Shown: positions 1-64,000 of the stretch, piece by piece | Numbering within the stretch: the first letter of the stretch is position 1 | Layout of the letters: each line of letters begins with the position of its first letter | Assembly: GCF_022846255.1 (NCBI RefSeq) | Contig: NZ_AP025682.1 | From: Escherichia coli | GTDB lineage: Bacteria > Pseudomonadota > Gammaproteobacteria > Enterobacterales > Enterobacteriaceae | Length of the DNA: 64,000 nt | Reading direction: 5' to 3' (one strand) | Translations under genes and position numbers: made by a program | Notes under the pieces: model-generated | Told to the model about the DNA's origin: nothing | Databases searched by the model: none | The model's input: only the letters and a program-made list of their open reading frames with translations

Positions 1-19
1 TCGTCAGGAGGAGATTTAA

Positions 20-1741
20 ATGCGCGCTTTGCTACCCTATCTGGCACTGTATAAACGTCATAAATGGATGTTAAGTCTTGGTATTGTGCTGGCAATTGTC
101 ACGCTGCTCGCCAGTATCGGTCTGTTGACACTTTCCGGCTGGTTCCTCTCCGCCTCAGCGGTAGCGGGGGTTGCCGGACTGTACAGCTTCAACTATATGC
201 TACCCGCTGCGGGCGTGCGTGGCGCAGCAATCACCCGTACTGCCGGGCGCTATTTTGAACGCCTGGTAAGTCACGATGCGACTTTCCGCGTGTTGCAGCA
301 TCTGCGCATTTACACCTTCAGCAAATTACTGCCCCTCTCCCCTGCCGGACTGGCGCGCTATCGTCAGGGCGAATTACTCAACCGCGTGGTGGCGGATGTT
401 GATACGCTCGATCATCTTTACCTGCGCGTTATCTCACCGCTGGTAGGCGCTTTTGTGGTGATTATGGTGGTGACAATCGGGTTAAGTTTCCTTGATTTCA
501 CCCTCGCCTTTACGCTGGGCGGCATTATGTTACTGACGCTTTTCCTGATGCCACCACTGTTTTATCGTGCGGGAAAAAGCACCGGGCAAAATCTGACTCA
601 TCTTCGCGGGCAGTATCGCCAACAACTGACGGCCTGGCTGCAAGGGCAAGCTGAGCTGACCATTTTTGGTGCCAGCGATCGTTATCGCACGCAGTTAGAG
701 AATACCGAAATTCAGTGGCTGGAAGCGCAACGTCGTCAATCTGAACTCACCGCATTATCGCAAGCGATAATGCTGCTCATTGGCGCGTTAGCGGTGATCC
801 TGATGCTGTGGATGGCGTCTGGCGGCGTTGGCGGCAATGCTCAACCCGGCGCGTTAATTGCCCTGTTTGTCTTCTGCGCGTTAGCCGCGTTTGAAGCACT
901 GGCACCAGTAACGGGTGCATTTCAGCATCTGGGGCAAGTCATTGCCTCTGCCGTACGGATCACTGACTTAACGGATCAAAAACCGGAAGTCACCTTCCCT
1001 GATACCCAAACTCGTGTTGCCGATCGCGTTTCGCTGACGTTACGGGATGTTCAGTTCACTTATCCGGAGCAATCCCAACAGGCACTTAAAGGGATTTCTC
1101 TTCAGGTAAACGCCGGGGAACATATAGCGATTCTCGGGCGAACCGGATGCGGCAAATCAACACTGTTACAACTGCTGACCCGCGCATGGGACCCGCAACA
1201 AGGCAAGATTTTGCTTAACGATAGCCCCATAGCCAGCCTGAATGAAGCGACTCTACGACAGACCATCAGCGTTGTGCCACAGCGAGTGCATCTGTTTAGC
1301 GCCACGCTGCGTGATAATCTGTTACTCGCCTCACCTGGCAGTAGTGATGAGGCTCTGGCGGAGATCTTACGTCGCGTTGGTCTGGAGAAGCTGCTCGAGG
1401 ATGCAGGTCTCAACAGTTGGTTAGGTGAAGGCGGACGCCAGCTCTCCGGTGGTGAACTGCGCCGTCTGGCTATCGCCCGTGCGCTGTTACATGATGCGCC
1501 TCTGGTATTGCTGGATGAACCTACAGAAGGCTTAGATGCCACAACCGAAAGTCAGATCCTTGAATTGCTTGCAGAAATGATGCATGAGAAAACGGTGTTA
1601 ATGGTCACCCATCGACTTCGCGGACTCTCTCGTTTCCAACAAATAATAGTGATGGACAACGGGCAAATTATTGAGCAAGGTACTCACGCAGAACTGCTTG
1701 CCAGACAGGGGCGTTATTACCAGTTTAAGCAGGGTTTGTAA
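20..1741 (+). CDS. cydC: ABC transporter CydC (cysteine/glutathione exporter, ATP-binding/permease fusion)
   Basis: 573-aa ORF with N-terminal transmembrane region and C-terminal ABC ATPase motifs (GRTGCGKST Walker A, LSGGELRR signature); position upstream of aat/infA matches recalled K-12 order. Confidence 0.9.
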   Translation: MRALLPYLALYKRHKWMLSLGIVLAIVTLLASIGLLTLSGWFLSASAVAGVAGLYSFNYMLPAAGVRGAAITRTAGRYFERLVSHDATFRVLQHLRIYTFSKLLPLSPAGLARYRQGELLNRVVADVDTLDHLYLRVISPLVGAFVVIMVVTIGLSFLDFTLAFTLGGIMLLTLFLMPPLFYRAGKSTGQNLTHLRGQYRQQLTAWLQGQAELTIFGASDRYRTQLENTEIQWLEAQRRQSELTALSQAIMLLIGALAVILMLWMASGGVGGNAQPGALIALFVFCALAAFEALAPVTGAFQHLGQVIASAVRITDLTDQKPEVTFPDTQTRVADRVSLTLRDVQFTYPEQSQQALKGISLQVNAGEHIAILGRTGCGKSTLLQLLTRAWDPQQGKILLNDSPIASLNEATLRQTISVVPQRVHLFSATLRDNLLLASPGSSDEALAEILRRVGLEKLLEDAGLNSWLGEGGRQLSGGELRRLAIARALLHDAPLVLLDEPTEGLDATTESQILELLAEMMHEKTVLMVTHRLRGLSRFQQIIVMDNGQIIEQGTHAELLARQGRYYQFKQGL

Positions 1742-1782
1742 GCTATTATTGAACGATCCGACTTGCGTGGAGTTTTGCGGTC

Positions 1783-2487
1783 ATGCGCCTGGTTCAGCTT
1801 TCTCGCCATTCAATAGCCTTCCCTTCCCCGGAAGGCGCATTACGTGAGCCTAACGGCCTGCTGGCACTGGGGGGCGATCTTAGCCCTGCGCGCCTGTTAA
1901 TGGCTTACCAGCGTGGTATTTTTCCGTGGTTTTCTCCAGGTGACCCCATCCTCTGGTGGTCGCCCGATCCCCGCGCGGTGCTTTGGCCTGAATCACTGCA
2001 TATCAGCCGTAGTATGAAGCGATTTCATAAACGCTCGCCCTATAGTGTCACGATGAATTACGCTTTTGGTCAGGTCATTGAAGGCTGTGCCAGCGATCGC
2101 GAAGAAGGAACCTGGATCACGCGTGGCGTGGTCGAAGCCTACCATCGCCTTCACGAACTCGGTCATGCCCACTCTATTGAAGTCTGGCGTGAAGATGAGC
2201 TTGTCGGCGGTATGTACGGCGTGGCCCAGGGAACGCTATTTTGTGGCGAGTCCATGTTCAGCCGGATGGAAAATGCGTCTAAAACGGCGCTTCTGGTATT
2301 CTGTGAGGAATTTATCGGTCATGGCGGTAAGCTTATCGACTGCCAGGTCCTTAACGATCACACAGCGTCGCTTGGTGCCTGCGAAATTCCCCGCCGGGAT
2401 TACCTTAATTATCTCAATCAAATGCGCCTCGGACGATTGCCGAATAATTTCTGGGTACCACGGTGCTTGTTTTCACCACAAGAATGA
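1783..2487 (+). CDS. aat: leucyl/phenylalanyl-tRNA--protein transferase
   Basis: 234-aa ORF; size and position between cydC and infA match recalled K-12 Aat. Confidence 0.88.
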
Positions 2488-2494
2488 ATGTTTT

Positions 2495-2523
2495 CGGCAC
2501 ATTTCTCCCCAGAGTGTTATAAT
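2495..2523 (+). promoter_or_regulatory. candidate sigma70 promoter with extended -10 (TGtTATAAT at 2515-2523) upstream of infA
   Basis: sequence motif read directly; function inferred. Confidence 0.3.
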
Positions 2524-2768
2524 TGCGGTCGCAGAGTTGGTTACGCTCATTACCCCGCTGCCGATAAGGAATTTTTCGCGTCAGGTAACGCCCATCGTTT
2601 ATCTCACCGCTCCCTTATACGTTGCGCTTTTGGTGCGGCTTAGCCGTGTGTTTTCGGAGTAATGTGCCGAACCTGTTTGTTGCGATTTAGCGCGCAAATC
2701 TTTACTTATTTACAGAACTTCGGCATTATCTTGCCGGTTCAAATTACGGTAGTGATACCCCAGAGGAT

Positions 2769-2990
<222 letters not shown>

Positions 2991-3031
2991 TTGTTTTACC
3001 GCCTGATGGGCGAAGAGAAAGAACGAGTAAA

Positions 3032-3056
3032 AGGTCGGTTTAACCGGCCTTTTTTG
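3032..3056 (+). terminator. rho-independent terminator candidate downstream of infA
   Basis: hairpin AGGTCGG-TTTAA-CCGGCCT followed by TTTTT. Confidence 0.5.
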
Positions 3057-3102
3057 CGTCTGAGAGTTACGGGGAATAAATATTCCAGGATGGAGTATTG
3101 AG

Positions 3103-4152
3103 TTTGAAAACTGCCTGTACGGCAGTGAACAGCGCCCGCTTTTTTACCGCGTCAGCGCAGCGTTTCTAAGCTGCCTGTACGGCAGTGAACTCCCTGATTC
3201 AGTTGCGCTCCCCGACGAGCTGTTTCTAAGCTGCCTGTACGGCAGTGAACCGTTGGCGTTTCGCGGCAACAGGTTTTTCAATTTTCTAAGCTGCCTGTAC
3301 GGCAGTGAACGTAGTTTTGATTCCAGCGATAACTGCCTATTTATTTCTAAGCTGCCTGTACGGCAGTGAACGTAGTTTTGATTCCAGCGATAACTGCCTA
3401 TTTATTTCTAAGCTGCCTGTACGGCAGTGAACGATCAGGCCCGGCTTTCCCCACACGTTCGTATTTTCTAAGCTGCCTGTACGGCAGTGAACCGCCTGCC
3501 ATTCAACCTGCAAATAGTTTTCGATTTCTAAGCTGCCTGTACGGCAGTGAACGAACTGTGGCACGAGGTTGCAGGCGTAAGACTTTTCTAAGCTGCCTGT
3601 ACGGCAGTGAACGCCATCTTTGAATATAACGCCCCGATTGTGATTTTCTAAGCTGCCTGTACGGCAGTGAACCCCTACCGTTTTAATAAATGGGATTTGC
3701 ATTATTTCTAAGCTGCCTGTACGGCAGTGAACGCTGAGGTGTTTACAATGCGTGCCGTGCTGGTTTTCTAAGCTGCCTGTACGGCAGTGAACTCTGTTTT
3801 TCGTCAGCAGGATTAAACCAGGCATTTCTAAGCTGCCTGTACGGCAGTGAACTCTCATCAATTACGGGTTCGTTGGCTGGATCTTTTCTAAGCTGCCTGT
3901 ATGGCAGTGAACGTCTTCTGCGCATCCGTACCACTCACCAATGATTTCTAAGCTGCCTGTATGGCAGTGAACTTAATCGGTAACGTTGCTCTAATTCCCC
4001 CTCTTTTCTAAGCTGCCTGTATGGCAGTGAACCCAGCGAGAATTGAGGCTGTTTGCCGTGTGCTTTTCTAAGCTGCCTGTATGGCAGTGAACATAAACGC
4101 GCGCAGGTTGTTGAGGTGCTCGAGTTTCTAAGCTGCCTGTATGGCAGTGAAC
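3103..4152 (-). CRISPR. CRISPR array 1, type I-F repeat; 18 repeats / 17 spacers
   Basis: 28-bp unit TTTCTAAGCTGCCTGTACGGCAGTGAAC on the + strand (reverse complement of the I-F consensus GTTCACTGCCGTACAGGCAGCTTAGAAA) at 60-bp period; repeat starts 3103, 3163, 3223, 3283, 3344, 3405, 3465 ... 4125; spacers 32 bp except a duplicated 33-bp spacer; degenerate terminal repeat at 3103-3130 marks the leader-distal end. Confidence 0.97.
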
Positions 4153-4400
4153 TGGAATAATAGCAGACTATCCGATTGATTTACTGTTAAAACTTACAAA
4201 ATCGCAGATTCAAACCCTTTTTCCAGACTTCAAAACAGAAATAAACAAAATCAATGAGTTACATTTCGCCCTAAAAAAAGGGTCGATTTGGTATTTCTTC
4301 AATCTCATATTTTCTGCATAGCTTTTGATAAACAATTGACCAGAACACATACGGTCATAATCTCCGTCCCGCGAACAGCGTGTTCATTGCGTAACCAAAC
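4153..4400 (-). promoter_or_regulatory. putative CRISPR array 1 leader (AT-rich)
   Basis: AT-rich sequence abutting the conserved end of the array; the degenerate repeat is at the opposite end; promoter not mapped. Confidence 0.45.
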
Positions 4401-4423
4401 AAATCAATCTATATAAATTCTTC

Positions 4424-4452
4424 TTGACCGTTTCACTCCAACTCCCTATAGT
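4424..4452 (+). promoter_or_regulatory. candidate sigma70 promoter of tRNA-Ser (TTGACC -35, 17-bp spacer, TATAGT -10, GC-rich discriminator)
   Basis: motifs read directly, about 45 bp upstream of the tRNA 5' end. Confidence 0.5.
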
Positions 4453-4495
4453 AGCGCCCCGTTGCCACCTATGAGGTCTGGCAGCAAAACAATTT

Positions 4496-4583
4496 GGTGA
4501 GGTGTCCGAGTGGCTGAAGGAGCACGCCTGGAAAGTGTGTATACGGCAACGTATCCGGGGTTCGAATCCCCGCCTCACCGCCA
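4496..4583 (+). tRNA. serW: tRNA-Ser (anticodon GGA)
   Basis: 88-nt sequence GGTGAGGTGTCCGAGTGGCTGAAGGAGCACGCCTGGAAAGTGTGTATACGGCAACGTATCCGGGGTTCGAATCCCCGCCTCACCGCCA; long variable arm, CUGGAAA anticodon loop, encoded CCA. Confidence 0.93.
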
Positions 4584-4596
4584 TCTTTAAAGAAGA

Positions 4597-4624
4597 GCTC
4601 GTACGAAAGTACGGGCTTTTTTTT
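4597..4624 (+). terminator. rho-independent terminator downstream of tRNA-Ser
   Basis: hairpin GCTCGTAC-GAAA-GTACGGGC followed by a T8 tract. Confidence 0.55.
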
Positions 4625-4642
4625 CGCATTGATGCACCTTAA

Positions 4643-4677
4643 ATAAAAAACACGTACTTCCTCTTCGAAAGTACGTG
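4643..4677 (-). terminator. terminator candidate for the fimbrial operon (minus strand)
   Basis: perfect 8-bp inverted repeat CACGTACT/AGTACGTG; on the minus strand it is followed by TTTTTTTATTT. Confidence 0.45.
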
Positions 4678-4704
4678 AAAATCAGTGGCTGATTACCATA
4701 CCCA

Positions 4705-5718
4705 CTAGTCGTAGGATACGGCAAATATGGCTTTGCTTTGGACTTCTCCAGGCTGTAGTGCTTCCTCCTTCACGCGGACATATTTCGCGGTAATCGGGAA
4801 GGTGTACTGATTCTCAATGGCCGCCATTTTAGTTAGTTTGTTCATCAGAGTATCACCCAGCTTTAACGGTGTTGTTGCGTTACCATTATAAATCTGGAAC
4901 CCAACCCCCTTAGCACCATTAAGCGATGTGTTTTTCAGAATGGTTCCACTATCATCCCATTCACCGCGCGCAACTTTAAAAGTCACTGGATTAGTCGTGA
5001 CGTTATAAACACTGTCACAATTTAAAACCAGATCTATAGAACCTGATTTCGTGTTATTGGCAGATTGCATCTCACTTACCGTTGTTTCTGGCATTCTTAT
5101 TTCGTAAATCGGTTGCGAAAAACTACAGGTTGTGGGTTTGTGTTTGATGCTAAATTCTATATTCTGAGTGTAAGAAACATCACTATTTAGTCGCCCAGTA
5201 ACCCAACATAAAAGCCATGATATGATATTATTATTGCAAGAGTTATCTGTTAGTATGCTAATAGCGGGGCGCGGGATGGTTATCTTGTCGATATTGGTGG
5301 TTATAGTATGGTCTACTTTACTCGTTGGCCCAACATATTCTGCCTTAAGAGTGAACGGTTTGGTATTTATCACATCCTGAGTGTTATATTCTTTTGGAGA
5401 AGCACCCAAGGAGTCAGTTCCAGTAGAAACAGGAAAACTACTACTCTCAAGGTTAAATTTCATAAAAATTGATTTCCCCGAATCCGACTCTCTAAGTTCA
5501 ACGATATAATCTTTTAACGGTGTTGCATAATACATTTTATCGCTTGCTGCATTACATGTGAACGTATCGACTAAGTTTGTATGAATTACAGCCGTTACCG
5601 TATCTTGTGCCATATCCAGTTCTATCGTTTGGCTTGCTGTTGTATTAGGCCCCAAGGTACATTTAGCCTGCCCCAAAAAAGGCAAAGCCAGTAAAAACAA
5701 AAACCAATATTTCTTCAT
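4705..5718 (-). CDS. fimbrial tip adhesin-like protein (two-domain, FimH-like organisation)
   Basis: ORF 4705..5739; start trimmed to the ATG at 5718 preceded by AAAGGA; signal peptide MKKYWFLFLLALPFLGQA; C-terminal pilin-like end AIFAVSYD; last gene of a chaperone-usher operon. Confidence 0.7.
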   Translation of the reverse strand: MKKYWFLFLLALPFLGQAKCTLGPNTTASQTIELDMAQDTVTAVIHTNLVDTFTCNAASDKMYYATPLKDYIVELRESDSGKSIFMKFNLESSSFPVSTGTDSLGASPKEYNTQDVINTKPFTLKAEYVGPTSKVDHTITTNIDKITIPRPAISILTDNSCNNNIISWLLCWVTGRLNSDVSYTQNIEFSIKHKPTTCSFSQPIYEIRMPETTVSEMQSANNTKSGSIDLVLNCDSVYNVTTNPVTFKVARGEWDDSGTILKNTSLNGAKGVGFQIYNGNATTPLKLGDTLMNKLTKMAAIENQYTFPITAKYVRVKEEALQPGEVQSKAIFAVSYD

Positions 5719-5729
5719 AAACAAATCCT

Positions 5730-8222
5730 TTAACGACAAATATAAACTTTATTCTCATCAATAACGTTATCAAAGGTAATAGTGCAGAATTGTTCCTGCT
5801 GTTTATTAACCGAGACGCGAATCGACGCGGGAACATCATTGGTGCGAATAAATATCCGACTTCCCTGTCCTACTAAGCCCACATTATTGCCACTTTCATC
5901 TTCAACCTCATAACCAAACGGCAACGGAGAGCCATCAGGTCGTTGGGAGATGAAATACCAGGGCTTGCGTTTATCAGTCTCAAACTGCGTCATCACTACC
6001 GCACCACGATAAGGAACGGTGTTTTTACGGTTACCCAGTAGCGCCACATCGCTTTTACTGTCGGCAATATCCAACATCAACGTATTTTCACGATACGGCG
6101 TCAGGTTGTCATAAATAGCGTAGCCTCTGCTATCCGTGGTCAAGTAACGATATCCCTGCACCGCAGCCCCCTCCAGCCCAGGTGCTTTGACAATGGCAAA
6201 CGTATCGGAAAGTCTGGGAGCCAGTGCCACCCCGTCCGACCACGCGACGAAACCGCCTTGAATATTACCGCTAACCTGTTGATATCTTTTCGACTGGCTA
6301 TAGCTGCCACCAATAGTCGCCAATGGCGCACGCCAGGTCAGGTTTCCACCTGCTGTTGTTTCGCTGCCCTGGTGTTGATGGCTCAAGTTTGCCCCGTAGC
6401 TGAACTGATCGCGGCTCCCCGCTACACCGCTGAGGCTGGTATTATTCGACCGATAGCCGTCTTTATCAAAAGTGGTCGAGTTAGAAACAAATAAATCTCG
6501 TCGTTTTTCAGTGATTCCATCGCCCCACGAGAAGGGAATTGAGAAATATAAGTTAATGCGTCTATCTTCGCGGTTATCTTCGTCGTAGGTCTGGCTAACA
6601 GACAAGGTATAACTAAGGCGTTCCCAGGAGTTCGAATAGCTGAGTTGATAATCTTTCCCTGTCCCGCTGCGTTCCCAATAATCCCGCCATTGACCGCTGA
6701 CCGACAGATATCCCCAATTTTCCGGTAATGACTGGTTTATATTTACAGAAAAGCTGTTCTTACGACCAAAATCGTACTGATAATAGTCGGCGATATCATA
6801 AACTGAGTCATCTTCTCGATTATAACTTTTCCTGTTATTTGCCCTCACGTGATCGTTAAAAGTACGATAATCTCGAGAAGAATAACGCCAGGCCGCCAGC
6901 GAAAATTGCGTTCCACTTTGAGAGAGATATTTGTTCCACGCAATCTGATAACTTTGACCATTAAACACATCACCGTTATCTTGTTCACTGTGGGAATGGG
7001 TAAAATCAACAGATACCGCACCAATCGGTGTATTCCATCCCGTGCCGAGAACAAACGATGAGTAATTATCAGACAACTGCGTGCCAGCATAGAGAGTCAG
7101 CAAATTATTAAGGCCATACTGATAGCTTCCCTGAATAAAATCTGACTGATCGCTGGCTCCCTCAATACGGCTACGTCCGACAGCAAATTCATATTTCGAA
7201 ACGCCCGGTTGCAACATATTTGGTACCGATGAATAAGGTACACGATAACGCGACACCGAACCGTCAGCTTCTTTAACGGTAACTTCCAGATCGGCACCAC
7301 CACCTGCAAGTTGCAAATCATCAATGGCGAATGGACCTGGCGGAACTTCTTTCTGGTAAACCACAAAGCCATTTTGTTCGATAGTGACAAGTGCGTTACT
7401 TTGGGCAACACCACGCACCACAGGCGTAAAATTCTGTTTAGAGTTCGGCAACATCTGCATATCGCGCCAAAGGCGTACACCGCGAAAACGCACGGAGTCA
7501 AAAACATCAGAACCGGTATACATTTCACCAGCACGCAATGTGCCAAGAATATGTGGAATTCCGCGCTCCAGATATAACGTGTTACTCTTCCATTTACCGC
7601 TGTTATCGTCACTTTTCGTATAATTGGCATTTGAATGCAACTGCCAGCCCAGCAGATTCAAACCACTATTCAGATTTAAATAGCTACTTTTATTATCTCC
7701 TCCGTGCTTATAATTACTGTAATACTGACTGGCATAATAAGAAGTATATAATGCGTTAATCCCACGATCCCATGCCTCAGGTGGAACATATCCGCGTTCA
7801 TACTCAACAACATAGGCCTGGGGTACACTCAACTTCAGGTTAAAATGCCCAATATCATAGTCAACGCTACCTCCCTGTACTGCATCCCGAAGAGGTACGC
7901 ATTCTACGCCTTTATCAATATTAATTCCTTCAGTGAGGATACCTATTTGCTTTAACTGCTCCCAAGATAAACATGTCGCATCCGGATCATCTTTAATGTC
8001 GACATTATAGTGTCCGCGCCACTGATTATTCAGGTAAACATCCATATCATAGATACCTGGCATCGGCTTATCACTATCAATATGATAGTCAGAAATTTTT
8101 TCCCCATTTAATCCGCCAATCATAAAATGGGTGTCAAATGTTTCATCTTCCGCCCATGCAAGCGACGTTGCCAACACCGACAGGATAGCCAGCGTAATAG
8201 AATTAAGTTTAGACATAATCAA
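5730..8222 (-). CDS. fimbrial outer-membrane usher protein
   Basis: 830-aa ORF with signal peptide; size and position after the chaperone are typical of PapC/FimD-family ushers. Confidence 0.9.
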   Translation of the reverse strand: MIMSKLNSITLAILSVLATSLAWAEDETFDTHFMIGGLNGEKISDYHIDSDKPMPGIYDMDVYLNNQWRGHYNVDIKDDPDATCLSWEQLKQIGILTEGINIDKGVECVPLRDAVQGGSVDYDIGHFNLKLSVPQAYVVEYERGYVPPEAWDRGINALYTSYYASQYYSNYKHGGDNKSSYLNLNSGLNLLGWQLHSNANYTKSDDNSGKWKSNTLYLERGIPHILGTLRAGEMYTGSDVFDSVRFRGVRLWRDMQMLPNSKQNFTPVVRGVAQSNALVTIEQNGFVVYQKEVPPGPFAIDDLQLAGGGADLEVTVKEADGSVSRYRVPYSSVPNMLQPGVSKYEFAVGRSRIEGASDQSDFIQGSYQYGLNNLLTLYAGTQLSDNYSSFVLGTGWNTPIGAVSVDFTHSHSEQDNGDVFNGQSYQIAWNKYLSQSGTQFSLAAWRYSSRDYRTFNDHVRANNRKSYNREDDSVYDIADYYQYDFGRKNSFSVNINQSLPENWGYLSVSGQWRDYWERSGTGKDYQLSYSNSWERLSYTLSVSQTYDEDNREDRRINLYFSIPFSWGDGITEKRRDLFVSNSTTFDKDGYRSNNTSLSGVAGSRDQFSYGANLSHQHQGSETTAGGNLTWRAPLATIGGSYSQSKRYQQVSGNIQGGFVAWSDGVALAPRLSDTFAIVKAPGLEGAAVQGYRYLTTDSRGYAIYDNLTPYRENTLMLDIADSKSDVALLGNRKNTVPYRGAVVMTQFETDKRKPWYFISQRPDGSPLPFGYEVEDESGNNVGLVGQGSRIFIRTNDVPASIRVSVNKQQEQFCTITFDNVIDENKVYICR

Positions 8223-8230
8223 TCCCTGAT

Positions 8231-8911
8231 CTATTTGACGGTTTTTACTTTTTCACTCAAATAGTTCCCATGGTCATCAATCAGCGTAATTGTATATTGA
8301 TTGATGGCTAAGGCTGTGGTGATAGTCTTATCTGACCAGGGGGCTAATAACAACGTTTCGTGATTTATTTTTCCACTTCCCATCAACTCAGGAATAGTTA
8401 TCCAGTTTGCGGAGTTGTTTTTGATATTAATACCACCATTGGCATGCTTAATGCTCAGACGACGAAAACTTTCTTTATCTACGCCAGTAAGTCCCTCTGG
8501 GCGGTAGATAAATTTAATACGATTCTGCATGGCGAATTTTATGCCATTCTTATCTTCTAATTCGGGGCAATTAGGTGGGATGTCTAGCACATTAAGGAAG
8601 AATAGGCTTTCGCGATCTTTTGGTAGTGTATTCGCCAATTTTTTGATTTTGAGTTGTTGCCCTTCCCCCCCTTTTACGTGAGCGACCGGTGGCGTCAACA
8701 CAAACGGAACATGAATTTTTTCTGGGGGTAGACTGGTATCGCCATCATCAATCCATGACTGAACCAGGGCGCTACGATTACCTTCATTCATTAACTGAAC
8801 GGTAATCTCTTTTTTCTTTTCTGGATAAATAACACGAGTGCCGTAGATATAGACACCACTCCACGCAGGCGTGACTATGCCGGCCAGCAAGAAGGCTATT
8901 AATTTTTTCAT
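8231..8911 (-). CDS. fimbrial periplasmic chaperone (PapD/FimC family)
   Basis: 226-aa ORF with signal peptide MKKLIAFLLAGIVTPAWS; size and operon position. Confidence 0.88.
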   Translation of the reverse strand: MKKLIAFLLAGIVTPAWSGVYIYGTRVIYPEKKKEITVQLMNEGNRSALVQSWIDDGDTSLPPEKIHVPFVLTPPVAHVKGGEGQQLKIKKLANTLPKDRESLFFLNVLDIPPNCPELEDKNGIKFAMQNRIKFIYRPEGLTGVDKESFRRLSIKHANGGINIKNNSANWITIPELMGSGKINHETLLLAPWSDKTITTALAINQYTITLIDDHGNYLSEKVKTVK

Positions 8912-8964
8912 TAAACAATCCTTGTTTGAGAAATCGGCGACCGAAGCCGCCGATAAACACGATA

Positions 8965-9513
8965 TTAATCTGTCACGACAGTCATTGTCAGAGCAGAGTT
9001 AACCGGGCCAGCAGTCACCGCATCACCTGATTGCGCGTATTTCGCACTGAAATTTAGTGTATATTCATTAGAGCTGTTTTTTTCTAACTCAATACTTTTA
9101 TCACCGTCAATCTGTTGAGATTGCCCATCTGCACTCTCATAGTAGACAGCAAAACCAGCACCATTTGGGTTTGCCACAGTATTAATGGTGATATCGCTAC
9201 GATTTGCATCAAACTGACTTCTGGAAAACGTAATTCTGGGAGTCTCATCTCCTGTACATTTGACCGTCAGCGGTACAGTTGTTTTATTTGAATAACCATC
9301 ATAAATATAACCAGCGCTCTTACCATCAAATTGATCAGCACCAATATCGTTCATAGCAATAGTAGCCTGGCTATTTCCGATAAATTGACAAGTAGTTCCA
9401 ACCACATTACCGGTAATAACTAACTCACCCTGTTCACTCCCCTCCTCTGCAAAAGCCCCTGCACTCATAAAAAGAGAAGATAATACTGCAACTGCAATAA
9501 TTGAACGTTTCAT
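8965..9513 (-). CDS. fimbrial major subunit (type 1 pilin-like)
   Basis: 182-aa ORF with signal peptide ending AFA, paired Cys residues, first gene of the operon. Confidence 0.85.
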   Translation of the reverse strand: MKRSIIAVAVLSSLFMSAGAFAEEGSEQGELVITGNVVGTTCQFIGNSQATIAMNDIGADQFDGKSAGYIYDGYSNKTTVPLTVKCTGDETPRITFSRSQFDANRSDITINTVANPNGAGFAVYYESADGQSQQIDGDKSIELEKNSSNEYTLNFSAKYAQSGDAVTAGPVNSALTMTVVTD

Positions 9514-9840
9514 AGTCTATTCCTTAACTAATTTATTCCAGGTGATCAAGAGTCTTTTTCCTCTCGGAAATGAATTTCGCAAATTACATTTTCTATCGCA
9601 ATGTAAACAATTTGTTTTTGTGATTTAAATCAAATTATCAAAAGCATATAACAAACAAAAACATCTACAAAAAATATTTTCCTTGTTTACTATTCGGCAT
9701 TATTTGATGTCTTTGCAAGGTAAATTAATACGTATAATTAATTGTGGTTTTTTATTTTAAATAAACATCCGCATACTGATAAAAGTGTAGGGCATTGAAT
9801 TATTTATTCTATTTCCAGCCAGAAATAGGCTTTTCAATAG

Positions 9841-9870
9841 ACAAAAAGACCTGACAGCAAGGCCAGGTCT
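9841..9870 (-). terminator. terminator candidate downstream of cas6f (end of the cas operon)
   Basis: 7-bp stem AGACCTG/CAGGTCT; on the minus strand it is followed by TTTTTGT. Confidence 0.45.
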
Positions 9871-9892
9871 TTTATACATTACAACTTACTAA

Positions 9893-10447
9893 TCAAAACC
9901 AGGGAATAGTGGCGGTTGCGCTTAATCCGTAACTACTAAATTCCCCTTTAACCGGTTCAGTAAGCAAATCACCATGACGGATAAACAGCTTGAACTGCTG
10001 CTGACTCGACAAACTATTCATATTAAGAAAGGGTAAATCGGTCCGCTGTTCAGCCTGCGTCGCCAGTCGCTCAATCGCCTGTTCTTCAGTTAGCCAGCCT
10101 TTTTTCACTGAACGCCTTAACAGACGCTGAGGGTTACTTTTTACCTGTACACGACTTACGACTCGCCAGCCTTTAATTTCAGGTACTAGCGTGACAGGCG
10201 AACATTGGCAGTAATCAGTAAGCCCTTTACGCCACGTAGAGGCTTCAAGTTCTTGCAATGCGGGGGCACTGCCGTGCAAGCGTAAACGCGCTCCCGGCGT
10301 AACATTCACGTCCGGGAAACTCACGCCGATATCACCTTGCCCTCTTGCACCTAATGCCCGATGCAATTTGGCAAATAACGCCGCCATCAACATTTCGCTC
10401 GAAAATTCAGGATCTGGCAGAACGCGGATCTCAAGGTAGTGATCCAT
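9893..10447 (-). CDS. cas6f: Cas6f / Csy4 crRNA endoribonuclease
   Basis: ORF 9893..10489 trimmed to MDHYLEIRVLPDPEF..., the recalled Csy4 N-terminus; AGGAG RBS 7 nt upstream of the ATG at 10447. Confidence 0.92.
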   Translation of the reverse strand: MDHYLEIRVLPDPEFSSEMLMAALFAKLHRALGARGQGDIGVSFPDVNVTPGARLRLHGSAPALQELEASTWRKGLTDYCQCSPVTLVPEIKGWRVVSRVQVKSNPQRLLRRSVKKGWLTEEQAIERLATQAEQRTDLPFLNMNSLSSQQQFKLFIRHGDLLTEPVKGEFSSYGLSATATIPWF

Positions 10448-10457
10448 TGGCAGCTCC

Positions 10458-11459
10458 TTATTCCGATTTCTCACCAAAGACACCGCCACGGATCAGCACA
10501 GCCATCACGTAGCGCTGCTGATCAACGTCTGGTTTCATCCCTTTAGTCACCCAATTGTCCAGTAAGGTATAAAAGTCGAGTTTTTCTTTCGGTTGACGGC
10601 AGGCCACACCGCGACTGGTTACAGAACCGTAAGGTTCCACGGCTATAGCCCCCAATTCATCAACCTTTGGATGCCAGGTATCAATGGTACGTAAAGCATT
10701 GCCAATCTTCTGAGAGTGAATACCGGCAATGCCAGCCACCTGGTATAACACGCGACTTTTACTACTGTTGCTGTCGAGTACCAGCTCCTGCGACGGAAAA
10801 ACTTCTTGCCCGGCACCAAGACGAACCTGCGCTTCAACGGTAAGCATCACCCACTCTTTTGCGCTTAATCCTTGCTCTATAATGGCCGCCAGCTGCGTGA
10901 CCGCTGCCTGTCCCTGGTCAAATTGACGTAAAGAGAAGTCATGGCTGTTAAAAGTCCAGGAAGTGTCGTTAGCAGTAACTTTCACCTGGATCTGCTCAGC
11001 ACCAATGCGGTTGCGCCACAGAAAACGACCATTTGCCAGATTCAGCGCATAGCGAAGCGCCAGCTCTTTAAAGCCATGTTCGCTGATGTAACCTTCAATG
11101 ACCCCGGAAAGCGCCTCCTGGTAAGCCATATCATTACATACTGACGGTGTGGATAAATTACCCAGCACACGCAGCGTAAACACCACCTTTAACGTATCCG
11201 CATCTACCGGAAGCGAAGCCACATCCACCCGTTGCAGGTTAGCTTTTTGGATTTCAGCATCCAGTTTTGTGGAGTCACTGGTAATCGTATTTTTCAAGCG
11301 ATTAGAGATAGTTCCGCGAACCGCTTTCTCCTGAATCTCAATGGGTTGCCATACATTTCCTTGCCAGTTACCTGCGTACATTACCGCGTCAGATGTTGCC
11401 AGTTTGCGCTCAAATGCCAGTACCGATGCCGTTTTTATTACTACAGGAGCCTTTGCCAT
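10458..11459 (-). CDS. cas7f: Cas7f / Csy3 (Csy complex backbone)
   Basis: 333-aa ORF; size and operon position between csy2 and csy4. Confidence 0.9.
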
Positions 11460-11469
11460 AATTATGTCC

Positions 11470-12393
11470 TTATTCTAAATCGTCATATTCATTAAAAGTA
11501 AAATCATCACCAGCTGGCATTGCCGAGCAATAGTAGCCAGTGTCCGTTGTGCGGTAACGCCACATCAGCGGTTGCAAGTCAGTTATGCGATGTAATCCGC
11601 GCCATTCGCCGATGCCATATACCGCTTCGGCAAAAGCAAATGGCGTCACGGTGTCGCGCGCATTTTCAACTTCACCGGGTGCGTAAACAGGAGAAATGCG
11701 TTGGTAGCCACACATTAACGGTACCAGGAAACCAGGCATTGGCTTCGGCTGATATGTCCATTTTGCGCTGTTGTCTTCTGCCGGAGATTCGGCCTGATAT
11801 TTAACGGCAGCAAAATCAAGCCAGGCATCCAGCAATGAGATGTCGGGATGTTGTTGGTGATGTTCAGCCAGCCATTCACTGCGATCGTAAAGCGCATAGC
11901 CAGGCATTAAACGCCAGATGATTTTACGCAGTTGCTTTTCATCTTCAGGCGCATGAAAAAGCTGTGGTTCGCGCATGTCAACAATGCTGCCGCCCGCCAG
12001 TTTGTGGCTCTGGCAGAGCATTTTCAGATGGTCACACAGAGCTTTTCTGCCATATTCACCATTGGTGATTTCCCCTTCACATTCAATGAGCAAAGATACC
12101 GTCAGATGCATACGGCCCTCTTCATTGAACGAAGCGGTTTTACCTTCTCTGGTTAGTGGGTTACGGGTGAGAGCAAACTGAAAATACCGCCCAGAGCTAT
12201 ATGCCTGAATATGTTGTTCATGGCTAACTACCGCGCAACCGTCAAAACTTACGCCAAAATCATCCGCCACTTTGCGAGAAAGCGCATGAACATAGCCGAG
12301 AAAATGGGTCATCGCCGGGAATCCCCAGGTCAACCCGGAGACGGCGTTAGCGTTTTCGATACGTATATGGGGTAACAAGAGCAGATAACTCAT
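11470..12393 (-). CDS. cas5f: Cas5f / Csy2
   Basis: 307-aa ORF; 4-bp overlap with csy1; operon position. Confidence 0.88.
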
Positions 12394-13697
12394 TTCAGCG
12401 CCTCCTGCAAAACAGCTTCCATTTCACGCATCCGTTGAGCGAACAGAGACTGGCTGCGCCATTCTCTTTGCTCGACAGCGCCCACGTCGAAACTGGATTT
12501 TTTCAGGCGATAGTTGAGCCAGCGCGCAAAATCATCGGCCACCGCCCCCTGCCAGTCGTTTTTCTCCCGCTCCAGTTTGAAAACCTCATCGGACAGGCTT
12601 CGCCACGGATCCAGCCAAAGCTGCTGATGGCGAGGTAAATCTTGCGATTGCGCTGACCATCCCTGCCATTTTTCTTGCTGAAAAGCGGATGCCTGCATGA
12701 ACAGCAGATCGATCAACTCATCAATATATTTCGCCCGCGCAGTTCGGATATGAACATTATTTATGTCAACCTTCAACAGGTAAGTCATCCGGGCGATAAT
12801 GCCCGAAGCCGCCCTATTGAAATCGCCGCGTAAGGCAAAAATACTGAGCATGTTTTGTGGTGCGCGATCCAGCGTCGCCCAGGTAGGCGGCATTGACGGC
12901 AACAGCCAGACGCGCCCCCCACGCACACTATTGAGCAATGAAATATTTTGCGGTTTTGTGCCTCCGAAATGCATTTCAGCAAGATTCGGGAAACGAATAT
13001 CTGGCTGTGAGTGCCATTTACCTGCTTTGTGCGCTTCGCGAATGGCTTTCGATTCCTCACTAAAGCGCACGGCGGTTAGCTTTTCATACATCGCCTGCGC
13101 CAGTGAACTGGAAAACAGTGGGCATAAGAGGTGATAACCATCCGCAACAGGGAAATAGATTTGTTTTGCCAGTTTATGGCTGGCAGGCCGTCCAGTTGTC
13201 CATGCCTGGCTAAACCCAGCTACCCACTGCTCCAGTTGCGCTTTATCCTCTGCAAACGTACTTAATGCCTGATAATCACCACGCTTCAGGCTGGCAAGCA
13301 GTGAATCTCCGTTCACATCAGTTTGTAGCAACTTTGCGACGTCAAGTGCAGCGGCGTTACCAATCGCGTCAGTAGCGACATTCGCCAACGATGCCGTGTT
13401 TAAATAGCTTTCGTTAGCGGAGGTTTCCAGATAAAAGCTACTGGCTTTAGAATCACCATGACTGAATTTAGCGCCATGAGTGACTAATTTGATTTGCCCG
13501 GCACGCTTTGCCGCATCCGTTAACCAGTGACGAGGCAGGTAGCGTGCCTCGAGTTCCTGCCGCTCCTGAGCGATGACGCTGGCATCCTCGCCCTGTTCCA
13601 GTCGCTTTGTTGCTTCTTTTTCAAAGGCCTCGACTTTGGGTTGCCTTCGCGAAGCGATATAGTCAGTGATAAATTGTATTAGCGCCGTTTTTTCCAT
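12390..13697 (-). CDS. cas8f: Cas8f / Csy1 (large subunit)
   Basis: 435-aa ORF; AGGAG RBS upstream; operon position. Confidence 0.9.
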   Translation of the reverse strand: MEKTALIQFITDYIASRRQPKVEAFEKEATKRLEQGEDASVIAQERQELEARYLPRHWLTDAAKRAGQIKLVTHGAKFSHGDSKASSFYLETSANESYLNTASLANVATDAIGNAAALDVAKLLQTDVNGDSLLASLKRGDYQALSTFAEDKAQLEQWVAGFSQAWTTGRPASHKLAKQIYFPVADGYHLLCPLFSSSLAQAMYEKLTAVRFSEESKAIREAHKAGKWHSQPDIRFPNLAEMHFGGTKPQNISLLNSVRGGRVWLLPSMPPTWATLDRAPQNMLSIFALRGDFNRAASGIIARMTYLLKVDINNVHIRTARAKYIDELIDLLFMQASAFQQEKWQGWSAQSQDLPRHQQLWLDPWRSLSDEVFKLEREKNDWQGAVADDFARWLNYRLKKSSFDVGAVEQREWRSQSLFAQRMREMEAVLQEALK

Positions 13698-13940
13698 CTC
13701 GGCTCCTTTCGTTAATCCATCAAATTGAAGTTGCTCCCTGACTTCACTGAAAAATCTCCGTAGCCCAACCAGGCTTCAGTACAACGACGCATACAGCAAA
13801 AGGGACAACACCCGTGGTGATAATCATGGATAGCTCACCTAGAGGTATCTACGTTTTAATCTAGTAAAATCCATGCAATAACCAATAGTGATATTACCAT
13901 GCATGAAATATTTGCCACACAATGATTTAAAAACTAACAT

Positions 13941-14016
13941 TCACGCACTGCCGTTGGCAGCTTAGAAATAGAGGTATCTCCGGATACGGACTTGTAAACT
14001 GCCGTACAGGCAGCCC
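13941..14016 (+). repeat. two degenerate CRISPR repeat-like sequences in the cas3-csy1 intergenic gap, inverted relative to both arrays
   Basis: 13946-13968 CACTGCCGT-T-GGCAGCTTAGAAA (loop shortened from 5 to 3 nt); 13998-14014 ACTGCCGTACAGGCAGC (17-nt exact repeat core); consensus orientation is on the + strand, opposite to the arrays. Confidence 0.6.
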
Positions 14017-14024
14017 GCGCCCCT

Positions 14025-17000
14025 TCACGGGGCGCGGTACACACCTAACCAGGGGTGATAACGCCAGTCATCGACCACATCTTCTTCACTGACGGGTACT
14101 CTCACCTCAGCAAACTTTTCCCCAACGCTTGCTATCTCACAACCTTGCTTATCAGCTAAATTCAACAAAACGTGTTGGTAATCCATCACGCCCCAGCAAG
14201 CGACACCGCTGGCGCATCTCACCTCTTCTCGCCTGAAATTCCCTTGCGCTTTACGCTCGTTGTCGCCCGTACGGGAATAGAAACGCGCTTCGCTTTCTTC
14301 ATCATCCATATGCAGAAAAAATACCGCCTCCGGCAAAGGGGAATAACGAAATGGCGTCTGGCGCTGTATCCAGCCGTTCCAGCTTAGCGGTGCACGCCAC
14401 CATTGCGCCGCCACCACATGTTTGCTTTTACTGCTCATCAATTCGGCGGATAAACGACTATGTTCTAGCTCCGCCAGTTTGTTGGCATTATTGGCAGACA
14501 GGATCCGCGGCAAGGCGTTAATCGTCCGGTAGTCCGCGATCGGAATCAGTTCGCAAATATCGTGGCTATTCAGCAAGTGTTCTTTTGTTTCGAAACCAGG
14601 CTTACAAAATGCGGGGGCTTTTTTCTGCAATGATTTGATATTGCTACGCAAAATAACCAGATTCTCACTGGTCGGCACATTTCTACGGTGGCGCTGAATA
14701 CGTCCGGCAAATTGAATTATCGAACGCATGGAGCTTGGTTCGATAATTCCCCAATCCGCATCCCAGTCACGCCCCACTTCTATAACCGATGTCCCCAACA
14801 CCACAAACAGATGGTGCGATTCCGGACGGTTATGTAAGGCATCTGCGATATCTTCGTTGTTCCAGAAATCGAGTTCGTTATGACGGGTAAAAGCGCGGTC
14901 CAGTCGCTTCTCAATATCTGAACGCACCGCCAGCGGGTGTCGGGAGTGGTAAACACAATAATGAATACAAACATTTTCTGGTGAAGGAATGGCAATCAGG
15001 GCTTTGGTCACTGCAACCAGTGGATTGATATTCGCGAAGCGCACCAGGCCCAGCGAAACGGTTTTACCGCTTTCGTGTAGCTGGCGATGCGCCTGATGCA
15101 ACTTCAGCATTTGCGTATGCACCGTCTGGGCCACACTTTCGGTAACATCCTGGATTGCAACTGATGCAGATGAAATCGAAGCAACACGCCCGAAATGCAG
15201 CCGCTCTTTTTCAGCCAGCATTACCGCCCGCCTGGCAACAAATTTTGTATGCGCATCGCGAAAGGCCGCTCCATCGCTAATTTGCGTGGCATCAGCATCG
15301 TTTTCGTCAAACCAGGCACAGCAAATATTGACGGGCCTGCCGTTGGTACCACAAGACGCCTGCCACATTTTACGCCCGGCAAGATAAGCCGCGAACAGCG
15401 CCTGAATCAGGCCTGGCGGAAGCGTCGCCGAAGAGAGTAACACCCGCGTTCCCAGCATCCCGGCCCAGTTCATCAAACGACATACCGCATGAAGATCAGC
15501 AATATCAAAGTCGTCGGGTTCGTCGAGCACTAAATCGCTGGTTAACAGACGCAACATCGCCGGAAGCTGTTTCCCGCCACGCACACCCTCGGTCGCGGAA
15601 ATAAGATGATCAATTGTCGCGACCAGAATCGGCGCGCTCACTAACGCCTTAAGTTTGCTGTCATCCTTCAACCATTTTTCCAGCGCCCCGGTATGCAGGC
15701 TGCCTTCGTACTTAACGAACTGTTGCTCCTCTGCCGGCGACTCTTGCGAGGCACTTCCACAATCATTGTCTATTTTTTCCTGCTGCCAGAGCTGTTTAAC
15801 TGCCGCCGAACCAATTAATACCGCCAGCTCATCCTCACCGAGTCCAAGTCGACTACGCAGAGCATCGCCGGTTTGCAAAGTCAGCGTACGCAATCCCAGC
15901 GCGACGGTAAAACGGCACCCTTCCCGCTCATCGGCAAGCGCATACATAATGCGGGCGTTCGCAAAGGTTTTACCGCACCCCGTCGAGGCCATATTAACGC
16001 CGAAAAATCCCTCCTCCCGGCTTCGTTCACGTAACGCTCGCGCCACATCCGAGGCTTTATCCTGCCAGCGATATTTCGCATCTGTAGCTCGCTGGCTAAA
16101 ACCTTTATGTCGGGCAATTGCCGGAAGAGAAGCCCGTGTGCGCATCAGCTGCCGCCCAAGCAAAAACGCATGATGTGCGACGCCGACCAGGTGCTCGTCC
16201 ACCCGTTGTTTGAGTGCGCCACTTTGCCTATCGCTATTTGCCCAGACGATATAATCCGGCTCCTGCCATTTTTGCTGCGCATCGCTTGAGGAATAGTAAT
16301 GATCGGCAAGCATCAGGCAAAAACGCGCCATATGTGAGGGGAACAACTGTTCCATCAGCCCGTATGTCTTTAAACCGAGCGCGTTACTTGCCCGGCGGGA
16401 AATCTGATGTGCTTTTTCTCGCCAGCTAGCACTCTGAAGCGGTGTTCCAGCCGGAAATTGCCAGACGTGCGCAAAATCCTGTTGTAACCAGTCATCTCTG
16501 CGGTGGTTAACGGCATTCCAGTCAGCATTAAGTTGCCTTTCCAGCCAACTTTCACACCCTTTGCAAGATTGTTCCGGTTGTGGCGAAAGATTCTCCGGAA
16601 TTCGATGATGGGAAAGGATCAGCCAACCTACCGTTTTGGCTAGCGGTTGCAGCGAAGTAAATGGGCTATCTGAAAATTGAGGCGTGTCTTTTAGCAGGCG
16701 TTCCAGAATCGCAGATTCATCATCTGCCGTAAGTTCGCCAAGCTTCGCCAGCCACACATCGTCGGGCCGATCACCGACAAACGCCTGAAAGAGCCGCAGT
16801 GAGATCCATTCATGTCGGTATGGTTGATAACTGCGGGCATTCTTTTGGGTCAGGCTTTGCTGAAAGCTGCGTCCGGATTTTCCAAAATCATGAAATAACC
16901 CGGCGATGGCTGCCAGCAGCGCAATGCTTTCCGCACATTGCCAGCGGTTTTCTTCCTTGTTCACCAGGCTGGTTTGCGTTGTGCGATTTGTGGGAACGCG

Positions 17001-17258
17001 CCCCTGAGCATTAAAACGACGAATATTACCCACAATCCACATCAACTCAATTTGTCCATTCTTCTTTAGCCAGTGACATGCCACTGCGGTATTTCGCCTG
17101 GCAGTTTTGCGCAGTAAACGGCGGAGTGTATTAACGCCTTCCAGAGTAATCACTGTTTGCCATGCGGCATCACCTGTACGTTCAGCAAACTGATCAATAA
17201 TACGGCAGCTTTCCACGCGGGCGTTTTTTGTACAGCGCGAGATAATCAGAACATTCAT
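14025..17258 (-). CDS. cas3: Cas2-Cas3 fusion (Cas3f: N-terminal Cas2, HD nuclease, helicase)
   Basis: 1077-aa ORF; N-terminus MNVLIISRC...FAERTGDAAWQT resembles recalled I-F Cas2/3; HD motif LFHDFGK; 4-bp overlap with cas1. Confidence 0.95.
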   Translation of the reverse strand: MNVLIISRCTKNARVESCRIIDQFAERTGDAAWQTVITLEGVNTLRRLLRKTARRNTAVACHWLKKNGQIELMWIVGNIRRFNAQGRVPTNRTTQTSLVNKEENRWQCAESIALLAAIAGLFHDFGKSGRSFQQSLTQKNARSYQPYRHEWISLRLFQAFVGDRPDDVWLAKLGELTADDESAILERLLKDTPQFSDSPFTSLQPLAKTVGWLILSHHRIPENLSPQPEQSCKGCESWLERQLNADWNAVNHRRDDWLQQDFAHVWQFPAGTPLQSASWREKAHQISRRASNALGLKTYGLMEQLFPSHMARFCLMLADHYYSSSDAQQKWQEPDYIVWANSDRQSGALKQRVDEHLVGVAHHAFLLGRQLMRTRASLPAIARHKGFSQRATDAKYRWQDKASDVARALRERSREEGFFGVNMASTGCGKTFANARIMYALADEREGCRFTVALGLRTLTLQTGDALRSRLGLGEDELAVLIGSAAVKQLWQQEKIDNDCGSASQESPAEEQQFVKYEGSLHTGALEKWLKDDSKLKALVSAPILVATIDHLISATEGVRGGKQLPAMLRLLTSDLVLDEPDDFDIADLHAVCRLMNWAGMLGTRVLLSSATLPPGLIQALFAAYLAGRKMWQASCGTNGRPVNICCAWFDENDADATQISDGAAFRDAHTKFVARRAVMLAEKERLHFGRVASISSASVAIQDVTESVAQTVHTQMLKLHQAHRQLHESGKTVSLGLVRFANINPLVAVTKALIAIPSPENVCIHYCVYHSRHPLAVRSDIEKRLDRAFTRHNELDFWNNEDIADALHNRPESHHLFVVLGTSVIEVGRDWDADWGIIEPSSMRSIIQFAGRIQRHRRNVPTSENLVILRSNIKSLQKKAPAFCKPGFETKEHLLNSHDICELIPIADYRTINALPRILSANNANKLAELEHSRLSAELMSSKSKHVVAAQWWRAPLSWNGWIQRQTPFRYSPLPEAVFFLHMDDEESEARFYSRTGDNERKAQGNFRREEVRCASGVACWGVMDYQHVLLNLADKQGCEIASVGEKFAEVRVPVSEEDVVDDWRYHPWLGVYRAP

Positions 17259-18244
17259 TGATCAGCCTTAGCCAGTGCCTGGGCAGTTTCCTGCAAAGAG
17301 GTGATCATGACATCCAGCGCATCCGTTTGTTGAAAGATATTGATGCAGCGTAGACGAAACTCCTGGGCATCTTCACCTGCCATCGCGGCGATAAATGCTT
17401 GCGGCATCACAAGGGCATCTTTAATCAGATCGGCAAGGTCAAAAACCAGCCCGCCGCGACGTGTTTTACCGTGCATTACTGCTAAACCGTGCGGGATCCC
17501 GGTTACCCACGCCGCCACTGCTGCCAGTCCATAAGCCAGATAATTCCCTTGATCGAGGAAGCGGTTGGCCATATCAATACCACCGCCCCGTTTTGCGCGA
17601 GTGAAATCGCCATACCCCACTGTTTGACTGACCATTTTGTATAACGCTTTAGTCAATTTGGCCTCTACGAGCATAAGCTGCGTATGGTTTTCTGCCGCGT
17701 CTATTTCTTCACGAGTACGATTCAGGAGGGTATGCAGCGCATTAACATCAGGTTGAAATGCGTGTTCACGCTGCATTTTCGAGCTGGACCAGTGCTTATC
17801 GATATGTGTCAGGCGGATTAACTGAAAACGTTTCGCGGCGGCAAGTCGTTTATCTTCAGCAAACCAAAAAGAAACCCACTGCTGGAGATACTCTGTAGGG
17901 CGATATTCACTTTGTGGGCTGAGCCAGGAGACATCAACATCCACTTCATTTGCCGAATACAGCGGCGTGCCATCCGTACCACAAAAGCCCACCATCACCC
18001 CGGCATGAGCAAATTCACGCATCGCCGCCTGAGTAACGGAAGTTCCCATTCCCAACATCAATGCCGTGGTATTCGCAATGGGGATATTCCAGTAGTACGA
18101 CTCTTTACCTTCGCTGGTGACATACTCCACCCGCCCACCATTCACCTGTACCCGGCATTTTTCCAGATAATAAATATTGGCGCGTTTGGAGTGGAGAATG
18201 GTTTTGAGATCGGAAGGCGTGAGGTAATTCGAAGACATAAACAC
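17255..18244 (-). CDS. cas1: Cas1 integrase (type I-F)
   Basis: 329-aa ORF; SDLKTILHSKRANIYYLEKCRVQVNGGRVEYV resembles recalled I-F Cas1. Confidence 0.95.
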   Translation of the reverse strand: MFMSSNYLTPSDLKTILHSKRANIYYLEKCRVQVNGGRVEYVTSEGKESYYWNIPIANTTALMLGMGTSVTQAAMREFAHAGVMVGFCGTDGTPLYSANEVDVDVSWLSPQSEYRPTEYLQQWVSFWFAEDKRLAAAKRFQLIRLTHIDKHWSSSKMQREHAFQPDVNALHTLLNRTREEIDAAENHTQLMLVEAKLTKALYKMVSQTVGYGDFTRAKRGGGIDMANRFLDQGNYLAYGLAAVAAWVTGIPHGLAVMHGKTRRGGLVFDLADLIKDALVMPQAFIAAMAGEDAQEFRLRCINIFQQTDALDVMITSLQETAQALAKADQ

Positions 18245-18409
18245 ATCCTGTGATTATTTTATATTTGAAGGTATTGGGCTTAGTACAGCATTGATTTATG
18301 TGCTGAAAATTGATTTCTGTCGCAATTATTACGATTGTTATTGTATGCTGAAGCTAATGGTTTGAAGTTGAGAGCGTCATGATATGACCAAACGTCTACC
18401 ATTATCGTA

Positions 18410-19277
18410 TTGTGAAACTACCTGTACGGCAGTGAACCGCGTAGAGCTGCTGCGCAAACTCGACACTCATTTCTAAGCTGCCTGTACGGCAGTGAACCCT
18501 CGTTCATCAAGGTGCTCAAAGCTTGACATTTTCTAAGCTGCCTGTACGGCAGTGAACGCCAAGAACGCTGTTACCGCTTCCCTGTGCGCTTTCTAAGCTG
18601 TCTGTACGGCAGTGAACCCAGATTGCCGAAAACATCGCCTTTGATGAACTTTCTAAGCTGCCTGTACGGCAGTGAACGGGCGCGGTGTCGTCCAGGATTT
18701 GGAGGCAACTTTCTAAGCTGCCTGTACGGCAGTGAACAACAGGTCGTCCAGCGCATCCCACGGATCCGGTTTCTAAGCTGCCTGTACGGCAGTGAACATC
18801 GCGCACACGCAGTCTTACATTTGCCACCATTTCTAAGCTGCCTGTACGGCAGTGAACGAGTGATTATTATGGCCCAATCGGACGATGACTTTCTAAGCTG
18901 CCTGTACGGCAGTGAACCTCCACCCGTGGTAAGCAGAAAGGGCCGTAACTTTCTAAGCTGCCTGTACGGCAGTGAACTGATCTGTTGCGATACTGACAGT
19001 ATCGTTAGCTTTCTAAGCTGCCTGTACGGCAGTGAACTGTTTTTTTGACGTGTAAACCGGGCGGTTTTTTTTCTAAGCTGCCTGTACGGCAGTGAACATC
19101 TCCGTATTTACTGTCCTCCCTGCTATCCATTTCTAAGCTGCCTGTACGGCAGTGAACTGCCAGTTTCGAAAACGTGCAGCAAATGCAGTTTTCTAAGCTG
19201 CCTGTACGGCAGTGAACTACCTTAATTTGAAATGAACCTTTGCCGCATATTTCTAAGCTGCCTGTACGGCAGTGAAC
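18410..19277 (-). CRISPR. CRISPR array 2, type I-F repeat; 15 repeats / 14 spacers
   Basis: same 28-bp repeat at a strict 60-bp period (starts 18410, 18470 ... 19250); all spacers 32 bp; degenerate terminal repeat at 18410-18437 (cas1-proximal); one variant repeat at 18590-18617. Confidence 0.97.
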
Positions 19278-19425
19278 TCAAATACTACACGTTTAGCTCG
19301 TTGTTGATAAAGAAAAATCATCTCATTTTCCTGCTGCCACCCTTTTTTATTCTTACCTTCCAGCACCATTAATTATCAACAACTTACCTTCACCTCCAAA
19401 AATAGGGTTTTCACCGTTCCCCCCT
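19278..19425 (-). promoter_or_regulatory. putative CRISPR array 2 leader
   Basis: AT-rich sequence next to the conserved end of the array, between the array and the clpA terminator; promoter not mapped. Confidence 0.4.
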
Positions 19426-19464
19426 ACAAACAAAAAGTCCGTAACCTCTTTCGAGATTACGGAC
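19426..19464 (-). terminator. rho-independent terminator of clpA
   Basis: 8-bp stem GTCCGTAA/TTACGGAC; on the minus strand it is followed by a T-rich tract. Confidence 0.6.
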
Positions 19465-19489
19465 TTCACCAACCTACCTAACAATTAGA

Positions 19490-21766
19490 TTAATGCGCTG
19501 CTTCCGCCTTGTGCTTTTGTGCACTCTGGAATCCGTAAGTCAGCTCATTTTTATCTTTATCCAGCGCAACCGTCACCTGACCGCCGTCCACCAGCGAACC
19601 AAACAACAGTTCGTTGGCGAGCGGTTTTTTCAGGTTGTCCTGGATGACACGCGCCATCGGACGTGCGCCCATTGCCCGGTCGTAACCTTTCTCGGCCAGC
19701 CAGTTACGCGCTTCCTGGCTCACTTCCAGAGAAACACCTTTCTGATCCAGCTGAACCTGCAACTCGACGATGAATTTATCCACTACCTGATGGATCACGT
19801 CGGTGGAGAGATGATCGAACCAGATAATGTTGTCGAGACGGTTACGAAACTCCGGCGTAAAGATCTTCTTGATCTCTTCCATCGCATCAGTGCTGTTGTC
19901 CTGGTGGATAAGACCAATCGATTTACGCTCAGTTTCTCGTACCCCAGCGTTGGTGGTCATCACCAATACCACGTTACGGAAGTCCGCTTTGCGTCCGTTG
20001 TTATCGGTCAGCGTACCGTTGTCCATCACCTGCAACAGAATATTGAACACGTCCGGATGCGCTTTCTCGATTTCGTCCAGCAGCAGTACCGCGTGCGGAT
20101 GCTTGATGACCGCATCGGTCAGCAGCCCCCCCTGATCAAAACCAACGTATCCCGGAGGCGCACCAATCAGACGGCTGACGGTATGGCGTTCCATATACTC
20201 GGACATATCAAAGCGCAGAAGCTCAATGCCCAAAGCTTTCGAAAGCTGTACCGTCACCTCTGTTTTCCCGACCCCGGTAGGACCGGCAAACAGGAACGAA
20301 CCGACCGGTTTATGTTCGTGACCTAAACCTGCACGCGCCATCTTAATGGCTTCAGTCAGCGCCTCAATGGCTTTATCCTGACCGAAGACCAGCATTTTCA
20401 GGCGATCGCCGAGGTTTTTCAGGGTATCGCGGTCACTCTGCGAAACACTCTTCTCTGGAATGCGCGCAATACGGGCCACCACGGACTCAATATCCGCCAC
20501 ATTAACGGTTTTCTTGCGTTTGCTTACCGGCATCAGGCGTGCGCGAGCGCCCGCTTCGTCGATAACGTCAATGGCTTTATCCGGCAGATGACGATCGTTA
20601 ATGTATTTCACCGCCAGCTCTACCGCTGCACGCACCGCTTTTGCGGTATAACGCACGTCGTGGTGCGCTTCATACTTCGGTTTCAGGCCATTGATGATCT
20701 GTACGGTTTCTTCTATCGACGGTTCAGTAATATCAATTTTCTGGAAGCGACGCGCCAGAGCACGGTCTTTCTCGAAAATGTTGCTGAACTCCTGATAGGT
20801 TGTCGAACCAATTACGCGGATTTTACCGCTGGAGAGCAACGGTTTAATCAGGTTAGCCGCATCGACCTGGCCACCAGACGCTGCACCCGCACCGATAATG
20901 GTGTGGATCTCATCAATAAACAGGATGCTGTTAGTGTCCTGCTCCAACTGCTTGAGCAACGCTTTAAAACGTTTTTCAAAGTCGCCGCGATATTTTGTGC
21001 CCGCTAACAGAGAACCGATATCGAGAGAGTAAATCGTACAGTCAGCCATCACTTCCGGCACATCGCCCTGAACAATTCGCCAGGCAAGCCCCTCCGCAAT
21101 CGCGGTTTTACCGACACCAGACTCCCCCACCAGCAGCGGGTTGTTTTTACGGCGACGGCAGAGAACCTGAATAGCACGCTCCAGCTCCTTCTCACGACCA
21201 ATCAGTGGGTCGATTCCGCCCACTCGCGCAAGCTGATTCAGGTTCGTCGTGAAATTCTCCATACGTTCCTCCCCACCAGCTTGTTCTTCGCTGTTTGGCT
21301 GGCTGCCAGGATCAGAAGACTGTGTCGGCTCGTCTTTACGCGTGCCATGAGAGATAAAGTTCACCACATCGAGACGGCTGACTTCATGTTTGCGCAACAG
21401 ATATGCCGCCTGCGACTCCTGTTCGCTAAAGATAGCGACCAGAACGTTTGCACCGGTAACCTCATTGCGACCGGAGGACTGGACATGGAAGACCGCACGT
21501 TGCAGTACACGCTGAAAACTCAGCGTCGGCTGTGTGTCGCGCTCCTCTTCACTGGCAGGCAGAACGGGTGTGGTTTGTTCAATAAAGGCTTCCAGTTCCT
21601 GACGGAGCGCAACCAAATCCACAGAACACGCTTCCAGCGCCTCCCGGGCAGATGGGTTACTGAGCAGCGCCAGTAACAAGTGCTCGACGGTCATAAACTC
21701 ATGACGGTGCTCGCGCGCTCTGGCGAAAGCCATATTTAAACTGAGTTCCAGTTCTTGATTGAGCAT
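19490..21766 (-). CDS. clpA: ATP-dependent Clp protease ATP-binding subunit ClpA
   Basis: ORF 19490..21781 trimmed to [24 protein letters not shown]...; two AAA+ modules. Confidence 0.95.
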
Positions 21767-21796
21767 AGGCACCTCCCCCAATTTTTATGCCTGCAT

Positions 21797-22117
21797 TCAG
21801 GCTTTTTCTAGCGTACACAGCAATGGATGCTCATTCTCCCTCGCGTACTTGTTCACCATCGCCACTTTGGTTTCTGCAACCTCAGCGGTAAAGACTCCGC
21901 AAATGGCCTTCCCCTGGTAGTGAACAGCGAGCATCAATTGCGTTGCACGTTCTACATCATAAGAAAAGAATTTTTGTAACACGTCAATAACAAACTCCAT
22001 CGGAGTATAATCATCATTGACTAATATCACTTTATACATAGATGGCGGTTTTAGCGCGTCGCGAACTTTTTCTTCCGCCAGTTGATCAAAGTCCAGCCAG
22101 TCGTTCGTTTTACCCAT
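21797..22117 (-). CDS. clpS: ClpS adaptor protein
   Basis: 106-aa [50 protein letters not shown]... Confidence 0.95.
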
Positions 22118-22439
22118 TGTCAGTTATCATCTTCGGTTACGGTTATCGGCAGAACGCCCTGCCGCTGACAAGAGCTTATTTGCCTGACCAATCTACTCCA
22201 CATGATAGATAACTATCATCTATCGTTGGCATCAGCGACATCTGTCACATTCCTGTCAATAGCGTTAACTGCTTCAAATTTTTGATTCATACCTGCCCCC
22301 TGGCCCCTGTCAAATGCTTGACGGCTCGCCCTAATTCTCTAAATTGTATTTCTAGAGTTGGCGAGGTTTTGAACAGCCCCCTCTCTGACCCCGGTTTATT
22401 CCATCTTACTTGTATAAGATTTGCGAAGGATGTCGAAGC

Positions 22440-22664
22440 ATGGAAAAGGGTACTGTTAAGTGGTTCAACAATGCCAAAGGGTTTGGTTTCATCTGCCCTG
22501 AAGGCGGCGGCGAAGATATTTTCGCTCATTATTCCACCATTCAGATGGATGGTTACAGAACGCTAAAAGCTGGACAATCCGTTCAGTTTGATGTCCACCA
22601 GGGGCCAAAAGGCAATCACGCCAGTGTTATTGTGCCCGTCGAAGTAGAAGCGGCAGTCGCGTAG
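22440..22664 (+). CDS. cspD: cold-shock-like protein CspD
   Basis: ORF trimmed to MEKGTVKWFNNAKGFGFICPEGGGEDIFAHYSTIQMDGYRTLKAGQSVQF... (74 aa). Confidence 0.92.
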   Translation: MEKGTVKWFNNAKGFGFICPEGGGEDIFAHYSTIQMDGYRTLKAGQSVQFDVHQGPKGNHASVIVPVEVEAAVA

Positions 22665-22701
22665 CTCTTCTGTCTCATTGTGTACATCCTAAAGGCAAAA
22701 T

Positions 22702-22727
22702 GCCAGCCCGATCGGCTGGCATTTTTA
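22702..22727. terminator. bidirectional terminator between cspD and macB
   Basis: hairpin GCCAGCC-CGATC-GGCTGGC flanked by T-tracts on both strands. Confidence 0.5.
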
Positions 22728-22738
22728 TCCCAAACAAA

Positions 22739-24685
22739 TTACTCTCGTGCCAGAGCATCTACTGGATCCAGTCGTGCCGCATTTCGTGCGGGTAACCAGC
22801 CAAATAAAATCCCGGTGACCGTCGAGCAAAGAAACGCCAGCAGCAGTGCCAACGGTGAAAAACCAATCTCCCAGCCGGGTAAGAAAAGCTGCAAGGTGAA
22901 AGCAATTAACAGTGACAGTGTTATTCCCAACGCGCCACCAACCAGGCAAACCAGTACGGCTTCGATCAAAAACTGTTGCAAAACATCGCTTGCTCGCGCA
23001 CCTACAGCCATGCGAATGCCAATTTCCCGCGTCCGCTCGGTCACTGACACCAGCATAATATTCATTACACCAATACCGCCCACCACCAGCGAAATCACCG
23101 CAACCAGCGTCAGAAACAGTTGTAAAGTACGTGTGGTCTTTTCAACGGTTTTCAAGACGCCATCCATGTTCCAGGTAAAGAAATCCTTCTTACCGTGGCG
23201 CAGTGAAAGTAAACGCGTGAGTTGCTGTTCCGCCTCAGCGCTGTCAAAGCCTTCTTTCACCCTGACAGTAATGGAGTTCAGCCACGACTGCCCCATAACT
23301 CGCCCGGACATCGTGCTGTATGGCAGCCAGACACGCAGCACTTTACTGCTACCAAACATCGACTGTTTTTCTTCCGCCACACCAATGACTCTGGCGGGCA
23401 TATTGCCGACCAGAATCACCTCGCCAACCACATCTGCTTTATGGGGGAAAAGCTGGCGGCGAGTATTACTGTCGAGAACCACGACCTGCGCACGACCGTT
23501 CAGCTGCTCCTGATTAAAGGTGTTCCCTTCACTGAAGGTCATGCCATAGACATTAAAATAATCGCCGCTCACGCCATTGGCACTGGCAGCCACATCAACA
23601 TTGTTATAACGCAGGCGCAGGTTTTGCGAGACGGCGGGCGTGGCAGAGGCAACCCACGGTTGTTTTTGGATGGCGATTAAGTCGTCGTACTTCAGCGCCT
23701 GCTGATATTGCGGATCGTCATCGCCAAAATCTTTCCCGGGATAGACATCAATAGTATTCGTACCAATAGAACGAATATCCGCCAGCACCATTTGTTTAGC
23801 GGCGTCGCCCACCACGACAATGGAAACCACCGACGCAATACCGATAATAATCCCCAGCATGGTCAGTAAAGTACGCATTTTATTCGCTGCCAGCGCCCGC
23901 CATGCCATCGTCAGCGCCTCGTTAAAACCGCTGACAAACTGCCGCCAGCCAGACGCCGTGTTGACAACAGGTTCCGTTCCGCCAGTAGCATTCACTTTTT
24001 CAACGGCGGGAGGATTGCGCACAATTTCGCCGTCGCGAATTTCGATCACCCGCTCGGCCTGAGCAGCAACCTGCGGATCGTGGGTGACGATAATCACCGT
24101 ATGCCCGCGATCGCGCAGCTGATGCAGGATCGCCATCACCTCTTCGCCAGAATGGCTGTCCAGTGCGCCGGTCGGTTCATCGGCAAGAATTACCTGACCG
24201 CCGTTCATCAATGCCCGCGCGATACTGACGCGCTGTTGCTGGCCACCCGAAAGCTGTGCCGGGTAATACTCTGTACGGTCTTCCAGCCCCAGTCGTTGCA
24301 GTAACTCCTGGGCGCGAAGCAGCCGCTGTTTCCGCTCAAGACCGGCATAGACGGCGGGTACTTCAACGTTCTGCTCGGCGGTTAAATGCGAAAGCAAATG
24401 GTAACGCTGGAAAATAAAGCCGAAATGCTCGCGGCGCAGTTGCGCCAGCGCATCGGCGTCCAGCGTGGCAACATCCTGACCGGCGACGCGATAGGTGCCG
24501 CTGGTGGCCTTATCCAGGCAGCCGAGAATATTCATCAGGGTCGATTTACCGGAACCCGAAGCGCCGACAATCGCCACCATCTCACCGGCATAAATATCGA
24601 GGCTGATGCCCTTCAGCACCTCAACCTGCTCATCACCGGCAGGATAGCTGCGACGAATATCCTTTAATTCGAGCAAGGGCGTCAT
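22739..24685 (-). CDS. macB: macrolide export ABC transporter MacB (ATPase/permease)
   Basis: 648-aa ORF with N-terminal ABC ATPase (GASGSGKST) and C-terminal FtsX-like permease. Confidence 0.95.
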
Positions 24686-25797
24686 TGCGCAGCTCCTGGT
24701 TTGGCCTCACCAATCACCACTTCATCGCCCGCTTCCAGCCCTTTGACAATCTCAACATCGGTATCGTTACGTGCGCCAATCGTCACTTCACGCTCGCGTG
24801 TTTCACCATTACGCAACAATTTGACTTTATAACGATTATCGCCAACCGGATCGCCTAACGCCGACAGAGGGATCGTCAGCACATTTTTCACATCGGTGAG
24901 CTGAATATGCACTTGCGCGGTCATATCCAGCCGCAGTAAACCATTGGGGTTGGGTACTTCAAAACGGGCGTAATAGAAAATAGCGTCGTTAATCTTTTCC
25001 GGCGTCGGTAGCACATCCTTGATTTGCCCCTCGTAGCGCGTCAGTGGATCGCCAAGCACCGTAAACCAGGCTTTTTGCCCCGGCTTCAGGTGGATTACAT
25101 CCGCTTCAGAAACCTGCGCTTTTACCAGCATGGTGCTCATATCTGCCAGCGTCAGAATGTTCGGTGCTTGTTGTGCGGCAATCACCGTCTGGCCTTGCAG
25201 AGTGGTGATTTGCGTGACTTCCCCGGCCATCGGGGCAACGATGCGGGTGTAATCGAGATTGGTTTTAGCCGTATCGAGAGAGGCCTGATTGCGCTTGATT
25301 TGCGCGTCAATGGTGCCAATTTGCGCCTGTTTCACAGCCATCTCCGTCGCGGCGTTATCGAGATCCTGCTGTGAAACCGCTTGCGTTTGTGCAAGACGTT
25401 GCTGACGGGAATACGTCACCCGCGCCAGTTTCAGCTCCGCTTCCGCCTGCTGCCGCTGCGCGCGTAGCTCCATCAGCGTTGCTTCCACCTCCTTGATCTG
25501 GTTTTCAGCCTGTTCAGGATCAATAACCCCTAAAAGCTGGTCTTTTTTTACTTTATCGCCAATCGCCACCGACAGCGTTTTCAACTGACCGCTGACCTGC
25601 GCGCCCACGTCAACCTTACGCAGCGCGTCCAGCTTTCCGGTCGCCAGCACGCTTTGCTGTAAATCACCGGGGCGCACAATCAGCGTCTGATAAGTCGGCA
25701 CCGGTGCGTTAAGAATTCTCCATAACGTAATCAGCCCGGCGATGACTAACACCATCGCAATAACGTAACGCTTCTTCACGGTTTTCCGCTTTTTCAT
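24682..25797 (-). CDS. macA: macrolide efflux periplasmic adaptor MacA
   Basis: ORF 24682..25824 trimmed to [18 protein letters not shown]...; 4-bp overlap with macB. Confidence 0.9.
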
Positions 25798-25911
25798 AAA
25801 TATTCTGAATACTCCATATGCCAATCCGGGTCATTAACTTCAACGAAATATCAACAAAATCCTAAAATTTACGTTAGTAATCACACTATTGATGTTTGGT
25901 TAAGATACGCA

Positions 25912-26904
25912 ATGGTGAAATCGACGTCATGTATAACCATTGATTTAATGAATATGTCGCAGCTAACTGAACGGACCTTTACGCCATCTGAATCTCTCAG
26001 CAGCCTGTCACTTTTTCTTAGTCTGGCACGTGGACAGTGTCGGCCGGGTAAATTCTGGCATCGCCGTAGTTTTCGCCAGAAATTTTTGCTGCGCTCGTTG
26101 ATTATGCCGCGTTTAAGCGTTGAGTGGATGAACGAACTTTCCCACTGGCCTAATCTCAATGTGTTGTTAACGCGCCAGCCGCGACTGCCTGTGCGTCTGC
26201 ATCGCCCTTACCTTGCGGCGAATCTTAGCCGTAAGCAATTGCTGGAGGCGTTACGTTACCATTATGCGTTACTCCGCGGGTGTATGTCGGCGGAAGAATT
26301 CAGCTTATATTTGAATACCCCCGGGCTGCAACTGGCGAAGCTGGAAGGCAAAAACGGCGAGCAGTTCACACTTGAGCTGACCATGATGATCTCAATGGAT
26401 AAAGAAGGTGACAGCACAATCCTGTTTCGCAACAGCGAAGGTATTCCTCTGGCAGAGATCACGTTTACCCTGTGTGAATATCAGGGGAAAAGAACAATGT
26501 TTATTGGCGGACTGCAAGGCGCAAAATGGGAAATCCCACATCAGGAAATCCAGAATGCGACGAAAGCCTGCCACGGGCTATTTCCCAAACGCCTCGTGAT
26601 GGAAGCGGCCTGTCTGTTTGCCCAACGTTTGCAGGTAGAGCAGATTATTGCCGTCAGCAATGAAACGCATATTTACCGCAGCCTGCGTTATCGTGATAAA
26701 GAAGGCAAGATCCATGCCGATTACAACGCGTTCTGGGAGTCGGTTGGCGGCGTATGTGATGCTGAACGTCATTACCGCCTTCCAGCACAGATAGCACGAA
26801 AAGAGATTGCCGAAATCGCCAGTAAAAAACGGGCTGAATACCGTCGGCGCTATGAGATGCTCGACGCTATTCAGCCACAAATGGCCACGATGTTTCGCGG
26901 TTAA
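25912..26904 (+). CDS. ybjX: DUF535/VirK-like protein YbjX
   Basis: 330-aa ORF in the recalled K-12 position between macA and ybjD; start not verified (alternative MSQLTERTF...). Confidence 0.75.
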   Translation: MVKSTSCITIDLMNMSQLTERTFTPSESLSSLSLFLSLARGQCRPGKFWHRRSFRQKFLLRSLIMPRLSVEWMNELSHWPNLNVLLTRQPRLPVRLHRPYLAANLSRKQLLEALRYHYALLRGCMSAEEFSLYLNTPGLQLAKLEGKNGEQFTLELTMMISMDKEGDSTILFRNSEGIPLAEITFTLCEYQGKRTMFIGGLQGAKWEIPHQEIQNATKACHGLFPKRLVMEAACLFAQRLQVEQIIAVSNETHIYRSLRYRDKEGKIHADYNAFWESVGGVCDAERHYRLPAQIARKEIAEIASKKRAEYRRRYEMLDAIQPQMATMFRG

Positions 26905-28559
26905 TCCGCGCGACCGCGCGCCAGCCACAGCACGCGTGAGAACATTTTTTTCAGCAGCGTCGGTACGGAATCCACACCACGACGTCCGGCCTCCATTGCC
27001 ACTTCAATGGCAAGATCGGGTTTGGAAGAGCGATGGATCGCTTTCGAGATAATTTTGCGCAGATTCATCGGTACATTTTCCGGGATTTGCGCCACGCGGT
27101 GGAACACATCGGAAAATCCCTGGCGATACATAAAATGTTCCATATCCAGCGCCGGTAACGCCGTTAAATGTTCTCGTTCGGCTTCCCGATCATTATTCAA
27201 CAGGCTGCGTACCGTAGCGGCATATTTCTTCCCTGCTTCATCGCCATCGACCAGTACATGCCATTCAATCCCCATTCGCCGGGCAAATTTAACCAGTGGC
27301 TTTAGCCCGGACTGGGCAAACTCAATGACCTTGATCCCTTCGGCATCAAAATGATGTCCGCACTGACGCGCCAGTTCATTGATAACCCAGGTTTCCGTTT
27401 CCCCTTCCACCAGCAGCCAACAGCGGGCAAACAGCGATGACGGACGGTTAAAACGAATGTGAAAGGAGATGCGTCGGCTATCTTCGGTACTCAAGCCACT
27501 CGGTCCCAGACGCCAGGCGGCAACGCGAGAGGACTCACGTACCAGTCGGCAAACATGCTCTACCGGCGTTAACGAAAGCAACTCTCCCGAGTTGGTAGTA
27601 GCGATGCGCTGCAATGGCAGAAGGTTCAACAGATGCCAGGCAACTGAAAGCATAATGGGGTGCAAACGGGTTTCTGGATCTTCGATCAGCAACAATGGAC
27701 GGGCGTCTTTATCCAGCCGCAATGTGCCTTTTGCCTGCAATAAAGTAGCAAACAGACCGAGCAAAATAACCCGATACGAGCGCCCACCAGGTCGGTCAAT
27801 CATCCGGTTGATGATATCCAGATAGCGCCAGCTTCGTTGCTCATTGCTGGCTCGCCGCCGCATTAAACGATATCGCGCCTGTCCGGCCCCCTGCTCAGAG
27901 AAATAATGCTCAAGCAGCTGTACCATTGCGGAAAGTCCCTGACGAATCTGTCCATCAGAGAGATTTTGCGGATGTGAGGACAACTCACGGGCGAGGAAAT
28001 CGAGCTGGCGCGCGGTGACTTCCACATTAGGGACATTTGGCACCGTGCCATTACGAATACGGCGCATAAAACGGGCATCACGCAAGCGCAGCACCGGCAT
28101 TAAACGCACCAGATGGCGTGCCTGATCGTTAATATCCTCGACATCAATCGGATGTCCGTCTTTATCGAGAAAACTGCGGAGTGTCATCACGCTGCCGTCT
28201 TCCGCACTCTCCCCTTCCAGACGATAAAAAATACGGTGATAGCCATCGGTGCATGGCGTCCAGCACGCTTCCAGTGGCCGATAGCGGCGTACCCGATGTC
28301 GGCCTGGCAGCGATTCGCGGAAGGTCAAAATAATATGCAGATGATGTTCCCGTCCGTTGATATCTCCCGGCGGGAACCAGAAATCGTCGCGCTCAAAATG
28401 GTAGAGATCTGATTCTGGCGATAGCAGCAGGGTTAAGGCGTCCAGCAAGCTGGATTTACCCCACGCGTTCTCCCCAATCAGGACGTTGTTTTGTTCCAGC
28501 ATCAACGACAAACGGTTGATACCGCGAAAACCCACAATTTCAACGCGCTCAAGAATCAT
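26901..28559 (-). CDS. ybjD: OLD-family ATP-dependent endonuclease-like protein YbjD
   Basis: 552-aa ORF; N-terminal AAA/ABC-type ATPase (GENAWGKSSLLDAL), C-terminal Toprim-like region. Confidence 0.85.
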   Translation of the reverse strand: MILERVEIVGFRGINRLSLMLEQNNVLIGENAWGKSSLLDALTLLLSPESDLYHFERDDFWFPPGDINGREHHLHIILTFRESLPGRHRVRRYRPLEACWTPCTDGYHRIFYRLEGESAEDGSVMTLRSFLDKDGHPIDVEDINDQARHLVRLMPVLRLRDARFMRRIRNGTVPNVPNVEVTARQLDFLARELSSHPQNLSDGQIRQGLSAMVQLLEHYFSEQGAGQARYRLMRRRASNEQRSWRYLDIINRMIDRPGGRSYRVILLGLFATLLQAKGTLRLDKDARPLLLIEDPETRLHPIMLSVAWHLLNLLPLQRIATTNSGELLSLTPVEHVCRLVRESSRVAAWRLGPSGLSTEDSRRISFHIRFNRPSSLFARCWLLVEGETETWVINELARQCGHHFDAEGIKVIEFAQSGLKPLVKFARRMGIEWHVLVDGDEAGKKYAATVRSLLNNDREAEREHLTALPALDMEHFMYRQGFSDVFHRVAQIPENVPMNLRKIISKAIHRSSKPDLAIEVAMEAGRRGVDSVPTLLKKMFSRVLWLARGRAD

Positions 28560-28984
28560 ATCCCCTCCAGAAATATGTGACTTATCCTTTACGCTGGCAG
28601 TATAACGGGAAAGGCCATGCTAATACGTGATGACATCACATTTAAGCATGGCAAATGTCTGAAAAATGAGCGAATAATCGCGTTATACTCCCTCTTGCTG
28701 ATAAGCCTGCAAAAACAACAAAATCAAATAATTAGCATGATAAATTATTTTTTATTACGCCTAAAGGATTAAATCTTTTGCTTGCACTACACTGTCAATC
28801 AGACAAATGACTATATGGGGCAACCCGCTGTTGCCCTAAATCAAATTTACTGGATTTATTTATCTGGTGAATGACTCGCCTTCGTTTTTAAAATAGCCGC
28901 GCATTATTTCCGTCGTCACTTTTTTACGACGACCCTATAAAACGACCATATTTTTCACAGGGTCAATTTTTAATTGAGGTGGAT

Positions 28985-29680
28985 ATGTTCAGAAAATTAG
29001 CAGCTGAATGTTTTGGTACTTTCTGGCTTGTTTTTGGTGGCTGTGGTAGTGCCGTACTGGCCGCAGGCTTCCCGGAATTAGGCATTGGTTTTGCCGGCGT
29101 GGCGCTGGCATTCGGTCTGACCGTTCTGACGATGGCCTTTGCTGTTGGTCATATTTCTGGTGGTCATTTTAACCCGGCGGTCACTATTGGTTTATGGGCT
29201 GGCGGACGTTTCCCGGCAAAAGAAGTCGTTGGCTACGTAATTGCCCAGGTTGTCGGCGGTATTGTTGCGGCGGCGCTGCTGTATTTAATTGCCAGTGGTA
29301 AAACGGGTTTTGACGCGGCAGCCAGCGGTTTTGCTTCTAACGGTTATGGCGAGCATTCGCCAGGCGGTTATTCCATGCTTTCCGCGCTGGTAGTTGAACT
29401 GGTATTGAGTGCAGGTTTCCTGCTGGTGATCCACGGCGCAACCGACAAATTCGCTCCTGCTGGTTTTGCGCCGATCGCTATTGGTCTGGCCTTAACCCTG
29501 ATTCACTTAATCAGTATTCCGGTGACTAACACTTCTGTTAACCCGGCGCGCAGCACCGCGGTTGCTATCTTCCAGGGCGGCTGGGCGTTAGAACAACTGT
29601 GGTTCTTCTGGGTGGTGCCAATTGTCGGCGGTATTATCGGTGGTCTGATTTACCGGACCCTGCTGGAAAAACGTAATTAA
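28985..29680 (+). CDS. aqpZ: aquaporin Z
   Basis: ORF trimmed to [24 protein letters not shown]...; two NPA motifs (NPAVT, NPARS). Confidence 0.95.
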
Positions 29681-29998
29681 TTAGCATTGGCATTTTATCT
29701 GCCCTGGTTGTTTTATCTTCGACGTTACAAACCGCACGGGTGTTGGTGGCGTCAAAATCGCTGAAGCGTTCCCCGAAGGCCGGGGCAGCCCACATGGATG
29801 TGGGCTGAGGGCGCGTCTTACAGGGACGTTACCTCGCGCCCGACCCGGTAGCCGAAGGGGATAAGCTGAAGGTACCGCGCAGCGGCGATTTTGTTCGCCA
29901 GAGCCCGGGGGTGCAGGGGGCGGCGGCGACTGGCCGCCCCCTGCGCGCTCCCTGCGCCAGTGGCTTTATATGGCATTGCACATGAAAGGAGCGCAACA

Positions 29999-30037
29999 AT
30001 GCTAAACACTCATATAGAATTAAAAATCCCCCTCTGA
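29999..30037 (+). other. 12-codon mini-ORF (MLNTHIELKIPL) with a strong RBS inside a GC-rich structured intergenic element
   Basis: AAAGGAG 7 nt upstream of ATG; coding status unproven. Confidence 0.15.
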
Positions 30038-30137
30038 TGCATAACATTTCCTTTTAATTGCAACTTTACTCGTCCTTCCGCTTTCAGTAGTGTGTCATCG
30101 CGCATTTCGACTTCATCTTTGCAAGGACTGGGTTTTC

Positions 30138-31037
30138 ATGTTTTCTGGGCTGTTAATCATTCTGGTTCCCCTGATTTTGGGTTACCTCATTCCGCTTCGC
30201 CAAAAAGCTGCATTAAAAGTTATTAATCAGCTATTAAGTTGGATGGTTTACCTCATTCTCTTTTTTATGGGTATCAGTCTGGCGTTTCTCGATAACCTCG
30301 CCAGTAACCTGTTGGCGATTCTGCATTATTCTGCTGTCAGTATTACCGTTATTTTACTGTGTAATATTGCCGCCCTGATGTGGCTGGAGCGCGGTCTGCC
30401 GTGGCGCAACTACCACCAGCAAGAAAAACTCCCATCGCGTATTGCGATGGCGCTGGAGTCGCTAAAACTGTGCGGCGTAGTAGTGATTGGTTTTGCCATT
30501 GGCCTGAGTGGACTGGCTTTCTTACAACACGCGACCGAAGCCAGTGAATACACCTTAATTCTGCTACTTTTCCTCGTCGGTATTCAGTTGCGCAATAATG
30601 GCATGACCTTAAAGCAGATTGTCCTTAATCGCCGGGGAATGATTGTCGCCGTGGTGGTGGTTGCCAGTTCATTAATTGGTGGTTTAATTAACGCCTTTAT
30701 TCTTGATCTTCCCATCAATACCGCGCTGGCAATGGCCTCCGGTTTCGGCTGGTATTCTCTTTCCGGTATTTTATTGACCGAATCTTTTGGTCCTGTAATC
30801 GGGAGCGCGGCGTTTTTTAATGATCTGGCCCGTGAGCTGATTGCTATTATGTTAATCCCTGGGCTGATTCGCCGTAGCCGCTCTACTGCACTGGGCTTAT
30901 GCGGTGCGACGTCGATGGATTTCACCCTGCCCGTTCTTCAACGTACAGGCGGGCTGGATATGGTCCCGGCGGCGATTGTTCACGGTTTTATTCTTAGTCT
31001 GTTAGTGCCGATTCTCATCGCCTTTTTCTCTGCATAA
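30138..31037 (+). CDS. lysO: lysine exporter LysO (YbjE)
   Basis: ORF 30090..31037 trimmed to MFSGLLIILVPLILGYLIPL... (299 aa). Confidence 0.88.
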   Translation: MFSGLLIILVPLILGYLIPLRQKAALKVINQLLSWMVYLILFFMGISLAFLDNLASNLLAILHYSAVSITVILLCNIAALMWLERGLPWRNYHQQEKLPSRIAMALESLKLCGVVVIGFAIGLSGLAFLQHATEASEYTLILLLFLVGIQLRNNGMTLKQIVLNRRGMIVAVVVVASSLIGGLINAFILDLPINTALAMASGFGWYSLSGILLTESFGPVIGSAAFFNDLARELIAIMLIPGLIRRSRSTALGLCGATSMDFTLPVLQRTGGLDMVPAAIVHGFILSLLVPILIAFFSA

Positions 31038-31180
31038 TACCTCTCTGGCGGTAGATCTCTGCCGCCAAAATTGCGCTAAATCAATCTCCCTTAAAGTTGC
31101 ATTAAAAATCTCTTTTATCCCCGCGTTAAGCGTCTTAACCTTAAACATGTATATTAAATATAACTTTAAAAGGTGTGATC

Positions 31181-32833
31181 ATGTTTTGTGTGCAATGTGA
31201 ACAAACTATCCGTACTCCGGCAGGAAACGGCTGCTCATACGCGCAGGGGATGTGTGGTAAAACGGCGGAAACCTCTGACCTTCAGGATTTACTCATCGCG
31301 ACGCTGCAAGGGCTTTCGGCCTGGGCAGTGAAAGCACGTGAATACGGCATCATCAACCACGATGTAGACAGCTTTGCGCCACGTGCCTTTTTCTCAACCC
31401 TGACCAACGTTAACTTCGATTCTCCGCGTATTGTCGGCTACGCTCGTGAAGCGATTGCCCTGCGCGAGGCGCTGAAAGCACAGTGCCTGGCTGTAGATGC
31501 CAACGCCCGCGTCGATAACCCGATGGCTGACCTGCAACTGGTGAGTGACGATCTCGGCGAGCTGCAACGTCAGGCGGCGGAATTTACTCCCAATAAAGAT
31601 AAAGCGGCGATTGGCGAAAACATTCTCGGCCTGCGTCTGCTCTGCCTGTATGGCCTGAAAGGTGCGGCGGCCTATATGGAACACGCACACGTTCTCGGTC
31701 AATACGACAACGATATTTATGCACAGTACCATAAAATCATGGCGTGGCTGGGGACCTGGCCTGCCGATATGAACGCGCTTCTTGAGTGTTCAATGGAAAT
31801 CGGCCAGATGAACTTCAAAGTGATGAGCATTCTGGATGCAGGCGAAACCAGTAAATACGGTCACCCGACGCCAACCCAGGTCAACGTCAAAGCGACGGCA
31901 GGTAAATGCATTCTGATTTCCGGTCACGATCTCAAAGATCTCTACAACCTGCTGGAACAGACCGAAGGCACGGGCGTTAATGTCTACACCCACGGTGAAA
32001 TGCTGCCTGCGCATGGCTACCCGGAGCTGCGTAAATTCAAGCATCTGGTCGGTAACTACGGCAGCGGCTGGCAGAATCAGCAAGTGGAGTTCGCTCGTTT
32101 CCCTGGCCCCATCGTGATGACCTCGAACTGCATCATCGACCCAACCGTAGGCGCTTATGACGATCGTATCTGGACCCGCAGCATCGTTGGCTGGCCGGGT
32201 GTGCGTCATCTGGATGGCGAAGATTTCTCTGCGGTCATCGCCCAGGCGCAACAGATGGCGGGCTTCCCGTACAGCGAAATTCCGCACCTGATCACCGTGG
32301 GCTTTGGTCGCCAGACACTGCTTGGCGCAGCCGATACGCTGATTGATCTGGTGAGCCGTGAAAAACTGCGTCATATCTTCCTGCTTGGCGGCTGTGACGG
32401 CGCACGCGGCGAGCGTCACTACTTCACCGATTTCGCCACCAGCGTGCCGGATGACTGCCTGATCCTGACCCTCGCTTGCGGTAAATATCGCTTTAATAAA
32501 CTTGAGTTTGGCGATATCGAAGGTCTGCCGCGTCTGGTAGATGCTGGTCAGTGTAACGATGCTTACTCAGCAATTATTCTGGCGGTAACGCTGGCAGAGA
32601 AACTGGGCTGCGGAGTCAACGATCTGCCGCTGTCGCTGGTGCTCTCCTGGTTTGAACAGAAAGCGATTGTCATTCTGCTGACGCTGCTTTCTCTGGGTGT
32701 GAAAAATATCGTCACCGGCCCGACTGCACCTGGTTTCCTGACACCAGACCTGCTGGCGGTGCTGAACGAGAAATTCGGCCTGCGTTCTATCACCACTGTT
32801 GAAGAAGACATGAAGCAACTGTTGAGCGCGTAA
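31181..32833 (+). CDS. hcp: hydroxylamine reductase / hybrid-cluster protein Hcp
   Basis: ORF trimmed to [27 protein letters not shown]... (550 aa). Confidence 0.96.
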
Positions 32834-32844
32834 GGAGTTTGTCG

Positions 32845-33813
32845 ATGACGATGCCAACGAATCAATGCCCGTGGCGGATGCAGGTTCATCACATTACGCA
32901 AGAAACGCCGGATGTGTGGACGATTTCCCTGATTTGCCACGATTACTACCCATATCGCGCCGGGCAATATGCACTGGTCAGCGTGCGTAACTCAGCGGAA
33001 ACGCTGCGTGCTTACACCATTTCCTCCACGCCAGGCGTGAGTGAATACATTACCCTGACTGTGCGGCGGATTGATGACGGTGTCGGCTCCCAGTGGCTGA
33101 CGCGCGATGTAAAACGCGGTGATTATCTCTGGCTTTCGGACGCGATGGGGGAATTTACCTGCGACGATAAAGCAGAAGATAAATTCCTGTTGCTGGCGGC
33201 AGGCTGCGGCGTTACGCCGATTATGTCGATGCGTCGCTGGCTGGCGAAGAACCGTCCACAGGCCGATGTGCAGGTGATCTACAACGTGCGTACGCCGCAG
33301 GATGTGATTTTCGCCGATGAGTGGCGTAACTATCCGGTAACGCTGGTGGCGGAAAATAACGTTACCGAAGGCTTTATCGCTGGTCGTCTCACTCGCGAAC
33401 TGCTGGCAGGTGTCCCTGATTTAGCCTCACGTACCGTGATGACCTGTGGCCCTGCTCCATATATGGATTGGGTAGAGCAGGAAGTGAAAACGCTCGGCGT
33501 GACGCGTTTCTTTAAAGAGAAATTCTTCACCCCAGTAGCGGAAGCGGCGACCAGCGGTCTGAAATTCACCAAACTGCAACCGGCACGAGAATTTTACGCT
33601 CCGGTTGGCACCACGCTACTGGAGGCGCTGGAAAGCAATAACGTTCCGGTTGTCGCCGCCTGCCGTGCGGGTGTTTGCGGCTGCTGTAAGACGAAAGTGA
33701 TTTCCGGTGAATATACGGTGAGCAGCACAATGACGCTGACCGACGCCGAAATCGCTGAAGGTTACGTACTGGCCTGCTCCTGCCATCCGCAGGGGGATTT
33801 GGTTCTCGCATAA
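32845..33813 (+). CDS. hcr: NADH oxidoreductase for Hcp (Hcr)
   Basis: ORF trimmed to MTMPTNQCPWRMQVHH...; AAGGAG RBS; C-terminal 2Fe-2S Cys cluster. Confidence 0.95.
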   Translation: MTMPTNQCPWRMQVHHITQETPDVWTISLICHDYYPYRAGQYALVSVRNSAETLRAYTISSTPGVSEYITLTVRRIDDGVGSQWLTRDVKRGDYLWLSDAMGEFTCDDKAEDKFLLLAAGCGVTPIMSMRRWLAKNRPQADVQVIYNVRTPQDVIFADEWRNYPVTLVAENNVTEGFIAGRLTRELLAGVPDLASRTVMTCGPAPYMDWVEQEVKTLGVTRFFKEKFFTPVAEAATSGLKFTKLQPAREFYAPVGTTLLEALESNNVPVVAACRAGVCGCCKTKVISGEYTVSSTMTLTDAEIAEGYVLACSCHPQGDLVLA

Positions 33814-33822
33814 TCGCCTGAT

Positions 33823-33853
33823 GCCCGATGATATTCCTTTCATCGGGCTATTT
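33823..33853 (+). terminator. rho-independent terminator downstream of hcr
   Basis: 9-bp stem GCCCGATGA/TCATCGGGC followed by TATTT. Confidence 0.5.
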
Positions 33854-33945
33854 AACCGTTAGTGCCTCCTTTTTCTCCCATCCCTTCCCCCTCCGTCAGA
33901 TGAACTAAACTTGTTACCGTTATCACATTCAGGAGATGGAGAACC

Positions 33946-35664
33946 ATGAAACAAACGGTTGCAGCTTATATCGCCAAAACACTCGAATCGGCAGGCGTGA
34001 AACGCATCTGGGGAGTCACGGGCGACTCTCTGAACGGTCTTAGTGACAGTCTTAATCGCATGGGCACCATCGAGTGGATGTCCACCCGGCATGAAGAAGT
34101 GGCGGCGTTTGCCGCTGGCGCTGAAGCACAACTTAGCGGAGAACTGGCGGTCTGTGCCGGATCGTGCGGCCCCGGCAACCTGCACTTAATCAACGGCCTG
34201 TTCGATTGCCACCGCAATCACGTTCCGGTACTGGCGATTGCCGCTCATATTCCCTCCAGCGAAATTGGCAGCGGCTATTTCCAGGAAACCCACCCACAAG
34301 AGCTATTCCGCGAATGTAGTCACTATTGCGAGCTGGTTTCCAGCCCGGAGCAGATCCCACAAGTGCTGGCAATTGCTATGCGCAAAGCAGTGCTAAACCG
34401 TGGCGTTTCCGTTGTCGTGTTACCGGGCGACGTGGCGTTAAAACCTGCACCAGAAGGGGCAACTACCCACTGGTATCATGCGCCACAGCCAGTCGTGACG
34501 CCGGAAGAAGAAGAGTTACGCAAACTGGCGCAACTGCTGCGTTACTCCAGCAATATCGCCCTGATGTGCGGCAGTGGCTGCGCGGGGGCGCATAAAGAGT
34601 TAGTTGAGTTTGCCGGGAAAATTAAAGCGCCTATTGTTCATGCCCTGCGCGGTAAAGAGCATGTCGAATACGATAATCCATATGATGTCGGAATGACGGG
34701 ATTAATCGGCTTCTCGTCAGGTTTCCATACCATGATGAATGCCGATACGTTAGTGCTGCTCGGCACGCAATTTCCCTACCGCGCGTTCTACCCGACCGAT
34801 GCCAAAATTATTCAGATTGATATCAACCCAGCCAGCATCGGCGCGCATAGCAAGGTAGATATGGCGCTGGTCGGCGATATCAAATCAACCCTGCGGGCAT
34901 TGCTGCCACTGGTGGAAGAAAAAACCGATCGCAAGTTTCTGGATAAAGCGCTGGAAGATTACCGCGACGCCCGCAAAGGGCTGGATGATTTAGCTAAACC
35001 GAGCGAGAAAGCCATTCACCCGCAATATCTGGCGCAGCAAATTAGTCATTTTGCCGCCGATGACGCCATCTTTACCTGTGACGTTGGTACGCCAACGGTG
35101 TGGGCGGCACGTTATCTGAAAATGAACGGCAAGCGTCGTCTGTTAGGTTCGTTTAACCACGGTTCGATGGCTAACGCCATGCCGCAGGCGCTGGGTGCGC
35201 AGGCAACCGAGCCGGAACGTCAGGTGGTCGCCATGTGCGGCGATGGCGGTTTCAGTATGTTGATGGGCGATTTCCTCTCAGTAATGCAGATGAAATTGCC
35301 AGTGAAAATTATCGTCTTTAATAACAGCGTGCTGGGCTTTGTGGCGATGGAGATGAAAGCTGGAGGCTACCTGACAGACGGTACTGAGCTGCACGACACC
35401 AACTTTGCCCGCATTGCCGAAGCGTGCGGAATTACGGGTATTCGCGTGGAAAAAGCCTCTGAAGTCGATGAAGCCCTGCAACGCGCCTTTTCCATCGACG
35501 GTCCGGTGTTGGTGGATGTGGTAGTAGCCAAAGAAGAGTTAGCCATTCCACCGCAGATCAAACTTGAACAGGCCAAAGGATTTAGCTTGTATATGTTGCG
35601 CGCAATCATCAGCGGACGCGGTGATGAAGTGATCGAACTGGCGAAAACGAACTGGCTAAGGTAA
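33946..35664 (+). CDS. poxB: pyruvate oxidase (ubiquinone) PoxB
   Basis: 572-aa [35 protein letters not shown]...; TPP-enzyme architecture. Confidence 0.96.
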
Positions 35665-35700
35665 AAAGGGTGGCATTTCCCGTCATAATAAGGACATGCC

Positions 35701-36702
35701 ATGATTGATTTACGCAGTGATACCGTTACCCGACCGAGCCGCGCCATGCTCGAAGCAATGATGGCCGCCCCGGTTGGGGACGACGTTTACGGAGACGACC
35801 CTACCGTTAATGCTCTGCAGGACTATGCGGCAGAGCTTTCCGGTAAAGAAGCCGCCATTTTTCTGCCGACCGGCACCCAGGCTAACCTGGTCGCTCTGCT
35901 CAGTCACTGCGAACGCGGCGAAGAGTATATTGTCGGTCAGGCCGCACACAACTATCTGTTTGAAGCCGGTGGCGCAGCGGTGCTGGGCAGTATTCAACCG
36001 CAACCCATCGACGCGGCTGCCGACGGCACGCTACCGCTGGATAAAGTGGCGATGAAAATCAAACCCGACGATATCCATTTCGCCCGCACCAAATTACTCA
36101 GTCTGGAAAACACTCACAACGGCAAAGTGCTGCCGCGTGAATACCTCAAAGAAGCATGGGAATTTACCCGCGAGCGCAATCTGGCGCTGCATGTGGACGG
36201 TGCGCGCATCTTTAATGCCGTGGTGGCTTACGGCTGCGAACTGAAAGAGATCACACAATATTGTGATTCGTTCACCATTTGCCTGTCGAAAGGTCTTGGG
36301 ACGCCAGTCGGTTCATTACTCGTCGGTAATCGTGATTACATTAAACGTGCCATTCGCTGGCGGAAAATGACCGGTGGCGGGATGCGCCAGTCCGGCATTC
36401 TGGCTGCCGCCGGGCTGTATGCCCTGAAAAATAACGTCGCGCGCTTACAGGAAGACCACGACAACGCCGCCTGGATGGCGGAGCAGTTGCGTGAAGCAGG
36501 CGCGGATGTGATGCGTCAGGACACCAATATGCTGTTTGTTCGCGTCGGGGAAGAAAATGCTGCCGCGTTAGGCGAATACATGAAAGCGAGAAACGTGTTG
36601 ATTAACGCCTCGCCGATTGTCCGCCTGGTGACCCATCTTGACGTCTCGCGTGCACAACTGGCGGAAGTCGCCGCCCACTGGCGCGCATTCCTGGCGCGTT
36701 AA
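35701..36702 (+). CDS. ltaE: low-specificity L-threonine aldolase
   Basis: 333-aa [43 protein letters not shown]... Confidence 0.95.
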
Positions 36703-36712
36703 GGAGGGAGAC

Positions 36713-38143
36713 GTGCCGCAACGCATTTTAGTTCTCGGTGCCAGTGGCTACATTGGTCAGCATCTGGTGCACACACTCAGCCAGCAAGGGCATCAGATCC
36801 TGGCGGCGGCACGTCACGTCGACAGACTTGCAAAACTGCAACTGGCTAATGTCAGTTGCCATAAAGTCGATCTCAACTGGCCGGATAACCTTCCGGCCCT
36901 GTTGCAGAATATTGATACTGTCTATTTTCTGGTGCACAGCATGGGCGAAGGCGGTGATTTTATCGCTCAGGAGCGCCAGGTGGCTCTCAACGTCCGCGAT
37001 GCGCTACGCGAAGTGCCAGTTAAACAATTAATCTTTCTCAGTTCGTTGCAGGCTCCGCCACATGAGCAGTCTGACCATCTGCGCGCCCGTCAGGCTACGG
37101 CGGATATTCTTCGTGAAGCGGGTGTCCCGGTGACCGAATTGCGTGCCGGAATAATCGTTGGTGCAGGTTCAGCGGCGTTCGAAGTCATGCGCGATATGGT
37201 CTACAACCTGCCAGTGTTAACGCCGCCACGCTGGGTTCGTTCACGCACCACGCCCATCGCGCTGGAAAACTTGCTGCACTATCTGGTGGCGCTGTTAGAT
37301 CATCCGGCCAGCGAACATCGCATCTTCGAAGCCGCCGGACCAGAAGTGCTCAGTTATCAGCAACAGTTTGAACATTTTATGGCGGTGAGCGGTAAGCGCC
37401 GCTGGTTGCTCCCCATCCCCTTTCCCACCCGCTGGATTTCGGTGTGGTTTCTCAATGTGATTACTTCCGTACCGCCCACCACCGCCAAAGCGTTGATTCA
37501 GGGGCTGAAACACGATCTGCTGGCGGATGACACCGCGCTACGTGCGCTCATCCCACAACGGCTGATCGCTTTCGATGACGCGGTACGTAGCACGTTGAAA
37601 GAGGAAGAAAAACTGGTCAACTCCAGCGACTGGGGCTACGACGCGCAGGCTTTTGCCCGCTGGCGACCGGAGTACGGTTATTTTGCCAAACAGGCGGGGT
37701 TTACCGTTAAAACGTCTGCTAGCCTTCAGGCGCTATGGCGGGTGGTCAATCAAATCGGCGGTAAAGAGCGTTATTTCTTTGGCAATATTTTGTGGCAAAC
37801 CCGGGCGTTGATGGACCGCGCGATCGGGCATAAGCTGGCGAAAGGCCGCCCGGAACGTGAATATTTGCAGACCGGAGATGCGGTGGATAGCTGGAAAGTG
37901 ATTGTCGTTGAACCGCAAAAACAACTTACGCTGTTATTTGGCATGAAAGCGCCGGGGCTGGGACGACTGTGTTTTACCCTGGAAGATAAAGGTGACTGTC
38001 GTACTATCGATGTTCGCGCATTCTGGCATCCGCACGGTATGCCGGGGCTGTTTTACTGGTTATTGATGATCCCCGCGCATCTGTTTATTTTTCGCGGAAT
38101 GGCAAAACAAATCGCCAGACTGGCAGAACAAAGCACAGATTAA
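36713..38143 (+). CDS. ybjT: NAD(P)-binding Rossmann-fold protein YbjT
   Basis: ORF 36638..38143 trimmed to the GTG at 36713 ([16 protein letters not shown]) preceded by AAGGAGGG; gives 476 aa. Confidence 0.8.
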
Positions 38144-38241
38144 TCGACAAAACCTGCGTTATTCTTTCATGTTTCCCATTGCATCATGGGGGAAATCACG
38201 GAAGAATGCGCACGTTATTTTCTCAACAACAGTGGATTGAT

Positions 38242-39255
38242 ATGAAGGTACTGGTTACCGGCGCCACCAGCGGCTTAGGTCGAAACGCGGTAGAGTTTTT
38301 ATGCCAGAAAGGCATCAGCGTGCGAGCGACCGGTCGCAACGAGGCAATGGGTAAATTGCTGGAAAAAATGGGCGCAGAGTTTGTTCCGGCGGATCTGACC
38401 GAGCTGGTCTCATCACAAGCTAAAGTGATGCTCGCGGGCATTGATACGCTGTGGCACTGCTCCAGCTTTACCTCGCCCTGGGGGACACAACAGGCTTTCG
38501 ATCTGGCTAACGTTCGCGCCACTCGCCGCCTGGGTGAATGGGCTGTCGCCTGGGGTGTGCGTAACTTTATTCATATCTCTTCCCCCTCCCTGTACTTCGA
38601 TTATCACCACCATCGCGATATTAAAGAAGATTTTCGCCCTCACCGCTTCGCCAACGAGTTTGCCCGCAGCAAAGCAGCCAGCGAAGAGGTGATCAATATG
38701 CTTTCGCAGGCGAATCCACAAACGCGCTTTACTATTCTGCGCCCACAAAGTCTGTTCGGACCGCACGATAAAGTCTTTATCCCCCGTCTGGCGCATATGA
38801 TGCACCACTATGGCAGCATTCTGTTACCGCATGGCGGCAGTGCGCTGGTGGATATGACCTACTATGAAAATGCCGTGCACGCCATGTGGCTGGCAAGCCA
38901 GGAAGCCTGCGATAAGCTACCTTCCGGGCGTGTGTACAACATCACCAATGGCGAGCATCGCACACTGCGCAGCATCGTGCAGAAGCTGATCGACGAGTTG
39001 AATATTGACTGTCGTATTCGTTCCGTCCCCTACCCGATGCTGGATATGATCGCCCGCAGCATGGAGCGTTTAGGTCGCAAGTCAGCTAAAGAGCCGCCGC
39101 TAACCCACTACGGCGTCTCCAAGTTGAATTTTGACTTTACGCTGGATATTACGCGCGCGCAGGAAGAGCTAGGTTATCAGCCAGTCCTTACCCTGGATGA
39201 AGGTATCGAGAAAACTGCCGCCTGGCTACGCGACCACGGAAAACTGCCGCGCTAA
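38242..39255 (+). CDS. ybjS: NAD-dependent epimerase/dehydratase-family protein YbjS
   Basis: ORF trimmed to [20 protein letters not shown]... (337 aa). Confidence 0.85.
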
Positions 39256-40082
39256 TCCTGCCCGTATTTCTCCAGCAACGCTTCGGCAATCGCCTGAGTT
39301 TCTGCATCCGCTTCGCCGTTATATAACGTCGGGCGGAAATGCATCTGGAACGCCATAATCACGCGCCGCTGCTCGCGCGGTGTCATATCAGGTTTTACGT
39401 CATAACCGTAGCGCGCCAAAAGCTCCAGTAATGATGCGGTATCTACCGGTGTGTGCGGCGCGCGCCCGGCAAGGTAAAAGTTCACCCGCTGCGCATCCGG
39501 CCAGGCACCAATCCCCTGCTGCGCCAGTTGTTGCCAGGGGAATAACGGCCCCGGATCGTCTTTGCGCTGCGGCGCAATATCCGCATGTGCCACTACGTTT
39601 TCCGGCTTGATGTGATAACGGACAATAATATCTTTCGCCAGCGGAATAAGCGCCTGAATCTGTGCCTGTTCAAACGGGGCAAAATATTTCACTCCGGCTG
39701 ATTTCTGCCAGCCACGGTTTTCCAGCTCAATGCCAATAGAGGTGTCGTTAAGACGCGTTGCCCCGCGCCAGGCGCTAATTCCCGCATGCCAGGCCAGTTC
39801 CTGTTCCGGCACCAGTTGCCAGATGCGCGGTTTACCGTTGTATCGCGGTGGTACCGCAGGGACCAGATAATGCGAGCTGACCTGCTTATCGGTCAGTGTC
39901 GCCAGCGAGCTATCAAAATCATCTGCGGTGTAGTGGATCACCAGCACTTTAATGCGCGGATACGCCGCCTGCGCCTGGCGTCGGGTATCAAGCTGATATC
40001 CCTCTTTCTCGACAATGCCTTTTTCGCCTGTGCACCCTGCCAGTAACAGAGCGGCAGCGACCAGCCAGAAGACTCTTCTCAT
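39252..40082 (-). CDS. amiD: N-acetylmuramoyl-L-alanine amidase AmiD (lipoprotein)
   Basis: 276-aa ORF with lipobox LLAGC. Confidence 0.9.
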
Positions 40083-40402
40083 CGACGCGTTTTCACCGCC
40101 GTACCGCTGACGCTAACCATCAGCATACTGCCGTTTTGCCCGACCGTTTCGTAGTCGATATCAATACCGACGACGGCATCAGCCCCCAGCGCTCGCGCCT
40201 GGGAGCCGAGCTCCTCAAAGGCAATCTCCCGCGCTTTACGCAGTTCTTTTTCGTAGGCACCGGAGCGTCCGCCAACGATATCGCGGATACCGGCAAAGAA
40301 ATCACGGAAAATATTCGCGCCTAAAATCGCTTCGCCAGTCACCACACCGCAATATTCAACGATGGTCTGGCCTTCCAGAGTTGGGGTTGTAGAAAATTGC
40401 AT
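40079..40402 (-). CDS. ybjQ: UPF0145-family protein YbjQ
   Basis: 107-aa ORF; 4-bp overlap with amiD. Confidence 0.88.
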
Positions 40403-40527
40403 GATCGATCTCCTTGTTTGCTAAGCCTTCGATCTTCAAAGCATTATCGGACTGATACGCTATTATTGAAAGGATATCATTATTATCGTAGAACGCTTTC
40501 AAGGTGTTCGCTTATAAGGAAATCATC

Positions 40528-41043
40528 ATGCGCTATAGCAAATTGACCATGCTTATCCCTTGCGCACTGCTACTCAGTGCCTGTACCACCGTCACGCCAG
40601 CTTATAAAGATAACGGCCCCCGCACCGGTTCCTGTGTCCAGGGGGGGCCTGATAGCGTGGCTCAACAGTTCTATGACTACCGCATTCAACATCGCGGCAA
40701 TGACATTACCGCTCTGCGCCCCTATTTGAGTGACAAACTGGCAACCCTACTTAGCGATGCCAGCCGCGATAATAGTCATCGTGAATTGTTAAGCAGCGAT
40801 CCGTTCTCCAGTCGAACCACCTTGCCAGACAGCGCCCACGTTGCCAGTGCATCTACTATCCCTAATCGTGATGCCCGTAACATTCCATTGCGCGTGGATC
40901 TCAAGCAGGGTGACCAGGGCTGGCAGGATGAAGTGTTAATGATTCAGGAAGGCCAGTGTTGGGTCATCGACGATGTGCGCTACTTAGGCGGTAGCGTTCA
41001 TGCCACGGCGGGTACGCTCCGTCAGTCCATCGAGAATCGCTAA
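40528..41043 (+). CDS. ybjP: lipoprotein YbjP
   Basis: ORF trimmed to MRYSKLTMLIPCALLLSAC... (lipobox). Confidence 0.85.
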   Translation: MRYSKLTMLIPCALLLSACTTVTPAYKDNGPRTGSCVQGGPDSVAQQFYDYRIQHRGNDITALRPYLSDKLATLLSDASRDNSHRELLSSDPFSSRTTLPDSAHVASASTIPNRDARNIPLRVDLKQGDQGWQDEVLMIQEGQCWVIDDVRYLGGSVHATAGTLRQSIENR

Positions 41044-41260
41044 CGTCTTGATCAACCAATAAACCCCGTAAATTGTCCGGCATTTCGTGAGGAATGCCGA
41101 CATTTATGCTCGCCGACCACCGCCCCCGTTATTTTGTGCTATGTTTATTGAATAATGCGCTTTGCTTTTAACTTTTAAAGCAGAAATATTGCATAATTAT
41201 TCTGTCAAAGGTACTATCTTCGACCTCAATAGCTATCAGACTGCCAGTATACGAGTGTCA

Positions 41261-41989
41261 ATGAGTATTCAATTAAACGGCATTAATTGCTTCTACGGCG
41301 CGCATCAGGCGCTGTTCGATATCACGCTGGATTGCCCACAGGGCGAAACGCTGGTGTTACTTGGCCCCAGCGGCGCGGGTAAAAGCTCGCTGCTGCGTGT
41401 ACTCAATCTGCTTGAGATGCCGCGCTCCGGTACGCTCAACATTGCAGGCAACCATTTCGATTTCACCAAAACCCCCTCTGACAAAGCGATTCGCGATTTG
41501 CGTCGTAACGTTGGCATGGTGTTTCAGCAATACAACCTGTGGCCGCATCTGACCGTGCAGCAAAACCTGATTGAAGCGCCCTGTCGTGTACTGGGGTTGA
41601 GTAAAGATCAGGCGCTGGCCCGTGCAGAAAAACTGCTGGAACGTCTGCGTCTCAAACCTTATAGCGATCGTTACCCGCTGCATCTTTCTGGTGGTCAGCA
41701 GCAGCGTGTTGCTATTGCCCGTGCGTTGATGATGGAACCGCAGGTACTGCTGTTCGATGAACCGACCGCCGCACTGGACCCCGAAATTACGGCACAAATC
41801 GTCAGCATCATTCGTGAGCTGGCAGAAACGAATATTACCCAGGTGATCGTCACCCACGAAGTTGAAGTGGCGCGTAAAACCGCCAGCCGAGTGGTGTATA
41901 TGGAAAACGGTCATATCGTAGAACAAGGCGACGCGAGCTGCTTTACCGAGCCGCAAACCGAAGCATTTAAAAACTATCTCTCTCACTAA
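41261..41989 (+). CDS. artP: arginine ABC transporter ATP-binding protein ArtP
   Basis: ORF 41162..41989 trimmed to [23 protein letters not shown]... (242 aa); Walker [10 protein letters not shown]. Confidence 0.95.
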
Positions 41990-42006
41990 GATTCGGGATA
42001 ACAACA

Positions 42007-42738
42007 ATGAAAAAAGTTCTGATTGCCGCGTTAATTGCAGGTTTTAGTCTTTCCGCCACAGCAGCCGAAACCATTCGTTTTGCCACCGAAGCCTCCTATC
42101 CTCCGTTTGAATCGATTGATGCAAACAACCAGATCGTTGGTTTTGATGTCGACCTGGCGCAGGCATTGTGTAAAGAGATTGATGCAACCTGCACTTTCTC
42201 TAACCAGGCGTTTGACAGCCTGATCCCAAGCCTGAAATTCCGTCGCGTAGAAGCAGTGATGGCGGGCATGGATATCACTCCGGAGCGTGAAAAGCAGGTG
42301 CTGTTTACCACCCCGTACTATGACAACTCTGCCCTGTTTGTGGGTCAGCAAGGCAAATACACCAGTGTTGATCAGCTGAAAGGCAAAAAAGTCGGCGTTC
42401 AGAACGGGACGACACACCAGAAGTTCATTATGGATAAGCATCCGGAAATCACTACCGTGCCATATGACAGTTACCAGAACGCAAAACTGGATCTGCAAAA
42501 CGGTCGTATCGACAGCGTATTTGGTGACACCGCAGTGGTAACCGAATGGCTGAAAGATAACCCGAAACTGGCGGCAGTGGGCGATAAAGTGACCGATAAA
42601 GATTACTTCGGTACTGGCCTCGGCATCGCAGTACGCCAGGGCAACACTGAACTGCAGCAGAAACTCAACACTGCGCTGGAAAAAGTGAAGAAAGATGGCA
42701 CTTACGAAACCATCTACAACAAATGGTTCCAGAAGTAA
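42007..42738 (+). CDS. artI: arginine-binding periplasmic protein ArtI
   Basis: 243-aa ORF with signal peptide. Confidence 0.95.
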   Translation: MKKVLIAALIAGFSLSATAAETIRFATEASYPPFESIDANNQIVGFDVDLAQALCKEIDATCTFSNQAFDSLIPSLKFRRVEAVMAGMDITPEREKQVLFTTPYYDNSALFVGQQGKYTSVDQLKGKKVGVQNGTTHQKFIMDKHPEITTVPYDSYQNAKLDLQNGRIDSVFGDTAVVTEWLKDNPKLAAVGDKVTDKDYFGTGLGIAVRQGNTELQQKLNTALEKVKKDGTYETIYNKWFQK

Positions 42739-42744
42739 TTCCTG

Positions 42745-43461
42745 ATGAATGAATTTTTTCCTTTAGCAAGCGCCGCCGGGATGACCGTCGGCCTTGCCGT
42801 TTGTGCATTGATTGTCGGGCTGGCGCTGGCGATGTTCTTTGCGGTATGGGAGTCTGCGAAATGGCGTCCTGTCGCGTGGGCAGGTTCAGCGCTGGTAACC
42901 ATTCTGCGTGGCCTGCCAGAAATTCTGGTGGTGCTGTTTATCTATTTTGGCTCCTCGCAGCTGCTGCTGACGCTTTCGGATGGCTTCACTATCAATCTTG
43001 GGTTCGTGCAGATCCCGGTGCAGATGGACATTGAGAACTTCGACGTTAGCCCGTTCCTTTGTGGTGTCATCGCACTGTCACTGCTGTATGCCGCCTATGC
43101 CTCGCAAACGCTGCGTGGTGCATTAAAAGCGGTGCCGGTGGGTCAGTGGGAATCCGGTCAGGCGCTGGGGCTGTCGAAATCGGCTATCTTTTTCCGTCTG
43201 GTGATGCCGCAGATGTGGCGTCATGCGCTGCCGGGTCTCGGTAACCAGTGGCTGGTGCTGCTGAAAGATACCGCGCTGGTCAGTTTGATTAGTGTGAATG
43301 ATTTAATGCTACAAACCAAAAGCATCGCTACCCGTACACAGGAACCGTTTACCTGGTACATTGTGGCGGCGGTGATTTACCTGGTGATCACCCTGCTCAG
43401 TCAGTACATTCTCAAACGCATTGACCTGCGCGCGACACGTTTTGAGCGGAGGCCCAGCTAA
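42745..43461 (+). CDS. artQ: arginine ABC transporter permease ArtQ
   Basis: 238-aa membrane ORF. Confidence 0.95.
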
Positions 43462-44129
43462 TGTTTGAGTATTTACCCGAACTGATGAAAGGGCTGCACA
43501 CCAGCCTGACGCTAACCGTTGCCTCGCTGATTGTGGCACTGATTCTGGCATTGATTTTTACCATCATCCTGACGCTGAAAACGCCGGTGCTGGTGTGGCT
43601 GGTGCGGGGCTATATCACGCTGTTTACCGGTACGCCGCTGCTGGTGCAGATCTTCCTGATTTATTACGGACCGGGCCAGTTCCCAATGTTGCAGGAGTAT
43701 CCGGCACTGTGGCATTTGTTGTCAGAACCGTGGTTATGTGCGCTGATTGCGTTGTCGCTGAACAGTGCGGCGTACACCACGCAGCTGTTTTACGGTGCGA
43801 TTCGCGCGATCCCGGAAGGTCAATGGCAGTCCTGTAGCGCCCTGGGAATGAGCAAAAAAGATACGCTGGCGATCCTGCTACCGTACGCGTTTAAACGCTC
43901 GCTCTCTTCTTATTCCAACGAAGTGGTGCTGGTGTTCAAAAGTACCTCTCTGGCTTACACCATTACGCTCATGGAAGTGATGGGATACAGCCAGTTGTTG
44001 TACGGACGCACCTACGATGTCATGGTGTTCGGTGCGGCAGGGATTATTTACCTGGTCGTCAACGGCCTGCTGACGCTGATGATGCGTCTGATCGAGCGTA
44101 AAGCACTGGCATTCGAACGGCGGAATTAA
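43461..44129 (+). CDS. artM: arginine ABC transporter permease ArtM
   Basis: 222-aa membrane ORF. Confidence 0.95.
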   Translation: MFEYLPELMKGLHTSLTLTVASLIVALILALIFTIILTLKTPVLVWLVRGYITLFTGTPLLVQIFLIYYGPGQFPMLQEYPALWHLLSEPWLCALIALSLNSAAYTTQLFYGAIRAIPEGQWQSCSALGMSKKDTLAILLPYAFKRSLSSYSNEVVLVFKSTSLAYTITLMEVMGYSQLLYGRTYDVMVFGAAGIIYLVVNGLLTLMMRLIERKALAFERRN

Positions 44130-44139
44130 TGTAGCTGCA

Positions 44140-44182
44140 TGCTGATGCCGGATGCGGCGTGAACGCCTTATCCGGCCTACAT
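44140..44182. repeat. REP (repetitive extragenic palindromic) element
   Basis: GCCGGATGCGGCGTGAACGCCTTATCCGGCCTAC matches the canonical E. coli REP consensus. Confidence 0.75.
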
Positions 44183-44205
44183 AGTGCATAAATTCTTATT
44201 ATGAA

Positions 44206-44240
44206 GACGGACAACCCACTAAGTTGTCCGTCTTTTTTTA
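44206..44240 (+). terminator. rho-independent terminator after the artPIQM operon
   Basis: hairpin GACGGACAAC-CCACTAA-GTTGTCCGTC followed by a T7 tract. Confidence 0.65.
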
Positions 44241-44354
44241 TTTCATACAAATTATTTACTCATATTTATTGCATATAAATTCACTTGATGGCATTGTTAT
44301 CCCATGCCGCAGACACGGCCAAAAATCATAAGATTGACAGACGGGAGTTCCATC

Positions 44355-45086
44355 ATGAAAAAGTTAGTTCTTGCCGCATTACTTACTTCCTTTACTTTCG
44401 GTGCTTCTGCCGCAGAGAAAATCAATTTTGGCGTTTCAGCCACCTATCCACCCTTTGAATCTATAGGTGCTAATAATGAGATTGTCGGCTTTGATATCGA
44501 CCTGGCAAAAGCCTTGTGCAAACAAATGCAGGCAGAATGTACTTTTACTAATCACGCGTTCGACAGCCTGATCCCGTCACTGAAATTCAGAAAATATGAC
44601 GCCGTAATCTCCGGAATGGATATCACGCCGGAGCGTAGCAAACAGGTATCGTTTACCACGCCCTACTATGAAAACTCAGCCGTCGTGATTGCCAAAAAAG
44701 ATACCTACAAAACGTTTGCCGATCTGAAAGGCAAACGTATTGGGATGGAAAACGGCACCACGCACCAGAAATATATTCAGGATCAGCACCCGGAAGTGAA
44801 AACTGTCTCCTATGACAGTTATCAGAATGCCTTTATCGATCTGAAAAATGGCCGTATTGATGGCGTATTTGGTGACACCGCAGTGGTAAACGAATGGCTG
44901 AAAACCAATCCGCAACTGGGCGTTGCTACTGAAAAAGTGACCGATCCGCAATACTTCGGCACCGGCCTGGGTATCGCTGTACGTCCGGATAACAAAGCTC
45001 TGCTGGAAAAACTGAATAACGCGCTGGCAGCAATTAAAGCTGACGGTACATATCAGAAAATCAATGACCAGTGGTTCCCACAGTAA
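44355..45086 (+). CDS. artJ: arginine-binding periplasmic protein ArtJ
   Basis: ORF trimmed to MKKLVLAALLTSFTFGASA... (243 aa). Confidence 0.95.
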   Translation: MKKLVLAALLTSFTFGASAAEKINFGVSATYPPFESIGANNEIVGFDIDLAKALCKQMQAECTFTNHAFDSLIPSLKFRKYDAVISGMDITPERSKQVSFTTPYYENSAVVIAKKDTYKTFADLKGKRIGMENGTTHQKYIQDQHPEVKTVSYDSYQNAFIDLKNGRIDGVFGDTAVVNEWLKTNPQLGVATEKVTDPQYFGTGLGIAVRPDNKALLEKLNNALAAIKADGTYQKINDQWFPQ

Positions 45087-45092
45087 GATTCA

Positions 45093-45116
45093 GAAAGCCG
45101 CACCTGCGGCTTTTTT
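45093..45116. terminator. bidirectional terminator between convergent artJ and rlmC
   Basis: hairpin AAGCCGCA-CC-TGCGGCTT followed by a T6 tract. Confidence 0.5.
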
Positions 45117-46242
45117 ATTGCTTCACCAGCAGCGTCAGCACTTCATAGTGCGCGGTGTGCGGGAACATATCAAAAAGCTGTACCCGTTCGATGCGATAAC
45201 CAGGCAGTTCGCGGATATCTTTCGCCATAGTTTGGGCGTTACAGCTGGAGTAGATAATAAAACGCGGTGCCATCGTTGAGAGATAATCACACAGCGGTTT
45301 ACCGATGCCGCGGCGCGGCGGGTTAACCAGCACCAGCTCCGGCACTTCCCCCTGAGCGGTGGCAAACTGCGTAGAGTCCAGCGCCTGAAATTGCAAACGC
45401 GTTAAGCCCAGTTCAGCGGCTGACTGCTTCGCACAGGCAATGGCCTCTGGTGCAATTTCGATCCCGGTTAACTGCATGTCAGGCGTCGCGCAGTGTAAAC
45501 CAAAGCCACCCACACCGCAGAACAGATCCCACATATGTTTAACCGGCAGCTGTCGTACCCAGTCGCGCGCGGTGGCGTACAGCTGGCTGGCGACCGCCGG
45601 ATTAGTCTGGAAGAAACTTTGCGGACGGATCCACAGCGGTACGTCATTAAAACGCTCTGCCAGTGCCTGTTGTTCGGTCAGGTAGATCTCCGTCTCCCCT
45701 TCCATAATCGCCATATGTACCGGCTGAATATTGACGGTAATAACTTTCAGCTGCGGTAATTGTTCCTGTAACCACGGCAGCGCCTTACGCAGTTGCGCCA
45801 GTTTGGTATCAGAACGCAGTACAAAACGCAGCATCATGCCGCCATCGCTCTGGCTTTCAGTCAGCAGAATGTATTTCAGTTCACCACGTTTACGCGCCAC
45901 GTTGTAAGGCGTTAAACCCGCACGGGCGATAAACGGTTTTAGCGCCGCAAAAACGGGCGCAAATGAGGCTGGATAAAGCGGGCAGTCACAAAGGTCTTCC
46001 GGTGTACCATCCCGATGCAGCATACCGAGCAGTGGTTTTTCAACGCTACCACTCACCACCATTTTGGCTTTATTACGAAACCCTTGTTCCGGGCCTGACA
46101 CCGGCGCACACCATTCCTCAACCGGAAAATCGGCGAGCAGATTTTTAAGATCGACGGTTTTAGCGGAGAGTTGCTCTGGAATCGGCTGCGTTATCCACTG
46201 ACAGGAACGACAGCGACCCGCGTCGTAAAGTGCGCACTGCAT
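45115..46242 (-). CDS. rlmC: 23S rRNA (uracil747-C5)-methyltransferase RlmC
   Basis: 375-aa ORF with N-terminal Cys cluster ([13 protein letters not shown]) and SAM-methyltransferase fold. Confidence 0.93.
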
Positions 46243-46282
46243 ACATTGACCTTCACATCATCAGGGGCGACGATTATACACA

Positions 46283-46771
46283 TTATTGCAACTGGAAGAA
46301 CCGCCGACTGGTCGAGGGAACGAACAGCAGCATCAGGATGAGCATATCCGGCAGCTTCTGCAGCATCAGGCTATGGAAGATTTCACGTTTTGATTCACCG
46401 GGAATGCTGAACAGCTCCGGATAACCATACCCCAGCGAGGCCGCCCACAAGTAACTTGCGGCTGTGATTTGTGTCAACAGATACAGCCAGCGCGCCCAGC
46501 GACGCCCTTTCACCAGTGAAAACGCACACCAGATCTCAATGAAAACCAGCACCAGACTGCTCAAAAAGACCAGCGTTAAACTCCAGGTTTGTACGCTGCG
46601 ATGAATGAACTCGCCAATACCGCGCACGCCCAGCGTATTGAAAATCATCAGCACGTCGAGGCCACGGATCATAATAATGGCGAGCGCCGCCACCTGCACC
46701 AGCGCAGGCACATTCAGGCGAGCATGAGATGAAGATGTTTTCTTAAAAAATCCCAACGTTTCGTCTTCCAT
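46283..46771 (-). CDS. ybjO: inner-membrane protein YbjO
   Basis: 162-aa hydrophobic ORF in the recalled K-12 position. Confidence 0.85.
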   Translation of the reverse strand: MEDETLGFFKKTSSSHARLNVPALVQVAALAIIMIRGLDVLMIFNTLGVRGIGEFIHRSVQTWSLTLVFLSSLVLVFIEIWCAFSLVKGRRWARWLYLLTQITAASYLWAASLGYGYPELFSIPGESKREIFHSLMLQKLPDMLILMLLFVPSTSRRFFQLQ

Positions 46772-46830
46772 GAAAACAATGCCGCGACATGCGCGGCATT
46801 ATGTAGCCAGGTTGGCAAATTTTAGTGTCT

Positions 46831-47676
46831 TCAGCCACGTCTTGCACGCTGGATGTCGCGTATCCGCTGTTTTTCTGCGCGCGCCATCAGATACCAGGCG
46901 ATAAATCCGACAATTCCGACCGCGCCGAGGATCAATGTTGCCAGGGCGTTGATTTCCGGATTCACCCCCATCCGCACGCTGGAAAAGACCAGCATCGGTA
47001 AAGTGGTGGCTCCCGGCCCGGAAACAAAGCTGGCGATCACCAGATCATCAAGCGACAAAGTAAAAGCCAGTAACCAGCCAGAAATGATCGCGGGCATGAT
47101 CATCGGTAGCGTAATGACAAAAAACACTTTCAGCGGCGTCGCACCGAGATCCATCGCGGCTTCTTCTATCGAGCGATCCAGTTCCCGCAGACGCGACGAA
47201 ATAACGACTGCCACATAAGCCGTACAGAAAGTGACATGCGCCAGCCAGATGGTGAGCATACCGCGGTCCGCAGGCCAGCCAATAGCATGAGCAAGCGCGA
47301 CGAATAACAACAACAGCGACAAACCCGTGATGACATCTGGCATCACCAGCGGCGCGGTGATCATAAAGGCAAAACCATTTGATCCGCGAAACCTGCCAAA
47401 ACGCACCAACACCACCGCCGCAATCGTCCCGAGGATCGCCGCTGCCGTTGCCGCACAGGCTGCAATTGTCAGACTTAAACCAACCGCACTCATCATCGCG
47501 TCATCGCGCAATAATTCGCCATACCAGCGCGTTGACCAGCCGGCCCACACCGTCACCAGTTTCGAGCTGTTGAATGAATAGATAACCAGCATCAGCATTG
47601 GCGCGTAGAGAAAGGTGAAGCCCAGCAGCAAAATCACAATCCGCCAGGGCGAACGAACAACCGGTAAATTATTCAT
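46831..47676 (-). CDS. potI: putrescine ABC transporter permease PotI
   Basis: ORF trimmed to MNNLPVVRSPWRIVILLLGF... (281 aa); 4-bp overlap with potH. Confidence 0.9.
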   Translation of the reverse strand: MNNLPVVRSPWRIVILLLGFTFLYAPMLMLVIYSFNSSKLVTVWAGWSTRWYGELLRDDAMMSAVGLSLTIAACAATAAAILGTIAAVVLVRFGRFRGSNGFAFMITAPLVMPDVITGLSLLLLFVALAHAIGWPADRGMLTIWLAHVTFCTAYVAVVISSRLRELDRSIEEAAMDLGATPLKVFFVITLPMIMPAIISGWLLAFTLSLDDLVIASFVSGPGATTLPMLVFSSVRMGVNPEINALATLILGAVGIVGFIAWYLMARAEKQRIRDIQRARRG

Positions 47677-48626
47677 CCGTGTTCTCCCACGCTTTTTTGC
47701 TGGTGTTTGTGAAACCACATTATCGGCACAATTAGCAGCAGCAACATGATGATCGCTACCGCCGAGGCTACCGGCCAGTCGCGGTTGTTAAAGAACTCCT
47801 GCCACAGCACGCGCCCGATCATGATGCTGTCCGGGCCACCGAGCAGTTCCGGGATCACAAACTCGCCCACAGCAGGGATAAACACCAGCATCGATCCGGC
47901 AATAATCCCCCCTTTGGTGAGTGGCATGATCACGGTAAAGAACGTTTTCAGCGGTCGTGCACCGAGATCCAGTGCCGCTTCTACCAGCGAATAATCAATA
48001 CGAATCAACGCGGTGTAAATCGGCAGCACCATAAACGGCACGTAGGCGTAAACAATGCCAATATAAACCGCAAAGTTGGTATGCAGAATGGTCAGCGGTT
48101 GATCGATAACCCCCAGCCACAGCAGAAAATTATTCAGCACACCGTTGTTTTTTAATATTCCCATCCAGGCGTAGACACGAATCAGAAACGAGGTCCACGA
48201 CGGCAGGATCACCAGTAGTAATAAGATATTACGGGTCGAAGGCTTACTGTGCGCCACCGCCCACGCCAGCGGATAGCCGATCAGTAAACAGCAAATAGTC
48301 GAAATCGCCGCCACCTGTAACGACTGGAGATAAGCATCAAAATAGAGCGGATCGTCGGTCAGTTGCAGAAAATTACCGAGATTAAGAGTGATAGAAAGTT
48401 GCCCGTCAGCCCACTCCATCAATTCGGTATAAGGTGGAATAGCGCGCGCCATCTCCGCCAGGCTTATTTTAAAGACGATCAGAAATGGCAGCAGAAACAG
48501 CAAGATCAACCAGATATATGGCAACGCAATGACCAGTTTGCGCCCATGCTTCATTTGCAGCTGCGACAACCACAGCTTAAATCCGCCCGGCGGTTTCGAC
48601 TGGGCAGCAGGTTCAAGTGTACTCAT
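47673..48626 (-). CDS. potH: putrescine ABC transporter permease PotH
   Basis: 317-aa membrane ORF. Confidence 0.93.
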   Translation of the reverse strand: MSTLEPAAQSKPPGGFKLWLSQLQMKHGRKLVIALPYIWLILLFLLPFLIVFKISLAEMARAIPPYTELMEWADGQLSITLNLGNFLQLTDDPLYFDAYLQSLQVAAISTICCLLIGYPLAWAVAHSKPSTRNILLLLVILPSWTSFLIRVYAWMGILKNNGVLNNFLLWLGVIDQPLTILHTNFAVYIGIVYAYVPFMVLPIYTALIRIDYSLVEAALDLGARPLKTFFTVIMPLTKGGIIAGSMLVFIPAVGEFVIPELLGGPDSIMIGRVLWQEFFNNRDWPVASAVAIIMLLLLIVPIMWFHKHQQKSVGEHG

Positions 48627-48635
48627 CTTTGCTCC

Positions 48636-49769
48636 TTAAACCGTCAGCACCACACAGCTGTCCACTTCCCAGCACAAACGTACTTCGTCGCCCCAGGTCG
48701 GTAACCCTTTACGATGACGATGGGCGTTTTGTAGCTGGGCGCTGATCATCTGCCCACTTTTCAGACGAACGTGATACACCGAAAGATCGCCGAGATAGGC
48801 AATGTGTATCACCTCCCCCACCGCGAAGTTACAACCATTGGCGGGCGGCTCTTCGCAAAGCATGATTTTTTCCGGACGCAGCGCTACGTGTACCGGCACG
48901 TTATCAACCACTGAAGCATCTGCATCGACTTTCAGTGGGTGCACCAGTCCCGGCGAATAAAGCACCAGACCATCTTCCTGACGCTCTTTGAGTACACCTT
49001 CAAAGACATTAACCGAACCGATAAATTCAGCGCTATAGCGGGTGGTCGGATGCTCGTAGATCTCTTCCGGTTCGCCAATCTGGACAAATTTCCCACGATT
49101 CATAATGGCGATACGCCCCGCCATGGTCATCGCCTCTTCCTGATCGTGGGTGACCATCACACAAGTCACACCGACACGCTCCAGAATATCCACCACTTCA
49201 AGCTGCATCCGGTCACGCAGCTTTTTATCCAGCGCGCCCATCGGCTCATCGAGCAGTAATAGTTTCGGGCGCTTGGCAAGGCTTCTGGCCAGGGCCACAC
49301 GCTGACGCTGACCACCGGAAAGCTGATGCGGTTTGCGTTTGGCGAACTCCTGCATATGCACCAGCCCAAGCATCTCATTGACCCGGCTGGCAATTTCCGC
49401 TTTCGGTAGTTTGTCCTGTTTCAGGCCAAAAGCGATGTTCTGTTCCACGGTCATATGCGGAAACAGCGCGTAAGACTGAAACATCATATTGATGGGGCGC
49501 AGGTAAGGCGGCACCTGTGACAAATCGACGCCATCGAGCATAATCTGCCCGGCAGAAGGTTGTTCAAAACCTGCCAGCATACGCAGCAGCGTGGACTTGC
49601 CACAGCCGGATGCGCCCAGCAGCGCGAAGATTTCACCTTTGTAGATGGTCAGGCTGACATCATCCACCGCATGTTGACCATCGTAGGATTTGGTCAGGTT
49701 ACGGATTTCTAATAGCGGCGTCAGCGCCTTACGGGTTTTCGCCTGCGGGCGAGGGATAGCGTCATTCAC
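48636..49769 (-). CDS. potG: putrescine ABC transporter ATP-binding protein PotG
   Basis: ORF 48636..49850 trimmed to the GTG at 49769 (VNDAIPRPQAKTRK...), 377 aa; Walker A GASGCGKST. Confidence 0.9.
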   Translation of the reverse strand: MNDAIPRPQAKTRKALTPLLEIRNLTKSYDGQHAVDDVSLTIYKGEIFALLGASGCGKSTLLRMLAGFEQPSAGQIMLDGVDLSQVPPYLRPINMMFQSYALFPHMTVEQNIAFGLKQDKLPKAEIASRVNEMLGLVHMQEFAKRKPHQLSGGQRQRVALARSLAKRPKLLLLDEPMGALDKKLRDRMQLEVVDILERVGVTCVMVTHDQEEAMTMAGRIAIMNRGKFVQIGEPEEIYEHPTTRYSAEFIGSVNVFEGVLKERQEDGLVLYSPGLVHPLKVDADASVVDNVPVHVALRPEKIMLCEEPPANGCNFAVGEVIHIAYLGDLSVYHVRLKSGQMISAQLQNAHRHRKGLPTWGDEVRLCWEVDSCVVLTV

Positions 49770-49863
49770 GGCTGCTCTCCGGCATTGAATGTGTGCAAGC
49801 GCACCATGATGGTGCGAATTGCCGGCGGGTGTGGTGCGCCCGTCCGGCATCTACGGCTGCGGA

Positions 49864-50976
49864 TTATTTTCCGCTCTTCACTTTGGTCCACGCGCGGGTG
49901 CGCACACGGTCGATTTTCGGGTCCTGCACTTTCAGAGTGAACAGCTTCGCACGAACATCCGCAGGCGGATAAATACCCGGGTTATCACGGACTTCCGCAC
50001 TCACCAGCGGCGTGGCTGCTTTATTGGCGTTAGCATAGAACACATGGTCAGAGATATGTGCCACCACATCAGGACGCAGCAGGTAATTCAGGAACTGATA
50101 GGCTTCGTCTTTGTTTTTGGCATCCGCAGGCATGGCGAATACATCAAAGAACGCCATCGCCCCTTCTTTTGGAATCGAGAACGAGACATTCACGCCATTC
50201 TTCGCTTCCTTCGCGCGGTTTGACGCCTGCCAGACATCGCCCGCCCAGCCAATAGCGACACAGATGTCACCATTCGCCAGATCATTGATGTATTGGGATG
50301 AATGGAAATAACGAATGTTCGGGCGCAGCTTTAACAGCAGATCGGTAGCCGGTCCGGTGTAATCATCCGCTTTAGTGCTGTTAGGATCTTTGCCGAGATA
50401 ATTCAGCACGGTAGCAAACACTTCTTCTGGCGCATCGAGGAAAGAGACACCGCAGCTTTTCAGTTTTTCCAGATTTTCAGGTTTGAGGATCAAGTCCCAG
50501 CTATCGACGGGCGCGTTTTCGCCCAGCACCGCTTTAACTTTATCGACGTTATAGCCAATCCCGGTCGTCGCCCACATATAGGGCATAGCAAATTTATTGT
50601 CGGGATCGTGTTTGGCGACCAACTTCAGCAGCTCCGGATCGAGATTCTTCCACTCCGGCAATTTGCTTTTATCCAGCGGCTGGAAAACTCCCGCTGTCAG
50701 CTGGCGCTCAAGAAAGCTTGCTGACGGCACCACCAGATCAAAGCCGGTGCTCCCCGCCATTAATTTGCCTTCCAGTACTTCGTTAGAATCGAAAACATCG
50801 TAGACGACTTTAATACCGGTTTCTTTTTCAAAGTTGGCCACCGTGTCCGGGGCGATATAATCAGACCAGTTATAAATGTGGAGTGTTTTTTGTTCAGCCG
50901 CGAGCGTGCTGACAGAGACGGCCATCAGAGCCCCCGCAACCAGACCCGATAGCCATTTTTTATTTAAGGCGGTCAT
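49864..50976 (-). CDS. potF: putrescine-binding periplasmic protein PotF
   Basis: ORF 49864..51120 trimmed to MTALNKKWLSGLVAGALMAVSVSTLAA... (370 aa); RBS present. Confidence 0.92.
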   Translation of the reverse strand: MTALNKKWLSGLVAGALMAVSVSTLAAEQKTLHIYNWSDYIAPDTVANFEKETGIKVVYDVFDSNEVLEGKLMAGSTGFDLVVPSASFLERQLTAGVFQPLDKSKLPEWKNLDPELLKLVAKHDPDNKFAMPYMWATTGIGYNVDKVKAVLGENAPVDSWDLILKPENLEKLKSCGVSFLDAPEEVFATVLNYLGKDPNSTKADDYTGPATDLLLKLRPNIRYFHSSQYINDLANGDICVAIGWAGDVWQASNRAKEAKNGVNVSFSIPKEGAMAFFDVFAMPADAKNKDEAYQFLNYLLRPDVVAHISDHVFYANANKAATPLVSAEVRDNPGIYPPADVRAKLFTLKVQDPKIDRVRTRAWTKVKSGK

Positions 50977-51034
50977 ATCTCTTTCCTTCTGAAAATTCGT
51001 TAACAAACGAACAAAAGTTGTCACACTGAAAGAT

Positions 51035-51051
51035 ATGCAATAAACGTGCAT
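51035..51051 (-). promoter_or_regulatory. candidate sigma54 (-24/-12) promoter for potFGHI
   Basis: minus strand reads aTGCACG-TTTA-TTGCAt, a partial match to TGGCACG-N4-TTGCW; potFGHI recalled as Ntr-regulated. Confidence 0.3.
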
Positions 51052-51325
51052 ATTTTTATCGGCGCGGTGTAAGAAAAGAGAACTCTCTCCCGGCCTGCAC
51101 TGCTCACTATATAAAAGCATCGCAAGAATAACTTTAGCCAGGGTTTGAGACTATAGCTCGGATTAAAAAACGGTATTTAACAAATTTTTATGCGTATTTG
51201 CTCTATGTGATAAAGCCAAATCGGCACAAGAGAAGTGAATTAATCTTTAATAAAAGGTTAAAAACAGCGGATAATTTTGCGGCACGCAGTCACTGCGGCA
51301 GCGACTGCGTGCTCGAAAGGAGTTA

Positions 51326-51802
51326 TCAGTGGAGGAAATAGTTTTCGGTAACGTTATTTTGCCCTTCATCGTCAGTCGGTAACAGCAGTTGATGGGCATT
51401 AGCTTCAAGAATGACCATCGAAATCTGCTCTTCGCTCTGACGCACGAACCATGCAAACTGCTCATAGGTTACGCCCTGCATAACGGATAAAGACTGGCAA
51501 ACCACCAGCTTTGGCAGATTATCATCCTGCATATCAAGAAATGCTTTCACGGTCAGCGAACTGGCATTGATGGCTGATAAATCCGCCGCCAGCGGCAATA
51601 CAGCTGAAGGTCGGACTTCCGCCATGGCAGAAAACAGGATCGTGTTATCGATCAGATCGATTTTAGCATCAAAGACACCGTCGAAATTCTGCATATGGGG
51701 CAGATGCAGAGCCTGACAGTTATCACATTCAAAAAAACTCATCCCCAGGTCATCGAGCCATTGACGCAACGTATCCAGACCAGGAACGACCAGCGATGTC
51801 AT
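51326..51802 (-). CDS. ybjN: YbjN-family protein (putative sensory transduction regulator)
   Basis: ORF trimmed to MTSLVVPGLDTLRQWLDDL... (158 aa). Confidence 0.85.
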   Translation of the reverse strand: MTSLVVPGLDTLRQWLDDLGMSFFECDNCQALHLPHMQNFDGVFDAKIDLIDNTILFSAMAEVRPSAVLPLAADLSAINASSLTVKAFLDMQDDNLPKLVVCQSLSVMQGVTYEQFAWFVRQSEEQISMVILEANAHQLLLPTDDEGQNNVTENYFLH

Positions 51803-51889
51803 AATTTTGTACAACCTCTTCCGATAAAAAGACCGGCACAGCTTACGCAAAAAGCGCAGGCAAAACCATGATCAGTAATGTGATTGCGA

Positions 51890-52792
51890 CTAACCACCCG
51901 TTTTCAGGCAATATTCTGTCGTAGCGTGGCGTTCGATCCAGCGGATCATTTTACCCGCGATGTCGATACCGGTGGTTTTTTCTATTCCTTCCAGCCCTGG
52001 CGACGCATTCACTTCCATCACCAACGGCCCGCGATTAGCACGCAGAATATCCACACCAGCAACGTCCAGCGCCATCGTTCGCGCGGCTTTTATCGCGATT
52101 TCACGCTCCTGTGGTGTGATACTGGCGACGCTTGCCGCGCCGCCACGATGCAAATTGGAACGAAAATCGCCCTCTTTCGCTCGCCGTTCAATCGCAGCGA
52201 CTACTTCATCGCCAACAACCAGACAGCGGATATCGCACCCTTGCGCCTCTTTGATATATTCCTGCACCAGAATATGCGCGTTCAGACCGCGGAAAGCGTC
52301 AATCACGCTTTCGGCCGCCTGACGCGTCTCCGCCAGCACGACACCAATTCCCTGCGTGCCTTCAACCAGCTTGACCACCAGCGGCGCACCACCGACCATG
52401 TCGATTAAATCGCTGGTATCATCCGGCGAATGCGCAATGCCCGTGACAGGCAGGTCGATGCCCTGACGCGCCAGCAGTTGCATGGAACGCAATTTGTCAC
52501 GCGCCCGGGCAATGGCGACCGACTCATTGAGCGGATAGCTCCCCAGCATCTCGAACTGGCGCAGTGCCGCCGTCCCATAAAAGGTAATGGCGGTGCCAAT
52601 ACGCGGGATCACTGCGTCAAAATGGGGTAACTTGCGGCCTTTGTAGTGAATAGAAGACGCCGCAGGATTTATGTTCATGTAGCAAGAAAGCGGATCAAGA
52701 ATTTCAACCAGGTGACCACGCTGTATAGCGGCTTCACGCAGCCGCTTACACGAATAGAGCGTTCCATCCCGGGACAATATGGCAATTTTCAC
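51890..52792 (-). CDS. rimK: ribosomal protein S6 glutamate ligase RimK
   Basis: 300-aa ORF with ATP-grasp fold. Confidence 0.95.
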
Positions 52793-52852
52793 CCTGCACC
52801 TCTCTGTCAGACCTGGTCAAAAGCCCGCGTATCATACATCGACGTGGCAGTT

Positions 52853-53575
52853 TTAGCGCGTCGCCCAACCCTGTTTGTGCAAATAATCCAGAATAAATGG
52901 GCGGCTTTCTTTAATGATTGTTCGGCGGATATGATCGCTCCAGGTATCCCGGCGATTATTGCTGCCACGGGTGAGGTAATATTCCGCCAGTTGCTCGTCA
53001 TACTGCGCCAGTGCGTCTTTATCCAGCGGTTGATAGCTGTTTTCATGCACCAAAATGGAGGCTGGTAAACGCGGCTTAAGATCCGGATTATCCGCAGGCC
53101 AGCCAAGGCACAGCCCAAACAGCGGCAGAACATGCTGCGGTAATTTCAGCAGTTCCGTCACCGCTTCAATATTATTGCGCAGGCCGCCGATATATACCCC
53201 GCCCAATCCCAGCGATTCCGCTGCGGTTAATGCATTCTGCGCCATCATTGCCGTATCAACGACACCGAGCAACAGTTGTTCCGCCAGGCCGAGCTGAGCA
53301 TCCGGACAGATCTGTAAATGGCGGTTAAAGTCGGCACAGAACACCCAAAACTCCGCCGCTTGCGCTACGTGTTTTTGCCTGCCGGTCAGCGTTACCAGTT
53401 CTTCACGTAACGCTTTGTCGGTAATGCGAATAATGCTACTGCACTGCAAAAAACTGGAACTGGACGTCGCACGGGCGCTGTTAATAATCGCCTCACGCTG
53501 CGCTTCGGAAATGGGTTCATCAGTGAAATGGCGAATGGAGCGATGGCCACAAATAAGTTCAATGGTTGGCGTCAT
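52853..53575 (-). CDS. nfsA: oxygen-insensitive NADPH nitroreductase NfsA
   Basis: 240-aa ORF MTPTIELICGHRSIRHFTDEPISEAQREAIINSARA... Confidence 0.95.
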   Translation of the reverse strand: MTPTIELICGHRSIRHFTDEPISEAQREAIINSARATSSSSFLQCSSIIRITDKALREELVTLTGRQKHVAQAAEFWVFCADFNRHLQICPDAQLGLAEQLLLGVVDTAMMAQNALTAAESLGLGGVYIGGLRNNIEAVTELLKLPQHVLPLFGLCLGWPADNPDLKPRLPASILVHENSYQPLDKDALAQYDEQLAEYYLTRGSNNRRDTWSDHIRRTIIKESRPFILDYLHKQGWATR

Positions 53576-53846
53576 TATCTTTTTCTCTTTCTGAACGTGA
53601 ATATTGCGGTGGATGGTTCATCAGCTGTGGGGCAAGACGTTTTGCCACCTGAAGAATAACCACCACCGCAGCGGGAATCATGAGCAAAACACCGAGAAAA
53701 ATCATCAGAATCTGCACTTCTGGCCGAGAAAATGGCTCAGGTAGCGACAGGGAGTCGCTTACCGACAGCAGCGCCACCGCCAGCAACATCATTCCGATAA
53801 ATTCCAGTATCAACACGCTTTTAGGCAATTTACCGATCGCGCGCAT
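53559..53846 (-). CDS. ybjC: small membrane protein YbjC
   Basis: 95-aa hydrophobic ORF overlapping the nfsA start. Confidence 0.85.
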   Translation of the reverse strand: MRAIGKLPKSVLILEFIGMMLLAVALLSVSDSLSLPEPFSRPEVQILMIFLGVLLMIPAAVVVILQVAKRLAPQLMNHPPQYSRSEREKDNDANH

Positions 53847-54005
53847 ACGCTTCCCTCTGCAAAGTGAGCCTTCAGTCTAAAACTTTTCACTGTATTGTGT
53901 TTAACAGTTATAGCTTTTAGCAATTAATGCAACAGGTTAAACCTACTTTCAGCGAATACATTTTAGCGTGATCATTACAGGTATAAATCTATGAGGAGAG
54001 AAATA

Positions 54006-54263
54006 ATGCAAACCGTTATTTTTGGTCGTCCGGGTTGCCCTTACTGTGTGCGTGCAAAAGATCTGGCTGAGAAATTGAGCAATGAACGCGATGATTTCCA
54101 GTATCAGTATGTAGATATTCGTGCGGAAGGGATCACTAAAGAAGATCTACAACAAAAGGCAGGAAAACCCGTAGAAACCGTGCCGCAGATTTTTGTCGAT
54201 CAGCAACATATCGGCGGCTATACCGATTTTGCTGCATGGGTGAAAGAGAATCTGGACGCCTGA
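54006..54263 (+). CDS. grxA: glutaredoxin 1
   Basis: ORF trimmed to MQTVIFGRPGCPYCVRAKDLAEKL... (85 aa); CPYC active site. Confidence 0.95.
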   Translation: MQTVIFGRPGCPYCVRAKDLAEKLSNERDDFQYQYVDIRAEGITKEDLQQKAGKPVETVPQIFVDQQHIGGYTDFAAWVKENLDA

Positions 54264-54274
54264 TCGTCTGACAA

Positions 54275-54298
54275 GCCCTCGCGTTGAGGGCTTTATTG
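54275..54298. terminator. terminator between convergent grxA and ybjM
   Basis: hairpin GCCCTC-GCGTT-GAGGGC followed by TTTATTGATTTTTT. Confidence 0.5.
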
Positions 54299-54670
54299 AT
54301 TTTTTCTGTGCTGTGGTTTAAACAAACTACTGATAAATAAGAAACACAATGCCCCCAGCGCACACCAGAACACCGCACTTAATAACCATGCCAGCTCTTG
54401 CCAGAATGAGCGCGTCGGTGAAAAAAACAGCCGCATAATGAGCATCGAACAGGGTGCCGCCAGCATTGCGCCAAACAGAGGTTTCAGGACTTCTCTACGA
54501 TGTGAAAAGAAGCTGGCAACTGCACCAGGAAGAATGAAAAATAGCAAACCGATTTCAGGATGCCCGGCAGCCCGAAAAGCGCCTTTCATGTGCGTCGCCA
54601 GAAAAAGACACACCACAATGAAGAGGACAAAACAGCAGATTGCCCCCGCCCAACGTTGTTTATGTTTCAC
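54293..54670 (-). CDS. ybjM: inner-membrane protein YbjM
   Basis: 125-aa hydrophobic ORF. Confidence 0.85.
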   Translation of the reverse strand: MKHKQRWAGAICCFVLFIVVCLFLATHMKGAFRAAGHPEIGLLFFILPGAVASFFSHRREVLKPLFGAMLAAPCSMLIMRLFFSPTRSFWQELAWLLSAVFWCALGALCFLFISSLFKPQHRKNQ

Positions 54671-54939
54671 TCGTTCCTCCTGACACTGCGTCTATCGAAC
54701 ACATTTTTCGCCAGTGTGGCGTTCAGTAAGATAAAGCCGCTTCGCATTCCATGCTAATATAGGCCAACGCAATTCATATAGCCGTTGATACCTAATGTGA
54801 TTACACTAGTAAAATATATTGTTACTTTACTATCGTTTAGGTGCGCTGAATGAATCTGCGCCCTGAATTCTGGTAAAAAACATTATCGTAAATTACCATT
54901 TCTTTCAACAGCTTACTAGTAAACAAGAAGTTAGCCTCC

Positions 54940-56625
54940 GTGAATATAAACGTCGCCGAATTGTTAAATGGGAATTACATTCTGTTATTATTTGTGGTCC
55001 TCGCGCTTGGGCTATGTCTCGGGAAATTACGACTTGGTTCGATCCAACTGGGTAATTCCATTGGCGTTTTAGTCGTATCGCTGTTATTAGGCCAACAACA
55101 TTTCAGCATTAACACCGACGCGCTTAATCTTGGCTTTATGCTGTTTATTTTCTGCGTCGGGGTCGAAGCCGGACCGAACTTTTTTTCCATTTTTTTTCGC
55201 GATGGGAAAAATTACCTAATGTTAGCACTGGTGATGGTTGGCAGTGCGCTGGTGATCGCCTTAGGGTTAGGTAAGCTGTTTGGCTGGGATATTGGCCTGA
55301 CGGCCGGTATGTTAGCTGGCTCTATGACGTCGACACCGGTTCTGGTCGGTGCTGGCGATACACTGCGTCATTCCGGCATGGAAAGCAGGCAGCTCTCACT
55401 GGCACTGGATAATCTGAGCCTCGGGTATGCCTTAACCTATTTAATCGGTCTGGTGAGTTTGATTGTTGGTGCGCGTTACTTGCCGAAATTGCAGCATCAG
55501 GACTTACAGACCAGCGCCCAGCAAATCGCCCGCGAACGTGGCCTGGACACTGATGCCAACCGTAAGGTTTATTTACCGGTGATCCGCGCCTACCGCGTCG
55601 GCCCGGAGCTGGTGGCCTGGACCGACGGCAAAAATCTGCGTGAACTGGGTATTTATCGACAAACTGGCTGCTACATTGAACGTATTCGACGTAACGGGAT
55701 TCTGGCAAATCCAGACGGTGATGCTGTGCTACAAATGGGCGATGAAATAGCGTTGGTAGGCTATCCCGACGCCCACGCACGACTCGATCCCAGCTTCCGT
55801 AACGGCAAAGAAGTTTTCGATCGCGACCTTCTCGATATGCGTATCGTCACTGAAGAAGTGGTCGTTAAAAACCATAACGCTGTAGGTAAACGTCTCGCAC
55901 AACTGAAGTTGACCGATCACGGTTGCTTCCTTAACCGCGTCATTCGTAGCCAGATTGAGATGCCGATAGATGACAACGTCGTGCTTAACAAAGGTGACGT
56001 TTTACAAGTCAGCGGCGATGCCCGCCGCGTAAAAACCATCGCCGATCGCATCGGCTTTATCTCGATTCACAGCCAGGTCACTGACCTGCTGGCATTCTGC
56101 GCCTTCTTTGTTATTGGGCTGATGATCGGGATGATCACCTTCCAGTTCAGCACATTCAGTTTCGGCATGGGGAACGCTGCCGGGTTGTTATTCGCCGGAA
56201 TTATGCTGGGCTTTATGCGTGCTAACCACCCGACCTTCGGTTACATTCCGCAAGGTGCATTAAGCATGGTGAAAGAGTTCGGCTTGATGGTGTTTATGGC
56301 AGGCGTTGGTCTGAGCGCCGGTAGCGGTATTAATAACGGCCTGGGCGCGATTGGCGGTCAAATGTTGATTGCCGGATTGATTGTCAGTCTGGTGCCCGTG
56401 GTTATCTGTTTCTTGTTCGGTGCTTATGTATTGCGAATGAACCGCGCACTGTTGTTCGGCGCAATGATGGGCGCACGCACCTGCGCGCCGGCAATGGAGA
56501 TCATCAGTGATACAGCTCGCAGTAACATCCCGGCGCTGGGCTATGCGGGCACCTATGCAATCGCCAACGTCCTGCTGACGCTGGCAGGGACAATCATCGT
56601 CATGGTATGGCCAGGATTAGGATAA
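54940..56625 (+). CDS. ybjL: putative transport protein YbjL (AAE-family architecture with TrkA-C domains)
   Basis: 561-aa ORF with GTG start; [25 protein letters not shown]... Confidence 0.9.
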
Positions 56626-56668
56626 AACTGAAGTTGCCCTGAAAATGAAATTTTTTTGCACAACCGCA

Positions 56669-56695
56669 GAACTTTTCCGCAGGGCATCAGTCTTA
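56669..56695 (+). promoter_or_regulatory. sigmaE-type promoter of rybB (GAACTT -35, 16-bp spacer, TCTTA -10)
   Basis: motifs read directly, immediately upstream of the RybB 5' end; RybB recalled as a sigmaE-regulon sRNA. Confidence 0.6.
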
Positions 56696-56701
56696 ATTAG
56701 T

Positions 56702-56780
56702 GCCACTGCTTTTCTTTGATGTCCCCATTTTGTGGAGCCCATCAACCCCGCCATTTCGGTTCAAGGTTGATGGGTTTTTT
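56702..56780 (+). ncRNA. rybB: Hfq-dependent sRNA RybB
   Basis: GCCACTGCTTTTCTTTGATGTCCCCATTTTGTGGAGCCCATCAACCCCGCCATTTCGGTTCAAGGTTGATGGGTTTTTT matches the recalled RybB sequence, including seed and terminator hairpin; lies between ybjL and rcdA as in K-12. Confidence 0.85.
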
Positions 56781-56799
56781 GTTGCCTGAAATTTATCTA

Positions 56800-57336
56800 C
56801 TACCCAGCAATCCTCTCAACCATCCTCAAAATCTCCTCGCGTGATAGCGGCTTACGGTCGGTGACAAAATGCAGCGTCATCCCCTCAATAAACGCATCAA
56901 GCGCGCGGGCGGTTCCGGGTTCAAACCATTGTTCGAGCGTTTGCTGACTGCGCTGCATCCAGTTTTGCATTACCGTTTTTAATAGCGGTTTTCGGCTAGC
57001 CAGCGCGTAGAGCTGGTACATCAGCTCCATGTTATCCGGCGTTGCAACCTGTGAGCTGTAAATCATATCGGTGATAGCCTGGCATGCGCCCGGAGCATCA
57101 CTAACATCGCTAAAAAATGCCTGATATTGCCGGGACATGATCTCAGTAAAACGGCTGAACGCCTCCAGCAACAACTCATCTATTCCTGAAAAGTAGTAGG
57201 TCATCGATCCCAACGGTACCCCGGCAAGGGTAGCAATTTTGCGGTGTGTAACAGCATGTATTCCATAAAGTTTCACCGCCTCCAGCGTGGCCTGGATAAT
57301 TTTTTCTCGCCGTTGCGGATCGTTAGCGCGACGCAT
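56800..57336 (-). CDS. rcdA: TetR-family transcriptional regulator RcdA (YbjK)
   Basis: ORF trimmed to [35 protein letters not shown]... (178 aa). Confidence 0.9.
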
Positions 57337-57419
57337 GTCATTTCCTCTCTCTGCAATTGTGTACAAATGTACACAACCTTGCTAATGTTGTCTTCCCTCT
57401 TCTTATTTTGACGTGATCT

Positions 57420-58628
57420 ATGACCGTAAATTCTTCACGTAATGCATTGAAACGCCGAACCTGGGCGCTGTTTATGTTCTTCTTTTTGCCGGGCCTGTTA
57501 ATGGCGTCCTGGGCAACCCGTACGCCTGCTATCCGCGATATTCTTTCTGTCTCGATCGCTGAAATGGGTGGAGTCCTCTTTGGTCTGTCGATCGGTTCAA
57601 TGAGCGGTATTCTCTGCTCGGCGTGGTTAGTGAAACGCTTTGGGACGCGTAATGTCATCCTTGTGACGATGTCCTGCGCATTGATTGGGATGATGATACT
57701 AAGTCTGGCACTCTGGCTGACATCGCCCCTGCTCTTCGCGGTTGGTCTCGGCGTCTTTGGGGCAAGTTTTGGTTCTGCGGAAGTGGCGATAAACGTTGAA
57801 GGTGCTGCCGTTGAGCGAGAAATGAATAAGACGGTTTTGCCGATGATGCACGGTTTTTATAGCCTGGGCACGCTGGCAGGCGCTGGTGTCGGGATGGCAC
57901 TGACGGCCTTTGGCGTTCCGGCAACGGTGCACATTTTATTGGCGGCGCTGGTAGGCATCGCGCCTATTTATATCGCCATTCAGGCAATCCCTGACGGTAC
58001 GGGCAAAAATGCTGCCGATGGCACCCAGCATGGCGAAAAAGGCGTTCCTTTTTATCGCGATATCCAGTTGCTGTTGATTGGTGTTGTAGTGCTGGCGATG
58101 GCCTTTGCCGAAGGTTCTGCCAACGACTGGTTACCCTTATTAATGGTTGATGGTCACGGTTTTAGCCCTACTTCCGGCTCGCTGATTTATGCCGGTTTTA
58201 CCCTGGGGATGACCGTTGGACGCTTTACCGGCGGTTGGTTCATTGACCGTTACAGTCGCGTTGCCGTGGTTCGGGCCAGTGCACTAATGGGGGCGTTGGG
58301 TATTGGGCTGATTATTTTTGTCGATAGCGCCTGGGTTGCTGGGGTGTCTGTTGTACTTTGGGGACTGGGTGCCTCGCTGGGCTTCCCGCTGACCATTTCT
58401 GCCGCCAGCGATACCGGCCCCGATGCACCAACCCGCGTCAGTGTGGTAGCAACGACCGGTTATCTGGCTTTCCTCGTCGGGCCGCCGCTGCTGGGCTATC
58501 TCGGCGAACATTATGGATTACGTAGTGCAATGCTGGTTGTACTGGCGCTGGTTATTCTCGCGGCTATTGTCGCGAAAGCCGTCGCCAAACCCGATACCAA
58601 AACGCAGACGGCGATGGAGAATAGTTGA
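57420..58628 (+). CDS. ybjJ: MFS transporter YbjJ
   Basis: 402-aa ORF with about 12 predicted TM segments. Confidence 0.88.
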
Positions 58629-59443
58629 TGAGCATTAAATTAATTGCGGTAGACATGGATGGTACTTTCTTAAGCGATCAAAAAACCTATAACCGTGAGC
58701 GGTTTATGGCTCAGTATCAGCAAATGAAAGCACAAGGCATTCGCTTTGTGGTCGCCAGCGGGAATCAATATTATCAGTTGATCTCTTTCTTTCCTGAAAT
58801 TGCTAATGAAATTGCCTTTGTGGCTGAAAACGGCGGCTGGGTAGTGAGCGAAGGCAAAGATGTTTTTAATGGCGAGCTGTCGAAGGATGCGTTTACTACT
58901 GTCGTGGAACATTTGCTGACGCGCCCGGAAGTGGAAATTATTGCCTGCGGAAAAAATAGCGCCTATACACTCAAAAAATATGACGATGCCATGAAAACGG
59001 TGGCGGAAATGTATTATCACCGTCTGGAATACGTCGATAACTTTGACAACTTAGAAGATATCTTCTTTAAGTTTGGTCTGAATCTTTCCGATGAACTGAT
59101 TCCACAAGTACAAAAAGCATTACATGAGGCCATCGGCGATATTATGGTGCCGGTCCACACCGGCAACGGCAGCATCGATCTGATTATCCCCGGCGTACAT
59201 AAAGCCAATGGCCTTCGCCAACTGCAGAAATTATGGGGAATAGACGACAGCGAAGTGGTGGTCTTTGGCGATGGCGGTAACGATATTGAGATGCTGCGTC
59301 AGGCAGGCTTTAGTTTTGCAATGGAAAATGCCGGCAGCGCGGTCGTCGCAGCGGCAAAATACCGGGCAGGCTCCAATAACCGTGAAGGCGTACTGGATGT
59401 GATCGATAAAGTGCTTAAACACGAAGCGCCATTTAACCAATAA
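58628..59443 (+). CDS. ybjI: HAD-family phosphatase YbjI (Cof-like)
   Basis: ORF trimmed to [17 protein letters not shown]... (DxDGT HAD motif). Confidence 0.9.
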   Translation: MSIKLIAVDMDGTFLSDQKTYNRERFMAQYQQMKAQGIRFVVASGNQYYQLISFFPEIANEIAFVAENGGWVVSEGKDVFNGELSKDAFTTVVEHLLTRPEVEIIACGKNSAYTLKKYDDAMKTVAEMYYHRLEYVDNFDNLEDIFFKFGLNLSDELIPQVQKALHEAIGDIMVPVHTGNGSIDLIIPGVHKANGLRQLQKLWGIDDSEVVVFGDGGNDIEMLRQAGFSFAMENAGSAVVAAAKYRAGSNNREGVLDVIDKVLKHEAPFNQ

Positions 59444-59533
59444 AACGGCAGCACGCCCGGCAACACAATGCCTGAATGAAGATTGCATAATTCGCGGAAA
59501 TTAACCCGCTGCATTATTTCAGGCGAAATGATT

Positions 59534-59812
59534 ATGAAAAATTGTCTACTGTTGGGCGCGCTTTTAATGGGCTTTACTGGTGTGGCGATGGCGCAAAGTG
59601 TCACCGTCGATGTGCCGAGTGGATACAAAGTGGTTGTGGTTCCTGATTCAGTCAGCGTTCCACAAGCGGTCAGCGTCGCGACTGTGCCGCAAACCGTCTA
59701 TGTGGCTCCTGCACCAGCTCCGGCTTACCGCCCGCATCCTTATGTTCGCCATCTTGCCAGCGTAGGTGAAGGGATGGTTATCGAACACCAGATTGACGAC
59801 CATCACCATTAA
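59534..59812 (+). CDS. ybjH: small secreted protein YbjH
   Basis: ORF trimmed to MKNCLLLGALLMGFTGVAMA... (signal peptide). Confidence 0.8.
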   Translation: MKNCLLLGALLMGFTGVAMAQSVTVDVPSGYKVVVVPDSVSVPQAVSVATVPQTVYVAPAPAPAYRPHPYVRHLASVGEGMVIEHQIDDHHH

Positions 59813-59819
59813 TTCGAGA

Positions 59820-59855
59820 ATGCCTGATCGCACAAAGCAATCAGGCATTTTTTTA
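59820..59855. terminator. bidirectional terminator between convergent ybjH and mdfA
   Basis: hairpin ATGCCTGAT-(loop)-ATCAGGCAT followed by a T7 tract. Confidence 0.55.
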
Positions 59856-61085
59856 CCCTTCGTGAGAATTTCCCATCTGTTTATCTTTTAAAAAGATAAC
59901 CATCAGCGACAGCCACAAAATGCCGTTGACAAGGTTGAAGAGATTAAACAGTCCGTTGCCCCCGTTCAGCCAGGCATGTTTGCTGATTTCAATACCGACG
60001 GTAAAGATCAGCATTTGCAGCATCCCCATCGCCGCAGAAACCGTACCTTTACTCATATCGCTGGCAAACAGGGTTAATCGCACCAGTCCCGCATTCGCCA
60101 GACCAATACCGAAAGCATAAATACTTAACCCGGCGGTCATCCATAAATACGCGTGCGATGAGATAACCGTTGCCGCAGCAGCGACCAACAGACCAATCAT
60201 AATCGGCCAGCCGCCCATAATAATCAGCGAACGTACGGTGCGGCGCGAGGTCAGACGCGCTAACAGCAAGTTACCCGCAATTAACGCCCCAAAAATAGGC
60301 ACTTGCAGCAAGCCATATTCATAGCTGCTCAACTGCTCACCGGTAATAATGATAATCGGCGACTGGGCGATCCACGCCAACAACGGCAGGCTAACGAATC
60401 CCAGCGCCAGCGCCCCCGCCACAAAGCGGCCGTTCTTCAGCACCAGCTTATAGTCACGACCGAGTTCTTTCAGCGACAGTTTCTCGCCTATACGCGTGGC
60501 GGTTTCAGGCATAGCTCGTTGCAGACCGAAAAAGGAGATCGCTGCCAATGCGGCAAACAAGACAAACATCCCTTCCCAGGGCAGCACATGGATCCACGCC
60601 GCGCCCACCAGCGGACCAAGTAGTGGAGCAATCAGCGCCACGTTCGCCATTAGCGCGGTGATCTTGATACAAACGGCCTCTTCGAAGGATTCCTGAATTG
60701 CGGCGTATCCCACAGCGCCAATGAAGCAGAGGCTTATGCCCTGCAAGAAGCGCAACAGGGTGAATTGTTCAATGTTTTGCGCCAGTAATATTGCCAGACA
60801 GGTGACGATAAACCACACCACTCCCGCCAACATCACCGGACGGCGGCCAATACGATCCGACAACGGCCCCAGGAGCCATTGTAAAAACATCCCGCCCGCC
60901 AGATACGCAGTCATCGAAGTAGGAACCCAATCAATGCCCGCCTGATATTGTTCCACCACGACCAACATACCGGGTTGAATCATATCGTTGCCGATATAGG
61001 TTGAAAATTCGTAAAGCACCAGACAGAGAGGGAAAAGTAACGCCTGACGTCCAAGCCTGGCACCGGAAGCTAATTTATTTTGCAT
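59853..61085 (-). CDS. mdfA: MFS multidrug efflux transporter MdfA (Cmr)
   Basis: ORF trimmed to [40 protein letters not shown]... (410 aa). Confidence 0.95.
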
Positions 61086-61369
61086 GCAATTTCTTCGCCA
61101 ATAATAATCGCGCAAAGTTTAATAAAAGCGCAGCTAACGAGAAAGCGAATTTTGTAGCTGAAACCACGGTTAAGCACATTCTTACATTATTGCGAGTATA
61201 GCTACGCTTTCTTTAAGTTTTATTTAACCTTTGCCCGTTACAATCACCTACCGTAAACAGGGCGCTTGAGGGAAATAAGACGATGCCGCTTTACCCAGTT
61301 TAACCTGCACTTTATTCTCAACGACTTGCCTGTATTGGCTCCCTTTTAATCACTTTGCGTCGGGAAGTT

Positions 61370-61966
61370 ATGCTGGAAAATTTGAATCTCTCTCTATTCT
61401 CTCTTATTAACGCAACGCCAGACTCTGCGCCGTGGATGATCTCGTTGGCGATTTTTATTGCTAAAGATTTGATTACCGTGGTGCCGTTGCTGGCCGCAGT
61501 ACTTTGGTTGTGGGGGCTTACAGCACAACGGCAACTGGTGATAAAAATCGCTATCGCGCTGGCGGTCAGCCTGTTTGTGTCCTGGACGATGGGACATCTT
61601 TTTCCGCACGACCGACCCTTTGTCGAAAATATCGGCTATAACTTCCTGCATCATGCGGCGGATGACTCATTCCCGAGCGATCACGGTACGGTGATTTTCA
61701 CCTTTGCACTGGCATTTTTATGCTGGCATCGCCTGTGGTCCGGCTCACTTTTAATGGTGCTGGCCGTCGTCATTGCCTGGTCGCGCGTTTATCTTGGCGT
61801 CCACTGGCCGCTGGATATGCTCGGTGGATTGCTGGCAGGTATGATTGGCTGCCTTAGCGCCCAGATTATCTGGCAAGCGATGGGGCATAAACTCTATCAA
61901 CGTCTGCAATCGTGGTATCGCTTCTGTTTTGCATTACCGATCCGCAAAGGCTGGGTGCGTGACTGA
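61370..61966 (+). CDS. ybjG: undecaprenyl-diphosphate phosphatase YbjG (PAP2 family)
   Basis: ORF trimmed to MLENLNLSLFSLINATPDSAPWM...; PAP2 motifs (PSDHG, SRVYLGVHWPLD). Confidence 0.9.
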   Translation: MLENLNLSLFSLINATPDSAPWMISLAIFIAKDLITVVPLLAAVLWLWGLTAQRQLVIKIAIALAVSLFVSWTMGHLFPHDRPFVENIGYNFLHHAADDSFPSDHGTVIFTFALAFLCWHRLWSGSLLMVLAVVIAWSRVYLGVHWPLDMLGGLLAGMIGCLSAQIIWQAMGHKLYQRLQSWYRFCFALPIRKGWVRD

Positions 61967-62023
61967 TCTCTGCTAAAAAGTGTAGTATTGAGCGGCTCGC
62001 TTCAATAACTATTCAGAGGGATT

Positions 62024-62782
62024 ATGGAAACACGTCGCGAAGAGCGTATCGGGCAGCTGCTGCAAGAATTAAAACGCAGTGATAAGTTACATCTTAAAGA
62101 CGCCGCCGCCCTGCTTGGGGTTTCGGAGATGACGATTCGTCGCGATCTGAACAACCACAGTGCGCCCGTCGTTTTGCTCGGCGGCTATATTGTTCTGGAA
62201 CCACGCAGCGCCAGCCATTACCTGTTAAGCGATCAAAAATCCCGCCTGGTGGAAGAAAAACGCCGGGCGGCAAAACTGGCTGCGACGCTGGTAGAACCCG
62301 ATCAGACCCTCTTTTTTGACTGTGGCACCACCACGCCGTGGATTATTGAAGCAATTGATAATGAAATCCCTTTTACCGCCGTTTGTTATTCGCTAAATAC
62401 CTTTCTGGCGCTGAAAGAGAAACCCCATTGCCGCGCGTTTCTTTGCGGTGGTGAATTTCACGCCAGCAACGCCATTTTCAAACCCATCGATTTTCAGCAA
62501 ACGCTGAATAATTTTTGCCCGGATATCGCTTTTTATTCCGCTGCGGGCGTGCATGTCAGTAAAGGCGCTACCTGCTTTAATCTTGAAGAGTTGCCGGTAA
62601 AACACTGGGCCATGTCGATGGCGCAAAAGCATGTGCTGGTTGTCGACCACAGTAAATTTGGCAAGGTGCGTCCGGCGCGCATGGGTGACCTGAAACGCTT
62701 TGATATTGTTGTGAGCGATTGTTGCCCGGAAGATGAGTATGTGAAGTACGCGCAGACGCAGCGTATTAAGTTGATGTATTAA
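62024..62782 (+). CDS. deoR: deoxyribose operon repressor DeoR
   Basis: 252-aa ORF METRREERIGQLLQELKRSDKLHLKDAAALLGVSEMTIRRDL... (HTH plus sugar-binding domain). Confidence 0.95.
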   Translation: METRREERIGQLLQELKRSDKLHLKDAAALLGVSEMTIRRDLNNHSAPVVLLGGYIVLEPRSASHYLLSDQKSRLVEEKRRAAKLAATLVEPDQTLFFDCGTTTPWIIEAIDNEIPFTAVCYSLNTFLALKEKPHCRAFLCGGEFHASNAIFKPIDFQQTLNNFCPDIAFYSAAGVHVSKGATCFNLEELPVKHWAMSMAQKHVLVVDHSKFGKVRPARMGDLKRFDIVVSDCCPEDEYVKYAQTQRIKLMY

Positions 62783-62788
62783 TGACGT

Positions 62789-62823
62789 ATAACCGGATGA
62801 CGTTTCGCGCCATCCGGTTATCA
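62789..62823. other. intergenic hairpin (REP-like palindrome) between convergent deoR and dacC
   Basis: AACCGGATG-(loop)-CATCCGGTT; no clear T-tract on either strand. Confidence 0.3.
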
Positions 62824-62828
62824 GAAGA

Positions 62829-64000
62829 TTAAGAGAACCAGCTGCCGAACCACTGATGGAATTTCATCATCACGAAATCCCACATCCGACCAAAGAATCC
62901 GCCCTCTTCCACATTTTCCATCACGATCAGCGGACGCTGCTCAATGGATTTACCGTTAAGCTGGAAATCAATGGTGCCGACAACCTGACCTTTTTTCAGC
63001 GGTGCGGTAAGCTGCGGTTCCATTAACGTATAACTCGCCTTCAGGTTTTTCAGCTGCCCACGCGGTATGGTCACTGAGCCCGCTTCGCCTGCCCCGAGAT
63101 TCACTTCGCTCTTATCACCAAACCAGACGCGCTGAGTCACAAATGTGGCATCAGGTTTAATTGGCGTCACGGTTTCAAAGAAGCGGAAACCCCAGGTCAA
63201 TAATTTCTCAGACTCATTAAAACGGATACGGTCAGTTTTCGCCCCCAGCACTACGGAGATTAAACGCATATCGCCCTGGGTAGCCGAAGCAACCAGATTA
63301 TATCCCGCGCCTGCCGTGGTTCCTGTCTTCATGCCATCAACATTCAGATTGCTGCTCCACAGCAGACGATTACGGTTAGGCTGACGAATTTTGTTGAAGG
63401 TGAACTCTTTCTCTTTATGAATGGCGTACTCTTCCGGCACATCGTGGATCAATGCTTTACCCAGCAATGCCATATCGCGCGCGGTACTGAACTGCCCCGG
63501 CGCATCCAGGCCGTGCACCGTCTGGAAGGTAGTGTTGGTCAGACCCAGTTTTTTGGCATAACCATTCATCAAACCAATAAATGACTCCTGGCTCCCGGCA
63601 ACGTAATCAGCCAGCGCAATACAGGCGTCATTACCGGACTGGATAATCACACCTTTGTTCAAGTCTGCCACCGAAACCTGATCGCCCGGTTTGAGGAACA
63701 TTACCGATGAACCACGCAGTGCCGGATTTCCCGTCGCCCAGGCATCTTTACCGACCGTCACCATATCGGTGAGTTTAATCTTATCGGCCTTAAGCGCCTG
63801 CCCAACCACATAGCTGGTCATGATTTTAGTCAGGCTCGCGGGATCCAGTTTCTCATCCGCATTGCCTTCTGCCAGCACTTTACCGCTGGCGTAATCCATT
63901 AAAATCCATGCACGCGCATCCACGCTCGGCGCTTCAACGGTTTGTTCCGCCGCGAATGCCGTTGGGGCAAAAAGGAATAAAAATGCAGAACCCGCTGCAA
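62829..64000 (-). CDS. dacC: D-alanyl-D-alanine carboxypeptidase DacC (PBP6); 5' end runs past the window edge
   Basis: C-terminal portion through the stop at 62829; in-frame minus-strand reading continues to position 64000 and encodes ...[24 protein letters not shown]..., a signal-peptide region; the start codon is outside the window. Confidence 0.9.

Follow-up and report, generated by a model that had tools for sequence, protein, structure and literature searches.

Which element fills the spacer between aqpZ (aquaporin Z; positions 28985-29680, + strand) and lysO (ybjE, which encodes an L-lysine exporter; 30138-31037, + strand) in a 64,000-nt stretch of Escherichia coli DNA (hereafter, the window), and what might it do there? 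The first-pass annotation described a GC-rich spacer with strong inverted repeats, a Shine-Dalgarno (SD) sequence, and a 12-codon ORF, and every one of these features is present where it was placed. The GC-richness is real: a 222-bp core is 69% GC, as compared to 50% in aqpZ and lysO. The hairpin AGCCCACAT-GG-ATGTGGGCT occupies 29787-29806, and a repeat search lengthens its arms to 10 nt (29786-29795 and 29798-29807); the hairpin GGGGGCGGC-(8 nt)-GCCGCCCCC occupies 29916-29941, with perfect arms that reach 12 nt (29913-29924 and 29933-29944). AAAGGAG is found at 29985-29991, 7 nt upstream of an ATG at 29999.

A known repeat at a known locus

By homology and position, this cluster is RRS-lysO, a "replication risk sequence" (Pham et al., NAR 2023, PMC10287960; NAR 2024, PMC11194060; 2026 preprint, PMC13308219) and the TRIP1 repeat named in "Novel intergenic repeats" (Rudd, 1999). 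The first-pass suggestion of a different repeat family was therefore correct, as was the remark that the region does not match canonical REP: it is a separate dispersed repeat, RRS/TRIP1. Mapping the position given in the literature, 168-389 bp upstream of lysO (PMC13308219), onto the window places the 222-bp RRS-lysO of Pham et al. (TGTTGGTGGCG...GCGCCAGTG) at 29741-29962, with the + strand as the G-quadruplex (G4) or "sense" strand. The G4-forming motif GGGGGTGCAGGGGGCGGCGG lies at 29907-29926 as an exact, script-checked match to the motif in PMC11194060, on the + strand only. The window element sits in the same spacer as K-12 RRS-lysO, although on the other strand with respect to aqpZ and lysO; the two are 91.6% identical across 275 bp, identity to the dusC-locus copies is 93.8%, and nhmmer recovers it as an RRS homolog with E = 3.5e-112. 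Like K-12 RRS-lysO and RRS-dusC, it is predicted to adopt a hairpin-rich fold and, as in the K-12 pair, it has a partner at yohP-dusC, which in the closest genome lies at a distance of 1.46 Mb. Searching the literature with gene pairs plus CsrA, or with the hairpin sequence, returned nothing on the element.

The conserved unit appears to be longer than published: a repeat of ~275 bp (29725-30001, + strand), from a 5' boundary near AAAC to GCGCAACAA(G)ATG, includes an additional 3' helix, and this extent seems to be new. Its limits follow from a megablast match to other loci (query 45-319) and are visible in alignments of the copies; the boundary is also seen at the junction with the alx-sstT flank. 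The joint explanation that fits best, and in which we have high confidence, is that the window carries RRS-lysO as a natural inverted allele produced by cassette replacement, and that the SD-like sequence and the mini-ORF are by-products of a conserved helix. In short, the element is a known one whose orientation varies in nature, and it may have a link to RNA and CsrA.

A covarying, strand-specific fold

How good is the fold? The + strand has a minimum free energy of -149.7 kcal/mol, as compared to -121.1 +/- 4.9 for 200 dinucleotide shuffles, none of which does as well (z = -5.8); for the - strand, z = -3.3. The covariation analysis proposed at first pass, carried out on aligned RRS copies, supports this fold. 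Across 20 aligned copies, a conserved fold of 71 pairs has 98.7% of its cells paired (slid controls, 40-48%); compensation is seen in 13 of the pairs, or 58 cells, where the controls reach at most 3 pairs; and among aligned pairs, G.T cells outnumber A.C cells 95 to 9. These compensatory substitutions show purifying selection on the fold, which appears to be new in being both backed by covariation and strand-specific. A covariance model was not built from the copies because they are too alike to reach distant relatives.

The predicted fold begins with a long-range closing helix, in which CAAAATCGCTG (29753-29763) pairs with CGGCGATTTTG (29883-29893), both arms being backed by the folding prediction and covariation. 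Viewed by eye, the yegH-asmA subfamily has GTAAATCGCCG and CGGCGATTTAC as its closing helix, which would give two more compensatory pairs (unscored; the columns are misaligned). Inside the closing helix lie two hairpins, each presenting a GGA. Hairpin 1 (29787-29806) has a 7-bp stem closed by a C-G pair and a hexaloop AUGGAU, with GGA at 29796-29798; it is unchanged in the 20 copies, except that the yegH-asmA copy of E. albertii lacks one base of the 3' stem, none of the 9 pairs of its helix varies, and its loop is of the ANGGAN/AYGGAY type. Hairpin 2 (29809-29841) is formed by GGGCGCG...CGCGCCC around UUACAGGGACGUUA, with GGA at 29824-29826.

Two more helices complete the unit. The GC hairpin GCAGGGGGCGGC-(8 nt)-GCCGCCCCCUGC (29913-29944), recovered by the predicted fold and by the inverted-repeat search, varies between copies in a compensatory manner, reading GGGGGAGGA/TCCTCCCCC in some and GGGTGG/CCACCC in those of the asmA subfamily; since it overlaps the G4 motif, the hairpin and the G4 would be alternative folds. 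A natural variant, GGGGGAGGAGG, disrupts the G4 yet preserves the hairpin. Further downstream, GCGCUCC (29945-29951), an "anti-SD" arm, is predicted to pair with the SD-like GGAGCGC (29988-29994) and thereby to sequester AAAGGAGCGC (29985-29994), which lies outside the published 222 bp and inside the conserved unit; three pairs of this helix have changed on both sides, and the asmA subfamily has CGTTCAC/GTGAACG instead. A model that invokes the G4 alone leaves unaccounted for both the strand specificity of the covariation and the two ANGGAN loops, which never vary; together, the compensatory substitutions and the invariant GGA loops show selection on features besides the G4.

An inverted allele

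If RRS works on one strand, which strand does the window present to the replisome? In K-12, RRS blocks lagging-strand synthesis, leaving post-replication gaps (Pham et al., PMC11194060, PMC10287960), and gaps loaded with RecA/SSB as well as DNA polymerase stalling have been shown for the K-12 copies (Pham et al.). According to the published model, RRS works with its G4 strand as the lagging-strand template, is highly conserved in sequence and position, and adjoins lysO or dusC, flanking the Ter region ~650 kb from dif; the gaps have been proposed to serve, along the borders of the Ter macrodomain, as topological relief valves (Pham et al.). The function demonstrated in K-12 experiments acts on DNA: once the G-rich strand is exposed on the lagging template, it folds into a G-quadruplex plus hairpins and halts the lagging-strand polymerase, and the resulting post-replication gap, which can reach 2 kb, loads SSB and RecA. 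The only other programmed gap-forming sequence, per Pham et al., is the Neisseria gonorrhoeae pilE G4. As in RRS, a single-strand-specific G-quadruplex triggers gap formation during replication; unlike RRS, the pilE G4 serves antigenic variation and needs a dedicated sRNA transcript, and the two are unrelated in sequence and purpose.

The window copy lies on the opposite strand relative to aqpZ and lysO, as compared to K-12. Also unlike K-12 RRS-lysO, it has a different spacer flank: the allele-specific segment that follows the aqpZ stop codon (29681-29724) is without the aqpZ terminator hairpin (GGCCTGGCG...CAGGCC, then a T run) that K-12 has at this position. The lysO-proximal 100 bp (30038-30137), which lie outside the variable cassette, are common to both alleles (98.8% identity over 164 bp aligned, reaching 60 bp into lysO) and presumably contain the lysO promoter and 5'UTR. 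The + strand of the window shows a negative GC skew, -0.041 across the 64 kb and -0.65 cumulatively, which argues that the + (G4) strand is the leading-strand template, an assignment based on GC skew and synteny in place of mapped oriC and dif. The native arrangement, with the G4 strand as the lagging template, is thus absent from the window: the G4 strand runs in the same direction as aqpZ and lysO, and the C-rich strand would face lagging-strand synthesis. This inverted lysO allele, with its G4 strand on the leading-strand template, appears to be new.

Would the inverted copy still make gaps? In engineered K-12, an inverted RRS yields no RecA/SSB-ssDNA peak, and supercoiling is altered as in the double deletion (Pham et al.); judging from these inversion experiments, the window copy would be a poorer gap former than the element as arranged in K-12, or would form no gaps that can be detected. 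With the C strand as the lagging template, gaps still arise in vitro in ~66% of encounters (PMC13308219), which makes the extent of functional loss in the inverted allele uncertain.

The allele is no rarity. Among 5426 complete E. coli genomes searched by megablast with at least 80% coverage of the whole spacer, 895 (~16%) carry the window-type spacer at lysO and 4028 (74%) the K-12 type; at dusC, 3309 are K-12-type and 1999 (~37%) reversed. In the closest genome, FDAARGOS_497, both copies are reversed, including the dusC partner that sets it apart from the K-12 pair. A simple DNA inversion as the origin is ruled out because, at lysO and at dusC, the two orientation alleles have only their gene-proximal flanks in common; this instead points to exchange of the entire spacer cassette. 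About 30 genomes tolerate an internal-deletion allele, an approximate count because full window-type alleles are matched by the query too, in two pieces. Were gaps made by the G4 strand the whole function, natural inversions of one or both copies would not be expected to be so widespread. The element itself being explained, the interest lies in its inverted state, and the inverted lineages provide a test of the topological relief valve hypothesis that nature has already set up.

A leader for lysO or a selfish repeat?

Could the spacer instead control lysO through translation of the 12-codon ORF, as a leader peptide/attenuator? The appeal of this proposal is easy to see: a strong SD-like AAAGGAG precedes an ATG by 7 nt, ~100 bp ahead of lysO, and would be hidden in a hairpin, a feature that many attenuators have. 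Yet the ORF, MLNTHIELKIPL* (29999-30037, + strand), has only its first 1-3 codons inside the repeat and is conserved in neither length nor sequence, so that we do not consider it a gene: depending on the copy, it reads MLNTHIELKIPL, MMNQHITTS (9 codons), a 27-codon read-out into a terminator, or M-L-stop (2 codons), or has no ATG at all. In the yegH-asmA subfamily, GGAG of the "SD" is changed to GTGA and its pairing partner is altered to compensate; because the SD is lost while pairing is kept, what is conserved is the helix rather than a ribosome-binding site. Furthermore, the element has the opposite orientation at lysO in K-12 and in most E. coli (4028 of 5426 genomes), the same unit is found beside unrelated genes, and no terminator follows the ORF. 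These observations speak against the first-pass leader option and make control of lysO by the ORF extremely improbable; judged from the copies, the SD-like sequence and the mini-ORF are by-products of the helix that the repeat conserves at its 3' end. A sequestered SD with an ATG at the 3' end also raised the possibility of a type I toxin-antitoxin, an IS 5'UTR, or a bridge-RNA-like remnant, which was rejected because the ORF is unconserved and the boundary is identical in all copies.

Alternatively, RRS may be a selfish or neutral dispersed intergenic repeat of the MITE/REP kind that has no host function here, with hairpins that serve its spread or simply persist. E. coli genomes have a median of ~4 matching places, and the range, 1 to 9, is what a spreading element might show, as are extra copies at alx-sstT, ybaQ-copA, and putP-efeU and, in Pseudocitrobacter, at mdlB-glnK and beside pntB; two loci show both orientations, head-to-head pairs exist, and the internal-deletion allele is tolerated. 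Like REP/BIME and BoxC, RRS is dispersed, intergenic, palindromic, and found in either orientation in the same kinds of spacers; indeed, K-12 has BoxC or REP where other Escherichia carry RRS copies. Unlike these elements, to which it bears no sequence similarity, RRS is much longer and rarer (2-9 copies versus hundreds), has a complex multi-helix covarying fold, and has no known cognate transposase. The features of a mobile element are also missing: alignments of the copies reveal neither terminal inverted repeats nor target-site duplications at the boundaries, the lone bracketing inverted repeat is a 9-bp, allele-specific one expected ~0.4 times by chance, and no associated transposase was found. 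Where recovered, the lysO, dusC, and yegH-asmA copies are syntenic in E. coli, E. albertii, E. whittamii, and Escherichia sp. E1V33, and compensatory substitutions testify to purifying selection on the fold. A repeat devoid of host function is, on this evidence, distinctly unlikely.

An RNA element? CsrA and the TwoAYGGAY motif

Among Rfam families, the best match on the G4 strand of RRS is TwoAYGGAY (RF01731), an RNA motif reportedly described by Weinberg et al. in 2010. Does RRS act also, or mainly, as RNA? The closed two-hairpin module, transcribed as part of the aqpZ 3'UTR or of a read-through lysO 5'UTR, might bind a CsrA dimer through its ANGGAN loops, thereby titrating CsrA or coupling the stability or translation of a neighboring mRNA to it. 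Both loops are invariant in the 20 copies while other helices covary, and they match the CsrA-site consensus (ANGGAN), an observation that appears to be new and makes them candidate sites. The SELEX consensus for CsrA is RUACARGGAUGU; the hairpin 2 loop matches it at 10 of 12 positions and the K-12 version (GGGAUGU) at 11 of 12. As in CsrB/CsrC/Rsm-type sRNAs, whose loops present GGA within a high-affinity consensus, the spacing of the two GGA motifs, 28 nt, would suit bridging by one CsrA dimer. Also in keeping with an RNA role are the folding of the + strand, far better than that of the - strand (z of -5.8 versus -3.3), and the excess of G.U-type pairs over A.C (95 to 9). Without the aqpZ terminator, aqpZ transcripts of the window allele should run into RRS, and the convergent yohP/dusC locus puts the sense strand in a 3'UTR in either orientation.

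The resemblance to TwoAYGGAY, which belongs to Rfam clan CL00106 along with CsrB/CsrC/Rsm and was proposed to bind CsrA (Gardner and Eldai, 2015; PMC4333381), is suggestive. Both have a long closing helix, named P1 in TwoAYGGAY and with an inner part that covaries in RRS, around two adjacent hairpins with GGA loops, here AUGGAU and AGGGAC. Loop 1 fits the motif; unlike in TwoAYGGAY, loop 2 (AGGGAC/AGGGAU, or AGGGAY) has a G at the Y position, and the module is part of a longer unit with the G4/GC hairpin and the 3' helix. Activity also differs in kind: that of RRS has been demonstrated on DNA replication in K-12, whereas a function for TwoAYGGAY has only been proposed. The Rfam search suggested at first pass, run at permissive thresholds, brings no family to threshold on the window: TwoAYGGAY scores 27.6 bits (E = 0.085; 29752-29891, + strand) and 30.9 bits on K-12 RRS-dusC, both under the gathering score of 43, which a diverged RRS paralog from Pseudocitrobacter exceeds with 49.2 bits, likewise an apparently new observation. 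Matches to miRNA, snoRNA, and HOTAIR families are GC-hairpin noise.

Several observations speak against an RNA role. The K-12-type lysO allele, present in 74% of genomes, has its sense strand antisense to both neighbors; the window element stays under the Rfam gathering score; and unlike CsrB/CsrC, with 9-22 GGA motifs, it has only 4, of which 2 lie in consensus hairpin loops. Also unlike CsrB/CsrC/Rsm, RRS is by sequence criteria no independent transcription unit: no bordering promoter-like or terminator-like sites were detected in the four alleles scanned, and no UvrY/GacA box or sigma-70 promoter at the 5' border passed the scan. Weak promoter candidates can be picked out by eye in K-12 alleles (TTCATT-N17-TTTAAT and TTGACA-N15-ATCAAT). 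In the CsrA CLIP table of Potts et al., which is gene-level and gives no intergenic peaks, dusC and ybjE appear as unbound, weak evidence against CsrA binding; the RRS papers demonstrate DNA-level effects without invoking transcription. On balance, we consider the RNA role unlikely and continue to favor RRS-lysO as a replication element in an inverted allele; the first-pass option of a structured 3'UTR or sRNA, as a role added to the DNA-level one, keeps some probability through the strand-specific covariation and the CsrA-like loops.

A broader idea, speculative and with the chances against it, is that RRS represents an enterobacterial branch of TwoAYGGAY-like closed two-hairpin modules in which the invariant ANGGAN loops would be functional protein-binding sites; the link to an orphan motif would give both fields a concrete hypothesis. 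How far could such a branch extend? A pattern scan of genome contigs found at least 120 loci and gives the taxonomic distribution as a minimum; among the loci listed, RRS homologs found by blastn/nhmmer come only from Escherichia, Pseudocitrobacter, and one MAG, and the non-enteric two-hairpin modules among the matches listed have neither sequence homology to RRS nor an Rfam match, so that their relation to RRS is only architectural. In one form of the idea, RRS would double as an RNA element that binds CsrA from within 3'UTRs, which would account for both the strand-specific covariation and the tolerance of either replication orientation. In the converse form, orphan "TwoAYGGAY RNA" motifs would be DNA-level replication-gap elements, as would the GC-rich, multi-copy repeats that carry this module in Xanthomonadales and elsewhere in the Gammaproteobacteria.

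A Replication Risk Sequence in the aqpZ-lysO spacer

The 457-bp spacer between aqpZ and lysO (29681-30137; gene order ybjD-aqpZ-lysO-hcp, all on the + strand of the window) holds every feature that the first-pass annotation had placed there: a 9-10-bp hairpin around CACATGGATGTG (29786-29807, +) and a hairpin GGGGGCGGC/GCCGCCCCC (29913-29944, +; 12-nt perfect arms when extended), both recovered by a repeat search, an SD-like AAAGGAG (29985-29991, +), and a 12-codon mini-ORF (29999-30037, +). That this GC-rich folded element is not due to chance is confirmed: GC content is 69% in its core vs 50% in the flanking genes, and the + strand RNA folds at -149.7 kcal/mol vs -121.1 +/- 4.9 in shuffled sequences (z = -5.8, compared with -3.3 on the - strand).

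What is this element? Among the options raised at first pass, a different repeat family proves correct. Compared by megablast with 5426 complete E. coli genomes, the spacer is matched as a whole in only 895, while the part from query position 45 to 319 (window 29725-29999) is a repeat dispersed over a median of 4 and a maximum of 9 places per genome. The element is RRS-lysO because the G4 motif GGGGGTGCAGGGGGCGGCGG of Pham et al. matches exactly at 29907-29926 (+) and the published 222-bp definition maps to 29741-29962 (+). Replication Risk Sequences (RRS) are two GC-rich 222-bp repeats near lysO and dusC, each ~650 kb from dif (Pham, Wood, Dunbar, Cox, Goodman, NAR 2024, PMC11194060); RRS is the same as the already known TRIP1 (Rudd 1999), which comprises three copies, one of them partial. 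The yohP-dusC spacer holds another full copy, and the yegH-asmA spacer a third one that is diverged or partial. A 60-85-bp 5' fragment between putP and efeU (L134, a locus retrieved for comparison, 2501-2585), found on plasmid pEC16-AU-EG1 (NZ_CP194962.1), which bears a chromosomal putA-putP-efeUOB segment around it, probably reflects a fourth, partial copy on the chromosome, which accounts for the median of ~4 places per genome.

The window-type allele is bracketed by a perfect inverted repeat of 9 bp, TTAGCATTG/CAATGCTAA (29681-29689 and 29997-30005), with one arm directly after the aqpZ stop codon and the other at the RRS 3' boundary; the chance expectation for such a pair in 457 bp is ~0.4, and the repeat is within chance.

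Natural reversal of RRS

In K-12, at the lysO and dusC loci alike, the G4 strand (the G-rich sense strand) serves as template for lagging-strand synthesis (RRS papers; PMC11194060). RecA and SSB load beside each RRS on a ~2 kb lagging-strand gap; an RRS inserted at another site in the G4-lagging orientation yields a new peak; and an engineered inverted RRS lacks the RecA/SSB peak and shifts supercoiling in a way that resembles the double deletion (RRS papers). Gaps form at nearly every encounter when the G4 strand is the lagging template and at ~66% when the C strand is, with none on the leading template (2026 preprint, PMC13308219).

The repeat is also present in the K-12 aqpZ-lysO spacer but on the other strand, between different internal flanks and together with an aqpZ terminator that is absent from the window spacer. 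In the window, the G4 strand runs in the same direction as aqpZ and lysO, the reverse of the K-12 arrangement. The + strand GC skew is negative (-0.041 over 64 kb; the raw count is concordant), and synteny agrees: in K-12, aqpZ and lysO are encoded on the - strand within the right replichore. Skew and synteny together point to the G4 strand as the leading-strand template in the window, an orientation in which gap formation is predicted to be weaker than in K-12.

Reversed RRS is not a rare accident. Among the 5426 genomes, whole-spacer matches (>=80% coverage) are K-12-type in 4028 and reversed (window-type) in 895 at lysO, and K-12-type in 3309 and reversed in 1999 at dusC. Both loci are K-12-type in K-12 and SCPM-O-B-8794; lysO is K-12-type and dusC reversed in Escherichia sp. 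E1V33 and E. whittamii; both are reversed in E69 and in FDAARGOS_497, the genome closest to the window (99.8% over the spacer). With its dusC copy reversed as well, FDAARGOS_497 is a natural "double-inverted" strain. The natural inverted and double-inverted arrangements and their frequency are undescribed in the literature searched.

The orientation alleles share gene-proximal flanks only, and the identity of the reversed RRS copies is as low as 89-92%, which argues for old haplotypes rather than recent flips; the alleles differ by exchange of the entire spacer cassette. The dusC haplotypes also differ in the last dusC codons, with annotated lengths differing by one codon (7439 in locus L128, 2330 in L004), so the swapped cassette would extend into dusC. 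A deletion derivative of the window-type allele (L003 1501-1820, UPEC-774U/190308) has lost ~137 bp internally, including both GGA hairpins, and a further 11 bp in the GC hairpin; its presence in about 30 complete genomes (an approximate count) suggests that RRS-lysO can be lost in nature.

A longer, covarying unit

An alignment of 20 RRS copies, which represent five locus types of Escherichia and two of Pseudocitrobacter, defines a conserved unit of ~275 bp vs the published 222 bp; the 3' extension takes in a helix of GCGCUCC (29945-29951) with GGAGCGC (29988-29994, +), which contains the putative Shine-Dalgarno sequence of the first-pass annotation. Covariation among these enterobacterial copies bears the fold out: RNAalifold predicts 71 pairs, 13 with compensatory changes, and the observed covariation score is reached by 0 of 500 shuffles. 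Paired cells make up 98.7% vs 40-48% with the partners slid, and compensatory cells number 58 vs at most 11, a comparison that favors the predicted structure over its slid versions in that it was derived from the alignment on which it is scored. GGGGGCGGC/GCCGCCCCC becomes GGGGGAGGA/TCCTCCCCC; in the yegH-asmA subfamily, the anti-SD/SD helix becomes CGUUCAC/GUGAACG, destroying the SD and keeping the helix, and, on visual inspection, CAAAAUCGCCG/CGGCGAUUUUG of the closing helix is replaced by GUAAAUCGCCG/CGGCGAUUUAC, a change left unscored as its columns are misplaced in the alignment. G.T(U) pairs outnumber A.C pairs 95 to 9, indicating that the fold is upheld specifically on the G-rich strand. 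Because the 5' arm of the covarying hairpin shares sequence with the G4 motif, the G4 and the GC hairpin are alternative conformations. The longer unit and the strand-specific covariation, both established by computation, are undescribed in the literature searched.

The mini-ORF was proposed at first pass as a possible leader peptide or attenuator for lysO. Apart from the SD-like sequence, the repeat covers no more of it than the first 1-3 codons, and the read-out is different at every copy: 12 codons at lysO in the window, 9 at lysO in K-12, 27 (into the dusC terminator) at dusC, and M-L-stop in Pseudocitrobacter; the ATG is absent at alx-sstT and ybaQ-copA, and the SD in the yegH-asmA subfamily. 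A conserved leader peptide is rejected on these grounds, and a general lysO attenuator because most E. coli carry RRS-lysO in the orientation opposite to that of the window.

GGA loops and the TwoAYGGAY motif

Two adjacent hairpins within RRS present the hexaloops AUGGAU and AGGGA(C/U), with C-G and A-U as the closing pairs. Both hexaloops are invariant in 20/20 aligned copies and fit the ANGGAN loop type and the CsrA SELEX consensus RUACARGGAUGU. An Rfam search of the window does return a best match, TwoAYGGAY (RF01731) on the G4 strand, at 27.6 bits, below the gathering score of 43; K-12 RRS-dusC scores 30.9 bits. TwoAYGGAY belongs to clan CL00106, shared with CsrB/CsrC/Rsm (Rfam); originally reported with an unusually long closing stem, it was later proposed to bind CsrA (PMC4333381). 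In Pseudocitrobacter, RRS lies head-to-head with a diverged paralog, together forming a 634-bp repeat unit (L024 2136-2453, L108 5590-5905). This paralog bridges the two families: nhmmer, run on the 325-nt region alone, aligns it to the 3' half of the RRS profile (E = 1.9e-6), and its core passes the TwoAYGGAY threshold (49.2 bits vs 43). The RRS papers mention neither CsrA nor sRNAs, and the invariant CsrA-type loops and the TwoAYGGAY link, both computational results, are undescribed in the literature searched.

RRS may have an RNA or CsrA role. Could it then be an autonomous sRNA gene, as the first-pass annotation also allowed? The evidence is against this: promoter-like or terminator-like sites were not found at the borders of four alleles, in the K-12-type allele the lysO copy is antisense to the gene on either side, and, as a weak point, dusC and ybjE are unbound in a gene-level CsrA CLIP table, which omits intergenic peaks.

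A scan for the two-loop pattern yields at least 120 loci vs ~17 by chance (our own estimate); among the matches listed, closed two-hairpin modules are multi-copy in many Gammaproteobacteria. In non-enteric species, the module takes the form CACAYGGAYGTG ... ACARGGAYGT within a long outer stem (loci L078-L086, L088-L095, L016-L018, L027, L051, L066, L096, L117). In Rehaibacterium terrae (L078-L086), it sits in a GC-rich repeat of 230-300 bp with at least nine copies, mostly at contig ends; in Stenotrophomonas, its sequence is near-identical across four species-level genomes. These non-enteric modules have no sequence homology to RRS, none reaches the Rfam gathering score, and architecture alone is in common. 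A match to group II intron domain 5/6 (L032 54-126) lies ~150 nt upstream of a two-hairpin module in Nitrincola schmidtii; the module could serve as a target site for intron insertion, or the proximity could be a coincidence. The E. whittamii yegH-asmA copy (L098, about 8610-8690) has a 75-nt insertion that contributes one more GGA hairpin, GGCCCAGGGATGGGCC, as though such hairpins could be gained as single modules.

Distribution and mobility

Additional RRS copies occur at alx-sstT in E. whittamii, at ybaQ-copA in a MAG contig (L023; two head-to-head, next to copA), and at mdlB-glnK and beside pntB in Pseudocitrobacter. K-12 has BoxC-like or REP/BIME repeats at the corresponding alx-sstT (L131 7547-7944) and ybaQ-copA (L130 4561-4875) spots; they stand exactly where E. 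whittamii and the MAG have RRS, and these spacers are candidate hot spots for exchange of different repeat families. Neither terminal inverted repeats nor target duplications were found at RRS boundaries in the copy alignments. RRS behaves like a low-copy intergenic repeat, with its three main loci syntenic across Escherichia species.

Follow-up and report, generated by a model that had tools for sequence, protein, structure and literature searches.

Does the DNA 5' of potF carry a sigma-54 promoter although only one G of the GG dinucleotide is present in its -24 element, and what might activate such a promoter? We addressed these questions in a stretch of 64,000 nucleotides of Escherichia coli DNA (NZ_AP025682.1), here called the window, whose minus strand carries, in order, rimK, ybjN, a 349-nt spacer, potF, a second spacer, and potG. 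PotF and PotG match NCBIfam equivalogs over their full length, and the ybjN-potF spacer contains the promoter candidate. The features of this region are as follows.

51326..51802, minus strand: ybjN, the upstream gene, on the same strand as potF
51036..51052, minus strand: very probable sigma-54 -24/-12 promoter element of potFGHI, TATGCACGTTTATTGCA (sequence, ChIP-seq identity, and conservation)
51024..51025, minus strand: predicted transcription start (rule of PMC4591121 Table 1, carried to window coordinates by counting)
50977..51023, minus strand: predicted 5' leader with an inverted repeat
49864..50976, minus strand: potF CDS, periplasmic putrescine-binding protein (NCBIfam equivalog NF007962, 832 bits; annotated in matching E. 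coli records)
48636..49769, minus strand: potG CDS, GTG start, second gene of the operon (NCBIfam equivalog NF008621, 852 bits; K-12 annotation)

The preliminary description had drawn attention to a minus-strand string about 60 bp upstream of the potF start that resembled the -24/-12 consensus with one G of the GG missing. Direct reading of the window confirmed the string, which is aTGCACGTTTATTGCAt at 51051..51035, as well as its likeness and its place, since 59 nt separate the motif end from the potF ATG at 50976. Put in the register of sigma-54 sites, it becomes the 17-mer TATGCACGTTTATTGCA (51052..51036). The -24 element is ATGCAC (51051..51046, minus strand) and the -12 element is TTGCA (51040..51036), with the GC within TTGCW present; the spacing in ATGCAC-GTTTA-TTGC is exactly that of the consensus TGGCAC-N5-TTGC, and the YG following GCA also agrees with the sigma-54 consensus. 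The departure lies at motif positions 2-3, which read AT versus TG in TGGCAC-N5-TTGCW, with a T at 51050 (position 3) where the consensus puts the first G of GG. The two G residues of the -24 element are the most conserved bases among sigma-54 promoters. Such promoters start transcription about 12 nt 3' of the -12 GC and need rpoN together with an enhancer-binding protein. The potF motif stands in sense orientation a short distance 5' of the gene, and the rule that places the start 19 nt 3' of the motif centre (PMC4591121 Table 1) predicts a potF leader of 49 nt.

How good is this match compared with chance? The pattern TGCACGNNNNTTGCA occurred once in the window versus 0.07 occurrences expected from shuffles, and 7 of 100 shuffles gave at least one match. 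We scored the window with a weight matrix built from 134 sigma-54 ChIP-seq motifs (Bonocora 2015, PMC4591121), the potF site being left out of the 135. With this leave-one-out matrix, the potF site reached 8.6 bits, where the training sites have a median of 14.4; no more than 2 of these 134 scored lower, which places the potF site in the lowest 2% of bound sites. Scores at least as high were found at 47 of the 127,968 window positions, with the potF site at rank 47, and a 350-nt spacer would by expectation contain about 0.13 equally good matches on its sense strand. On the potF strand of the ybjN-potF region, the best matrix match was TATGCACGTTTATTGCA. The weight-matrix scan proposed in the preliminary description thus returned a real match, but one that is marginal by sequence alone and by which the potF site would not be called; the resemblance to the consensus, real as it is, does not by itself clearly exceed chance. 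The potF site stands above chance because of its position, its conservation, and the published binding data. As for the missing base, the first G of -24 is replaced in 5 of the 135 high-stringency bound sites (by A in 3 and by T in 2); GG at -24 is usual, not obligatory, for binding in vivo.

A chance resemblance, unrelated to sigma-54, would sit well with the absence of one G and with the 46 window positions that outscore the potF site, among which only the mdfA site is reported as bound. The latter, TTGGCGAAGAAATTGCA (61085-61101, minus strand; matrix score 15.5), is identical to ChIP-seq site OS07 of Bonocora 2015, which was assigned to the mdfA/rcdA region with a fold-above-threshold of 10 (PMC4591121). 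It is the second known sigma-54 site in the window and lies at the 5' end of a 420-aa ORF (59853..61115, minus strand). The top matrix score of the window, 16.9 bits, belongs to TTGGCATGCTTAATGCT (8439-8455, plus strand), which is antisense within a fimbrial chaperone gene (8231..8911; NCBIfam NF011764) that seems to be strain-specific. Further strong matches lie at 26704-26720 (minus strand) and 38788-38804 (plus strand), and none of these three is a reported ChIP site. Apart from the mdfA site, no binding is reported for the stronger window matches with counterparts in K-12, and such unbound high scorers show that the matrix score is a poor predictor of binding. Conversely, the potF site is recognisable from the sequence and bound in vivo, though a standard weight matrix would miss it. 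The ChIP-seq peak centred on the motif effectively refutes chance, and conservation across genera at a fixed distance argues against it as well, so that we consider a fortuitous match extremely improbable.

The binding data come from E. coli K-12, where TATGCACGTTTATTGCA is identical to ChIP-seq site OS08, 5' of potF (Bonocora 2015, PMC4591121). The peak centre (892944) and the motif centre (892939, plus strand) are 5 bp apart, and the predicted start is placed 49 nt 5' of potF with the EcoCyc status "predicted" (PMC4591121 Table 1); S3 Table pairs a listed region, 892604-893381, with OS08 (PMC4591121). Occupancy was low, with a fold-above-threshold of 2, and the authors reported a sigma-54 peak at all 15 described NtrC-regulated operons (PMC4591121). 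The RegulonDB list of sigma-54 promoters included potF by 2011 (PMC3118216). The possible sigma-54 promoter noted earlier 5' of potF is supported by this identity and this listing; the element is the already catalogued sigma-54 (RpoN) promoter of potFGHI and is not new. Compared with potFp of K-12 (RegulonDB/EcoCyc predicted; OS08), the window has the same element, with an identical 17-mer at an equal distance from potF, and the only nearby differences are an A tract of A5 in the window versus A6 and one leader base. In the literature searched, we found neither a mapped sigma-70 start without RpoN dependence nor a mapped start of any kind for potF, nor did we find promoter mutagenesis, reporter mutagenesis, or in vitro transcription of its promoter; potF is unmentioned in Zhao 2010, Samuels 2013, and Brown 2014. 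For the start point, the EcoCyc label "predicted" still appears apt.

Five aligned E. coli sequences (the window, K-12, HS, LD91-1, and one divergent strain) agree fully in the motif and its near flanks. The length of the upstream A tract varies among the aligned strains, and the spacer of the divergent strain is only 84% identical overall with the motif unchanged. The 381 bases round the site match ATCC 11775 at 100% identity, and 5419 of 5426 complete E. coli genomes contain them; a 51-nt stretch round the motif was found in 5347 of the 5426 at ≥90% identity. We then compared 80 potF loci, taking one genome per species. In nearly all Enterobacteriaceae loci, the top matrix match within 400 nt 5' of potF was this motif. 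Its end lies 58-60 nt from the ATG in Escherichia, Citrobacter, Enterobacter, Klebsiella, Raoultella, Kosakonia, Lelliottia, Phytobacter, Trabulsiella, Superficieibacter, Pluralibacter, and Pseudescherichia, and 65-108 nt from it in Siccibacter, Mangrovibacter, Buttiauxella, and Cedecea. Across 51 distinct sequences, drawn from about 15 genera, the flanks ATGCA and TTGCAT did not vary, a count that is partly circular in that the selection pattern forced most flank positions, including A2 and T3, and left T18 unforced; the -12 element was constant in the same sequences except for CTGCA in Kluyvera. The spacer was variable, and its positions 7-13 varied as in sigma-54 sites (Y at 7, G at 8, and T at 10, 11, and 13), while positions past 19 varied freely. 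Salmonella (TATGCACATTTCAGGCAT) and Yokenella (TATGCATTTATTGCAT), which the pattern missed, still read ATGCA; the Yokenella spacer is 2 bp shorter, and its match to the sigma-54 pattern is lost. In Yersinia, Rahnella, Pectobacterium, Dickeya, and their relatives, the region upstream of potF is unrelated. These observations agree with the S5 scores of Bonocora et al., which are 6.7-8.1 in Citrobacter, Enterobacter, Klebsiella, Cedecea, Raoultella, and Cronobacter, 2.6 in Salmonella, and -1.1 in Yokenella (PMC4591121). On the strength of the alignments, the pattern is the footprint expected for a -24/-12 element under selection.

In Kluyvera and Pseudocitrobacter (L016, L017, L023, and L044), we found an extra canonical sigma-54 site, TTGGCGAGATTTTTGCA, with a score of 16-17 bits. 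It lies 140-265 nt 5' of potF, in a lineage-specific insertion upstream of the ATGCA-type site, and two tandem sigma-54 sites therefore precede potF in these genera. Homology of this canonical site to E. coli TTGCGATGCTTTTATA was rejected, as the alignment shows a lineage-specific insertion.

TGGCA was never present at this place in any locus, though a single T-to-G change would give the consensus, and A2, T3, and T18, which are outside the demands of sigma-54, complete the inverted repeat ATGCA-N7-TGCAT. The conserved TG allows two readings: either selection keeps the promoter weak, or a symmetric regulator co-uses the site. In the latter case, the site would double as the operator of a symmetric dimeric regulator that competes with the sigma-54 holoenzyme or tunes it, which we regard as unlikely. 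An operator would account for the constancy of A2, T3, and T18 beside free neighbours in the 51 distinct sequences (with only T18 unforced by the pattern), for ATGCA in the unselected Salmonella and Yokenella sequences, and for the fact that a G at position 3 would better sigma-54 binding, yet never occurs. However, the motif interior is asymmetric and follows sigma-54 preferences, and the symmetry stops at 5 bp, positions 1 and 19 being non-complementary in many genera. A weak -24 element selected for low occupancy also explains T3, but neither A2 nor T18.

Two known sets of sites bear on the same question. The operators of NsrR at hmp and ytfE, AAGATGCATTT-n-AAATACATCTT, have the ATGCA arm and the N7 spacing of the potF repeat (ATGCA-N7-TACAT in the K-12 sequence), but their A/T-rich inner positions, TTT/AAA, are absent from potF, and the literature searched held no link between NsrR and potF; we therefore rejected an NsrR operator at potF and keep the resemblance as a weak lead only. 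A likeness to the AtoC operator was also dropped, PMC3118216 doing no more than listing potF in the RegulonDB sigma-54 set. The closer relative is the ygfT site (Bonocora OS32, TATGCCCGTTTATTGCA; K-12 locus L084): a T in place of the first G is confined, among the 284 ChIP sites of high or low stringency, to those of potF and ygfT. The ygfT site has 20 of 21 bases in common with potF (ATATGCnCGTTTATTGCAT, window 51033-51054), counting the spacer, which is normally free, and the T that follows TTGCA, despite unrelated flanks (34% identity over 257 nt), and this favours a shared operator; position 6 is C in ygfT versus A in potF. Like potF, the ygfT site has a low occupancy (3), and its cluster is also nitrogen-related (purine catabolism); it is poorly conserved in other genera (Bonocora S5 table).

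Zimmer et al. are said to have placed potFGHI in the Ntr regulon in 2000. Upon nitrogen depletion, the mRNA of potG rises 6.0-fold and that of potI 3.2-fold, an induction that Shimada et al. attributed to RpoN and NtrC (Shimada 2021, PMC8743547) and that fits the Ntr-dependent expression of potFGHI named in the preliminary description. Weighing against sigma-54 control, potF was absent from the genes changed by sigma-54 overexpression (Bonocora S4, PMC4591121); to judge from the primer table, its site was absent from the individual retests in an rpoN deletion strain (PMC4591121). In gSELEX with the RpoN holoenzyme, Shimada et al. also located the highest peak of the genome in the ybjN/potF spacer and gave it to TTTGCATGGTTCGTGGC, inside ybjN (PMC8743547). 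With its coordinate of 892632, the peak falls between the ybjN-internal sequence and the ChIP-seq motif of potF, about 300 bp upstream of the latter. We rejected TTTGCATGGTTCGTGGC as the motif of that peak: located at 51441..51457 on the minus strand inside ybjN, it scores 6.1 bits and lacks a proper -12 element, and it does not displace the ChIP-seq motif. At 51441-51457, this strain reads TTTGCATGGTTCGTGCG, with 2 mismatches to the K-12 sequence; it contains TGCAT, the first G being replaced by T as in the potF site.

Lrp, ArgR, and ArcA also bind the potF promoter region, with sites annotated in EcoCyc; therefore, sigma-54 is not the whole story and not the sole control of potF. One could go further and suppose that sigma-54 binds without forming a working promoter, potF being driven by sigma-70 promoters farther upstream under ArgR, Lrp, and ArcA and responding to nitrogen indirectly. 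In keeping with this, Bonocora et al. stressed that many sigma-54-bound sites may never fire (PMC4591121), occupancy at potF is low, and the 350-nt spacer is strongly conserved upstream of the motif. Furthermore, a 560-bp promoter-trap fragment of strain UTI89, which ends at potF +24 and does not contain the NtrC-type palindrome described below, drives a reporter; its activity may come from other promoters. A consensus scan of 50900-51400 gave no sigma-70-like promoter on the potF strand and no intrinsic terminator, and both were rejected for the site. Against a non-working site, the motif has the position and orientation of a working promoter, its predicted leader being 49 nt long and its distance from the ATG being fixed in many genera, and the pairing of kept flanks with a variable spacer argues that binding is under selection. 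The nitrogen induction of potG and potI has been attributed to RpoN and NtrC (PMC8743547), and the extra canonical site in Kluyvera and Pseudocitrobacter makes sigma-54 control of potF a feature of the clade. We therefore think it very unlikely that the site is idle, and we hold with good confidence that TATGCACGTTTATTGCA is the promoter from which sigma-54 (RpoN) drives potFGHI, the operon of the putrescine ABC transporter.

The rest of the ybjN-potF spacer showed structure of its own. Its upstream half (about 51110-51300, minus strand) is unusually well conserved between genera, with the conserved blocks TTATTCAC, GGCTTATCACATAGA, and TGCATAAAAAATTGATAAAAGGCGTTTTTTAATCTGGGCTATAGCC, the inverted repeat CTATAGCC-N9-GGCTACAG, and TTATTCTTGCGA. 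ACGCATAAAAATTTGTTA (about 51196..51178) resembles an ARG box and fits the ArgR, Lrp, and ArcA sites in EcoCyc. No sigma-70 promoter could be assigned by consensus in this part (about 51110-51300, minus strand). A variable hairpin lies 20-25 nt upstream of the -24 element, at about 51068-51095 on the minus strand of the window and at the orthologous loci (GGGAGAGG..CCTCTCTCC in Klebsiella, CCGGAGCA..TGCTCTCCGG in Kosakonia, and GGGAGAGA..TCTCTTTTC in E. coli). A T run follows it in some genera only, and the E. coli fold is no better than that of shuffles. The hairpin suggests a transcribed structure or an attenuator fed by an upstream promoter.

Downstream of the promoter, the predicted potF leader contains the inverted repeat GTTCGTT-tgtt-AACGAA (about 51012..50996, minus strand), directly before the Shine-Dalgarno sequence AGAAGGAA. 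The arms of the repeat differ by genus (GTTCG/CGAAC, GTCCG/CGGGC, and GTCC/GGAC) around a constant GTTAAC core, and the E. coli leader folds no better than shuffles (z = -0.1). Either an ArcA box (TGTTAA) or a structure of the leader RNA could account for the repeat. Its place is taken in Siccibacter, Cedecea, and Buttiauxella by a G+C-rich hairpin with TTTTTACCC behind it, an attenuator-like arrangement. A search of 49600-51500 against Rfam (E ≤ 1) returned no known RNA family, so that such families were rejected for the ybjN-potF spacer, the leader, and the potF-potG spacer.

NtrC sites (TGCACC-N5-GGTGCA, usually two) are ordinarily found 100-150 bp upstream of the promoter. There was no NtrC-like site in the usual -100 to -150 region of the potF promoter, and in a scan of the whole window no match upstream of the promoter exceeded 9/14, the best lying at 51223..51239. 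Instead, the best match in the window to TGCACCAnnnTGGTGCA lies within the operon, in the spacer between potF and potG, which contains the following features.

49821..49848, minus strand: G+C-rich hairpin GCCGGACGGG...CCCGCCGGC, directly 3' of the potF stop, probably an intercistronic RNA structure
49800..49816, no strand assigned: NtrC-type palindrome CGCACCATCATGGTGCG, candidate enhancer, 12/14 match to TGCACCAnnnTGGTGCA
49781..49797, no strand assigned: weaker second NtrC-like site TGCACACATTCAATGCC, 8/14 to the consensus by hand count

CGCACCATCATGGTGCG is a perfect palindrome, about 1.22 kb downstream of the predicted potF start, and ends about 30 nt before the potG start codon. The second site, TGCACACATTCAATGCC, begins 19 bp after the start of the palindrome; across species it lies 19-20 bp on and is clearer in other genera, for example TGCACCAGTTTTGATCT. 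The hairpin at 49821..49848 has no T run and is thus probably an intercistronic RNA structure. The potF-potG spacer measures 94 nt in the gene order; taken as 86 nt, it folds with -31.6 kcal/mol (z = -1.9), and the hairpin sequence differs between genera. In many genera, not including E. coli, we observed another hairpin just 5' of the potG ribosome-binding site (L011, L014, L023, L036, L060, L063, L066, L074, and others), whose arms differ yet stay complementary (GTATGG-CACCGG-CCATAC, GTACGG..CCGTAC, and GTGCGG..CCGCAC).

Published NtrC data on this locus conflict. In vitro, CGCACCATCATGGTGCG coincides with an NtrC gSELEX peak at K-12 coordinate 894130 that reaches 95% of the maximum, and a "potG" probe is gel-shifted by NtrC as well as by the RpoN holoenzyme (Shimada 2021, PMC8743547), whereas none of the 21 NtrC ChIP-seq sites of nitrogen-starved cells lies at the pot locus (Brown et al. 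2014). Among the loci compared, the palindrome [TC]GCACC-N5-GGTGC[AG] or a one-off variant was found in 47 of 53 potF-potG spacers from loci with the promoter motif and in 0 of 28 from loci without it (Fisher p = 3e-16), a contrast that is largely phylogenetic because 26 of the 28 motif-less loci are from other families. The informative cases are Salmonella and Yokenella, within the Enterobacteriaceae, in which the promoter motif and the palindrome are each missing or degenerate. No 4.1-kb locus holds a further copy of the strict palindrome. Its inner five pairs showed no compensatory change: all 14 departures were one-sided and broke the pairing, which favours a protein site over an RNA stem, bearing in mind that the palindromes were picked by their match to the NtrC consensus and that this biases the count toward a protein site.

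Shimada et al. regard the spacer site as a "potG promoter" (PMC8743547), and we looked for a sigma-54 promoter beside the palindrome. This candidate was rejected: no sense-strand matrix match of at least 4 bits was present in 49500-50300, the look-alikes are mis-spaced (TGCAC-N8-TGC on the sense strand and GGCA-N10-TGCA on the antisense strand), and no sigma-54 ChIP peak of high or low stringency is listed between 892944 and 939112, hence none near 894130. Moreover, with the palindrome about 30 nt from the potG start codon, there is no room for a promoter. NtrC sites, as Reitzer and Magasanik are said to have found in 1986, can work over kilobase distances and from downstream. Action over this range makes a looping enhancer 1.2 kb downstream mechanistically possible, and we consider it possible, though short of probable, that the palindrome and its weaker neighbour form an enhancer that acts on the potF promoter by DNA looping.

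It may equally be that the promoter is real and the palindrome is not its enhancer, a reading to which we give considerable weight without holding it probable. Activation would then come from weak upstream NtrC sites, from another enhancer-binding protein, or indirectly via Nac or Lrp, and the palindrome would serve separate potG control, act as a roadblock, or form a hairpin that stabilises the potF mRNA. The customary location of NtrC enhancers 100-150 bp upstream and the lack of an NtrC ChIP-seq peak at pot both agree with this reading, as does the assignment to potG of a probe that the RpoN holoenzyme shifts. The activity of the UTI89 promoter-trap fragment, which does not contain the spacer, also speaks against a downstream enhancer, although other promoters may be its source. 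Lrp binds the potF promoter and co-regulates sigma-54 targets, and the palindrome can fold as a 7-bp RNA stem whose outermost pair is mostly C..G or T..A. However, the inner five pairs keep the NtrC half-site and never change in a compensatory manner, which speaks against a stem, and separate potG control by a promoter of its own meets the objections given above. The upstream NtrC matches are all at or below 9/14, and the palindrome is missing from each compared locus in which the potF promoter motif is missing.

Wherever the enhancer lies, in the reading that we favour the sigma-54 RNA polymerase binds the -24 (ATGCAC) and -12 (TTGCA) elements as a closed complex, which alone is unable to start transcription. 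An ATP-hydrolysing enhancer-binding protein, most likely phosphorylated NtrC under nitrogen limitation, remodels this complex, and transcription should then begin about 49 nt before the potF ATG, at the predicted start point. Returning to the looping enhancer, we tentatively propose that the potF promoter combines two oddities: a weak -24 element, held at the non-consensus ATGCA across about 15 genera, and a downstream, intra-operon NtrC enhancer that accompanies the promoter motif only. We infer the identity and the place of the enhancer, which would be the spacer palindrome, looping from about 1.2 kb downstream. Selection may have kept the suboptimal -24 element (TG for GG), leading to a low closed-complex occupancy that would match the low ChIP signal. 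If this proposal is true, nature would provide in potFGHI an example of a sigma-54 promoter that is deliberately weak and is activated over a long range from downstream, and what was published as the "potG promoter" would be the potFp enhancer. As the promoter itself was already catalogued, the residual value of the locus lies in the conserved non-consensus -24 element and in the chance that the "potG promoter" is this enhancer.

The potF promoter can be compared with the NtrC-activated promoters of glnA (glnAp2), glnK, glnH, nac, astC, and patA/ygjG. NtrC-activated promoters have GG at -24 and Bonocora scores of 8.7-11.7, versus TG and 6.8 for potF, and they have NtrC ChIP-seq peaks, whereas none is reported for potF. 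In the glnAp2 group, NtrC sites lie 100-150 bp upstream, whereas potF has no good upstream site and its only strong NtrC-type site lies 1.2 kb downstream, inside the operon. In contrast to these differences, potF shares with this group the -24/-12 architecture and its spacing, a role in nitrogen scavenging, and an operon-linked NtrC palindrome, and patA, which acts in putrescine catabolism, belongs to the same physiological response as potF.

Follow-up and report, generated by a model that had tools for sequence, protein, structure and literature searches.

Does the short interval between ybjL and rcdA in this Escherichia coli genome encode a small RNA with a promoter of its own, and is that RNA the known RybB or a departure from it? 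An earlier note, written from the letters of the 64-kb stretch of DNA that was analysed (contig NZ_AP025682.1, hereafter the window), had named RybB at 56669-56780, preceded by a sigma-E-type promoter, and had proposed a covariance-model search as the way to check the assignment. The whole window was scanned against Rfam 15 at gathering thresholds, and the RybB family RF00110 (gathering score 40 bits) was recovered at 56705-56783 on the + strand with 105.3 bits and E = 1.3e-20, over model positions 1-79 of 79 and without truncation. The first model position falls 3 nt into the RNA, whose annotated start corresponds to 56702. In MG1655, rybB (b4417) is a curated 79-nt ncRNA located between rcdA and ybjL; a pairwise alignment of the intergenic regions placed 56702-56780 against NC_000913.3 888057-887979 with 79 of 79 bases identical, in the same ybjL-rcdA interval, which bears out the proposed identity. 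The 76 bases separating the ybjL stop codon from the RNA, promoter included, are also identical to MG1655, and the first differences between the two genomes are four substitutions located just 3' of the T-run.

The RNA thus reads from a +1 G at 56702 to the last terminator U at 56780 (+ strand, mapping 1:1 onto b4417). Because b4417 maps exactly onto this interval, the boundaries chosen in the earlier note begin at the -35 element and end at the last U of the terminator. The 5' sequence GCCACTGCTTTTCTTTGATGTCCCC is found at 56702-56726 (+), and the run of six T that ends at 56780 follows a GC-rich inverted repeat. Upstream lies ybjL (54940-56625, +), a member of the aspartate:alanine antiporter family with Pfam Asp-Al_Ex and TrkA_C domains, and downstream the convergent rcdA or ybjK (56800-57336, -), a TetR-family regulator with Pfam TetR_N and TetR_C domains, both as annotated in RefSeq. 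The gene order ybjM-ybjL-rybB-rcdA-ybjJ is kept, being the same in MG1655 and ATCC 11775, and rybB is carried on the ybjL strand. We conclude, with a probability of about 0.97, that 56669-56780 is E. coli rybB, consisting of a sigma-E promoter, a 79-nt sRNA starting at G56702 and an intrinsic terminator, and acting by the published repression of outer-membrane protein (OMP) synthesis; this mechanism is adopted here because promoter and RNA are identical to those of the experimentally studied gene. Judged by its sequence, the locus shows every defining feature of the family that was examined, is RybB itself and not a variant, is already known and carries no novelty. Transcription, the position of the 5' end, Hfq binding and regulation in this strain would follow from identity with the characterised gene.

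Of 5426 complete E. coli genomes, 5418 contained a match to a 115-nt query comprising promoter and RNA, with at least 99% identity in 5254 records. Nothing was listed under the rybB match in the PGAP-annotated RefSeq records, and the curated MG1655 entry was the only examined record with a feature at this place, in agreement with the remark that a pass restricted to ORFs would miss the gene; rybB is in this way left unlabelled by RefSeq/PGAP in thousands of E. coli genomes. The label "not novel" given to the locus was equally fitting, as the gene is the characterised K-12 rybB base for base. RybB has a key part in the envelope stress response, and this locus does not extend existing knowledge of it; its value is one of calibration only, a real ncRNA gene whose boundaries and promoter were correctly recognised from raw sequence alone.

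Upstream of the RNA the window reads aGAACTTTT ... GTCTTA, with +1 located six nt past the -10. The motif GAACTT-N16-TCTTA was present where it had been placed, with GAACTT at 56669-56674, then 16 bases, then TCTTA at 56691-56695. It occurs once in the 64-kb window when both strands are considered and in none of 100 dinucleotide-preserving shuffles. When other sigma-E-type promoters were sought across the window with the looser pattern GAACTT-N15-17-GTCNNA, none besides that of rybB was found, this single site comparing with 0.19 expected. The -35 element (GAACTTT, -33 to -27) occupies 56669-56675 (+) and the -10 element (aGTCTTA, -13 to -7) occupies 56689-56695 (+), 16 nt from GAACTT. This is the layout of sigma-E regulon promoters, which have a -35 of GGAACTT, a -10 of the (G)TCnAA type about 16 nt away and a start about 6 nt after it. 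The sigma-E motifs described as conserved upstream of rybB are GGAACTTTT for the -35 and GTCAAA for the -10 (Papenfort et al. 2006, PMC1804206). With the first of these the window agrees except for the first G, whereas its -10, GTCTTA, differs from the second by two mismatches falling exactly at the positions that vary among orthologues.

In order to follow these elements in relatives, a collection of species-representative genomes was scanned with RNA nucleotides 1-20 as the query, which yielded 120 loci from Escherichia, Salmonella, Citrobacter, Enterobacter, Klebsiella, Serratia, Yersinia, Xenorhabdus, Proteus, Providencia, Hafnia and others. The 116 distinct sequences with enough flank (115 orthologues and the window) were used. 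As the loci were picked by the 5' end of the RNA only, the upstream region is an unbiased sample; RNA positions 1-20, having served as the query, are necessarily invariant in the alignment. Each position from -33 to -27 (GAACTTT) was kept in 114-116 of the 116 sequences (1.87-2.0 bits), and within the -10 block G-12, T-11, C-10 and A-7 were invariant in all of them, as was the T at -1. The variable positions of the -10 gave GTCATA in 52 sequences, GTCTTA in 32 and GTCTGA in 24. The spacer from -25 to -14 contained just 0.07-0.65 bits, and the segment from -45 to -36, between ybjL and the -35, was unconserved in the same 116 sequences. Two blocks with 1.9-2.0 bits per position, maintained at a fixed distance from +1, form, on this alignment, the phylogenetic footprint of a promoter, and the near-invariance of both blocks across 116 orthologous loci with a free spacer upholds the sigma-E-type promoter that had been claimed.

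A generic promoter scanner found no sigma-70-like promoter upstream on the + strand, which is consistent with a promoter used by sigma-E only. Published experiments have found that rybB promoter activity drops to background in a delta-rpoE strain (PMC1804206), and that, in E. coli, RpoE induces expression of a rybB-lacZ fusion, which is derepressed to a higher level in delta-rseA (PMC12249550). Dependence on sigma-E would be expected here as in this literature, which concerns the identical K-12 and Salmonella gene.

The 79-nt RNA has a minimum free energy (MFE) of -25.2 kcal/mol (z = -3.48; 0 of 200 shuffles fold as well) and forms a 3' hairpin followed by a U-tail. The Rho-independent terminator extends over 56736-56780 (+), with a 12-bp stem pairing 56736-56747 with 56765-56776 and a U-run at 56775-56780, and the stem surrounds a 17-nt region containing a 3-bp inner helix. 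Structure was counted on the 116-sequence alignment as 88 distinct rows. The terminator stem was 99.0% paired in these 88 sequences, and 7 of its 12 pairs displayed compensatory double changes, such as those from A-U to G-C (33 rows), from U-A to A-U (27 rows) and from C-G to U-A (26 rows). In a slide control, in which the 3' partners were moved by 1-3 columns, the pairing of the whole tested structure fell from 97.3% to 19-49%. A simple terminator scanner reported no terminator at rybB; its rule allows loops of 3-8 nt, and the 17 nt enclosed by the RybB stem exceed this limit.

The MFE fold also contains a 4-bp helix, CCAC/GUGG, that would bury the seed and is the sole predicted helix to do so. 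This helix was rejected, as it showed no covariation and was broken in 27 of the 88 distinct sequences, and for these reasons the 5' end was treated as single-stranded. Between seed and terminator lies a C/U-rich linker, CCCCAUUUUGUGG (56723-56735, +), which is unpaired in the Rfam consensus and accepts indels of 1-2 nt in orthologues; it probably belongs to the Hfq-binding module. Features expected of an Hfq-binding sequence are present, namely a terminator with a 6-U tail and an internal AUUUU, and this RNA would bind Hfq as the literature describes for RybB.

The 5' target-pairing domain, GCCACUGCUUUUCUUU, was placed at 56702-56717 (+) from the sequence, its role as a seed being taken from the literature. 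Nucleotides 21-25 of the RNA are conserved in the 116-sequence alignment independently of the search pattern. The segment nt 1-8 of the seed (GCCACUGC) is perfectly complementary to GCAGUGGC in K-12 ompC at -49..-42, in the leader, and in K-12 ompA at +25..+32, in the coding region. Duplex energies of the first 16 nt with the K-12 ompC and ompA leaders were -17.4 and -17.5 kcal/mol respectively, which places them among the best 1.5% when compared with 3000 random windows of 160 nt, a supportive but only moderately extreme result. The seed complement GCAGTGGC is found three more times in the window, where 3.05 occurrences would be expected in total, each of the three deep in a coding region. 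Since these complements occur at chance frequency and are internal to coding regions, the search for a cis (local) target of the seed across the window gave no evidence of one. RybB was reportedly discovered and its ends mapped by Wassarman (2001) and Vogel (2003), and sigma-E control in E. coli is said to have been established by Johansen (2006) and Thompson (2007). The autonomous 5' seed of RybB is likewise attributed to Papenfort (2010) and Balbontin (2010), and its target set reportedly to Gogol (2011). The division of RybB into a conserved 5' seed and a 3' scaffold that serves as Hfq-binding site and terminator has been described (PMC6694218), as has the accelerated decay of omp mRNAs brought about by RybB (PMC1804206).

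The proposed sequence of events would begin with misfolded outer-membrane proteins, which would lead to degradation of RseA; sigma-E (RpoE) set free in this way would then drive transcription of rybB. Hfq would hold RybB through the 3' hairpin and U-tail together with the internal U-rich linker, and the unpaired 5' end (GCCACUGC...) would pair with many omp mRNAs, including ompC, ompA and ompW. Such pairing would block translation and accelerate mRNA decay, and the lowered envelope load would exert negative feedback on sigma-E. Both target repression and the feedback on sigma-E in this strain are predicted from what has been published on the identical K-12 and Salmonella gene.

The locus has a further property. 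An unoccupied 27-bp attB core of P2-family prophages, ATGGGTTTTTTGTTGCCTGAAATTTAT, extends over 56770-56796 and overlaps the 3' end of the gene. Klebsiella phage 4LV2017, of the P2-like family Peduoviridae, has annotated attL and attR sites in which the core ATGGGTTTTTTGTTGCCTG of the rybB terminator recurs. Both prophage junctions carry a copy of the core in this phage and likewise in E. coli N47, and the core is also present in pCombat13F7-1; in N47 an entire P2-family prophage, which has the same phage arm, separates rybB from rcdA. A 111-nt query spanning the junction gave a match split exactly at this place, with window positions 56770-56796 duplicated, in some 1200 of the 5420 complete E. 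coli genomes searched. That rybB serves as an attachment site is not a new finding: the E. coli W genome paper already lists "rybB ncRNA" as the insertion site of P2-like elements in E. coli W, B and Crooks (PMC3032704). A full-text literature search combining rybB with prophage, integrase or attB returned nothing specific.

In the window the 27-bp att core is perfect and unoccupied, whereas K-12 differs from it at 4 positions. The differences lie within 56781-56793, which reads GTTGCCTGAAATT in the window and GTTATCTAAAACT in K-12 (4 differences). Because the window form GTTGCCTGAAATT is common to other genera and GTTATCTAAAACT departs from it, it is the K-12-type E. coli that carry a diverged att core. 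The heptamer TTGCCTG at 56782-56788, which coincides with the P2-family att core, shows above-background conservation in the 116 orthologues, from Escherichia to Serratia, and K-12-type E. coli have other bases in its place. It might serve a separate purpose, for example in the efficiency of RybB termination or 3'-end formation or as a signal shared with the 3' end of the convergent rcdA, a suggestion that we regard as improbable; if true, RybB 3'-end formation or the susceptibility to P2-family lysogeny would not be the same for the two E. coli alleles.

Copies of rybB borne on phages or plasmids were of three kinds: mislabelled Mb-sized "plasmids", circles of 36-74 kb, and phage records with an att flank. 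An independent mobile rybB was considered and rejected, as there was none among the plasmid and phage records examined. The circular 36-74-kb "plasmids" NZ_CP019246.1 and NZ_CP148399.1 consist of the chromosomal segment potF-ybjN-rimK-nfsA-ybjC-grxA-ybjM-ybjL-rybB and a P2-like prophage, joined at the rybB att; such circles may have arisen as artefacts of assembly or by aberrant excision that took host DNA along. Separately, in the E. coli Nissle 1917 record NZ_CP007799.1 (913922-914192), the rybB-rcdA junction appears in two pieces with about 30 extra bases, and in three places in the record. Another Nissle assembly, CP022686.1, is collinear with the window, and the oddity is probably an assembly difference.

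Several other readings of the interval have to be weighed against rybB. The hairpin could be a mere terminator or 3' UTR of ybjL, or a terminator shared by ybjL and rcdA, with neither a promoter of its own nor a trans-acting RNA. Its position lends itself to this, as the element is situated 76 nt past the stop codon of ybjL and 19 nt from that of rcdA, and as the scanner detected no separate ybjL terminator at 56625-56700; for the latter reason ybjL read-through may indeed end at the RybB hairpin. A plain terminator, however, needs neither invariant -35 and -10 blocks nor a 25-nt 5' segment that is likewise invariant and keeps a constant distance from them, and it would not account for the contrast between these promoter blocks and the unconserved bases at -45 to -36. 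The Rfam model spans the entire RNA, beyond the hairpin alone, MG1655 has a discrete 79-nt ncRNA annotated here, and published promoter fusions are sigma-E dependent (PMC12249550, PMC1804206). As to a terminator shared with rcdA, the hairpin read on the minus strand is not followed by a T-run. That the hairpin is a terminator and nothing else therefore seems to us extremely unlikely. Even smaller are the chances of a small protein, for which the mechanical ORF list offers two frames, a 42-codon ORF starting with TTG at 56716-56844 (+) and a 45-codon ORF at 56617-56754 (-). The + strand ORF passes through the terminator and past it, and no ribosome-binding context was seen in the window sequence. 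The orthologues contain indels of 1 or 2 nt at alignment columns 21, 27-28, 50, 57, 69 and 74, in the linker and the loop, and both short ORFs are excluded because such indels would break any reading frame. Substitutions in the stem are doubles that preserve base pairs and follow no codon-position pattern.

One might also suppose that the 3' end has been kept mainly as a landing site for prophages, the function of the RNA being secondary or lost in this strain. In favour of this, the 27-bp core at 56770-56796 matches P2-family att sites perfectly, the locus is split at these positions in about 22% of complete E. coli genomes, and the conservation of TTGCCTG just 3' of the T-run exceeds background. 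Phages typically target the conserved 3' ends of RNA genes and restore them on integration, so that the att site exploits the conservation and does not explain it. Full-length rybB is retained at attR junctions, the promoter, the seed and the covariation of the stem bear no relation to integration, and the site is empty in the window with rybB intact. As an explanation of the locus, we give attachment a negligible chance; it adds a property to the locus and does not truly compete with rybB, the reading that we retain for 56669-56780.

Elsewhere in the window, a type I-F CRISPR-Cas system is located between infA and clpA, with arrays at 3103-4152 and 18470-19277 (-) containing 18 and 14 repeats (Rfam CRISPR-DR4) and cas genes at 9893-18244. 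Its csy2 ORF looks intact (307 aa); in ATCC 11775 csy2 is a pseudogene and the arrays are much shorter. Inside this locus, between serW and cas6f (9893-10489), lies a four-gene chaperone-usher fimbrial operon at 4705-9513 (-), encoding a 182-aa subunit, a PapD-like chaperone, an 830-aa usher and a 344-aa fimbrial protein. The operon is absent from ATCC 11775, and most of it was found in just 31 of 5426 complete E. coli genomes, at about 94% identity. Its best matches lie on plasmids of about 99-121 kb; one match that was inspected, pE189-1 (98.7 kb), is a P1-like phage-plasmid in which the block adjoins a tRNA-Ser fragment and IS1. The serW tRNA-Ser(GGA) itself was placed at 4496-4583 (+) by ARAGORN, and no tRNA was listed in the Rfam scan of the window at gathering thresholds, which looks like a gap in the scan output and not a feature of the sequence.

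Compared with known systems, the locus is closest to K-12 RybB (b4417), with which it shares the 79-nt sequence, the promoter, the upstream spacer, the position between ybjL and rcdA (ybjK) and the orientation, the gene itself being without differences. Salmonella Typhimurium RybB has the same sigma-E motifs and terminator as described (PMC1804206). The other sigma-E-dependent Hfq sRNAs of E. coli, MicA and MicL, have the same GGAACTT / GTCnAA-type promoter (PMC1804206, PMC12249550; see also PMC4102768) and follow the same logic, in which abundant envelope proteins are repressed under envelope stress. Their sequences and loci are nevertheless unrelated to those of rybB, MicA lying in the luxS-gshA region and MicL inside cutC, and their main targets are ompA for MicA and lpp for MicL. 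No similarity to MicA or MicL was found at the rybB locus, where RF00110 was the sole Rfam match. The Vibrio cholerae sRNAs MicV and VrrA are sigma-E-dependent as well, have a conserved seed-pairing sequence in common with RybB and repress OMP mRNAs (PMC6694218); they are functional analogues rather than homologues over the whole RNA, from another genus and with another scaffold and locus. Finally, the 3' end of rybB joins the RNA-gene 3' ends that serve as attB, such as those of tRNA genes, ssrA and cyaR. For the "Rybb*" P2-like prophages of E. coli W, B and Crooks, the att core is formed by the 3' half of the rybB terminator and the bases downstream of it; a core of this type is regenerated on integration, and the site in the window is unoccupied, as it is in K-12.
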